DNA of 60,385 nucleotides, filler included, from Sphacelaria rigidula (Eukaryota): assembly GCA_964200075.2 (NCBI GenBank). It is 7 parts of 7 records of this genome, joined end to end, with 100 filler letters (N's around TTAATTAATTAA, not from the genome) between each part and the next. Parts side by side here need not be neighbours in the genome. Positions count along the whole stretch, not along the records: positions 8,643 to 17,184 come from CAXNAA020010848.1; 6 more parts are not named here. One strand, 5' to 3'. The notes beneath the pieces were generated by a model. That model searched no databases, was not told the origin of the DNA, and saw only the letters and a list, made by a program, of their open reading frames with translations. Shown here piece after piece: positions 1-60,385 of the stretch (positions are counted from its first letter, which is position 1; each line of letters opens with the position of its first letter). The translations under genes were made by a program, and so were the position numbers.

Positions 1-215
1 CGCCGGACCAGGCTCGTACTCTATCACCAAACGCGAAGCGCCGTGGTGTGTTCGGCGAGTTGCATGAAGGATGAGCTGCATCCTGCTGAGATTGTTCGAC
101 CCGAAGCCCACTGATTATTTTGCATTTGGATGACAGTCTCCAATGAGTTGCTTTATTATCTGATATCGTCACTTGCAGAGACAGCCACGTCTTCCACACT
201 ACCTCATAGGTGTCT
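1..215 (+). repeat. Interspersed repeat family A, copy 1 (opposite orientation to the other copies)
   Basis: Aligns by eye to the reverse complement of 11820-12070, 38900-39210 and 60300-60385. Shared text includes caccaa(a/g)cgcgaagcgccgtg and ggatgaca...aatgagttgct...cacttccagagac. Confidence 0.85.
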
Positions 216-875
216 CACCATTACATGAGTAGGGAGGGGGGGGGGAAGAAAATACAACATGAGTTGGAAGTAGAGTACAATAGACGATGCAGCATGGGTT
301 GGACGTGGAGCAAGTAGCCAATGCAGTGTGCATTTCTGCGCAGTACGTACTTCTGTTCCGAAAGACGTATCCAAGGAAAATGGGATGTGAGGATTTGAAA
401 TTGCTCATGTGCCTGTGTTCCGTTGTGTTTTACATGGAAACAATATTCTTATACTTGAGATGAACAAATCTGGAGGAGACTCACCAGCTTTTGGAAGTGC
501 TAATGAGATTGCAGAATGTTTCACGATTATTTCTGGGTCGGGAGCACAAGTGAACTTTTTTTCCCGATTTTCCCGCGTGCTTTTAAATCAGCGGACGCTT
601 ACCTCTGATGCCTCGAGGATAACCTCGGTACGTGCTTTCAGAGTGTTGGAGCTGTGTTTTTGTCTCCTCGACTGGGATGAGATGGTGTGTTCCCAGCAGG
701 AAAATATCTGATTGATATTTTGAGTTGAAGAGGAGAGTAGCTTCTTGGTATGACTGAATTTTCTCTTTCCGGCTGTTTCTGAGATTTTGCGTGTGGTGGG
801 CGAAAGAGTTGCATAGCCAGATTTTCCTCTCGATTTGCTCCTGAGAATGAGTGCGTAGATACTTCAGGTTAGGGG

Positions 876-1636
876 GGGTGTCCGTGTAACTTAATATCTT
901 GTGTGAAGCCTACGATGAGTAAGACCCACGATATAGTGACTCACCTGACGTGTAGTGTTATGCTTGGGTACACGTGTTCCACCGCACTTGGCGTGTTGGA
1001 AGACATGCGTATACTCGTGATGGGGCTGGAGCTGGGCGTATCGCTTCCCCACCCTCCTCACTCTCTCCATCAGCCACACCAACCAGTTGCGCTGTAATAA
1101 TAAACTATCTTACCTACTCTCCATGGGTGCAACCAACATGCTAGTGTCTTCCGGTACTGTTCGACGCCACAAGACACATGACTTCACGTAGGGACGCAAA
1201 ACAGCAGTCTTCGGACCGAGCATCTGAGAGAGATAAGTAGGAAGGTAGATGATTTCTCCACCCCTCTCTCAAATGCTTGGTCCGAAGACTGCTGTTCTGC
1301 GTCCCTACGTGAAGCCATGTGTCTTGTGGCGTCGAACCGTGCCGGTAGATACTACTATGTTGGTTGGTTTATGCACCCGTGGAGAGTTCGTGAGATGGTT
1401 TATTATTGCAGCGCGACTAGCTGGTGTGGCTGATGGAGAGAGTGAGGGAGGTGGGGAAGCGAAGCGCCCAGCTCCAGCCCCATCACGAGTATACGTGTGT
1501 CTTCCAACACGTCAAGTGCAGTGGAACACACTTACGCGTGTACCTAATCATAACACCACACGTCAGGTGAGTCACTACGTCGTAAGTCCTACTCATCGTG
1601 GACTTCACACAAGATTTTCAGTCACGCAAACAACCC
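876..1636. mobile_element. ~760-bp imperfect foldback (MITE-like palindrome)
   Basis: Arm ~876-1232 is the reverse complement of arm ~1264-1636, with a ~30-nt spacer. Example: gggacgcaaaacagcagtcttcggaccgagcat versus atgcttggtccgaagactgctgttctgcgtccc. Ends GGG...CCC; no clean TSD seen. Confidence 0.85.
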
Positions 1637-1644
1637 AAGGCATT

Positions 1645-2550
1645 TTGTGCGCGATGTTGCGGTGATTCTGAACGCTAGAACACTTTCTGGTGCCAATTCT
1701 AAAGGGCAACGATATGAAATCCGTGCAGAGGCAGGGGTAGATCTTTAGATCTTGCTATCCTTGTTGTTCACGTCGGCCCCCTGTTGGTCGAGGCTGGCAC
1801 CAAGACGGGAAATAACCGCCAGTTGAGGTTCCCCATATGTTAGAGGCAGATTACCTTGGGTTTTATACGCCGTGTTGAGTAAGACGCGGCCGCACAACGT
1901 AACCAAAGAGTGCCTTCTGCCGAGGACCACTGTGGACCTGTTCGGGCAGGGGGCGATGTCTCCTCCTTCACAGTGCCAGACTTAGCGTGGCGGTTACCAC
2001 GACGGTCTGAGAATGACAGGGGCGGTTGCTGTAGTTTTCTTATACCAGAATCAACCGGATATTATTACGTGAAGATGTTTATCAATCTCTGACAGGCGCA
2101 TGACCGCCCTTTTGCGGGTTTCTCACTTGGCTCTAGATTAGGACAGGGTGCGAGGTGCAATTAAAAAAAAAATCACGGATAGATCGCGGGTATTCTACAA
2201 GTAGCCCTACCCAGGCGCGGTTCGCATCGTACAGTCAGTACTACAGTACTCGTTGTACTGCCACTAGGAGCACACATTGTCAACTTCGTTGGGTATTGTC
2301 GTGGCGGGATACATGTCGTGTAATAAACGCTCCCTCTTTCCGCAGCGATATGCATCCTTTCCTATCCGGCTACCAAATGCGCGATGACTTGTCTTAGCGC
2401 CAGGTATCCGTGCTGATTTGGCGATCTATCTTCCAAGGACGTTTGCCCCCTCTAGTTTCAGTATATTTTAGTCATTGGAATATGACTGTCTCCAATTGAC
2501 GCCGGGGATGATGACCTATAATCGCTGTAAAATGCTTTCATAATATTGCG
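1645..2550 (-). repeat. Dispersed ~900-bp repeat family B with ankyrin-like peptide remnants
   Basis: Colinear with 26760-27670 on another contig (both give VISRLGASL..DVNNKDSKI). Remnant motifs MHIAAERGSV and GADVNNKD; reading frames are broken. Confidence 0.75.
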
Positions 2551-4409
2551 TAGGAACAACACTGCCGATACTCGTACTGTACCCTGTTTGATTTTGTCGG
2601 TGGAGTTACAATATATGCCGCCTTTAGCGCGCATATCAGCGTAGAGTCGTGGCCCTGATATGAAATCCGAGCTAGTTTTGAGAGAATAAAGCAGAGGAAA
2701 AATGCTCAGAGACGAGAACAAACTGATTGCGAGTGAACGACGAAAATGCAATCTACTTGAAAAAAGGGCGTTGCTAGACCAATACCCGCAGTACTCACAT
2801 CTACAGTAAAAAACGCGCGTCCATGGAACCTGGAGACAATTTGCTACGAGACGCCAGATGCTTTTTGGCGCGTCTCCCCAAATCAGAGCGCGCAATCCTC
2901 CGCGGACACAAAAATGGGCGCGGAAGTCGCATCTACAAAACATGTGCAGCAGTATGTATTTCACCTCAACAATGCACTTGGTGGGTTTTTCCGAACCCGT
3001 CGCTAACAACTCCGTGGCTGGCGTTTGTTGTTGCGAATTCCTCCACCGTACCCCTTCCCTTACCCTTTAGTCACCCCCCTTCCCCCCCCTCCGTAAAAAA
3101 GCAGTGCTCAGTCTCGAAAGGGATGCGTGGTCAATGGTCAGACGACTAAGGCAAGCAACAAATGAGTACGCCCCCCCCTCCGTAAAAAAGCACCCTTTTC
3201 ACTGTTGGCTCTGATGCCAAGCGGAACCAGAAAGGGTATTTGTTGCATGGATATGTGTTTTCGTAGCGCAAATAGTACCGAGCTGCGTAGGGATTGGGCT
3301 ATTTGGAGCTCCCTCGGCGCCCACTGCTGGTGCTGGATCGGACCTTGTCTCTGTTACAGCTTTTTTATCGTGCGTTTGCACATGTGGCAGTCATGAAGAC
3401 CGACTTGGTGTCCGTTGCGCAAAGGGGCATCGAACCCAAGACTTTGAGTTGACGACCGCGGCAGCTTTGAACCCCTGTATTTTTGTGGTCCAGAGTACTC
3501 CTGCGAAGCTCATCATAACTACAGCATAATACACCCTGGACAATACATTACATTGTCAAAAGATGTACTGCGTACAGTATGAGATCTATTGTCTATTGCA
3601 ATGTAGACGCAAGAGTCGATACTGTACGCAGTATACTTTTTGGCAATGTAATCTGTTGTCCAGGGTGTGCAGCATGACCGGACGGCAGCCGCGGTTTCTT
3701 GTGCCAACGTAAGAACAGGAGACGGAGAATCAACAGTTGCCGCCTCCTCTTGTTACCGTCTAGCGTCACAGCTGCCGATAAACTCATCATCATTGTGCCA
3801 GACCAACACCTTGGGGCACGTAATCAACGGTGGGGGAAAATATTTTCCTTCAGTATTTCATGTCGTGTAGCTCGCGATTCTGAGGTTTTGAGCGGAACGG
3901 GTACAGTACCCCATTTGGGGGCAAAACGCTTGAAATGAAACAAAAAGAGTGAGGAAAAATAGAAGAGATAGAGAACACAACAACAGACTAAGAAGATAAA
4001 AAAGGCAGCACAAGAGAAAAAAAAAAATAAGGGAAAATGATTCAGTGACCGGCCTCCATCACATGTGTTCTGTGGAAAAGGTCTTGCGCATAAAATACAT
4101 TCATACCTAGCGGTAGAATCAAATTTCCGTGGGAAAAGATTGCGGCTCATATACTACGACCGCACTATTTTGGGAATGAACCCTCTAATCCGTGGAACCT
4201 ACGGCGAGGCGCCACACTCCTCCGGCATACACCGGTAGGAAATAACACATACATGAAGAGAAAGATGGGGAAAGGGAGAGCAGAGAAGGAGACTCCAGAA
4301 GGGATGAAGCCTGAAGGAATCAAGGTGACGGAGCAGGTACAGATACACCAGGGGGCACCGCAAAACCACCGACCAAGGACAAAATCAGCAGCCGATAGGG
4401 GCAGACTGG

Positions 4410-4910
4410 ATTTTTGGATTCCAAGATAACCATTTGTCCGTGTTCTTCGCCGCAGTGACCCAGTCGAATGTATCACCGACCTCCACACCGTAGACGAACC
4501 ATTTCTGTCGCGCTCCTTTGTGCGGAATAGCCCCTAGTGCACGTAGGTTCTCCTGAAGGTATTCCTCCCATTAATGGGGGGGGGGGGGGGGGGGGGGGCA
4601 GCTCCCATAGGCCCTTGTGCGGTTAACCGTCCGTTCACGATGCGTTTGGGAAGGCATGTTGCCTTCTGCAGCAACAGGGGCTCCCGCGAACCAGAGTTGA
4701 CGTTTGCGGGTGATCGTCCGGATATGGTCGCAGTTGGTCATCTGGAGCAGCGCTCTGTACGAAAGAGTGCTATAGCCATTTTGATATTTCCTGCGGAATC
4801 CAACCACTCGCAGCAATAGCTTGTGATGGGGAGCGCGTAGACTGTCGAAGTCCTCAGAACGCAACGTCCATGTGGCACATTTGTACAGCTGAGCTTCCAC
4901 CAGGGTTCTG
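4410..4910 (-). mobile_element. 3' fragment of an RTE-clade non-LTR retrotransposon (LINE), degenerate
   Basis: Translation LYKCATWTLRSEDFDSLRAPHHKLLLRVVGFRRK...RKRQLWFAG, then WEEYLQENLRALGAIP...DWVTAAKN. Matches the post-RT C-terminal region of RTE LINEs (LLYG.E/A.W ... R.R.L.W.G). 5'-truncated. Confidence 0.8.
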
Positions 4911-6017
4911 TGTAGCGACCGATGCCATCACTTTGGAATATATATCCTTCATTTCGTAGCGGTAGAGATTACCGCATGCTGTTCTCAATGCTTGGCGAGC
5001 GCGAGAACTGCGTCGACTGAACCTGTGGGGTCTTTATAACGATCGGTGCTGCTATTTGGAAGAGACCCTCGTTTCATAGCCGTGGGACACGCAGCTGTAT
5101 AACCCGTTCGGCATCTTTGGACTTCCAAAGGGAGCACCATTTTGTGCTTTCGGGCGGCTTCCACAGGAGTTGTTTTTGAGCATGAGGCAGACAAGCAAGT
5201 TGACGTTTGTTCATACCCCTACAAGCGTGAAGATCCTTCTCTTTTCCACTGGTGTAGTAAGCCTTTTGTGTAGGAATACCTCGGTTACTTGCCACAAGTA
5301 ATTTGTCTTGCAGAAGTCTTTGGGTTTAGTGTCTGCAGTGCACTGACATGCGGAGCTTGAAATGAGTTTGATGGTTCCAAGTGCTTGACAGCGTGGGCAG
5401 CATTTCTGGCGCAGATTCGAGCCTTGCCAACGCACGATTTGCTTCAGGCACCTTCTGCACCCCCCTCTCCCCACCCCTATGCCCCGTGGACTTTGGGTTT
5501 GCCTTGAGTTGGGGATTGCGCGTTCCCGTATCTAACGTTTTGACCTTGAAAAAGTGCACTTGTGTTCGTGCACAGCGCCAATGCGAGTGTTTATTATTGA
5601 TTCTCCGAGGGGAAAAAAGGACGACCATGCGTACACAAGGGCGACATTCTGTGTTTTTTTTCAATCGTGAAACGAACCTCCATGTCGTGCAACATAACCG
5701 TAAGTGCCTACAAACCCGGAGCTAGACCGACCGTACATGAGGCAACTGAAGGTACACCCTTCTCAGGCCAGGCGAATGGCAGATGTATGCCCCCTACCCC
5801 CGGTATTCAACGTGCCAACGTCGTTGTAGGGGCGGTAATCGCATCACAGTCAGCCGCATGGATTGGTCCGTTATGCGTGAGTTGGGAGCGCTTCCTGTAT
5901 TTGCAACCTTGATACCCCCTGGTTCAGCAACGTACAGCAAAATGCAGATATGCCATCACGCCGTGTGATGTAACTCTTTCCTTGGCCATGTGGTTTTGGT
6001 TACACGCAACGCGACAG

Positions 6018-7263
6018 GCCGCCGGCAACGCCGTCGAGCGCATCCTCGCCAGAACCGTAAGCGGGAGGGTACTCCTGGACCTGGACGTGGTGAACATGGT
6101 GCGATCCGTTCCTGCGCGAGAATCCGTCATTGTTGACGGTGGCACACCAATGGTGAGAAATGCGAAGCATAGTATTATAGGGCACGCATGAGCGAGTGGC
6201 AACGCTGTAGCGGGGAAATCACGCCCAAGATACTGTGCTGCAAGTTTACACCAAAGTCATCCGATATCGCACAGTCTACCCTGGGACTGACTATCCACGT
6301 ACGACTGCATGCTTAATCCCTCCCCCCGGACCATTCCCCACCATTCAAGATCATCGCACATGTGATCAAACACACGCACACACACAAAGCCTCCCCCCCC
6401 CGCCCGCCCCCACCGCACTCCTCCCCTTCCCACCATGTCACGTATCATTCCAGATTTTCACCATTATGCGAGATCGCCTCATGCAGATTCTTGCGGGTGC
6501 GCTGCCCGGGGGTGTTCTCAACACCGGCCGAGAGGTCGTGGCTGTCGACCAGTCTCCAGACGGGGCCACCCTGCGCTTCAGCGATGGCTCCAAGGCCGGT
6601 CCCTTCGACCTCGTGGTCGGTGCGGACGGCATCAAGGGCGCGGCACGGGAGACTGTCAGGGGGGCAGGGAGAAGGGAAGGAGAGGGGGGACGCGATGAGG
6701 ACGCGATATACTCTGGGATCAGGATTCAGTTCGGGGTGGCGCCGGCAGGACAGCGACCGAAGGGGTGTGGCAACGATGTTTTCACCCGTGCTTTGTAAAT
6801 TTTTGTTGTTGACCGATGTCCGACTGGTCGCTATCGGAACCTTCTCGGCTCTTACGCGTGTGTGTGTTTATTGTTCAATGCGGTCGGCACAATCTTTCGG
6901 AGAAATAAGAACAAAAAAAACTTATTGGCAGAGGCATTATTCTCAACGTCTCTCTAGTTTTCGTGTTAAGTGACACTGACACGCTGCCACATAATCGATA
7001 TCCTTTTCTGGGGGTATCATGTGCCTGATCAAAACAGTCCGAGCTCTCGTGTCGTGTGCAGAATATGAGCTGTGTTGAATCTTTTCCCCTTGCTTCGTTC
7101 GTGGTACTGTATGATGTCTGTGTTTATCTGTTTGTGCAAACAGGTGCGAGAAGGAGCTGCACCAGTGGTTCGGAGGAGACACCTACGGGCTGGCTGCGAC
7201 CTACGGAGGCATCCGCGGGGACAAGTACGAGATGGTGGCCGCTTGTTTCCACGACGGGGGAAG
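6018..7263 (+). CDS. FAD-dependent monooxygenase (class A flavoprotein, zeaxanthin-epoxidase/salicylate-hydroxylase-like), partial; exons 6018-6152, 6454-6764, 7144-7263
   Basis: GT-AG introns with consistent phases (0, then 2) give AAGNAVERILART...GGTPM|IFTIMRDRLMQIL...ATLRFSDGSKAGPFDLVVGADGIKG...YSGIRIQFG...RPKG|CEKELHQWFGGDTYGLAATYGG. DLVVGADG is the DG fingerprint. The exons carrying GxGxxG and the GD motif were not located. Confidence 0.85.
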
Positions 7264-7395
7264 GTACAGCAGCGCAGTATAGCTGGCCCTTGTTACAGGT
7301 GTATGTCGTGACAATAAGGTATTGTCGTGCTATCCCCTGCCCGGCATGACTTCTCCCGGTGATGAGGGCTCATGACAATTTACATAAAGCAAGCC

Positions 7396-7600
7396 GGTCG
7401 CCCCAATGGCTCAGTTGGTGACCTCGGGACCCTCTAACGTTTGGATCGTGGGTTCGAATCTCGGAGCGATCTGGGATTTTTTCTCACACAACGCCCATCA
7501 GTGGAGAGCGACTATGTCGTGAGTACACAAAAAATTGAGTTGATTGTCGACGAGGGAAAGGGACTGCTGAACCCCTCTCGCGACAAAAAAAATACAAAGA
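7396..7600 (+). mobile_element. tRNA-derived SINE head and body (downstream of monooxygenase exon 7144-7263, i.e. intronic)
   Basis: Pol III A box TGGCTCAGTTGG (7407-7418) and B box GGTTCGAATCT (7451-7461). The cloverleaf is degenerate and is followed by a non-tRNA body and A-rich sequence. Confidence 0.7.
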
Positions 7601-8542
7601 CAAGCACCGCAGGAGGAAGGAGGAAAACAAGAAAAGAAAAAGAAAAAGCTCCTGTGTTGGCCTTCCTCCTGTGTACCATCCGGCTGGTTCGCCCACGTAT
7701 ACCGACAGGTGTAGACCGGCGTCCAGAATAGAGGAGTCGACAACACATACACATTGCCTTTTTCATGTTTTTCAGTTTCACTTTCGACCGATCTCTACCC
7801 CGGTACACGCCTTGCATTTTTGTCTCGCGGACTGGATCATGATTAACACTCCCGCACCCCGTCGACTCACTCTCGCCGAACAAACTCTTTTTTGCTACAC
7901 CAAAGTCCTCGCGCTTCCAAGGAGGGAGATCAAATATTTTCAAGACAAATTCCAACAACGTATCCAGCACGAATCGAAACCCGCGTTTTTTCCCACCCTA
8001 ATGTTGTCAGTTGGACCATTAGCCCACTAGACCATTAGACCATCAGACAGACCATCGGGGCGCGGCGGCCGCCCTGTGTCAGCGAGACAGGCTGGGTGAC
8101 CAAGATGCACAGTAGAGCAATGCCCACGGCATCGGTGCGCATTTTGTTATTCTGAGGCTCTTCGTTGTAGGAGTCTCTCGATGACAAATATATGTGCCTC
8201 AGTGTGCAGCCTCAGGAAACTTTTGGACTGAAAAGTGCACCCCTACAGTGGCATCATTCAAGTGTGTAGGTTCAAGTTCAAGCACCGACGCGGCCGGCTG
8301 GGCATATGGCAAATATGTGTTTGTATGATCGGTATGAAGTACACCGCTGGGCTGCTACCGACGTCCTTCAATTAGAGTCGCCTGGCGTACTTGCGTGTCG
8401 TTGAAGTACACCGCTGGGGTGCCGCCGACGACACTTTATATGAGAGCCCCCCCCCCCCCCCCCCCCAAACACCCCCAAAAAAATCCCGGGAAAAAAAAGA
8501 CACAAAAAGCCTACGGTTGGGGTTCAGGGTGCACAAAAGGGG

Positions 8543-8642
8543 NNNNNNNNNNNNNNNNNNNNNNNNNNNNNNNNNNNNNNNNNNNNTTAATTAATTAANN
8601 NNNNNNNNNNNNNNNNNNNNNNNNNNNNNNNNNNNNNNNNNN
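8543..8642. other. Artificial contig spacer
   Basis: 44 N + TTAATTAATTAA (stops in all six frames) + 44 N. Confidence 0.98.
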
Positions 8643-10798
8643 GTGTTTCATCCTCAACAAAAAGTACCATCCTCAACATAGATGATTCGCTGTTAATAGA
8701 GAAATGCGACTTCAGCCCCATTTTAGTGTTGAACCCCAAAATTTAAAATCGGCTGTTAGTAGTGGCAACTTCTCCAAACGAGCGACGAACACCTTCTAGT
8801 CCTTCCAAATAACACGTACGAAATTCAGTGAGATCCGATATTTTTGGGGCTGTCTGGAAATTAGATATATCACCATAAGTAAACCTGGGTGCACGAAAGA
8901 TGGGGAAAGTGCGCTAGAATCCTCTCGGAAGGCGAGGCAAATCTTTGCGAGGAGGCGCAATCCACCAAAAAGATATTTTTCGCAGATTTTAGGTAAGGCC
9001 GCGTGTTTTAGCTCGTCGTCATTTTTCGACCGAAAAAGTGCGGTGGAAAACAAGAATGCCGATTTGATGTCGTGATTCAGCCATCAACATAAATAACGAT
9101 AAACGTTGAAATCCCAACTTATCAGATTGGAGTGCTATGATCCATCGCACATTTTCGATTGAAAAAAATGTTCCAAGACACGTCCTAATGGCCACTGCTA
9201 CGGCGTGTGCCCAACTCGTTCGGGCACAGGACATGGAGGGGTACAAATATGCGCGGAAATAGGGCACCATATCTTCCCAACATTCAGTAGAAGCGAAGGA
9301 GTGTCCCACCCCCCTCGCTCCTGGCCAATGGGGGTTACGCGGTCACTTGAAGCAGTAGATGGGCCGCAATCTGTTCCCACGGCTTTCTTTTTTCTACAAT
9401 CGAGTATTTGTGGTTTGGTTTCCGCCCAAGATCTTGTCCACCGAAGCCATGTTGTAGGAGAGGCCGGCCAATTCCCTTTTGATTGTCCTTGCTTTCTTCC
9501 TCTTCCCTTCTGGTCTGCTCTCTGTTTTACCTCTTCTGTTTTTGTCACTTTTCTTCAGGAAGTATTTCAGTTTTGTTGTTGTCTCGGAAACATCCACCAC
9601 GTGGATGGATATAGTGACCACGGCTGGATCGCTGGGGATCAGTCAACGTGCGTCAGTCAACTCGATAAAATCAATTCAAGCAGCAGCCGGTGTTATTCAA
9701 CATCAGTGCAGTGGTGCTGCGCTCAGTGCTACGGCTGCTCCTCAATCAACAGTATTTCGGAGAAGCATACTTAGTTCAGAGACCACGTGGGATGCAAAAA
9801 TCAAGCATATCCCCATCTTAACCCACGCGCCGGACCTTTGTCCTCTCACTGGAACCTTGTTTGTATCCTTTTTTGGCCGAAGTTTGAGGGTGGCCCTTAC
9901 CCTTCCCATGGTCTGTGGCCAGCGAAATGTGCTCTGCTGCGATTTTTCGCCGCTGGAAAAAACAGCCGTCAGCGACACTTCACATTTGCCAGTGGAGTCG
10001 AGGACTACCTTAATTTGGTCATAAAATGTGTACCTGTGGCCAAAAAAAGGTACAGAAGTGAACGGAATTGGCTTGTGAAAAGTCCTCGAAAGCAAGAAAC
10101 TCTCCGCCCACATGGACGTGCGTTCGGGTTACCTTCTCAGCAAAGTGGAACGTCTAGCGAGGCTCTTGCTCAATCTCTGGTCACGGCTCACGCGATACTT
10201 ATAACCAGCCTGAAATGAGCACCGTGAATGGTACCCCTCTTCATCTTTTGGAGTTAAGCTATGTCCAGCAAGCTATTATATCTGCTCCTGGTTCAAACAC
10301 TGAACCGACGACATTTGAACAAAAATAATGACATACAAGGGCAAGTTTTTTCAACGGTCGCACTCTCAAGCCTCTCCCGCCCTCGTGGTGGGCGTCCCAT
10401 CGACCAGCTGCCAATGGACATGACAATGGAAGCTTCGCAACTTTTGTATCTACAACACGACAAAAAAAGTGGAGATCACGCACGACAATTTGTTCGGGCA
10501 TATCGCTGTCGTCACACCCGCAGAGACATGCACAACCCTCCAGTTTCAATCCAATCCGACCCACACCCGCTCCTAAAATTTACAGTATGGTAGCAGATTC
10601 CCAGGCCCACAGAACACCTCGAACATCAAACGGGGACCAACACACTCTGGAGAGCGCATCCGTCGTGCATCGCGGTTATACCCCTTGCCCCCCCCTCCCC
10701 CAAAAGCACCCGAGCCTGGCCTAGTCGGTGGAAACCTGGCGTGCTTCGTCCAGCCTTCGTAGGGATACAAGGTCAATGGTCATATGACCACGGCATGC

Positions 10799-11082
10799 GG
10801 ACCGACGCCCGGATCGGTAGGGTGACACGTGTACAGAGTCGAGCTGGGGGACATTGTAGGAGGTTTGGTCGGTGCGGGATGTACTCATCCCAAGTCCGAC
10901 ACTACCTGGGTGGGGGGGGCACTCCCACCTTGATGCCTACCCATACATTCGCTAGACATGTCTACCCTCGGGTGGACATGTCTGACGGGTGGAGCGACTT
11001 GAAGCGCTGCATGAAACTAGAAATAGCGAAGTGAATGGTGAAAGGTTCCTTCCTGTTCCCTGGGGACGCAAAAAAGAAAAAG
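10799..11082 (+). mobile_element. 284-bp structured, A-tailed retroposon-like insertion with 10-bp TSD, inserted into a family A copy
   Basis: CACGGCATGC is repeated at 10789-10798 and 11083-11092. The tail is aaaaaagaaaaag. Removing the insert restores the family A text seen uninterrupted at ~39160-39210 (cgcggcatgcaatatcatgagtacgcc). Confidence 0.75.
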
Positions 11083-11470
11083 CACGGCATGCAATATCAT
11101 GAGTACACCGCTCCCCCCCCAAGCGCCCCAAACTCATCTCTCTCCATATCCCCTGGACGACGCGTGATAAATCAGCTCACAACGGAGGAAGCCAAAACGG
11201 AATCCCTTCCCTCCTCGCCCCTACCCAGCTCATCGTATCGGTTACATTTCCATACAGGAAAAGTCTTCATCCTTGCGAGAACAATCGATGGGCTCAACAA
11301 CGAAGGCGTTCGTCACAGAAAGGAATAGGCACACGAGCAACACAAAGAAACAGGGTTGATATCACATCTCCCGCCGTAGCGGATGAATGCCTCTTTCACT
11401 CCTCCAAGAAGCACGACACAAATGAGCGATAAAACTACATTCGGCGACGTGGGAAGCGCTGCGGTCAATT

Positions 11471-11628
11471 CTATCGTTGTGCTCTCAGAGCCGCGCCCTC
11501 TCTTCGAAGCTCTTTCACCACGGCTGCCAGTGCCTCTGGGTTGACCCCGCTCTCCACCAGTTCCAGCAGGATTGAAAGCGTTCGCCGATCGAGCCCTGTG
11601 TTGAGCATGGTTGAGATTTCATGCAATG
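11471..11628 (-). CDS. MZT1: Mitotic-spindle organizing protein 1 (MOZART1/GIP1), terminal coding exon; first exon not found
   Basis: Acceptor tgtgcag, then phase-1 translation LHEISTMLNTGLDRRTLSILLELVESGVNPEALAAVVKELRREGAALRAQR*. This is the MOZART1 signature (EIS..LNTGLD..TL.....L.E.G.NPEAL..V.KELR). Confidence 0.93.
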
Positions 11629-11819
11629 CTGCACAGACAGAACGGGGGGTGCGTCAACATTGTCCAAAGAAGGAAAAGGTGTTCGTTGAGAACGGGTGCA
11701 ACAAACTGGGTGCCCTAGAAAGCTTACTTGTACAAGCCTGCGAAGGAGACCAAGGACGAGAAACACGGATACAACCGGGGATGCCTGTAGACTGGCATTG
11801 GAGACAAAGATACGTATAG

Positions 11820-12070
11820 AGGCATACAGTGTATAACCCGCGGTCGTCTCTGGAAGTGGCGATACCAGGGAGTGGAGCAACTCATTCAAGGTTGTCATCC
11901 AGTCGCAAGATTATCAGTACGCTTTGGTCCGAACAATCTTCGCAGGATGCAGCTCACTCGTCCTGCAACTCGCCGACCACGTCACGGCGCTTCGCGCTTG
12001 GTGTTGCCAGCCTGGCCCGGTGGAAATCCGGCGTGTTCCGTGCCGGCTTTGCGGGGATGCGAGGTGAACG
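11820..12070 (-). repeat. Interspersed repeat family A copy (in the MZT1 intron)
   Basis: Similar to 1-215 (reverse complement) and to 38900-39210. Confidence 0.8.
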
Positions 12071-12882
12071 GTATTTACGGCGGTGTATAGTTAACAGAAG
12101 TAAATGTATAGGAAAACAAATCTGCACACAAGTGGGGGGCCCCCAAAAAACACTTGTTTTGTAGCGCTACCAAAAGCTTCAAGCCCGCTGTAGACCCCAT
12201 TATATTTATATCACCGCAACACAGACGTAACTTGGATACAGAAAGTGTACCTTTCGTCAGGTGCCGGTCGCATGTGCAGAAAGCAAACACAAGTTGCGGT
12301 AGCGCACGTCGAAAATGAGCACTACGTTTTCACGGGGGAATACTTCTTCCGAAACCATTTTTTAGCATCAAACCGTAGAACCAGTTTAAGTAGACAGCCA
12401 TGAATCAGGCGGTTCCACCTATCCATTCAGATTTTGAATCAGCGTCCGCAATCTCGAGATATGGATATTTGAAGAGGGGCACCTCGGGTAAACGAGCACT
12501 TTATTCGGCCGAAGGGTAACATGGATATTTAGGCATAACTTACTACGAAAATAATTTTTCCCGTTTTGATTTTTTCTGCGTGAACCCCCATCCATACGGT
12601 TCTTTTAAGCTATCGATTATATTCCAATCACAATTGACTATTCTACAGGAAAATACTCGTTTAAAAGTCTACCCCAAGCCAGCCCAAGGGTAACGTCCAA
12701 ACTCATGGATACTAGAGTAAACGTCTCATTCTGGTTTTTGCTGCACATGCACAAGAGCACACCGCTTCTTTTGAGCTACTGCACATATCTTCTACACCAG
12801 AAAACACCATCCCACAGCATTGTGAATACGGACGTGTGTGTCTTTCTTCAAAATCAGTTTTTTGGTCGATCGGCTGCTAAGC

Positions 12883-13395
12883 ATGCAGAGAGTAAGGGTG
12901 GACCCAGAACGTGCAGCAGAGGCCGTAGAAGCGGTACGCAGCGGTCGCATGACCTTCCATGCTACTGCAAAGACCTTTGAAATCTTCGTTGGTTCGCTGC
13001 AGAAGCGTGTCAGTGGTAGCGTGGGCGTAGCTGGCAGGGTTGGTCCGGGCACTGTACTGTAGAGGTAGGAAGAAAATTCCATCAAAGATATGCTTATTTT
13101 TGCCGTAGCTCGTCAACGGGCTTGAATAGAGATGGCCTGAAACAGGCGGTCATGGCACTCTGGAGCGACAACCGACCGGTGCCATAGGACCCGACAGTAG
13201 GCTCAGGTCGAAAATGGCTCGGCTTGTTTCTTCGGAGGCACCCGCGGCTAGGTGAGCGCACCAACCGCATCTCCAAGGCTGACAGGGTGGTGCGGCCGAC
13301 GAAGAAAATCGCATGCCGGGGTTTTATGCGGCCTGTGAGGACTACGTGGACAAGAAGAAGCCAGCAACCGACCACAGGTGGAACACGGATGAGAG
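12883..13395 (+). mobile_element. pogo/Fot1-like (Tc1/mariner superfamily) transposase remnant, N-terminal half, pseudogenised
   Basis: psq-type HTH (AAEAVEAVRSGRMTFHATAKTFEIFVGSLQKRV...GPGTVL) followed by a CENP-B-type HTH (GRKWLGLFLRRHPRL) and the first catalytic-Asp motif RWNTDE. Contains several stops and frameshifts. Confidence 0.78.
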
Positions 13396-14039
13396 GTGCT
13401 TAACTGTCTGTCAAAAGCCGCTCCGTTTATGTGATACAACGCATGTGTCTACAGTTAGAGCCAGGGGCTGTTGCCTTGGCGTGGTGCTTGTCTGCTCTCA
13501 ATCATGCTGCGTTTGATTCGGTATTATTTTCGCCGCATTCTTCGCCGACGAAGCACTCGGCGTTTGCCTGCCCATTGCTGTCTCAGCGTGTTCTGTTGAT
13601 TGCACTTACTGTTTATAGAGGTCCTGCCTATACTGTCTGTAGAGGTGCTGCAAGTACCGCGGTTAGAGGTGGTGCCAGTACTCTGCGTACCACCCGATAC
13701 TCGACGTACTACTCTGTACCGTGCCCCCCCCCCCCCCCTGCCCCTTACACCCGCAACTCGTGGATATCTTCGCCATGGGTGTTACTCCGCAAGGGACCAG
13801 GGCGTGGAGGGTCATCGCCGAGAAAGATTCGGCGGAGTTGTCGCTGCTTGGCTTGCTCTGTTTCGTGCTCACTGCTGTCTGTGAGCTACGTGTGCCGTTC
13901 TCGTAGTCATTGTCGATTTTGGCGAGAATTTTGGGTGTGTGGGGAGGGCGGGGGGGCAGGAAACGTGTTTCATTTTAACTCGGTCACATCCGTCGAACAC
14001 CAAGTTTTGCGGCAATCATGTCGAAACTAATCCTACTTG

Positions 14040-14965
14040 GTCGGATAGCTCTAAACAAACAGAAATCATAGAGCTCTACGAACGTGTTCGTCGAGTTCGG
14101 CGTTGCCAAACACGGAGAAGAATGCTCAAATTTGTTCCGAAAATCCGGGGACAGGCCACTTTTAACCCTGAATTGACTATTTTCCCTCTTTGGTGCCGGA
14201 AAGTGATGCATTGCGATGCGTAAAGGTTTGTGCCCGAGGAATATATCTGGAACGTCCTAGCTTTAGATGTTCCATTTTCGCAGCATTGTCGATTTCTGGT
14301 GATTAGGGGGCATCACTCAACGTGCTTCTTGGTACCTTAGTCGTACCGCATTAACACCAAATATTGGGAGATTACTGTCAAAACGCTATGGCGCTTGCGG
14401 CGGGTGGAAGACGTGGTATTTCGATGGGTTAATAAAGAAGAAGAATAAAAAAACGTTTTCGTCGAGTACGGCGTTGCCAAACACATAAGACTTAATGGCG
14501 AAATTTGTTCCGTAACTAGGGGATGGGTCATTTTCATCCCCGCATTATTATTTTTTTGCAAAACGGACCGCACTGGTGTCAAACACATTTGTACCAAAGA
14601 ATAAGGCCTGAAACGTCCCAGGTGTTCCATTTTCGTAGTCATTATCGATTTCTGCTTAAGAATGAGTGATTACCACTCAACGTGCGTGATAGAGTACCTT
14701 AGTCAAAACCGATGAACACCAAACTTTGGGAGATTACCATCGTAACGTATTTCAATGGGTTGAAAAAGAAGAAAAGGAAAACATTAGTTTTTGTCGAGTA
14801 CTGCGTTGCCAAACACCGACTGAATGGCGAAATTTGTTCCGAAAAACAAGGGATGGGCGATTTCCACCCCCGGACTGATTTTTTCTTTCCTTCCTCTTCT
14901 TGAGAACGGACCGCACTAATCTCAAAAATATTTGTACCCAATGAGAAGGTCTGAGACGTCTAAGG
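14040..14965. repeat. About three diverged tandem units of ~330-370 bp
   Basis: The anchor gtcgagt(t/a)c(g/t)gcgttgccaaacac...aaatttgttccg recurs near 14090, 14460 and 14793. Confidence 0.8.
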
Positions 14966-15699
14966 TCGCGAGAAATTAACTGCCGCGTAAGGTGAACCGT
15001 AATTGAAACAGAGGGTGTTTTGACCGCATTTTTACGTCAATAGAGCCATACTCCACATCTACTGGTTTGATTATTTTTAAATTTTGAAAAGCTTGGGTGA
15101 TGGAGGATTAAATTGTCTCTCTCCAGATACTCTGGTCATTGTTCCACGTGTCGTGGTTCCCACCAACCAGAGTTTTTAACGTTAGGTGCCTTAAGCGTAC
15201 CTTAATTGGTACATTTACCTTTAAGGCATAACTCATTACGGAAACATTTTTTTCCCGGGTTTTTTTCACCTGCGTGAGGCCGTTTCTTCCGGTTGGTTAT
15301 TTCCCCTCTTTATTTGCCAATAACGAGGGAAAAATACAAGATGGCTACTTGCGGTTGGTTATTTCACAAGATTCTCGGGATAAAAATACGAGACGGGGGA
15401 CATTTCACGAGATAGGCCCTCCTGGCTTGTATTTTTTGCGAAAATACGAGACGAGATCGACTTGTATTTTCCTCTCGTTTTTTTCATTTGCGACGCGGCG
15501 AGACTAGCAGCGCTCGCCGACCCTGAACATGTTTGTGCCCTTCGACATCTGCGGGGTTCTCCTGACAGCAATGTCGAACATCTCCAGCGCCGTTTACACA
15601 CTGGATCAAACTTTGCTTCGCCATCCCGGCGCACGCGAGATGTCGTAAGGGGCTGATGATCTATTGACATCGACCGTTCTCTCGAGAACCTGCAGCACA

Positions 15700-16290
15700 G
15701 ACAGTACCCAGCGCAGAGATTACAGGGTACTGTTGTCTGTGCTGTCTCATGCAGTGAGTTGTAGGTGTCAGCTTGCACACAGCAGCAGTACGCACGGCTG
15801 AAGTAAAAATGATGCGTACAGTGTGAGATATGTGGACGAGGTGCAATACAGACAACAGCAGGCAGTACTATACTGTCTGTACTGCCGATTGAACAGTAGG
15901 ATCCACATACCACGCTGCACTCAACGGCTGCCGAAACTGATTTGGACGACGTGCAGTGCCGACAGTACGTCGGTTGTACTGCCGCATTCAAGAGTACAAG
16001 AGTAGGATGGAAATGTTAGTTTGCCAGTAGTACAACGGCTGTACTAATTATGATGTGGGCAACGTGCAGTACAGACAGAAAGAACTAAGCAGTGCAATAC
16101 TGCCTGTTCTCCCTGCCGCATACGGCAGTATACATGCGCACATGTCAGGTTGGAGACGGTAATATACAACGGCTGCACTAGAATTGATGTGGAGGTGTGC
16201 AGTACAGACAGTACTCGACAGTAGTGCAGTACTTTTGTCTGTACTGCCGCATACGTGATATGGCAGTATAGACTGAAGATGCCAGTTTGC
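15700..16290. repeat. Low-complexity CAGTA/TACTG-rich diverged repeat
   Basis: Recurrent gtgca(g/a)tacagaca, gtactgccg and tacaacggctg motifs. Confidence 0.6.
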
Positions 16291-16589
16291 ACACAGTGCG
16301 AGCTGGGCCAGCAGCGATCGGGGGAGGTCTATGTTTTAACGTCTTTTTTCACAAGCACAGGGAGCTTGGCATGGGAAAGTCTTTAGCCTTGGCCTGCATA
16401 CCCCTTCGAATTCCGCCGACCGTCCTCTTGGTATCCCCCTACCCTTTTGGTACCCACCCACCCCTCAAAAGTATATCTGCAACCGTGAGTTAGGGTCAAC
16501 ATATCTCATAGTATGTTCCTAGCGGTATTTTTTCCTCATAATGTGTTGCAAAAAACGAGGGGAAAAAACGAACCGGAAGAAACGGCCAG

Positions 16590-17035
16590 ACACCCTTATT
16601 TATGCTAGTCTTTTAAGCCATCGTTTTTTACATTCCAATCAAAATTGACCATTCTACAGTGCAATATTCATTCAAAAGTTTACCCCGAGCCAGCCCGAGG
16701 GTAACATCCAAAATCATGGATATTGAGGCATGACTCATTGTTTTCGTTATTTTTCTCCTGTGTGACACCCTTGTTGATGCGGTTCTCGCAAGTTATCGAT
16801 TGTTATATTCCAATCACAATTGAATGTTCTACGGTAAAATCTTCGTTCGACATTTCACCCCAAGCCAGGCCGAGGGTGACGTCCAAGATCATGGATATTA
16901 CGGGATAACTCAATACGAAACTATATTTTTGTCCTTCTTGTTCTCTCCTGCGCGACACCTTCATTTATGCGATTCTTCGGAGCCATCGGTTGTTACATTC
17001 CAGTCACAATCGATCATTCTACAGTAAAATATTCC
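16590..17035. repeat. ~180-bp tandem repeat (about 2.5 units); related copy at ~12505-12712
   Basis: cccc(g/a)agccag(c/g)cc(g/a)agggt(a/g)ac(a/g)tccaa..tcatggata occurs near 16683, 16858 and 12672. attcca(a/g)tca(c/a)aat..a...ttctac(a/g)g recurs once per unit. Confidence 0.8.
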
Positions 17036-17184
17036 GAAGGCCGGACAAATCAATGATCCGTCTGGAAATTACTTGGCTTTGGTGTAATTAATTCGAATCA
17101 TACGAATCAATCCCTAGGCTTTGTTTTCAGCGTTGCAACCTAGGTACACGCAGCCCAGACACGTGGAATGGCGCAAAAGTTACG

Positions 17185-17284
17185 NNNNNNNNNNNNNNNN
17201 NNNNNNNNNNNNNNNNNNNNNNNNNNNNTTAATTAATTAANNNNNNNNNNNNNNNNNNNNNNNNNNNNNNNNNNNNNNNNNNNN
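17185..17284. other. Artificial contig spacer
   Basis: 44 N + TTAATTAATTAA + 44 N. Confidence 0.98.
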
Positions 17285-20200
17285 AAGAAGAAAGGGAGTA
17301 CATACTGCCAACCTCAGAAGATCCGGTGCCGCAGGTGGCCATTCGGGCTTCAGGGGGGAAAAGCATGACTCTTCGAAAATACTAAGTATTGAGTATATGT
17401 TGGAACAACAGATTTGTTATTGGTCTCTTATTTCGATAGTCGCTCATATCGGGTAAATAGCAGTACAACTTCCGCATCCTCAGAGGATTGCAACTGATCT
17501 AAGATTGTTAGCGGAGCTTCCGTCTCTGTCGGGTTAATGTAAAGTTCTAGGATTCTCATTACTTTGTTCTAGAGTTCTGCCGGGTTAATGTAAGTCGCAG
17601 GATTCTCATAAGTAAGAACTTAGGCGTAGCGCATTGATCCGAGGATTCTTGTGGGTTGCCTCCACACCCTCTCACTCTCTTTTTCTTCTTCACTCCCTTC
17701 ACTGAGATTCTCGGCCACATAAGCGCGAATTTCCAACATCAGTCTTTTCGACAAGCAAGTGTGCTTTACCGCCACTTCGTGCTGGCTCTGTGCATCTCCT
17801 TGAGATATCACGCCACATCAAGAACTACCTCGTTCTTTCAGTATACTCTAGTCGACCTCCCCTTGCTTTTTTCTTGTGGGGTTCAGGGTCGTTTTTGATT
17901 GATGGCGTTACGGGGTTCTCTCCGGGAGGGGGGGGGGGGGGGGGGGGGGGGAGGTAGTGTTCCGCGGTACTTTCCGAGGAGTGGGATCGTCGTCTCTCGA
18001 GGCAAACGCCTCTTTTTTTGGAGCAAGTGCCGTTGAAAAATAAACAAACGCTCAGCACGGAAGCAGATTTGGTACCCTATAAAGACTTCGTCAGTATCCC
18101 CCGCTGACAGGTCAAAGAACTGGACCGGTTAATGCTGACTCTCTCCACTGTAACTGGAATTGAATTAGAAATGGATACGAGCGGCAGTTGTCCACTTTAT
18201 CTGGGGGGTTGTCGTGACTGGGTATTTTAATAAAATAGTTTTTACTATGGTGAGTTTATAACAAAGAAACACTGTATATAATTAGACTGTAGTAGTACAT
18301 ATCAAGTGATTAGATTGTCACCCCAGCTGCTAGGTGCAGAGGAAATTATAACAACCTAGGATCTAGACTTCTCGATGGTGATTGCTTGCTACAGAATATG
18401 TATTTTCAAAGCACGCGGTGTATTATTCACCGGAAGTACCAGACGCAGATATGGTGTTTGATTAACCTGTACTGCACTGTTGAATCCAAGACCAGATGAA
18501 AGAGTGACATCGCAGGGGAGTTCGTACGGGGGACTCAGCATCCCCGATTTCAAAACATATCTCCACTCAAGTCATAACTCAACACGATCCGTCTTCAATT
18601 TCCTATTTTACGTACACATTGTATCATTCCACTTCTATATAATTCCACGTCACAAACAAAATAGCGATCATCACGCACTCATGTCTCCGAAGCGACACGG
18701 CTGACAGCAGATCATGTGGGCGCTCGTTCATTAGCCTAAGATATACACTGCTCGTACCCGTTGGCATACCAGAAACGATTCAACAACTGCAACATCTATC
18801 AAATAACATGTGCCTCTCATGGTTGAAGCACTCAAAGGTACTCACACATTCGCCCGAGATTGCAAATCCTCATCACATAACATATGCCTCTCATGGTTGA
18901 AGCACTCGCAGACTATGACAATGACAGGAAACGAGAGTGCTGCATCCATACCTTCTCCCGCACCACAAGAAGTGTAGACCAACAACCCTCAGCGTTGAAC
19001 GATGCGGGCAAGGTGCACATTACTCGATCAAGACAGATGCGAAGACACTACATGCAAAAACACTACCATGACCCGTCGATTGTATGAAATGGGCTCGGAG
19101 GATCCGAGTAAAAGAAAAGTGTAGATGTTCCTCGGAACGTGGATGCTATACCTCCATTAGTGTTATCATGACGAAGAGAAGTTTCCCTTTTTTAGTTTCG
19201 TGTATGTTCACCTTCTTCGTCGAACTTATGTACAAGCTTTTTTCTTTACAGTACAGAGTTGGCACTAATCGTCGCATACCCCACTCACCAGTATAATCCG
19301 ACAATGAATACCCGTCAGTAGGAAAAGACACTTCTCACGAGGAGAAACATTGAAAACAAGATACGCATGGTACCAGAACAACTCGTTGGAGGTGCGTAGT
19401 GTTCGATCCATGTTAGCGTGGGCATAGCGTGTTGTCTAATGCGACCGGTTGACGGTCCAGTCGTATAATAACAGGATTCACCCACTCGACGAGTACGGGA
19501 CAGCCGATCGAAGCGAGTGACTGTCTGTATCATCACGAAAAATGTAGGCGGAAGACACACAACCATCGAAGATATATTCGAGGCGGGTAGCCCGACACGA
19601 TTCTGAACCACGACAAGCACGTGGAGGGAGGGGCCAACGCGGTCCGCCCCCTCAATGATTGCCTGTTCGACGAAAAAAAGTGAGAGGGTGCACACGCAAA
19701 CGGGAGGATGAACTCCAGCCGGGCACACAATATCGAAACAGCGAAGTTGAGCAACCATCGATACCAAAAAACATGATTGATCCTCGAACATGATACAAAA
19801 TGGTAATACATGACCACGATCACCATAGAATATGCTACGACTTTCAACAACGGAACCTATGCAGCATGAAACACACAAGACCGTTTCGGGACGGCCAGGC
19901 CTTAGTGCAAGGAATCAAGTTCACGCAAGAAAATATAAAGGGACTAGCGGTAGCACACGCTGTGGGGACCAGTCCGGTTAAGGCGATCGGTAGCGGTGGG
20001 CTGAGTCGATCGAAGCCGACCATTGCACACACCGTTGGTACCTGCTCTGAAAAGGAGGTCAGTACGGATGCACGAAAAGGGGTCGAAGTACTGAGGTGTT
20101 TCAAGGGTGTGAACCTCGGGCACTCCAGAAACGCAACACGAAGGAAAACAAAACAACAAGACAAAAGGATACAGAACAAGCACAAAGACACGACACACAA

Positions 20201-20461
20201 GAAAAATATAATGAAGAAAAGGACAAACGAACAATACATATGAAAAAAAAACAAGACACAGCACAAAAACAAAGACAAAGACAAAGACAAAAACAAACAG
20301 GCATGTACCAGAACGTTCAAAGCGCGCAACGGTTTTCAGAAGAGAAACACGCCATTGGCTACTGGGTATACGAGTTCAAAAAACAGCACGGGACTAATTA
20401 CGATGACACCAACGACAACACGAAACTCCAGGCAGAAGGAATTCGGGAAGCACAATCAATA

Positions 20462-23400
20462 TCAAGCTTCATCACTATTCCACGCCGTGTCAGGATTGCG
20501 TAAGACAGCTTTGTCGATGTCGCCTCGGTCGTGTCGTTGTAGGCACCAAGATACTCGGCGTGCCATTGGCACCTCAGTGTAGTAGTCGTCGTCGAGGCGG
20601 ATCTTAAGGGGTCCCGGATCATCGAGAAAACAAATGAAGTATGCATTGTCCACTGCAAGATCAATCAAATGAACTTTTCCCAGTCATCACCGCGAATCGG
20701 TTGCCTTATACCAAAAATACGCGCCTTTGGGCGAGCGCTTATTACAAAACAAAATCAAGTATTGCGCACGAGAAACAAGACTATAACCGGCGATGACGAA
20801 TCGCGCGAAGTGCTCCCGTGGCAGCTCACGAGTCGCTGCTCCTTTGCGCATGGACCTATCGCGGTTGTTCAACAAACGGTGTAGTACAGCATCTCCTACC
20901 CAATACAGAAGTATTTCTCTCCGAAAGTGGCGCAAATCAATTTCCCGTTCCCAGGTAACACGCATAATACCTTTCCAGTGTGTCTGGTACATAAGCGCTA
21001 TTTTACCTCCTCGACCTCGGACTAATTGATGGTCCGAAATGCGATCTACCACCACTCGCCCAAGAGAGTCATTGGCATCTTCAACCGCCAAGTGATACGG
21101 CGGGGCTTTGGTCGCATAGTTGGTCAACACGTACTGACTGAGATTCATTGGCAATTGTTTAAAGCATGTCGGTTGCATCATGTGGGAGCAGACACGGTGT
21201 ACACCTCAGCATCGAAACTCGATCTTTGGGTTTAGTGCCAGGTTCATCCGTGGGAAAATCCGTGTACAAAGGTTTCTCGCCTACCGGACTACTGTCAGGT
21301 GCGGCATCACAGGGCCCAACCGCCAAGATGTTCCAAGGGCCAGTCCAATTCAAGGATAGTTTCGACTTCGACACCTTATCCAACGAAGACTTATTGGAGC
21401 TAGCCCCCTGAGTTACCACCTTCCCATCATTTTACACCCATGCCCATTGATCTATTTTCCACACCGGATGGTTGTTGACTGCATCATCCAACACAGTGTT
21501 GACCCTCGCTTATTTCGCTGTATTGACTTGGTTTTGCTCGCGTACCACCTCATACGCAAGCAAGACGAAGACGATTACTGACAGAAATATGGTACTCCGC
21601 GATATCTCGATCCGAACTTTGATGGCCCCCGCAAGGTTTCCTTCCCAACACCGTCAATGAAAACTTGGGCATACGACCAAAATGAACTTCATTGGGAGCC
21701 AAGCCCGTTGCGGTATTGACTGAATTGTTGCCGTTCATCTGAACAAGGAGCAAACGCAAGTCCCAGTCCGTTTTTCGTTCTTTGGTTACTGTTGCCAGCC
21801 TTTGAGCCATCGTATCGCTCACTCGTTCAGTCCCACCGTATGTGGACGGATGGTATGAGCTAGTAAAAATACGATGGGCACCCAGGAATGTTCTGATCGC
21901 AGCAGAAAGTTTGCTGGCGAAATGCGGGCCGTTATCGGACAACAATCACTTGGGTACACCCCATTGAGGAATGTATGTGTACACAAGGACGTTGGCTGTG
22001 CCTGCCGCACTGAAGTTGGCTTCCGAAACAGCATGCATCACCGCGTGTCGACTGAACCGATCCGTGAACAACAGAATGTACTTGTTACCACTGTCATAGA
22101 GAGGCAACGGACCAAAATAGTCTCATGAGACTACTTGACCAGGCCCGTTGGGGAGTGGCATGAAAGTAAGTGGTCATCGAACCGTTTGGCGCGAATGTTT
22201 TTCACGCCTGACACAGAAAACAACGCCTCATCCACCAACGTATACACTGATCTATACGAGCCCACCAATAAAAAAGCTCAAACATCTGAGAGGTCCGAGC
22301 AGCTTCCAGATGTGTCGATGCTTGTAAATGACATTCATGGGGAACCCATGGACGCAGGAGCTTCGGCGCATGAATTCGTGCGGCATCATCACCTAACAAA
22401 CAGGCATGTTTACCGGTAGGTTTCTCCACACGAAGGGGGGCTGTGAGCCGGCGAACAAAACAAACGACGCCATCATAATCCGCATAAAGCATACCTCTCG
22501 GGATAGTTTAATACCTTTATCCTGCGTGTGGGCTTTATGGTTCCCAACGGGCAAGAGGAATTTAGTTGCTGTAAAAAGAGAGGGGCAGCCTTTGGATAGA
22601 TAATGCATAGCCGCTCTTCAAGCAAGTTCAGCTTCTTGTCTCCTGGCCCAATTGACGCGGGAGAAAAGGGTCAAACGTTCCTCAAATACGTTATCCAACG
22701 GTTCGTCCAAAATAAAGGGGTCCGTGTCACGGCGGTGTTGACTCGAATCAAGGGTATTTGGATCATGGGCGGGGGGATCAGTCAGTGTATCTGCAAGCGA
22801 AATATTGTCTCCGATTCCTACGTCGACTAGCGCATCGGATGATGAGGCATCAGTGGGAACACCATCACCGGAGAAGTAGGGCAAAGCCGAGGCTTCGGCT
22901 ATGGGAAGCAGGGGTGCCGTGGATGGGATCGATCATCTGGGGGCCTTGAGCGTTGGTGGTTGAGGGGGCGCAAGGAAAGTACCGGGCAACGGGATGGGGT
23001 CGGGATGGGAAGGTCCGGGCCAGAGGCCGCCAGGGTGGCGGCTGTATCGGCGGCCCGTCGCCCCCGAGCTCTACTCGAAATGGGATCTCGAACTTGAACC
23101 GCGAGGACGAAGTCAGTACAAGACGGATATACATCTGCACTACAAACCATTCGATGACCAGTTGCATGGACCTGATCATACTCACGCGGGTTTGTACTGG
23201 CTCTACTCCAAATTGAACACAACGATTGTGGTGGCATACTGCCTAGTACAGAAACGTGAGCTGTAGTCGTCAGCCCATCGATGCCAAGTGCTGAGTCGTG
23301 GTTCAGTGAGAGTGGTGTGCAGATTCCGCTATGATCGTATCTGCCAATGAAATATACAACGTCTTCGGCGGGATCCGTGATGCGTCCCAAGGCGGAGCTG

Positions 23401-25660
23401 TCCATTGGTTGGGCCGGGACGGGCAAGCGAAACAGAAACTTAGCGTTTGCGTTTTGAGGTCCTGCTCGATACTTGAGCGTGAAGTGGTAAAAAGACAGGA
23501 TTTCAAACCAGCGTTGAATCTGGGCGTTGTGTTCCGCCATTTTGACGAGGTTTTCCAAAGACTTATGATCTTTATAAATCACGAACGGAGTGCCATACAA
23601 GTACTGACGGAGACATCTCACTCCCCAAACAATCGTGTTGGCCTCTTGCTCCATGACCGACCAGTTTTGGTTGTTTGGGTATGTGGTTCGACTCAAACGT
23701 ACAATGGGGCAAATATCAGCATCTAGTTGTTCCTGTTCCAACGTGCGGCCAAACCCGATTTTGGTGGAATCCGTGTGAAGTCGGAACGGACGTGAACCAT
23801 TTCCAGCGGCCGACCAGTCTGGGATACCCAAGATTGGTGGTCGCGAAAGTGTGTCAAGCAGTTGACGTACTCTTTTCTCCATTCCCGACGTGAGCGCGAA
23901 TTTCACTCCTTTTTTGAGAAGGGAGGTGAGAGGTTCAAGGATTTGGGCTAGGCTCGGCAAACCTTGTCGGTAGCAGCTCAAACCGCCGAGCAAGGAGCTC
24001 AGTTGAGATGTATCCCGTGGCATGGGCACATCTGTAAGTGCGGCAACCTTGTTGAGGTTTGGGCTACGACCTTCAGAAGTGATACAGTGGCTCAGGAATT
24101 TGATGCTAGTCGCTCCAACGCGGGATTTGGACGAGGCAAGTTTCAAATTGTGTTCTTCGAAGCGAGCGAAGAATGACGCCAAGTGCTCGACATGTTCGGA
24201 AGGGGTGCTTCCGTGTATCACCGCATCATCGAGGTACATATGGCCCTTGGACAATCCATCAGTCACACGAAAGATTACACGTTGAAACGCCCCGGGGGCG
24301 CCGACGGCACCTTGTGGTGTTACCAACCATTCGTACAGGCTTGACGGTGTACAAACTGCCGTCAGTTCTCTAGATTGCGGGTCCATCACAAGTTGGTGGT
24401 AGCCGGACTGGATGTCAAACTTCGAAAATACTTCACCGTCGCCAAGAGAGTCAATGATTTTATCCATGCGGGAAAGAGGTAGACGTGCGATTTTGGTGAC
24501 GGCGTTCAATCGTTGGTAATTGACTGTCAGTATGATCTTACCGTTCTTCTTCCGGACGATAACAAGCGGCGAGGCCCACGGGGATGTGGAGTGCCGTAAT
24601 AAACCGGCGGACAAGTATCCGTCGAGGATTACCTGAATTCTATCCGCCAAGAGGGGGTTTGTACGGTACGGACGCGTAGCGATAGGTGGCGTGCCATCAG
24701 GGATTCTCATCTTGAACGGTGTAGTGGTGCAGCGGCCTAGATCTAGGGGCGAATTGAAGAACCGTTCAGAATATCTCAATAAAATGGAGCGCAGCCTATC
24801 GATTGCCGTGGGAGTCCAACCCTCACCAGATAGATCAAAAGTAATGTATCGCAAATGTGGGGGATATCGTTCCATACACGTTGAAAACTAACACGTTGCT
24901 CTGGAGATTATCTATCTAGTAATGCAGTGGGGGGGGGGGGGGTCAGGTGCGTTAGACGCATCGTCCAGAATCATGGGGCAAGCCTTGTCTAACGGCGGAG
25001 AGTCCGCGTCGATCGAGGCGTCTGGTGACGTTCTCCATTCGGTCGCCAGGCACACGTTTGACAAGTCCGTCCGTAGGAGGGGTGCCTGAGCAAAACCAGA
25101 CAACTGGCCAGGAAGTATATCGAAACATGAGGACGTGAGAGGGATGGATTTGTCTACCTTCCTGAGTGAATACTTCGGTCTGGTCAAAGGCGCCGACATC
25201 ATCAGCGGACTGTTTGAGGTTGATGAGTGGGCCAAGCATTGTCCAGTGAGGGCAGAGGATCCGTTCCGTCTCACAAGGTTCACATGTATGAGTTGGGGTT
25301 CAGGGGACAAGGAGGCTACGTTTTCGCCAACATAGTACAGTCGGAAAGCATCACCTGTTTGTGTTAGATCGTCGACATAGGCATGAGCCCCCGATGCAGT
25401 TTCGTGATATCCTAATCTCGATCTGTCAGTCTTGGGATCGTGCAAAACAGGTGTGTCCGACGTGTATGTATGAGTAGAAAACCGTAGCCAACTATAACGC
25501 CCCAGTAAAACATCAACCGACATGTAACCATTGGGCACAATAAGTGTCAACACGGATAATCGAGCAGTCATACCCGTGCCATCGAAATATTTCACACTAC
25601 GTCTCACTAATAGATCAACCGTAAGTAACAGGGGATTCTGTAAAATGACGTTGACCAATA
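20462..25660 (-). mobile_element. Ty3/Gypsy LTR retrotransposon pol region (protease region-RT-RNase H-integrase-chromodomain), decayed; 5' end truncated by the contig edge
   Basis: RT motifs SPWASPLVIVRKKNG, FSKFDIQSGYHQ, PQGAVGAPGAFQR, YLDD. RNase H region FRLHTD...EANTIVWGV...DHKSL. Integrase zinc-finger remnant (YWW...RRCFLCQA), core LSDNGPHF...YHPSTYGGTERV, and GPY/F-like WTGPW. The RT-RH-INT order is diagnostic of Gypsy. The integrase is broken by stops and frameshifts. Confidence 0.95.
22899..24875 (-). pseudogene. Reverse transcriptase-RNase H open frame of the Gypsy element (658 aa, motifs eroded)
   Basis: The frame is open and YLDD is intact, but VNYQRLN replaces the usual VDYR.LN and NANAKFLFR replaces N..AD.LSR (conserved RNase H Asp lost). 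Confidence 0.85.
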
Positions 25661-25825
25661 AAATGAGTTTTGAGGAGGCTAGTCAGAATGCGACAAAAAC
25701 TCGAGGGAAGTACCGTCCGCAAGTGCCTTCGATCATTTTCGGGGGGGGGGGGGGGGGCCACTTTTTTTGTTTGCCTGGGGGGTTTGCTTCCGGAACTTTG
25801 GGGCCGAGGGGGGGCAATTGGTCAA

Positions 25826-25925
25826 NNNNNNNNNNNNNNNNNNNNNNNNNNNNNNNNNNNNNNNNNNNNTTAATTAATTAANNNNNNNNNNNNNNNNNNN
25901 NNNNNNNNNNNNNNNNNNNNNNNNN
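25826..25925. other. Artificial contig spacer
   Basis: 44 N + TTAATTAATTAA + 44 N. Confidence 0.98.
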
Positions 25926-26759
25926 TAGCTGGACCCTGACACCAACCCCGAGATCGCAACAGCACGATGTGACATAATCCCCCGCAAGCACAAAAGACCG
26001 ACGCGTTGTGAGTTGTGAGTCCAGTTCTTCCGTCGATGCGGAGAGACTCGAAAACCGTTTTCGGGGAGAAAGGGGTGTGCTCGTTGTGGCGTCCGTGACG
26101 GCATATGTGCGGGAAAAGAGCCGAATGCGTGGGTGCCATGGTTGGAGTTGACGCGTGAACTCCCTAGCGCTCAGTGTGCCGTATCAGGTACAGTGTAGCA
26201 AGCGATGGCCCAGGACAGGTGCTTTCTGGGCCGACTGGTGGCCCAGATAAGGTAAGACCGAAAAAGAATTCCTAGATCAGGTTTACGTAGTGGATATCTG
26301 GCCTAGAAAGGGAGAGTGGTTTATGGAGGCATGGCGTCCTTTCGCGCATGGCCGTGTATCGCGAGTATTGTAGCATGTGTTTTTTCTGGGGGGGTTTCAT
26401 GCGCGGTGCCAAGGAGCCCCCCGATTGATGTGCGCCAACACTTCGGAGCGAAAACGGTCTAGATTGTGTATTTTGCTGTTTTTTCATTTCTGGTCTGATT
26501 TCGTACCCTTAGGCAAAAAACGGGAAGGTATACCTTTTCTAGACAATTGCCGTATCAGGTACAGTGCTACAGATCACCTCTATGGCTGTCTCTCGAAACA
26601 ATCCGGCCCAATCCACCAGTCAGAGCGCGTAAACTGGCCATGGGTGTTTTTCGAGAACCGGCTCAGGACTGTCACCAGTTTCACAAATCTGCAAGTCGTT
26701 TTCTATGCTGCCGTCCGAAACGCGACCGCATAGAGCTCGCGCTGCATCGCCTTACCTTT

Positions 26760-27670
26760 TCAATATTATAGAGGCATTTTACAGATATTATAATTCATCA
26801 TCAGCGGCTTCAATTGGAGACGATCATGCTCTAAGGTCTGAAATATGCTGAGACTAAAGGGCCAGACGTCCTTGGAAGAGAGGTCTCCACATCGGCACGG
26901 ATACCTGGCGCTACAGACAAGTAGTCACCGCGCATTTGGCAGCCGGGTGGGAAAGGATGAAAGATGCATATCACTGCGGAAGAGGGAAGCGTTTATTGCA
27001 CGATATGTATCCCGTCACGGCAATACCCGACAAAGTTGACACTGTGTGTTCCTAGTGGCAGCATCACAAGTACTGTAGTACTGACTGTATGATGCGAACC
27101 ACGTCTCGGCAGAGCAGAATACCCGAGATCCATCCGCGAAAAAGAATCAAATTGCAACTCGTTCTCTGTCCTATTCTGGAACAAGGTGAAACTCCGCGAA
27201 AGAGCGATCGCGCGCCTGTCAGAGAGAGGTCAATATCTTCACGTGGTAGCATGTAACCGAAGAAAATCCGGTTGATTTGATGGAAGAAAACTAGAGCAAC
27301 CGCCCCTGTCATTCTTAGATCATCGTGGTAACCGACACGCTGAGTCTAGCACTGTGAAGGAGGAGACGTTGTCCCCTGCCCAAACCAGTCCGCAGTGGTC
27401 CCTGGCAGAAAGAAGGCACTCTTCTCTTTGACTACGTTGTGCGACCTCGTCGTTGCTTGACACGGCAGATAAACCCAAGGGCATCCGCATCTGACGTGTA
27501 GAGAATCTTCATCGGTGGTTATTTCACGTCTTGGTGCCAGCCTCGGGACCGACGTAAACAACAAGGATAGCAAGATATACCGCTGCCTCCGCGCGGATTT
27601 CATGTTTTACCCTCTAGAATTGTCATTAGAAAGTGTGTTAGTTTTCGGAACCACCGTATCATCGTGCGTA
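26760..27670 (+). repeat. Dispersed repeat family B, copy 2
   Basis: Colinear with the reverse complement of 1645-2550. Confidence 0.75.
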
Positions 27671-28690
27671 ATCATCCTTTCAAGCCACGCAGCGCACAAA
27701 ACGCCTTGGGTCGCCGAAGCTGCTGCGTCAACACCTACCTACGGCTTCAATCCACACATACGTCAACTTTCAGCATCATCAGGTGCCAGGTGTGCTGTGT
27801 TGGGGCGCCTAGTTTCCAAAAACACCGCCTCCATATTATGGGAAATACACAACACTGATCTGCACTTCCGCTGCGCTATTAGCGGGGCTTGTTATTAACC
27901 GCCCTCCAAGCCCAAAATGTTGGTGTTAGCTCTAGACAACACAATACAGTATTCACGGGTCGTGGTTTCGTCTTCAGCTCGACTGTTCTTCACCGTGAGA
28001 GTGTCGCGTCAGAACTTGTGGAAGTGATAGCTGTACCTCTCAGCATAGGATATGTTTGGGGAGAAACACGAAGTACGTGGGGGTTGTCACCCTGTAAATG
28101 ATGCGGTCGATATTCTCACTAAAAGCAACGTACAAAGCACGGCAATTTCGGTGTACATGGTTCGTGCTAGCGAATCCAAGCAAGCCCCTTGAGCCTCGTG
28201 CTGGATTTCCGTCGTCTATTTCGTCACCTCTTTCATGCATGGCAATCATCACGGCTTTTGTTATATTCGTTTGATGGTTGTCGATGGGCCTTCTTCGCGT
28301 TTACGAAAGTTGGCATTGCCATGTATAACGCTGTGTGCTGTTGTGTTTGAATGCGGGCTTCAGCCAACGAACGTACGCTTTGGAATCACGGCATAAATAA
28401 GATTGTCGAACTTCTGTCGCATCGTTTTATTCGTAGTATGAACGTGAACCCGCTACACCTCTTGCAACGGACTGCCCATATTTCCCAGCTCAAGTGTATT
28501 CGTTCGCTATCTCCCAGAACACACACAGACACACACACAAATCAGGGTACAGCAGACATCACTCAGCACCACCGTGCTTCTGCTGTAGGGCGAGATTGAA
28601 CATCAAACAAATGATGTGGGGCATGTCTAACAAGGGCATTGTACAAAGATAGAGTCCTCAAGGTGTACCCCGTTTCGACTCATTTCTAAC

Positions 28691-29037
28691 CAGAATCAGA
28701 GGAGATGTCAATAGACGTAATTCGGCTGTGACCTCGAGACGAAATGCACGTCATGACAGGGTTAGTGAGAGAGTATGTTTTTGACGCTGTACGAAACATG
28801 CGCAATGCCGGCCGTGGGGAGTGGCGTAGCTTTCTCAATTTTTTTAGTAAATACAACTTGAAAGAAAAAAACGCACACCCATCACTAGAAACCCTATCTT
28901 CGGGTCTATCGTAGGATACCAGCACTTTCTTCTTTCCCTGGCGCTCGTTGGAGTACAAACTCAGCGTACGTACTCACCAGCAGTACGTCAGTCGATGATA
29001 TGCACTGATTGGCCTCGGTACACTTGTGTCGATCTCC
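28691..29037 (-). CDS. Possible internal exons (28978-29037, ~28691-28858) of an unidentified minus-strand gene
   Basis: A 60-bp segment bounded by cacgtag and gtgagt, then an acceptor ttttctttcaag leading into LYLLKKLRKL...RITSIDISSDSG (weakly WD40-like). No complete model could be built. Confidence 0.3.
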
Positions 29038-31027
29038 CTACGTGCGTTTGGGTGTGTGCGGGAGGTTATACCAGGAGGACTCTTCAGAAGCATACTTGAA
29101 ACCTGAAAATAAGGACTGCGAACCCTCTTTCAGGAATTCGGAGGTCCTAGTACGCCCCTAGGATACTCACATAGCTTAATTAGCTCTCAGAGTTGTATTT
29201 ACGAAGCCGCGAACGTGCGCAACGGTGAATTAACAACCCTGCTGCTGTGCTCATTGCTGCTGTTTCGCCGCTTGTTTTTTGGTGATATCCTCAACAACTT
29301 TTGTTGTGCACCAAGTCTGTCAGCGAGCTGCTGCGACACTGCCCTGAGGATATGCACCCCGAATGCTTCATTTGTAGTATCTTGGTCGTGGCTCCGTTGT
29401 CCCGTGATGCTGCTGTAGATCCGGCGTGTTGGACTTCAGAACTCAGATTCGGGGGTTTCCACAGCAGTCTAAACCCAGTATGAAATTGGTTGCGCCGCAC
29501 TTTGCAAACCGTAGCGTGGTTCTAGAGCCAACCCTTAACGCGTCATCCGAGTTCGATCGGGCCGTTTGGCGGACGATAGTTGGGTAAACCCGTCAACCCG
29601 GTAGCAACAACACGCTGATGATGCCAAGATTGCAGGCGTTGCCTCAGTCACTCAAGAAGTGATATAGTACAAAAGCAGCGTCGTTTCGTAGCACCATGAT
29701 ACTGGTCCACACGGAAAGTGGTGGAACACCAAAGCGTGGGATGGAATGTGCCGTTCGCCTACGGAGATACGTACCGCAATCGTTCTTAAAACCGACCATG
29801 CTCGCTTGGGCACTGTACTGTTCCCTGATGACATTGTGTCAAGTATGCGGACTTTACGTCCGAGAAACCGCGACATTCGTCGCCATACATCAAAATATGG
29901 GGTTCTGTGGATCCCGCTGCCGACATCAGCGCTCAGGAAAAAGACGGTTGTGATTACTGCCAAGACGGTACAGCCAATACCGGACAAAGTTCTTGTGTGG
30001 TCCCGTGCAAGATGAGTGCAAGAGGAGCGCTAGCTTTGGATCCTCACATCAGCGGTTCAAGTGTATGATTGAGCAACATGATGCCTATATATTTTTTCAC
30101 TTCTTCCGGGCGGAGATCAGGGGGTTTCGAGCCAAAAATGGTAGGCGTATCAGTTGACTACTACCAATCTAGTATACGAAGAACCTTGGTGCGGTTGGGC
30201 CTCTCTTGGCGTGGAGAACACGACTATCTGGGAAAGCGCTCGTGAACGAACTTTTTTCTGCACTTCTACGACGTGAGCATGAATCCTTCACGTGCGCACT
30301 GAGTGCATGCATTGCCCCCACGTTGTGCAAGTTTCACTACCAGCAATTGCGTACTTGATTATTGCGAGATGGTGATGATTGTGAACTTTTTTGTTGACCG
30401 GTCGAGGGGACGAAATCAAGTACGAATCGTGTGAGACGCAGAGGTGTCCGTTTCCGTCTCAGTGCTTTGGCAAATTCTCAAAATGCCAAACAAGGCAAGG
30501 CGCTTGCTTGTAATATTTGCGCAGTACTCGAAACTCGAAGTTGGTTACTGCTGCCGACAGCGTGATTCCTCCTGTCTTGTGTGAGCGAATCACGTACAAA
30601 CGTGGACCTCTTGCTGAGCTACTGACCATTTGTCGTTGTGCTTGTGACACTTACTTTCGTCGAATATCTTCGCAGAAAAAGATGCAACAACGGATCGAGA
30701 AGAATTCAGAGCTGTGAATGCAAACAAGAGATTGTTAGGGATAGGCTAGAAATTGGGGAAAGTGAAGGGAGTCAACGGAGATAGAATGGGGGAAGCACCT
30801 GATACCGACTGTCCAGTGGGGGTGTCAGACGGCCCCCTCCCCGCCTCGGGCTTGTAGTAACATAACATATTTGGAGTAAGTGTTGCAGCTGCAAGTGGTC
30901 GAGGTCGTCTTCCCGTGGCGATTTTTATTCTTGTGTGAAAATCTTGTTGGCATCGGCGTTCGAAGAGGCATGTCTTGGTTGCATCATGTTTCTTGACGCT
31001 GAATTCCTCCCTTGTTGCTGACCGAAG

Positions 31028-33776
31028 GCGCGGGTGCAATGCTACTCCCTGGCGCTCATCTTCTTCCTGTGGTCGAAGCCCCACTACCGCAACAGCACCT
31101 TCAGCGAGGTGCGTGTGTCAACAGCGTCGTGAAGACAATCGCCCGTGTCGCTTGTCAACAGGTGGAGGAGAGTCGGGGGGACATGACTCATATTCTGCTG
31201 TCTTGCCAATCATACCCTGTGTGCATGTGAAATGTTGGTGTCCAGGATATGGCCAAGAACCTTCGCAATGTGGCAATCCCAGGGAGTGGTATCCCACTCA
31301 GCTTGTTCTGCCTTCTGAAAGGATTGACGTTCTTGTTCGTGATGGCTATCAATCCGATCGTGTGCTTTTTGGCGGCCATCAACGCACAGAGGAAGCACAA
31401 GAGGTGTGGTGTGGCTCCAGTGACTCGAATACATCAGTGCGTGAAGCAGGATCACGATCGCGTGGCTTGCAGTCTGCAGCGTCTGGCGAATGTCGGCCTG
31501 CAGAAAGCCTCCGATTTTGGATTTTTTGTTTCTTCATTGTATGACTTGATCAACGTGTCCACCATGTAGGCATGCTGAGTCAATCCGATGAAGCTGGAAG
31601 AAGGAAAGCCGTCCGATGCTTCAGCCGTTAGCGTTAGTGCTTCCTATCGTAAGAGAGCAGCGTGTGTGGTTGTGCGCTTACGGTGTTGTATTCGATACTG
31701 TACAGGCCGTGGGCTGAGGTATACATTGAGCAATTGCTTTGTCCGCAAGACTGGTTCAGCTACTGGAGACTCAACTGCCGTTTGGCCAGCTACCACGCCT
31801 TCATTACCAAGAGCACGGGCTATCAACAGGAGGACAAGGTACCAGCAAATGCGCGGAGGTCTTGGGTACATTTTTATGCAGGGACATGAGATTAATCCTG
31901 GGCTGGTCCGCATCGTGTACAACGCGGGAAAGTACACCCAAAAGCGGTGCATCACATGAACGAATTAACTAATTTCCCGATCAGACTGACCTTACATACT
32001 AATCAAGGTAAAAATCATACCCTTAGTTGCTTATCGCAAGCGAAATAGCAGTGCTGGAGTGCCTGCTCGCCGTTGCTGATCGCCGGCGGACGGTCAGGTT
32101 CCCTCGAGCAGACTGGTTTTTGCCTCGGCCGCACCCGTTTTCAAAAAATATTTTTTCGTCACCGGCCGCGACAAGGGGATTGTGTACTATGCATGAATGT
32201 AGCCATTCGGTTTCGTCGTTCGATAGAACAAGCACATGAGGTATGCGAGACTTGAACAAAATGTTGTCTCTCTGCTGCTCAACATGTGATGGCTTATCCC
32301 AATTCACCCCTCGATGTCCTTCGTGGCTCTTCACGCAGTGGACATTCCTCCAGGACGGCAAGCGCAAGGGAGTCCCGATATCTCCCTTCCTCGACATACC
32401 AGCTGTGGTCATCAAGGACAAAAATGAAGAGGTGATAAACTTCAGTAACGGCTCCAAATGTTTACTGTGTCCCCGCATCCGTTATGGATAATGTCAAACT
32501 CACGGACTCGTGTTTCCACGCCATCTCGTGTCTGAAGGGTGGCATGGGCCTGCACTTCTTCAAAAACGCTACAGACGGAGGCGACTGGATTATTCAAGAG
32601 AGATTAGACAACGACGCCTTCGTGAGCTCCCTTCTCCCAGACAAAGCACCGTTGTCTACCATGAGGGTAATCACTTCCTCGAGGTAATAACAGCGAGTGA
32701 CTTGATGAGCCTTGTGCCATTATGCTGGTTCCAGCTCTTTCTTGAACTTGTGTGATTGTTTCGAGTGCCCGATCGCACCAGCAGCGTGGTGGGTGTTGAC
32801 GAGAAATGCAGCGCGTAAACGCGACAGAGGTGCTGTTTCTTAGCAAAAGCCCCATCACCCGGAGCCTGTGGGCGTGTGTTTCCCTCATAGAGCGTGCTCG
32901 AGACACGGACTCGCCAAAGCTTTGCGTCGTTTTTTTCCAGTGTGGCATTTATGATTGACGCGCCTTCTCGTAGTTGTTCCGTACGTGAGTCTGATTCAAC
33001 CATTGCCAGGTATCACTCCTCAAGAATGCTTGCGTAGTGGAGTAGATTCACCGCACCGCCTGCTTGATTGGTGACGTGTCTCTACTCGACTCGTGGGCGC
33101 AGATCATGGCTCGATGAACGTCGCGGGAAGAAGCCGGGCCCGGGCTGCATTGAGGCGCTGTCATGCGTTTTTCGAGCTGGGCGTCAAGGCGCAGACACAG
33201 ACCACTCATCCATCCTCTTCGACGTTGACACCAGAACCGGCACGATCATGAACGGCACTACAAATGCCCACTGGTATCAGTTGGGCTTAACCAAGGTGTT
33301 GAGCACACCATGGGTATCAACTCACGAGACTACGCATCACCCAGACAACAACAAGTGAGCAAGTTCATAATGAGGTGCTTCCTGGGAGAATAATACATAC
33401 AGTGCGAAAATGCCGTATTTGCATGTCTGCGTATATCTGTCTACACTGAAAGCTGTTGTTGGTCTCATCCTCCGTGCGTTGTGCTTTGCCTGTACTGCGC
33501 TATTCGGGTGACGGCAGGCTGGTATCTGGTGCAAAAATCCCTGACTTGAAGAGCAAGCTGGAGCTGGTTACGGATGCTCATTTCAAACTCCTGCCCGATG
33601 TTCCGTTGGTTGGGTGGGACGTGGCTCTCACCACCCAAGGCGTATGCTTATTGGAGGTCAACTTGTCCTGCAATTTCTTCCGAGGATCTTTCGACGTGCC
33701 TCACTACGTCAAATTCGTGCATGATTACTTCATTGCCCTCGAAGATGAGCGGGCAGCACATGTCAAGATAAACTAG
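31028..33776 (+). CDS. ATP-grasp protein of the alpha-L-glutamate-ligase-related / sugar-transfer-associated type with hydrophobic N-terminal segments; exons 31028-31108, 31246-31403, 31706-31838, 32339-32431, 32538-32683, 33103-33354, 33518-33776 (further 5' exons probably ~30138-30231 and 30676-30713)
   Basis: Seven GT-AG-bounded exons with consistent intron phases (0,2,0,0,2,2) and no stops. Motifs VVIKDKNEEGGMG, WIIQERLDN, PLSTMRVIT, HPDN...GAKIP, LVGWDVALT..GVCLLEVN (ATP-grasp D...ExN). Confidence 0.9.
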
Positions 33777-34466
33777 AAAACCGCGCCCAAGAAGGTTTCT
33801 CATGTAAACGTGATGAAGGAATAACTTCGTGAACGTATGATTCCTCGATGGGGGAGAGTACGTTTGATAGCACGAAAACATGGCGTCCATTGTTGTGTTG
33901 CACGACCCCACGCACCCATCATGGGTTTACATGTAATGAAGCCGTTGTCAGCTGGTGTGAGTACATGCGATATGTTGATACCAAGAGCATTTCAATTATA
34001 TTTGTTGCCTGCAGCCATGCTCCAGAGTGACTGACTCGTTCGTGCAGGAAGTGAATCACCCCCCCCCCCCTCTCCAACGTGAGATCACTCACGACAAAGA
34101 AGCGGAGATAGTATTCAGAAGCTTGTACGCTCCTCGAAGCTCGGGCCCAGCAGAGTGCAGTTCAGACAACGTCAATCTAGTGTGGTCGTTGAGGGAACAC
34201 GGTTAGAAGTGGGGGCCGGATCGCGGTTGAAGACTGAAACGAGGCTAACACCAGCAGCTGCAAGTCAGTGTAGTGATATGGTGTACCAGAGGTGCCCAAC
34301 CTCTTCGTGTTTTCTAGAATAGCGCACGGCTCTTCCTAAACAGGAAATTGGAAGTTCTCAAAAAGTAGCCTGGAAAGGCTAAAAACACGTCTAACTGTTT
34401 TCGTGAGATTGAGAGTAGATGATACGATTGAGAGTGAAAAGCGGTCAATCAGAGAATGAATAGATT

Positions 34467-34566
34467 NNNNNNNNNNNNNNNNNNNNNNNNNNNNNNNNNN
34501 NNNNNNNNNNTTAATTAATTAANNNNNNNNNNNNNNNNNNNNNNNNNNNNNNNNNNNNNNNNNNNN
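34467..34566. other. Artificial contig spacer
   Basis: 44 N + TTAATTAATTAA + 44 N. Confidence 0.98.
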
Positions 34567-37500
34567 GAATGCGTATGTTGGCGCAAATGCCCTTGCTCAT
34601 TCTTGCTTTGTAGTATCTAGTCCCGGCTCAAGCATTCGATCGAAACTGCAACTTGCCAACCGCGATGTTTACACATTGTTGTTAGTGTACACAGGCGGCA
34701 GTGGCAACACACATCACGGCTGCTGCTATTAATCCGTGAAGTGCGGTACACAGACGATGTTTAAAACCGCTCTTCACACGTGCGTTCCTGCGCTTGATCC
34801 GTCCGACGTACGCTCAGGCGACTTTCACGTGTAAACTCGCAGACTGCAATTCGGGAGGTGACGGATACTTGCTGTTGTAACGCGAAGTTGCTTTGCACAG
34901 CAACGCAGAGTAGCTTGTTATCAACGTACACAGGTAGTGGTGACGGCACATTTTTTTCCGATTGTTGTTGGTGTACAGAGGCGATGCACAAATATCCTGC
35001 CTGTCCAGTCTCATGGTCTCCTCCTGTTGTATTGTTATTAATGCACACCGGCAGTAGTGACAGCAAACGTCATGGCTGTCTTCGGTCTATAAAAGGCAGT
35101 GCATCGAACATTGAAAAGACTGCGCTTGAGGCCCTGGCTTATGCGCTCGATAGCGTAGACACAACACAGCCGATTTTGATCGGAGCAAACTGTATGGTTC
35201 GTAGTACTTTATGTTGGGAGAATGAATTGCCCCTTGTGCATGAGCGCATGCAAGAAATCGGCAACCCATGGCAGGGCGGAAGATACATACACACACCCTT
35301 CAAAACGAAGCTTGTCCCATGTTGCATTGTTCACATATTGTTATTAGTATTCACAGTCAGTTACCGAGAACAACATTGCTGTCCGATTGACTGTGAAAGG
35401 ACCAAAGGACCGCAATAAAAATTGGGCGCACCGGCTTAGCTTATGCGTTGGATCTAACACTCTGACATGAAACAGATGCGTCAAACTTTCCGGTGGCCGC
35501 TTTGAGTTTTTTTCAGCCTTCTCCGCGCGCTGAGGTGCTGCCTTGACCTTGCGCGCGGCTGTCAAGGCACAGGATAAGTCTTGACCGGTCTTTCCCTCGT
35601 ACTTCGTTCATGCTGCGCGGGAGTCCGCTTTTTTCTTGAGTTTCCAAACACCGAGCTTTTGAGAATTCCGCATTTATCACCTCGATAAACGCTGCTGTTC
35701 CTGAAGTCGCAAGTGCCGATTTTTCAACTCTATTTTCTCGGCAACGAGACAGAGGATTGGACTGCGGTTTGATGCGTGCGCTTCCCATACACCGGAACTA
35801 TTCAGTGTGGCGACAGGTTTCTGTACGAATGTCGCGGGGCCTGCAGCACTTTGCAAATCGCTGCTCCAAACACCAAATGTCCTGAAAAACGCGTTTCCTA
35901 CAACGTTCTCGGGCTTTTTGAATCCCCTGTGGCGAATGGAGCAGATCCGCTTGCGGTGCTGAATAGGTCTAGTGTGTATGCGGGGGGCTGTGAAGTTCCA
36001 GAGGCCGCTGTGCTTCCTGTCTCGAGATAATTGCGATGAAAATAATTACACCTGTCGCATACTAAACCTGGATAACTTGGGATGGAGCGTGTGTCATTTT
36101 GGGCAGAGGTTCGGCACAGGCCCGACCAGTCCATGACGTCTTCAATACGTCTTCAATACGTCTTCAGTATTCGTCCGCATTCTTTTTTTTTCTTTTTGGG
36201 AACCGGATTTTTGGTCGGTAAGGCCTTCATTCACCCCCATAACAGTACAGTGATATCTTCTCTGTACCCCCCGCTGCATCCCTTCCCTTCGTCTATGGGT
36301 ATCACCAAGTATCGAATTTCTCCTTTGGAGAGCGTCACCTCTTCCTCCCGCCAGCTGAAAAATACGTGGTTGATCGCCAGGGTGGGCTATCTCCATCTTG
36401 CATTCATTTCTCAAGCCAAAACCTCTGGAGCCGGTCACCTCTTCCTGCAAGCGGCTCTCAAATTGAACCCTTCCACCCCCAGGATGGGTCATCTGGGTTT
36501 TGCATTCATTTTTCAAGTAAAAAGTATGCCAATACAACAGATGACCGACCCTGGGGTGAGTGATACGTACCCGTTTATTCCCGAGGTACAAGCTCAAGTC
36601 GCGGCGGACGGAGGCTGTAGAGACGGTACGGTAAACATGGCGATACCGGTATAATCATCACAACAGACCAGGAGAAGAGCATAATTCAGTCACCATCATC
36701 TTGTCTATTTCATGACGTCATGTTTCTTGACCTTGGGTTCCCTGTGCGGCTGTGTACTCGAGCGGCAGCGCTTTTCTCAACAGAATATGTCGGAGTGCAT
36801 TACACTTGGACATACGCACGCAACGAAACAAAGTTACTCCGACTCAGATCTATCCTCAAAGATTTCTCCCGGAGGACCTTCTGTCTGTGCTTATTTTTCA
36901 CTTGCATCTATTGGGAGCGGCGCGTTACTGGGGACACTCGACCGAGGGGTAAATTTCACTCGCGCGATTCTCCACGGCTACGTGTAGGATTCGAGCGATG
37001 ATTGCTCCGTTGGGTGCTTCAAACCCCAATGCACCATACAGCAGTGGCCATTTTAGGGAACGTCTCGCGGTCAGCACAGTAAGCCGAAAAATTAGTTTTT
37101 TTTTTTTTAAGGTTTAGAGTGTACGCGTTCAAAGCACTACGACAAAGACTACTACTATAGGGTCGGCGTGAACGGTGTGCAAGAGTACGTAGCGTGTGAA
37201 CAGGGAGGGCGTCGTCTGAACACGCGACTTTCTCGTGAAAGGGGTGGACTGTAAAATCAAGTGTACCCGGGCGGAGCATCCCAGGAAAAATCGGAAAATA
37301 GGTGGGTTGTCTCTGGTCGGTATGGTGTCCTCGAACAGCCTGTCCACTTTTTGGGCCCCGATTGGCATGTCTAACAGTGATTGCCCACAATGCGGTTGTA
37401 GCGGCGCCTCATAGGTGCGTGCACACGGCGCGCCGTTTGTCCACCTAGACAGGGACGACCAACGCCAACAATAGCGTAACAATGCAGACGATCACAGCCC

Positions 37501-38899
37501 GAAAAAAATGAAATAGCAGCTCTATTCCACTCAAACGCACGCTTTTCCACTTATCTTTGTAGCAGACATCGCGACAAAAGCTGTTTGAACCCCCCGTTTG
37601 CACTACGGTCGATCCAGAGTCGAGTATTGGCATCTGGGGCCCTAGGTTTTATGGTCGCCCTGCGCACAATTTAGTATGTGGGCATTATCACCACCCATGG
37701 TCACAGGAAATGCCTCCATATATATCTATGTATATATTGTCGAGTGTTGCCCACTAGGTATTTTTATGCGATTTACCTTCTTTTTTTTTTGTTAAAAAAA
37801 AAATAGTGTTCACAGCACAAGGCGTTCACCGCAATACGGTGCGTACCCTTTAGGAGAAGAGAACGTTGTACTAACAACAGGGCTCACATAAAGCAGCAAC
37901 AACGTTTCTAGTTTCGCTGCTGTGTTGATTGTTACTCATTTTGCCTTGCTAGTTGTACGATCGTATGTATGCATGTTCATTGTTCTTGAATATAATCACG
38001 CTTATATGGGTTGATCTCTTGAGACGACGGATTTCTCTCGCGGAAGGGGGAGGGGGAGGGGCGAGCAGGGGTAAGAGTATGACGACAAAAAAGGGAGATT
38101 GCGCTCGGACGAATCGGGAACCCCGTTCTACGAATATGCGAAAACTGGAGAACCGGCTCGAAAACATGACGAGGGAATCAAAGTTTTCATCCCCGAACAT
38201 GTTTGCTGATACTTCACTTCGGGTCGTCGTGAAGGAAAACGCCGATTTCGAAGCTGTCGATTTTTTATGGATCACATGTTGGACTAATTCTCTCGTGTCC
38301 CGACATATCCGCGGCGCGGCGCGGCGTGACATGGCGACATGGAGCGGGGCGTGCCACTAACAGCGATGGATATCAATTTTTCGGCATGACACATTCAGAA
38401 AGACGGGTGCCTCTGTCCCCCCCCCCCCCCCGATTTTTAGATGGAATAGAGAGGCGGGCGTGGAAAGTTCTAGGAGGTTGTACGATCGTTTCCCGCCGTT
38501 CGGCGCGGGCGGTGCGCTGATTGATGATGCTAGCGCACGGCTCTTAATTGTGTGCCAACAGCCCTCACCCAGCGATGGGTCGACTAGATATCTGACTGCT
38601 TGAGACGCTTCCCTTGTGATGATTACCTGTGCAAGTTTTCCTCTGACGATGATGGTCGCGGTTCCCCTGTGTCGTCATGTGTGGGAGACTGATCGTACAA
38701 GAGTTAGAAAAACGCAGTACCAGCAAATACCCCATGTCCAGAGATCTTCTCAATGCTCCCGAAGCCAGGCAAGCGGCCAACATCCTAAATCCGGTATGAG
38801 GGCTTTTGTAAGGTCAATACCAACGCCAAACGTGCGGACCCTTGTCGAGCGGTTGCATATGTCTTGTGAACTGGGTTCCCACCATCCATAGTCATCACT

Positions 38900-39210
38900 G
38901 ATTGTGAAACACCCATGAGGTGGTATGTAACCCGTGGCTGTCTCTGGAAGTGATGACACCAGAAAATGAAGCAACTCATTGTAGGCTGTCATCCGAATGC
39001 AAGATGATCAGTACGCCCCGGGCCGAGTAATCGTAGCAGGGTGCAGGTCACCCTTCACGCGACTCGCTGACCACATCACGGCGCTTCGCGCTTGGTGATT
39101 GATGGCGAGCGTGGTCCGGCGAAAACCCGACGTGCTCCGTCCCGACTTTGTAGGGATTCAAGGTCAGTGGTCTCGCGGCCGCGGCATGCAATATCATGAG
39201 TACGCCCTCA
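38900..39210 (-). repeat. Interspersed repeat family A copy (uninterrupted)
   Basis: Similar to 11820-12070, to 10715-10798 joined with 11093-11120, and to 1-215 (reverse complement). Confidence 0.8.
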
Positions 39211-40019
39211 TGATTATCACAAAAGGCAGGCATAGCTGCTCAGGACCCGGAATTGTAGAGTTCATGAGGTCAATCTTGACACCCCTGGTTGCGTGACCGC
39301 CTGTGGGAACAAGATGACCAGCTGACGGTCCCACGGAGGTACAGTAGACGTGATATGGGAACCACCACGCCGAAATAGAGTAATACGGGGTATGACAAAC
39401 AATACACTTTACGCAGTGTAGTTATAAGCGGGCCGCGGAGAAAACCGTTCGTACAGCACAGCCACGAGAATCGATAGAAGAGTTGACATACGTGTAGAGT
39501 ACGACACGCTTGCTCGGCCTGCCGCGCCGGTGCAGCCACGGGGCTGCAGGTAAAGGACATGTCCTCAGTCCTCGTGCGTAAATTGAAGTTGAGCGCTCTT
39601 GCCACGAGATTGTCTTCTGGTACATTACGGTACAAGTGCTACTTTGCTGCACAGTATTAGTATTGCTTTGTGACTGACTGTATGCCTCGCGGGCTGACTT
39701 GCACGAACGGCGAATGGTATGCTCACAACAACACGATAGAGGATGACCACAAAGCACGGTAGCCACCCAACTTATTCGGGGTTGGCAGAACCAGACCACC
39801 AGCACACATACACATAGTCATGGTTTACAACGCCGCTCCGACGGTGTTGCATATAGCTCGTCGTGTATCCACTACTGCAGTAATGGCAACAGGCACGGAG
39901 CAACGCGACGACCGTTCATACGCAATAATGATCCCCGCTTCAATCTGTGACGCCGCTTTCCTTTTTCGGCGGTACTCTACATTCCCCCCACACTTGCCTA
40001 CCATCGTGCGTCCCGTCAG

Positions 40020-40276
40020 CACATATGGTCAAGTCGCCAGGGGGTGGGGATGGCAATGACGCAAGGGTCAAGAACTGGATACGCGCGGTAAGTGAAGCCA
40101 GACAAACCCTACGCACTATTCCACTTTTCCCTTCAGTACGTGACACACGCACATATAGCAGCAGCAGCAGCAGCAGCAGCACAAGTTTGCTCGATTTGTT
40201 TGGCGTTCGTTTCTCCGTACAACGGCAGAATATCCAGCCATCCAAGAAATTTTTGTGGCCCAAGGAAGAACTGCAG
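40020..40276 (+). CDS. Possible pair of small exons (40020-40087, 40229-40276) of an unidentified gene
   Basis: ccgtcag|...GCG|gtaagt and ggcag|...CAG|gttg splice in frame to HMVKSPGGGDGNDARVKNWIRA|NIQPSKKFLWPKEELQ. No recognisable domain. Confidence 0.3.
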
Positions 40277-40783
40277 GTTGTTGAGCCCTCCCCGCCGAGC
40301 GGCTGTGCATGTAGTTTGTTTCAAGCCCCCTTGGATACCTGATGAGGGATTTCTTCTAAGAGAAAAGTCACACCTGCTCGGAACTCGATCGGTACAGTAC
40401 ACACACATGTCTTGCTGTTTCATGTTTCACAAGTAGACCTGATATATATATATATATATATCACGCAAAAAAATATTAGACATGAAGAAAAAAGAGGAAG
40501 AAAGGGGAAAAAAGAAGAAAAAAACGTGTCCCAAAACGCGTATGCTTCACAATTGAGGTCCTTTCGGTCATTCCATGTGGGGCAAAAGTACCTGTCATGA
40601 TCCAGAGGTATGCTCACGAGAGGGCTTCATTTCGTCTACTTACATGTGCGGATATCACTGTGCTAGCAACACGGCTTCACACGTGATTTTAAGGGCATGA
40701 GCTCCTTCAACTTTTCCGCTGCTCTGTCTGTGTCTGTGTCTGCCTGTCTATCTCTCTCTTTGTGTCTCTGTCTCTGTCTCTAT

Positions 40784-40940
40784 CTCTCCGCAAGTTAACC
40801 CTTTGAGAACCCAGTGCTGGTTTTTGTTTTTATAAATCGGCATAAATTTCAGTCATTTTCAGTCATATTCAAGTCAAAATGATGCCGATCCCAAAAACAA
40901 AAATCATCACTGGGTTCCCAAAGGGTTCACTCGCGGAGAG
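40784..40940. mobile_element. ~157-bp hairpin MITE with a piggyBac-like inner boundary
   Basis: ctctccgcaagTTAAccctttgagaacccagtg ... cactgggttcccaaagggTTCActcgcggagag. Confidence 0.7.
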
Positions 40941-42480
40941 TAGGACAGCCGCGGCTGTTTTTTGTGAAGTTTCCGCGCCCGAAAAGACAGGGACCACCAA
41001 ACATATTGACCAGCAAACCCATAGGAAGGCTAGAAAATCGGCAGTACGTTAGTCAGTCAAGTCGGTGCAGCGCAGTCATCGTGCATGTGTGTTGTCCAGA
41101 ACTTTTTCCGCGTCTAGTGATTGATATGTTCATTGATTGTCGCACATTAAGTGATCGGCGAGGGACCCAGTTGTGGCCATGATCCGCAAGATAGACGTAT
41201 CCAAGGTGCACAGGCCGGAAACGCTCGCAAAAGAAAAGTCAAGGTGGTGAAAAAAAAAAATGATGAAACAAATGAACGAAGTAAACTGAGAAACAGGAAG
41301 AAACACATGCAACAAAACAAAGCAAAACATAATAAAATAAAATAGAACAAAAATCAAGAACAAGAACATATTTAAGCAGGAAATAGAAAGGAAAAGTAAC
41401 AGAAAAAGCACTAGGAGAGAAAAAAAAAATGAACTGAAAATCAAGCATATAATGAAGTAACCAACGAAAGTAAGCCTAGAAACGAGGCGGTCCCCCTACG
41501 GCATGGCTTGGGGTGAAAAGTATCATACAAACACAAATGATACATAGATGTGCATGTCTGCATGGGCTGGTGGATCGGCATGACGAGTACGTACATCTCA
41601 ATCGAGGTACAAGATGACCAACATTTCCAAGGTTGAGTTCTGCAGGGTTATATCGGCTGAAGTTCGGGCATGTACAGGAGTATACAAGACATATTTTACA
41701 GGTGAAAATACTCATCCAAACCGTGTCGTATTGTTCGGAACGAGGCTCGATACCCTGCCGGACCATACCGGAATGCTCGGTACACAGTTCGGTACTAGAT
41801 GGTTTGGTATGCCAACCAAATCTTCCGCACTTTCGGGTATACCCCCATATAACACAACCTTAAAATGTTCATTTATGTGCGTTTTCTCGTGTGTGTTGCA
41901 CGGTTGCGATCCGGGCGAATTTTGCACCGTGAACCTGAAAATGCCGTGGGTGTCACTAGCCAACAACAACCCCTTCCTCACCTCAGAGTCGTTCATCACG
42001 CAGTGATACATTGTGGGCGATACAGCACTCGATAGCCCGAGCCCCAGGCCGTAGGTCGCGGTAAAATAATTGATACATGTAGTTGGTTCTGCGCCAATCA
42101 ATGAGCTGGTGGACCGAAAGCAGCACGATCTATTTGAGACAAACGCGTCAGGTCAAAACGGGCTGTTTCCTTTATATTTTTTTGCAATGATTGTAACAAA
42201 GTGCTACGCAAGGTGGGGCTACTACTGCTCCTCCAACATGGGCACCAACACGTCTGTTTTTATTTATTTTTTTGTTCACTGTCTACCCTGCTTTGTCTGT
42301 CTCTTGTATCTTTTCTGTTTTATTTACTGTTCTTCAGCGAGTGTTACACCCCCCAAGGACGCGCACCGGCGGCTTGTGGAATAGCGCGCGAAAATGGCGT
42401 GAAGACGTTAATTTACCCGCGATCAACTGTTTTTGTTTCCCTCTGCCGCCGAGCAATCAGGTCTCGGAAACCTTCACACG

Positions 42481-42740
42481 CTGGATAATGACAATTTGTG
42501 GTCAACAGATGCAATAGACAAAAATATACTGGGTAAAGTACAGGCCTAATGCAGCTATTAACGGTAAATATAATATTGACAATATGTGGTCGATAGATGC
42601 AATGGACAAAAATGTACTGGGTAAAGTATAGGCCTATTGCAACTGTTGACGACCGACAATAGCTGCAATAGGCCATACTTTACCCAGTCCATTTTTCGGT
42701 TATTTTTACGTCTATTGACCACATATTGCCATTATCTAGG
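42481..42740. repeat. ~85-bp unit present twice in direct and once in inverted orientation
   Basis: gacaat(t/a)tgtggtc...actgggtaaagta(c/t)aggccta.tgca at ~42490 and ~42578; the inverted copy is tgcaataggccatactttacccagt...gaccacatattgcc at ~42664-42730. Confidence 0.8.
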
Positions 42741-43012
42741 GTGTGGGAATCTTTGATTTGGTGATTCAAACCAGCAACGATGATTCGTCCGACGCTTGTA
42801 AAGTTTGACCTCCACACAAAACAAAAAAATATACCTGTGATATACGAGTGAGCTTTTGTTTTGTCTGTCAATGCTGGTCGCCATTATGTGTCACACAATA
42901 ACTCCACCCGCCCCCCTTTTCCTTCCACCCGAGGAAATAGCATACTCTTTTTGCTATCATCTTATTCATCTCTTCATGTCTGTCTTCTCCAATCCCCTCC
43001 CTCCCTGCCCCC

Positions 43013-43058
<46 letters not shown>

Positions 43059-43106
43059 CGCCCGCACCCGCCGCGGCCGCGCAACGTAAGCGACACGCAC
43101 TACCGG

Positions 43107-43206
43107 NNNNNNNNNNNNNNNNNNNNNNNNNNNNNNNNNNNNNNNNNNNNTTAATTAATTAANNNNNNNNNNNNNNNNNNNNNNNNNNNNNNNNNNNNNN
43201 NNNNNN
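43107..43206. other. Artificial contig spacer
   Basis: 44 N + TTAATTAATTAA + 44 N. Confidence 0.98.
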
Positions 43207-43504
43207 GCTGTCTTCGTACCCCGCCTGGTCACCGTACAATTGCACGGTGTTGGCCGACCCATAGGAATGTGTCCAGGGAGGGGGCTGGTGTCCTGCGTGA
43301 TGGGGTTGACTGTGTGCAGAATTCACATGACGCTCCCTGGATCGACTTGCGGGCGCCCCGTCCTACGCCATGTGCAGAAAGTTTGCATGTGGCCTGAGTC
43401 ACCGCATGTAATGCATCATTTACGGGGGTCTGCGTGGTGGATCGGGGGTTGGTTGCGTACTGGACGGTATAAACCACCAGGATAACTTGAGTAGTCACAT
43501 CCAC

Positions 43505-44170
43505 CTAGCGGCGGATCATGATACGGCAGCTGGCTGCCTGGGGGGGGGCATCCGCACCCTCGCGCCCCGAACCACCGCACCTGGGAGTAGATCCTCGCCC
43601 CGCGCCTCGTCCTCCGCGTCTCGCTTGCTGTGCCGTTGCTGTTGTTGCTGAAGTTGCTGCTGCTGCTGGGGGTGCTGAAGCTGCACCTGGGGGGGGGGGT
43701 TGAGCTTGCATTCTATCGCGTCCGCCACCCCCATGACCCCCGAATCTGTCTGTACTATGGTACTGCTGCTGGCGTACACCATTCAACGCACCACGACCAC
43801 CACGTCTGTCCTGTACGTGCATATTTCGTTGTGCGTTGCATTCAGAGTCGTGATGATGAGTGGTATGGTGAAAATGACAAACAAACATCATGCTGTCGCC
43901 AACGTCTCTCACCCCCTTGCTGTCGTCCATGTTTCTGTACGACCCCGCCTCTGCCACCCCCCGTGGCAGAGACGAGTGCGTTGCCCTAAGTGCCGTCCTG
44001 TTCCCTGCCTGCCCTCCTCCGGGCCAGTTCCATCTCTCCATGCGCCGTCATCACCATGCGCTCAAGGGTCTCCGTCGCTACTTCATCTTGCTTGTCTTCT
44101 GGTATTCTAGCGATGATCTCGACTACTTTACTCTCCCAGTTGTCTATTTTTGATGTATTGAAAAACACTA
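43505..44170 (-). mobile_element. Probable LTR-retrotransposon gag C-terminal remnant
   Basis: A helical segment followed by a frameshifted Gly/Arg-rich region carrying a Cx2Hx4Hx4C knuckle (CHFHHTTHHHDSEC, 43838-43879). No pol seen on the contig. Confidence 0.5.
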
Positions 44171-46219
44171 TAGTTCCCGTCTAGTAATGCGTAGCCCGAC
44201 CGCTAGTGTACAAGGCTTAATTGCTTGCTCGGGGCAAGGATTAGTGGTTGAAAAAGGGTCTTGGCACCGAAAACACTCTTCTGTTGCATGAATTCCCCAG
44301 CAGAAAAGTTGTATTCTCCATATAAAAACGTAAAATCATCCACTCGTGCACTGAGGAAAGGGGGGGTTCAATCTTGGGGAATTCGCTCATACAACATAAC
44401 GTTAGAGCTCGATATCTTCGCCACACGATGAAGCGTGTGCCTCCCGCGGGTGTCTACTGCGAGCATCATATCGGGTATACCTAAAATAACAGAACCAAAT
44501 ATCTTAGTCGCATTTCCCCCATACGTCATGATCCAATCTCAATATCCATTTCCCCTGCATCCAGGGAGGTTCACGTGTGCCTATCCTCGAGCGTGAGTAT
44601 CTTCGATGAAGGGAGGCACCGTAAGCAGCATTTGCCGTGGGCTTAACAACGAACGGATTGTGTGTCTCATTCCGAAATAAGTATTTGCATGGCGAGGCTA
44701 CTTTCGCGGCGAGTCGCCGGCCCAGTGATTTCGTCGGAAAACATTTAGTAGACGATTGACAAATTCCGCGAGTACCTTATACGTGTGCGTGAAGGTAGCG
44801 TAGTGACCCCGGCAGGCAGTCGTGACGTCTACGCAAGAGGGGCCTCTTATCCGCTATTTTGACGTTTTGGTATTTGGGGCTCTTGCTCAGCCGTACAAGT
44901 AGGGTTGTGTATCTAGTGTATTCCGGGACACGCACGTTGTAATCAGGGCTGCGCATTGGGTTACGGCTTTGAGATATCCATGATGGTAAACATTATCGGC
45001 GTAATGTGAGTGTTGTAGGAGAATGCGTCAACAGAAAGTGGTCCGTTGCCGTTATGCGGGGTCGCTGCTGTACAGAAGCTCACATGCAGCAGTCAGTGCG
45101 GCCTTTTGCAATAATCTTGAAAACGTGTTTCACAAAATCCTGATTCACGATTCGTGAGTTTGTTTTGTGTAATGCCTTGATAAGCCATGCCGCGATGCTC
45201 GAGCTCCACTCGGTGGGGTTCATGTCGTATGGATATGCATGCTTTGCGCAATGAGCCCCGCACAACACCGAATACTTCACCAATTATATTTGTTCTCGAA
45301 CCCGTCGATCTGTCAACGAAAACGAGAACTGTTCGAGGAAGAACAACGATGAAGCTCCGAATCCACCGTAAACACGGAGCTCTGTCGGAGTTTCAAACCC
45401 GAGAATTTATTCAGCTAGTTTTCTGAAAGTCCGTATCTGCTTAGTCGGCATACTCGGCGACGGCGCGCACCTCTGTCTGACTCCTACAAACTATCCGAAA
45501 AATGTGGTGGACGGAAATACTCCAAGTTGTAGAGCAGAGAGTGGAGTTGCGGCGAAAAAATAGCATTCCTTCTGCTGTAAGCGATACTGATGAGTGATGC
45601 GACGTCCCTCACCATATCTCAGGGTGTCTTTCGAAATGTTGTGCGAGCTATGACCCGCTCCCCGCCACCGCGGATTCGTGTTGGATGCACACGACTTGTC
45701 GTGGTGCTCACGAACTTGATAAATATGCGTCGCTTTCATGAGAACACGGTCCAGAAACTGCGGCTTGATTGTTTTTTCGGAGATTCTACCGCACTATAGT
45801 AGATCCCATGCATTCGATCCTCCCTGTTTCGGACGCCCCAGCGCGCCATCATGGTCTGTTACTAAGAAAGAATCCGCGCCACTCTGTACCCTACATGCTG
45901 TATATTGATTCTATACCTCGTCTGAATCGGTGCTGTGTGGATGACAAAGACGTTGGCGGACAAATTTTGGGTTCCCTTCCTCGGACCAACCTGTACTTGC
46001 CGTATTTCCTCCTATACTCAGTTTTAGATGCGTTGCTTACCTCATTCTGCGTTCTGTCTTGCACCTTTCTGTTCTCCAGTTGCGCTTGGCATGCGTATAG
46101 TTTTACGTGGAGTCGCATCGTCGCTGTGTGTGTGAATGTGACTGTGTTTGTGTGTGTGTTGCGTTTTGTCTTTGCGGTGTTGTGTATCTCTCGCCCATCG
46201 CACTTTCCTGTGAAATCAG

Positions 46220-47424
46220 GGGTCCTTGTGGAGGAGATGCTCGAGGAGCTCGTGTCGCCGATGGTCGATGGTCGGACTAAAGGTAAGCCACCATGTCACA
46301 TGTAGAGCGGGTACATGTATGTCTGTGCGTCCCGTGCCCATGTTCACGTCATGTCGTTTCCCTCACTGCAGCTCGTTGAACGCTCGTAATTGCTGTGCAC
46401 ACTATGCACGCGAGAGCCTAGAGTGGCCGACGAACTACAAGGCCTCGCACACAGTGTGACGCTGCGCAAGTCGGACGGGAGCTATTTTGGATCTTTTTTG
46501 TTTTCATCATTCCAGTATACTTTTCCCCTCCCCCCCCTCCCCCCCCCCCCGCGCGTGCACGCTCTCGCGCCATTTGCCCTCTTGCATCGCGCAGGCTACA
46601 AGCACCTCACGAACTCAGCGTTGGAGAGAGAGCTACGATTTCATCACCGGAGAGATGACTGCTCCTCGCAAAACGAGTTGCCCGTGCTAGACACCGCTGA
46701 CGCCTCGGAGCTGAGGTCCTCGTGGTCATCATCGCCATCATCACCAGATTCTGATGAGAGAGAACTGCTGGCGAAGCGCGCACTTGAACGCATTTTCGGT
46801 ACTGCCCCCCCGACGTCTTGCGCGTCTTCTCCGTTTGCCTCATCCCACATGTCGTATTCGTCTGTCGGCCACAGCGGCGGCGGTGTCGGCGGCGGTGTCG
46901 GTGGCACCAGCACGCCTCATGATCCTAGCACGAGTACAAGCACGTGTCCTAGTGTACAAGTACACGATCTTGTTGCTTTCGGCGAGACCACGACAGGGAA
47001 GACAACGGAGATAGGGTCTGGGCTTTCGGCGTTCAGGCTCGGCCAAGGGATGGGAGAAGTAGAGAACGTACCCAGACCAGGGTGTGCACGACCCGATAAC
47101 CGCAGGACTGCAAGGCGCCGTCCTGCCCGAATGGGTACCGCAGAACGCCACGACACCGGCGGCGTAGTTGTTGCGGGCAAGTCGGGTGGGAGACGGAGAA
47201 ACATGCAAAGCGGAACTCTGTCGAACTTGTCACAGGGTTCAGGGAGCAACGAAATCGAAGGTAGACATAGAGGTGATGGCGGCAAGGGGCCACGAGGTAG
47301 AGTTGTATCTGCCGCGGGGGAAGGCGGTGTGCGGCCGAGACAGCAGCAGCAGCCTCCACACCATCACGTAGGCGCGGGTGGTGTTGTGCGATGGGGGCCT
47401 CCGGAAATGGTTCGTTCAGTATAG
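46220..47424 (+). CDS. Hypothetical low-complexity protein, 3' part; exons 46220-46282 and 46595-47424
   Basis: aatcag|GVLVEEMLEELVSPMVDGRTKG|gtaagc joins in phase 1 to cgcag|YKHLTNSALERELRFHHRR..., an ~830-bp open Ser/Gly-rich frame. No domain recognised. Confidence 0.6.
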
Positions 47425-48871
47425 GATTTCAGGGCGCGGGGATTGGGAGAGCAGATAGTTCAGAGCCATTGTAGGCAGATAGTTTAGACTCACCTCAGTG
47501 AGGACGGGTAGTCGCCTCGAAAAGTTTGTCGCAGTCTTGAGTTGTAAAAAGTTAGTTCGTGTGTGACAGTACAGGGGGCAAGTTAAAGCGGGGGGAAATG
47601 TTTTATGTCGACAGTTTTGAGATCAGTATATTTTGAATTGTGGCTTGTTAAATCTGTGAGTCGCCTTGCACAGGAGAGTCACTTGAGCCACAGCATACAC
47701 CAATAGTTACACTATAGACAACATCCCATCAACCTCACAGCTCCTCAGGCCGACTCTTATGGCAGATGATCTGGATGTAAACTGTTGCGGTTCGCCCAGT
47801 TACCCGAACATAAGTTCGCCCGCCCAAATCTTCCGGAAGGGTAGTCCGCTCGAACCGCAACATTTTGAAACATTTTTCCCTTCTGTTCCAGTAAATCAAG
47901 GGTGTGCCTTTGGAAAAGCCAAAATCGTCGAAAATCGACAATCGAAAAGACAATTATGTGCCGTAGCTGGGCTGCAAACAGCCGACACTGTAGAGTAAAT
48001 TTCAAGATTGAAGTAAGCCTCAACCCCCAAACGGTGCGTTTCCCTGGACTAAAATTAAGTATGCCTAATTCCTGTTTTGTTGGGCTGGTGCACCTCAATC
48101 GCGCGGAAACTTGTTCCGCGCCTCTAGCCGATTCGACCATTTCCGTAGAAACATGCTCCCATTTTCCAGGATCCCTTGTTGTTATGAACTGTTGGAAATA
48201 TGAAGAGTTTGGTGTGGGTTTTGTTCTTTTTTATGTTGGTAACCACAGAAGAATCAGAGTCCATACGGGTTGAATACTCGTGAATTTTGAGTGAGAATCG
48301 TGTAGCAAAGTAGCATCTGCTATGAATCGCGAATGAGCAAGTTGTATGTTCAAGATCATACGGCACGAACTACGGAAACGGAATTTGTACACCCCAAGCA
48401 GTGTTACACGAATCAAGAATAAAACATTTGTACACATCATGACCTGTATAGATCATTGGTGGGAAATGTGTACACTTGATCAATCTCGTATGAATCGAGG
48501 GTGGGAAACACGTACGTATGGTTAATGCTGCATGAATGGAGATTGGGAAACATTGACGCAGTACGCATGAATCACCTCGTATGAATGGAAGGCGGAGAAC
48601 ATGTGCGAATGATTTATGCTGTACTCACATGCTCCTTGTCGATGCGGGTGCGACGTGTCCACTCGTACACGGTGTCGAGAAAAGTGGAAGGAACCTAATT
48701 TGAATCTCCGAGACACCATTCTTCAGATATCGTAAACCCCTTGATTCAAATTTGGTCAAGGGCTGATGTCCAAGTGAGAACTTTCATTCGTTTTAAGGTT
48801 CCGCTAGGGATTTGCTGCCCCGTCGAAGATGGAGAAATATGCTACGTTAGGGGTGCACAATTTTGTTCCAA

Positions 48872-49130
48872 GGAGCAATGCTACGGTAGGGGTGCACTTT
48901 TATCGCGAAATTATGTCTAGTTCGGGGGCTCCTAATGTTTCTACATACACAAAAATATGGGTCAGGGCAACCCCGTTTACACATTCATTCGGGATATTCC
49001 CAGCACATTGGAGTAGTAATCCTGGCGTACTTTCATATTTTTTCATAGGTCGTGTTTTGCATGAAATAGAGGGCTCCTAATAATTCCAATCTCAGAAAAT
49101 ATTTGTGCACCCCTACCGTAGCATCACTCC
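48872..49130. mobile_element. ~260-bp MITE with ~26-bp TIRs and an extra upstream TIR copy at ~48831
   Basis: ggagcaatgctacggtaggggtgcac ... gtgcacccctaccgtagcatcactcc; a related end occurs at ~8235-8259 on another contig. Confidence 0.7.
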
Positions 49131-51746
49131 AAGGTTAAAGTTGTCAGAAGCTCTTTATCTCATCCAAAACACCACTTACGAAATATGTGTGAGTACTCTA
49201 GGGTTACTATTCCAAAGTGCTGGAGATATCTCGAATGAATTTGCAAACGGGGATGCCCTGGCCCATACTCTTGTGCAATCTAGAATCGTTAGGAGCCCCA
49301 GAACCAGACGAGATTTCGCGCAAAACGTGCACACCTACCGCGGCATTGCTCTACAACCAAACAATACCAGGGCATGGAGGTGAACTTCCGCCTCTCCAGC
49401 ACTTGCCTGCCTCGCGCTATTCCGCTCCGTTCCCCAGATGCTAAGGTCTTCCTTCCTCCGACCTTGGCCCTACAGCCGTCGAGGCCGAGTTTGGTCAGCT
49501 GATCGGAGCAACCCCCGAAAGGATACAACAATCGTCTCGTGCGGAAACTCAGTACTACCTACTGTCAAAGGCCTTCATGCCACAGTCACGCGGAAACTAG
49601 ACGACATCTCCTGTCGAACTACTTCGCGCTCACGCCATAAGGTGAACACCACCCATGACAGAGCCGATCCCTTCCCTCGGCTGTGGCCCCGAGCCCAGCC
49701 CAGGTTGTACCAGCTGAAGGCAGCAACTCCCAGAAGGGTACAACACTCGGCTTGCGCGGAGAATCAGCTACTTTCACTGTCAAACTGCTTCGCATCACAA
49801 AAGTGCGGGACTGAGGTACAACTAGTGTCATGCCCACCGGCACCACACGGTGGATAGCATCCGCAACACTGTTTTTTACGTGATAATGATGTCGGAGCAC
49901 ACCTTGTCCTTGTCGGCAGGGGTCGCTAATCTAAATCACCACCGCCCCAGGTAGCAATGTGGGTGTAAGCATCAAAGGTCGACTTGGTGGAGGTCGCCGT
50001 GCGCTGCCTACACCAATAATACTTCGAAATATCGTTGCATTCCTTTACCTACTGGTAGTTTTTGACAACTGGTATACGCCGTGCAAATTTGGATTCCAAT
50101 ATGCAAATTGTTTGGGCCTCGGGCGAAAAACAGTTCTGGGGAATTCAGATGGTTCGAGATGAAATCAGATCACCGACTGGTTTCGGCCTCCATCTGTCTC
50201 CTCGCAAGGGGCGCACCCAACTGCCGCCCGAAACCAGGAGTTGGGGACAGCGGAGTGCGCTTCGACCGGAAAGCCTTCACGTTCGACCGATGTTGAAGCG
50301 CGATTGTTTCGCAGGCCGTTGCCGCCAAGCTTCGGAATACCACCACCTCTGCCGCATCCCTTGACGTCGATGACATGGCATCTACCTTTGCGCAAGCCCC
50401 GTGACAGGCGGCCGCGGATACACTTCCTCCATGTCTCGATAAACCCCCCATCAAAAGGATTCCGCGAGTCGCCACAGACGCAAGATCGCCCCCAAAAGGC
50501 ATGGAATATCAGGGAGCGCGGATGACAAAAGCTACGCGCGAGCCCCGACGACCGCGTCCTATGAACGGCGCTGGAGACGCAGACAAGGCGCTCAAGCGGA
50601 TGAAGGACGCTGAACCGCAGAACTTCTGAGATGGTCAAGTTCTACGTGGGTCCCCACGCGAGGAGCTAGGGGATGCTCAAGATATGCAACCAGCGAACTA
50701 CAACCGGTGCACCTCGATGCATTAAGCACACTTCACAAGATCATTGAGCTCGATGCGTACCTCATCAGATAAAGTCTCACGTTCTGAGAGGGTACCTGGG
50801 AGCACGCGGTGGAGTCCTCAAGGGAATGGACTTATGGATTGTATCATAATTGGCTTGCTCACTGTTTCCTCGTGTGTAAACTTTCGTTCTCGGCAGGGAG
50901 GATGTACTCATAATCAGACGGAATACGACACCCGTACTATGCAAACGGGATACGACGTACTATACACGACACGCGTAATCCGAAACACCTCTTACTCGTA
51001 CGGCTGAATATCACGCGGAACATCCTCCCTTTTGCCTTGTGGGTGTTTCTGACACGAGGCAAGAGAAATCTCGACCAAAACAAAACGTCGGTGATAGTTT
51101 ACTCAAATCCGTATGCCACCAGTTTTTCGTCTCACCAAAGACGAGAAAACCGCAAAGTATCACGTCTATGGTTGAACGTGGAAAAAACCTAGTCGTGCAC
51201 TTTAAGAGATGGACAAAGCTTAGTGAGGGAAAATCTTCATCTCTGAGGAAACCCTCTCACGCCCTTCCCGCCGATAACGACTGCTTTCGCGTATCCGGTA
51301 CGTCTTCCTGGTCTCAGTTCCGCTGAAGAACAACTACCATGAAGAATAGATGACAACCGCGCGTAGACACCCTCGGTCAGTTACACCGATCGCGGGTACT
51401 GTGAGACTTGAACCGCACGAAAATCTTCATGAAAGCGGTCATTGTTTGATGAGAAAGCTCGATGTGATAGACCATTCTCTCGTCGACCAGGGACTGCCAT
51501 CCTACCGGACAGTGAGAAGCTTCTAACGTAATAGGCTCATGGAATGCTCAATCACTACGCAGTGTCGAAGCAGGTATCGGGCGTCCACCCTTTCACACAA
51601 GGCCGACACTACGCAGGGCTGTGTATATGCTTTTGCAAGACAATGTTGAAGCGCCTTAAGATCAAGCCAACGTTTACCAGGAAAAAAAGCTAATAACAAC
51701 AAATTGTGAGAATTGAGGTTTAACTTCGAGATGAGGCTCAAGCCCA

Positions 51747-51846
51747 NNNNNNNNNNNNNNNNNNNNNNNNNNNNNNNNNNNNNNNNNNNNTTAATTAATT
51801 AANNNNNNNNNNNNNNNNNNNNNNNNNNNNNNNNNNNNNNNNNNNN
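51747..51846. other. Artificial contig spacer
   Basis: 44 N + TTAATTAATTAA + 44 N. Confidence 0.98.
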
Positions 51847-52215
51847 TCGTCCATGTGAAACCCATTGGTCATGACTTTAGGTCAGGGAAAGTACTGTTTT
51901 CGAGTTGAAACTCATTCAAATGTTGAACCTCAATAACGAATCCAGGCTGTTAGAGGTCGCCCGTCGAAGCAGCATGTACCAAATTCCGCAACCTCTATAA
52001 TAAAAGCAAAACAGTTCGGTTTTCCCAACTACATAAACATGATTTTAAGGACTCTTGTGGTCTGAGGGAAAGTGGCCCCTTTGGCTCCGTCCACACGTGC
52101 GAAGATACTGTAAACCAGCAGTGCCAAACTTTTCTGACATGGAGACACCGCAATTAGTACAGAACGGAACAGAATTTAACAGTGGATTCTCGAAAATGGG
52201 ATTGAAACAAAATGA

Positions 52216-52556
52216 GGTTCAACTCGAAAGCCGTACTTTCCTTGACCTGAATTCATGACAAATGACTTTCATATGAACCATCCCATCCCTCCCAACCTCC
52301 CCATAACTATTTCGGGGGATTTATAACCGTCCATCCCCCCAAAGGGTATGTGCGAAATCATATTTTTGTCTCGATTTCGGGGTGGAAAAAGAACGTTTTT
52401 TGTCCCCAAAATCGTGCCTTTGCACATACCCTTTGGGGGAACGGGAGGCTATAAATCCCTCGAAATAGTTCTAGGGAGGTCGGGAGGGATGAAGTGGTCC
52501 ATATGAAACTCATTTATCATGAATTTAGGTCATGGAAAGCACGTCTTTCGAGTTGA
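52216..52556. repeat. Foldback with ~140-bp arms
   Basis: caactcgaaag...cccccaaagggtatgtgc versus gcacataccctttggggg...ctttcgagttg; a third partial arm lies at 51847-51912. Confidence 0.85.
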
Positions 52557-54130
52557 AACGACACTTTATACGGTAGCCCCCCCCAAAAAAGTGCATGGTT
52601 TTGGGAGGCAAAATCTTCACGTAAATCGAAGTGGAAAAGGAGAACGCCGAGCACAACGAGAAGCTGGGAATTCCCGCGATTGGGTCCGTTCTAGCCAATG
52701 TCGCCAATAGGAGGCGCTTCATGCAGCCTGAACCCAAACATCAGGCGCTGTATGACCATTTTTTCCGTGACACTTTTAAGCTGGTTTTGGTGTGGGGCTA
52801 TCGTAGAAAGTGTCAAACTCAATATTTTTTCAACCCTATTTTCGAGAATCCACTGTTAATTGACGGTTTAACGTTCGTAAAGAAAGCAACGGGCATTTAA
52901 CGGTTAGCAGGTTGGGAAACACGGAATTTCGTAGAGGAGACCCTATATGTTTCCCGCGAGTGTTACATGCGATTGCAAAAACACCGTCGTCCTTCTTTAA
53001 TACCTGGCGGGAGAATAGGGAAGCCACAGCTCCTCAGACCACTAGAGTCATTTTAATCGTGTTTATATAGTTGAAAAAACCGAACTGTTTTGTTTTTACA
53101 GAGGTTGCGAAATTTGGTACATGTTGGTGACGGGAACATTGCCCTATTTTTCAACGACATGTTTTTCAGCGCACAAAGGCGCGTCCTGTCCAACAACAGA
53201 GGCAGAGACAAGTCGATCTTCGCATTCGTGAGCTCCGCAGGCAAGAAGAGACGAAATCTCTCCGCACCTCGATGTTCTGGCACATGGAAAACTGGGTACA
53301 TGCTAGTAAGATCGATGATGCCAGTCTCTCGAGCGATTGGTAATCGCCGAGCGAGGACACACAAAGGGCACGGGCGGGGAGCTTCCTCTCTGTCGTTGCT
53401 TCTCTGTCTGGTGATATCGTCATCGACACGCGTGTACACCGCGTTCGTTCGTTGCACCTAGCCACAGCTGCGTAACTGCTGCGAACATTTGGGGGGGAAG
53501 ATGGCTTCGCTTGGTCGTAAGTGTTTCGCGTCATCCCTGCAAATAAGAAACGCCACTTGAACCTCATTTTTGAGATGGGCCCCATTTTGTAGGACCCGCT
53601 GTTGTACATACATACATGTCGAAGGCGGTATCCTTCAATCTTCCTGGGATTTCTCGGTATACTGCCATGGGTGGCTTCTCAAGATTTGCACGAACAACCA
53701 CAACAGACATTTTCTAATCCGTCCAACAAGGATTACCGTGTCGCTCTACTCAGTAACCGGTCGAATTTGTTTAGGGCCAAGATGAGGTCGTTTTGGAACT
53801 GGTCAGTAGTCTAGTTGGTTGTCTCTCAAACCGTCACAAGTGGGAATTACCCTCGTTTTCCAATTCAATGTGATTCCGATTGAAAACATTACACCATTTC
53901 TCTTGGCGGTCGATAGTGGTTGAAACTTTATTATTGACTGCATGCGAACACCCACCCTCCTCTCCGTGTTAATGATCCGCACATGCTCCAGGATCCAAAG
54001 TCAAGACTTGACGTAATCGGGTAAACCCACGACACGCGGCGAGCCACGCCGATCATTCGGCGTGAACACCAGATTTATAAATTGGGGATGGATCTTTTAT
54101 TGAGGATGAGAACTTGGAGGAATGAAATCT

Positions 54131-54402
54131 TCGAAATATAGTTCCACTCCTTCACCTACTGGTAGCTACTGACAACTGCTACATGCCATACAAATCTGGA
54201 TCCTGATTGCCGACATGTTGGGGTCCCAGGTGAAGAAAGAATTTGGGGAATTTAGATGATGCGATCAGATCGCCGAAATTCCCCAACATTTTGTTCTTCC
54301 CCTAGGACCCCAAGACTTCGGCTATCGAGATCCAAATTATTGTATGGCGTATAGTATTTGTCAGTAGCTACCAGCAAGTGAAGAAATGAAAACATATTTC
54401 GA
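54131..54402. repeat. Foldback with ~125-bp arms
   Basis: tcgaaatat...ctggtagctactgacaa...tggggaattt versus aaattcccca...ttgtcagtagctaccag...atatttcga; a half copy lies at ~50020-50175. Confidence 0.85.
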
Positions 54403-57400
54403 CACTTTTCACGATTGCTCCCCCCTAAAAAGTGCACGGTTCGGGGTGGGAAAATGTTCAAGTAAATCGAAATGGAAAAAGTCGAGCACAACGAGAAGCT
54501 GGGAATTCCCGCGCTTGGGTTCGTTCTCGCCGATGTCGCCAGTATGATGCGCTTCATGCAGCCTGAACCCAAACATCAGGCGCTGCATAGCCATTTTTTC
54601 GTGACACTTTTGGGCTTGTTTGAGGGGGGGGGGGGGGGGGGCCTTGGTNNNNNNNNNNCGTACACTGGTTTTTGTTTTTTGTTTGGGTTGTTTGGGTGGG
54701 GGTGGGGGGGGGGGGGGGGGGGGGCTTCGTAGAAAGTGTATTTCGAAGATTCGGTGTGGATACGAAGTTTTCAATTCTCCGGGCCTCTCATCCCCGAAAA
54801 AATCCATCCCCAATTTGTAAAATCCCGTGTCATGAGTCATGCGATACTACAGTGTCCGTGCAATCCCTTTGTTTCACCCTCAAGTGGCCGCGGGATGATA
54901 CCTCTGCTGGTCTGTTGTAGTGTACACTTCCAAATTATCTTGTAGTCTTGCTCCCCCCGCGCTGTACTTGTTTGCCCTCCGGCAACCCCGACAAAATGCG
55001 GACAGATGCGGAACCCGGTGAGCTGAAGATAAATCAAGGGGGAAAAACAGCATTGGAACGAGAAACAAGACCACAAAAAGGAAAACAAAAATTGCGCCTA
55101 CATCACAATACTTTCCGCGGCACACACAATTCCTTCGCACTCTCGTGCTACAAAAAAAAAAAATACTTTTCAGCATCAGAACGATACCTACTACATATCC
55201 TCACACGACAGAAAGGTTCAAAGTTTCACCAACCCGCACTCAACCTGCTGAGCACTCCCCCGCTTCCACAAACAACGAAAATCTAGGTAAAGGAGCTGAC
55301 AACATGCTAATCCCGCATGGGCTACTGCTACCGCAAACTCGCGTTTATTGGCGATTCCCAGAGAAACACCGCTGTCACTGCTATTCCCACCCAGAGTTTT
55401 GGATTCCGTCCAACAGGACCCTCCACCGAATAGTCGGTCCTGTCCCCAACTTACAACCTACCCACACATACATCCCACTGGATGGACTACATACAGTAGG
55501 GTGTGCTACACAACACAAAGTCTAACGACCCATGGAAATTAAACAGCCATCACTCATATGAGTCGCATCGTCGACAGGATCCCACCACGGTACAGAAACA
55601 CAACGCACGCGGAACAACGCATAGCGAGTATGCTACTGTCATTTTAGAAACGTGAATGTTGTCGAGCAGCAGCAGCAGCAGCAGCAGTAGCAGCTGTTAA
55701 TTTCGGCTCGACAATTTTTCAACGTTCCGGGACAAGACATCAAGAGACAAGAGGGGTATACGCACAAAACTCCCAACCCTTGCAATATCACGCGTGCATT
55801 TCCCTTTGAACCAACCCGTACATACTTCGACAATCATGTATTCGATATCCCGTGTGCGGGGCTGTCCAACTCTCACTTCGCGCAGATATCTTTCCATTTT
55901 TTGCACCCTGGTTGCCCCCCTTCTGGGGCGACAGCGCGGAGGATGGAGAAGCGGATCGATGTGAGGCAAAGTCCACATGTTTTCCGAAGTCACGGCTTTA
56001 GTCGAGCGCGAGTCTGAAACAACAGGCTACGCGACCGCATCCAGCTGAGCCGTGAACGCGGAGATGGTCATCGAAGAGCCATCTGCAATTCTGGTTAGAC
56101 ACTGCAACATGAGCAATAAAACTCCAGGCTTGCGGTCACCCCTTTTGCACGTTCGTACCAGCCAGCGGCTACATGCTACGCCTGTTGTGAGTGGACGAGT
56201 GCCTCTCTTGTGCTGACCCATGCAAGCCGCGATGACCCCCACCAACCGCAGGCCGTGAACCTCCTTCGCCCTCACAGGCTGTCATAGTGAAGGAAGCTTC
56301 AGAAGCCCAGCAAATATCCTACTGCGTACCCTCCCTCAAAACGGGTGTACCTCCCCCCCCCCCCCCCCCCCCCCCCCCCCACCCCCACCCCACAACACCC
56401 CCCCCCACCCCCTCCCCCCCTCCCACACGGANNNNNNNNNNCCCCACCGGCGGTCATAGTGGAGGAAGCTTCAGAAGCCCCGCAAAAAACCTCCCCCGTC
56501 CCCCCCCCCCAAACGGGGGTCCCCCCCCCCCCCCCCCCCCGCCCCCCCGACCGCGACCTTAGGCCTGGCTCACAATGAGTTTTTCCTATAATCGAGGGAG
56601 TTGGTTATGGCCTGCAGTCGGTAGAGGCCCTCGGGAGTCTACACACTGGCACATCCGAACCTTGGACGCCAGTATCACAACAACAAACGGATTTTTAGCA
56701 AAACTTCGACGATAAAAAAAAACGAGCGACTGCAGTACACGGTACCCACATTGATAGCAGATGACAAATGTAATATAAAAATAAATGTATTAACTACATA
56801 TAACACTCGGCAAAAAAGAGAACAAAAAAGGAAAAGCATGCGCTACGACCAATGACCAATGATCGTCCGTGACAAACCACGAAGACACCCAAGGGCGTCA
56901 ACAGATGGAGACAATAGATACAACTTGCATGAATACACTCGAGTAGTTTCCCTACCCAAGAGGTGAAATTATCCATCGTGCCGATCAAAATCAGCGATGG
57001 CATAGTAGCGGTCGCCTCATAGTCAAGCACTTGATGGAGGAATTCGACACCGTCTCGAGTGTTTAAAAAAAGAAAGGAAAACGCGTTTCGGTCGCGTCCC
57101 TCGCCGACATAGATCTCTGTATACAGACCCGCGACAGCGAATGCTGTCGAGCTGAACGGTCGGGCCCCTGAGATGATTGGTGGATCGATTCTCGCCCGCC
57201 AACATTAACTCATCCGCCACGAATACGGTTTGCTGGATGCACCCAAGGCCGATGAAAGGAAGCACTAGTTGCACTAAAACTAGTGTCAAGGGCGCGGGGG
57301 GGGAGGGGAGAGGGGGGAGGGAGAGAGACAGAGTAAACTGGCATCGACGCCGGGCGAAAACCAAGTACCTAACACGAGAAAAAAAACATGCTACTGCCAT

Positions 57401-58624
57401 GGCTTGAGGGTAGAGTAGGTCGTACAGGAAGCAAGGCCATGGGAGCATGTTGCGACTCAGCTATCTGAAGACCGCGCACCATCGGACAGAAATTACAGTA
57501 CCAGCAGATAACTCTGCTGGGAGGAGATACACCGCAAGCACATGGCAAGCTGAGAAGGAGGAGAAATCACAAGGACACGAAGAGAGAAAAAGATGCGAAG
57601 AAAATTAGACACAAAAGAAGACAAAAGAAAAAGCACAAGAGAAAAAACAAGAAAAAACAGAAGAAGAAAAAGACGAAGACACAAGAAACGACAACTGAAC
57701 AGAAGAAGAAAAACAGGTGACAGCAACAAGACAGAAAAAAAAACAAGAAACAAGCAAAAAAAAAATGAGTTACGGTAGGAGAACGAAATAAGAACGGGAT
57801 GAGTGAACACAAGAGAAAAAGAAGACGACCAAAGGTGGACGGAAAGGAGAAGAGGAGAGGACCAACCCAGGGACAACGCACAGGACGAATAGAGATCCAG
57901 AAATGAAAGTAGGAGTCAGAACTGGAGATATAAGCCAAGGATGGGGTGCAACAACCCATGGGACAATACGGGAATATCACGTTCCTCGGTAACCCTCCCC
58001 CCCCTCCCCCACCCCTCTCATCCTTGGTCAGGAACAAAGCGAGCCGCTCGACCATCTTCAACTCGGAGTCCTCTAGGGCTGTTGATGCTGTAGTCGAATT
58101 AGCGGTGGCGGTTCTCCTGTTGAAAGCTCTAAGCCCAGCAGCCTCTTCCTTGTAGCATATAATCGGCTCGGCGGAGGCGTCGCCTCGCCATGCCTCCTGG
58201 AACCCCTCTGTGCCCTTCTAGACCCCCAGGTGCCATTCGAGAAGTCCTCAGCGGTAGCAATCTAACGTTGCAGATCCTTCACCTCCAAGGCGGGGATGAG
58301 TCACTTTCCGCGTGTTTGCCTGGGTTGCCCCCGAGGGCTGGAGGCCGTTTCCCCTCCGGTGTGTTTCGAGGACCGACCAGGGCCTCCAAGTCCGTGTGCA
58401 GCAAACGGCCTCCCGACATGTTGCGCCTTTGTTTGGTACGTGCGCAAAACGAAAAAAGCGGGTGGTTTGGTCGAGTCGCATGGGTTACGAGCGCGTTGAG
58501 GTTGGTTGGCAAGAGCTAGGTGTTTTTTTTCTTGCAAGATCCAACTCATTTTTTCGGACATGTGTGATCTTTGTGTTGGATGGTCGATTTAAAATCGCTT
58601 TGATTTCTGTACGTCAGCTGATAA

Positions 58625-58700
58625 CAATGTTTTCGTAAGATTGAGAGTACAGGATACGATTGAGAGTAAAAAGCGGCCAATTAGTGAATGAATCGTTTCT
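58625..58700 (+). repeat. Dispersed repeat shared with 34395-34466
   Basis: tttcgt(a/g)agattgagagta...gatacgattgagagt(a/g)aaaagcgg(c/t)caat..ag.gaatgaat is present in both. Confidence 0.75.
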
Positions 58701-60299
58701 GTTCCGAAATGCCCCTCCACGAGGCCCAGTATGCTTTCTGCAGCAGCTTGCCACTGGGGTCCTTGATGCCCCTGAGTAGGATATCGACGTGTAGCTATAA
58801 ACACACGCCAGTGATGGAGGTAAAGAAAAGCGCACACGGAGTGAAAAAATGGCTGAGAGCAAGCGAATGATTAAAGCCACTCTCAATCAGCGTTCTACTC
58901 TCAACCTCACGAAAACGTTGTTTGATGCGCTTACAAATCAAGCCGTTGTCACGAGATAAACGCATGAATTTCCGCGAGCGATATGTATCCCCCATGTGCG
59001 AAGCAAAACATCAAGGCAGTCAATCTGCTAGAACAGCAAGTGCAAGCTTTGAGCCTATCTGAAATGACTACTGACCCTTAAAAAACGCTCCCACATTTCC
59101 TCTCTTCAAGCCAGAAGCATCCTTGGGGGATGATGGTCAGGGGTGAGCATTCGCCACAAAACGGAGGGACGGCGTTTCTCGGTTGGGAAAACAGATTTTC
59201 GGGCGACTACACGCAAATAAAGTCATCGCAAAACTGCACCTTATTCGCTGGAAAGTTACACCAGATCCAAGTCCTTCGCTCCGGGTGTGAAATTAACTCC
59301 CTCAGGATACATGACCTCGAACTTGTCCACGATGTTTTTCAACTTTCCCTGTCATCCGCGGTCATCAAGGGTTCGTTGGTTTCATCATATCTGATCAACC
59401 GTCGAAAACAGTAAGATTGTGATCGTTATCCCAAGTGAGGGTTCGTGTGCTTCATCTTGAACGATTGAGGTCGAGGGGAAGGCGAAAAAAAAAAACATTC
59501 TTGAGATTTAGGGTTCGTTCCGTTTCGACCGCTGTGAAAAAAAAAAAATGAAATCGTGGCATGTGAAGAAGTTCCACGAAAGAGCAGTATCTTTTCAGTG
59601 TAGTATGTTTTCAGTGTCGTGTCTGATACGTCTATGCATAGACATCGTGTCTGTTTCTCAAGTCCCTCTCGAACACAAGAAGCAGTGAAAGCCGACAATG
59701 CATTGAAAAAAGGGTAACGCACACAAGACAAGAGAAAAATTAAAAGGATATAGAAAAAAAAGTAATTCATATACGCTACATAAGATGCACGTAATCAAGA
59801 TGGACGCCCGAAACTTCTCCCACAAGCAAAAAACACACACGCTCATGTAACTTCGTTTTCTGAACTGCGCGACTTTTGTTCCCTCTAATTTTTGCGAACA
59901 GTGAACAACATAGGATAGCATGCCGTCTTCTGACCTTGACCTCTTTCACGAGCTGAAGTTGTTTCGTCAGTTGTCCTTCCGTTGCCCGCTTCGTTTTCGC
60001 AGAGCTTTTGTATTTCCTCCCCGGAGTCACGCCCTTTTTCTTTCCGTTTGTACCTTCCGCAGCCCCGGTGCTGCAAGGACCCCCAATAAGATACGAGAGA
60101 GGTTATTGGGGGCGAACGGGCAGTAACAGTCGTGGAGGACGGCGAAAGTGGAAAAGAAAAAACGGGTGATATTCCCGCAATGTCGGATGATAATCAAATT
60201 TTTTACAGCCTGAAAATATTGTCGGAGAGTGTTCGTTCTTTCTGCATACGAGGAATTTTCAACTTTCTGTTCCTCAGACCCCCGCCTTTACCAAGACAC

Positions 60300-60385
60300 C
60301 CATGTGGCAGTGTATAAGCCGCTGCTGTCTCAGGAAGTGGCGATACCAGATAATGAAGCAACTCATTGGAGGCTGTCATCCAAAT
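60300..60385 (-). repeat. Interspersed repeat family A copy (truncated by the window end)
   Basis: ggaagtggcgataccagataatgaagcaactcattggaggctgtcatccaaat matches ~135-185 (reverse complement). Confidence 0.85.

Follow-up and report, generated by a model that had tools for sequence, protein, structure and literature searches.

A probable SINE-like retroposon nested in a more abundant repeat of Sphacelaria rigidula, and the chance resemblance of its three-way junction to a hammerhead ribozyme

The closest known systems to the element that we describe here are short non-autonomous retroposons that depend on LINEs, and SINEs in general. For instance, RTEX-N1_Ec32 of the brown alga Ectocarpus is presented as a LINE-dependent element of ~600 bp, for which the 5' origin is given as undeterminable and the label as 'possibly a SINE'; its 3' end matches autonomous RTE-X elements (PMC12477816). 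Ribozymes have also been found in retroelements, and the described carriers are retrozymes, Penelope-like elements, repeats of Schistosoma and R2 (PMC4918200, PMC6155905, PMC3414825). The retrozymes of plants are described as having two long terminal repeats (LTRs) of 300-400 bp, both of which contain a bona fide hammerhead of type III, together with a primer binding site for tRNA-Met, a polypurine tract, 4-bp duplications and circles of 600-1000 nt (PMC4918200). For the repeats of Nematostella, the same source reports large, LINE-like duplications of 15 bp (PMC4918200). Conserved and active type I hammerheads, which are usually arranged in tandem, are reported for the non-LTR retrozymes of animals and, in Schistosoma, for the Sm-alpha repeats (PMC7229834, PMC6155905). 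Lastly, R2 and its internally deleted derivatives carry an HDV-like ribozyme that cuts their own 5' end (PMC3414825, PMC6155905).

Here we analyse an element of 284 bp with an A-rich 3' end (10799-11082, + strand) that lies in a window of 60,385 nucleotides from Sphacelaria rigidula, where the window is the whole stretch of DNA that was analysed. We conclude, with a probability of roughly 78%, that the element is a fixed copy of a short, non-coding and non-autonomous retroposon that is SINE-like in the broad sense and depends on a LINE. It has the features that define a broad-sense SINE or LINE-dependent retroposon, which are a short non-coding unit, a duplication, an A-rich tail, many dispersed copies and a fixed 5' end. 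With RTEX-N1_Ec32, as far as that element is described in the source cited above, it shares being short, non-coding, multi-copy, dispersed and reverse-transcribed without a recognisable polymerase III head. The unit differs in that it is only ~270 bp long, to which an A-rich tail is added, and is flanked by a duplication of 10 bp, whereas RTEX-N1_Ec32 has ~600 bp and a 3' end that matches RTE-X elements.

When comparing the element to the described carriers of ribozymes, we find that it has none of their defining features. Like the plant retrozymes it is non-autonomous and non-coding, and its RNA has a stable fold; however, it consists of a single unit, ends in an A tail, is flanked by a 10-bp duplication and lacks a valid hammerhead. 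The first-pass annotation had called the element a retrozyme-like candidate, and this likeness was lost on inspection: the element lacks long terminal repeats, a second ribozyme copy and a 4-bp duplication, and neither a pair of LTRs each with a hammerhead nor the primer binding site and polypurine tract of plant retrozymes was found. The animal non-LTR retrozymes and the Sm-alpha repeats, which are SINE-like, resemble the element as short retroposed units with stable RNA folds, but our element is a solitary unit with a core that lacks both the canonical sequence and conservation. We found no tandem array in or around the element, no further copy of it in the window and no match to a hammerhead. 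As there is one motif per unit and neither terminal repeats nor a tandem array, we see no route to a circle.

The comparison to R2-type elements is based on the 5' end. Self-cleavage from a longer transcript would explain how a fixed 5' end arises without a recognised promoter. The HDV-like ribozyme at the 5' end of non-LTR elements is a nested double pseudoknot (P1, P1.1, P2, P3 and P4) that starts from the first nucleotide and has its catalytic C in J4/2. A permissive HDV-like descriptor gave 25 parameter solutions near the 5' end of the element (with a 6-bp P1 and a 4-bp P2), but it also fits 56 of 200 shuffled sequences, and the HDV-type families of Rfam gave no match at E<=10 in 2301 bases around the element or in 306 bases of the element alone.

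The insertion can be described by the following features, in which X1 is one of four public runs (X1, X3, X8 and X9) and depths are summed contig depths, which are not equal to copy numbers.

10732-10788, no strand: host repeat, left part (depth 12264 at 10740-10783 in X1, compared to 86.1 further left)
10789-10798, no strand: target-site duplication, left copy, CACGGCATGC, with 100% identity to 11083-11092 and part of the host repeat
10799-11069, + strand: retroposon body, a non-coding SINE-like unit (from the ends of paralogous contigs and depth)
11070-11082, + strand: A-rich tail, aaaaaagaaaaag (from reading the sequence)
11083-11092, no strand: target-site duplication, right copy (from a direct-repeat search and reading the sequence)
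11093-11135, no strand: host repeat, right part, ending in a C run (depth 7231 at 11092-11135 in X1)

The clean, A-tailed insertion with a 10-bp target-site duplication that the first-pass annotation had reported is confirmed, as the direct repeat CACGGCATGC is identical at 10 of 10 positions in its two copies (10789-10798 and 11083-11092) and the tail follows at 11070-11082. Furthermore, the empty site is found in paralogs of the host repeat. A paralog within the window (39175-39206) carries the target once, reading ..cgcggcatgc followed directly by aatatcatgagtac, and has no insert. In the public runs, contigs of the host repeat join position 10798 directly to the sequence that is otherwise seen from 11093 (36 contigs in X1, 25 in X3, 27 in X8 and 197 in X9). 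The consensus of the loose ends behind 10798 is AAGATCATGAGTACACCCC..., which matches the window from 11093 onward, and among the joints listed for contigs spanning the insertion site are those that skip 287-301 bases. The paralogous empty sites and the perfect duplication thus show an insertion of 284 bp with a 10-bp duplication. The element was inserted into a pre-existing and far more abundant repeat, and this nested insertion dates the families of the element and of the host repeat relative to each other. The 10-bp repeat could alternatively be split into a 6-bp duplication and atgc as bases of the element, since one paralog of the element aligns already from 10795. By eye, neither end of the element has terminal inverted repeats, and the only direct repeats in the region of the element are the 10-bp duplication and a 9-nt repeat within a hairpin.

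To describe the family, we used one alignment of assembled contigs from the four public runs onto positions 10300-11600 (1301 bp). The variant table derived from it covers differences that reach at least 10% of depth; all statements on variants below therefore apply among the variants listed, and linkage between positions is unreadable from the table. Between 182 and 2360 contigs per run aligned on the 1301-bp stretch, of which most are <95% and many <90% alike. Other copies of the element in the runs have unlike flanks; their 5' end is fixed (10795-10805), and on the 3' side they end at the tail. About seven distinct paralogous contigs lose their similarity at 10795-10805 and continue upstream with 68-3084 nt of unlike sequence. 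For instance, a contig of 1338 nt has 1256 nt of its own upstream flank and is seen in three runs, and in X8 as a contig of 3166 nt. Further contigs bounded at the 5' end have lengths of 335 nt (196 nt upstream), 2850 nt (~2700 nt upstream) and 205 nt (68 nt upstream), and additional ones have 208-631 nt upstream. Other paralogous contigs lose similarity at 11066-11080 and run on for 419-587 nt downstream; these variable ends of the alignments suggest that the tails differ between copies. The summed depth in X1, which is not a copy number, is 981-5392 within the element, compared to 86.1 and 354.7 in the two flanking contigs. We conclude that the element is a member of a multi-copy family of diverged and dispersed copies.

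Within the window, no second copy of the element was found (blastn, word size 7). Metagenome contigs scanned with a 21-mer (11013-11033) and a 20-mer (10807-10826) gave 0 matches for each. Among prokaryotic genome contigs, the 20-mer had two actinobacterial matches, which we attribute to chance, as the identity covers exactly those 20 bases and nothing beyond.

The family bears on the best-surviving alternative, in which the element derives from a LINE, either as a 5'-truncated 3' end (3' UTR) or as a copy that has lost its interior and retains only the two ends of its parent. An A-rich tail and a duplication of 10 bp are the traces left by the machinery of LINEs, a head of the polymerase III type was not recognised, and internally deleted, non-autonomous derivatives of R2 are on record (PMC3414825). 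In addition, the depth in X1 is higher at the ends (5392 and 3566 at 10784-10871, ~1924-2026 at 11004-11091) than in the middle (~981-1007), which would be expected if the ends were shared with a longer parent; however, contig depths are not copy numbers. The ~7 paralogous contigs start at a fixed position (10795-10805) rather than at random truncation points, none of the contigs listed extends the similarity leftward into a longer element, and the window has no LINE-type ORF. The fixed 5' end, together with an end at the A-rich tail, is more readily explained by a unit-length retroposon than by LINE tails that were truncated at random. This 5' end is supported but unproven, since contigs break at the borders of repeats by construction. 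Altogether, we consider an origin as a LINE derivative unlikely, although it is the alternative to which we give the most weight.

For the preferred reading of a LINE-dependent, SINE-like retroposon, we looked at its possible promoter and partner. No tRNA was detected in 10000-12000 (ARAGORN), and Rfam gave no match to tRNA, 7SL or 5S RNA at E<=10 in 2301 bases or in 306 bases. Using consensus sequences of the A box and B box, the best A-box match (one mismatch) is misplaced at 11024, and for the B box the best match (two mismatches) lies at 10799, so that their arrangement is unusable. The absence of tRNA-type A and B boxes noted earlier thus holds. The unit contains no run of four T. A SINE in the strict sense has a tRNA, 7SL or 5S head with an internal polymerase III promoter, and these searches recovered no such head; a promoter of an unrecognised type may be present.

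To search for a partner, 81 ORFs of at least 110 aa in the window were compared to Pfam; one had domains and 80 had no match. The one with domains (22899-24887, - strand, 662 aa) matches RVT_1 (1.5e-23) and RT_RNaseH (7.4e-24) and is of the LTR-retrotransposon type; an adjoining ORF (24912-25682, - strand, 256 aa) has no Pfam match. Hence the sole reverse transcriptase among these ORFs is of the LTR type, and neither a LINE-type ORF nor a partner LINE was found in the window. The mechanism that we propose is as follows. A unit-length RNA would be turned into DNA by a reverse transcriptase that acts in trans and most likely comes from a LINE, with target-primed reverse transcription starting on the A-rich tail. 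As no tRNA-type boxes and no known small-RNA head were recognised, the RNA would be transcribed from an unrecognised internal promoter or by read-through. The folded body may contribute to the stability of the RNA or to its recognition by the protein of the partner.

We next consider the fold. The + strand RNA (10799-11072) has a minimum free energy (MFE) of -114.0 kcal/mol, compared to a mean of -98.8 for shuffled sequences (z -3.09, matched by 1 of 200 shuffles). The - strand reaches z -1.63, and 14 of 200 shuffles fold equally well. The fold consists of these parts:

10868-10900, + strand: hairpin gtcgg..gggatg / catccc..ccgac (MFE fold)
10908-10930, + strand: G-run / C-rich hairpin of 9 bp (MFE fold; given as 10909-10929 in the first-pass annotation)
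10935-10953, + strand: outer helix of the three-way junction, 5' strand, which pairs with 11025-11046 (pair 10952-11026 with probability 0.94)
10954-10983, + strand: 13-bp hairpin with the loop CUCG (inverted-repeat search and pair probabilities)
10989-11012, + strand: second hairpin of the junction, previously taken as stem II (MFE fold)
11025-11046, + strand: outer helix of the three-way junction, 3' strand, which pairs with 10935-10953 (MFE fold)

The two hairpins at 10868-10900 and 10909-10929 and the three-way junction had been predicted by the first-pass annotation, and all of them are present in the MFE fold. A further proposed stem, accga/tcggt (10801-10818), is absent from the fold of the window copy and is seen only in that of the majority-variant version. 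The general description of a retroposon-type, highly structured element agrees with the duplication, the tail and the z-score of the fold, and the element furthermore belongs to a multi-copy family.

The variants allow a comparison of the fold across the family. Of the 32 variants listed inside the element, 11 are at unpaired and 21 at paired positions. Taken singly, the latter keep the pair in 10 cases and break it in 11, which is about the neutral expectation given neutral transitions and does not by itself demonstrate selection on the fold. The majority of the family differs from the window copy at 8 positions. Four of these are paired (10846, 10940, 10976 and 11012), and all four keep or improve the pair; for instance, 11012 is T>C in 82-100% of depth, which turns the closing G-U of the hairpin 10989-11012 into G-C. 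With the 8 family-majority bases, the MFE is -119.7 kcal/mol, compared to -114.0 kcal/mol for the window copy. In the 13-bp hairpin, pairing is kept by 5 of 7 variants, and 10955 G>A and 10982 C>T could compensate for each other if they occur in the same copies. Taken together, these comparisons weakly support that the master copies have a functional fold.

The most variable spot of the family is the tip of the first hairpin (10878-10887), where substitutions and small insertions occur. The variable hairpin (gggatgtactcatccc, 10865-10888) is 75% complementary over 24 nt to the end of the host repeat at 11099-11122 (atgagtacacc...cccc), which could be due to chance or to a captured fragment. 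The palindrome GACATGTC is present in both arms of the 13-bp hairpin (10954-10983), so that pairing between two RNA or two DNA molecules is possible.

A fold of this kind would also be expected if the copies were retropseudogenes of a lineage-specific, structured cellular non-coding RNA that was repeatedly retroposed, with no self-propagating family. In line with this, the compact fold is specific to the + strand, the 5' end is fixed, the majority version folds better than the window copy and no repeat-type promoter boxes were found. However, Rfam returned no family match at E<=10, no conserved source gene was identified, and the divergence among contigs (most <95% and many <90% alike) resembles that of subfamilies with a history of amplification, which is more in line with a transposing family than with one source gene. 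We thus regard retropseudogenes as improbable, and somewhat more so than a LINE derivative.

Still less probable is that the master copies carry an uncatalogued RNA module for self-processing or for recruiting proteins, of which the window copy is a decayed example. The thought arises because no promoter head is recognisable, while the 5' end is fixed and the majority version folds better. Such a module could be, for example, a non-canonical self-cleaving motif, located within the first 80 nt or the three-way junction, that trims the unit from read-through transcripts.

Lastly, we analysed the resemblance to a type III hammerhead that the first-pass annotation had seen in the three-way junction. 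The letters are where they had been read, namely CTGACGG (10982-10988), GAAA (11013-11016) and ctag (10952-10955 and 11017-11020), and the order of stem, hairpin, CTGACGG, hairpin, GAAA and stem is literally present. We find that their likeness to a hammerhead is due to chance, and that the natural pairing of the three-way junction in which they lie buries the would-be core. The searches with Rfam, the geometry, the shuffled sequences and the variants of the family all bear on this result.

None of the ribozyme families of Rfam, the hammerhead covariance models included, matched at E<=10, whether the 2301 bases or only the 306 bases of the element were searched, and none matched at gathering score in the whole window. 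A strict hammerhead descriptor had 0 sites in the window. We then used a relaxed descriptor that permits one core mismatch and up to two extra nucleotides and does not require U at 16.1. It detected two sites in the real window, which are the candidate and an unrelated site near 11270 on the - strand. In dinucleotide-shuffled windows, at least one site was found in 11 of 40 (mean 0.325). The first-pass annotation had itself raised the possibility of a chance resemblance, and these equal matches bear out its caution. The unrelated site (~11200-11270, - strand) lies just outside the element and shows how easily such matches arise.

The pairing in the predicted fold is at odds with a hammerhead. 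The proposed cleavage-site C10957 (C17) is paired with G10980 (probability 1.0), C3 (10982) with G10955 (0.98) and U4 (10983) with A10954 (0.65). The pairing of ctag with ctag (10952-10955 with 11017-11020), which had been proposed as stem III, has a probability of ~0, as c-t-a belongs to the outer helix. A hammerhead arrangement requires the 13-bp hairpin to give up two of its base pairs, which leaves two extra nucleotides between stem I and C3, and it also requires the 4-bp stem III in place of the stabler outer helix. The GAAA is present; three helices that abut with no extra nucleotides are not. A hammerhead-type fold with a free core has -33.2 kcal/mol, compared to -45.6 kcal/mol for the best fold, and the penalty is thus 12.4 kcal/mol.

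The family does not supply an intact core either. The conserved box C3-U4-G5-A6-N7-G8-A9 reads CTGACGG in the window, with G at position 9, and since 10988 has no variant among those listed in the four runs, the family keeps this G. The cleavage triplet N-U16.1-H17 is GAC, and at 10956 the listed variants include only A>G and never T. At C3 (10982), T accounts for 26%, 26%, 44% and 48% of depth, and at A6 (10985), C accounts for 17%, 17%, 27% and 18% (X1, X3, X8 and X9, respectively). In the proposed stem III, 10952-10955 is variable at 4 of 4 positions and 11017-11020 is without change among the variants listed. Thus, neither A9 nor U16.1 is restored among the listed variants, which is largely the outcome that the first-pass annotation had named as speaking against a hammerhead. 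The majority C at 11012 yields the classical CGAAAC and a G-C pair that closes stem II; it improves the ordinary fold equally.

The reading of the element as a decayed copy, whose master had an active type III hammerhead for self-processing or for circular RNA as in retrozymes, has the motif order and the CGAAAC in its favour, but with the missing Rfam match, the kept G at A9, the absent U16.1, the variable C3 and A6, the paired core, the two extra nucleotides, the shuffled matches and a solitary motif without terminal repeats or tandem array against it, we consider it the least credible of all and very improbable.

The hammerhead motif order with two core deviations is thus a chance find in about one quarter of 60-kb windows when repeats are GC-balanced and rich in stems. 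As chance matches are this frequent, a covariance model or a family consensus is needed before such hammerhead calls are believed. This useful lesson is a negative one, on trusting relaxed hammerhead matches in stem-rich repeats. The retroposon itself is a record, from an alga-like genome, of an uncatalogued family of SINE-like elements in which no polymerase III head is recognisable; as an ordinary mobile element, it has little significance beyond repeat annotation.

The host repeat and the remainder of the window gave some further observations. The host repeat (10680-10798 and 11093-11135) has a depth ~140x that of the left flanking contig in X1, a ratio of contig depths and not of copy numbers, and is far more abundant than the element. 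It had no match in Rfam (2301 bases at E<=10, whole window at gathering score). Other copies of it in the window are located at 39117-39206 (76%), 12009-12072 (73.5%) and 3119-3159. Its core reads ...gtagggat.caaggtcaatggtc...ggcatgcaa.atcatgagtac, and it ends in a C run, then aaaagca. A short version at 3080-3192 is flanked by a 22-nt direct repeat, ccccccccTCCGTAAAAAAGCA. Paired 44-base blocks of N recur every ~8640 bases (8543-8642, 17185-17284, 25826-25925, 34467-34566, 43107-43206 and 51747-51846); this regularity stems from masking or scaffolding and is not biological. Homopolymer C tracts are found at 43008-43057 (50 bases) and 56353-56427 (~72 bases); as C runs also end the host repeat, such tracts may be a feature of the repeats of this genome.
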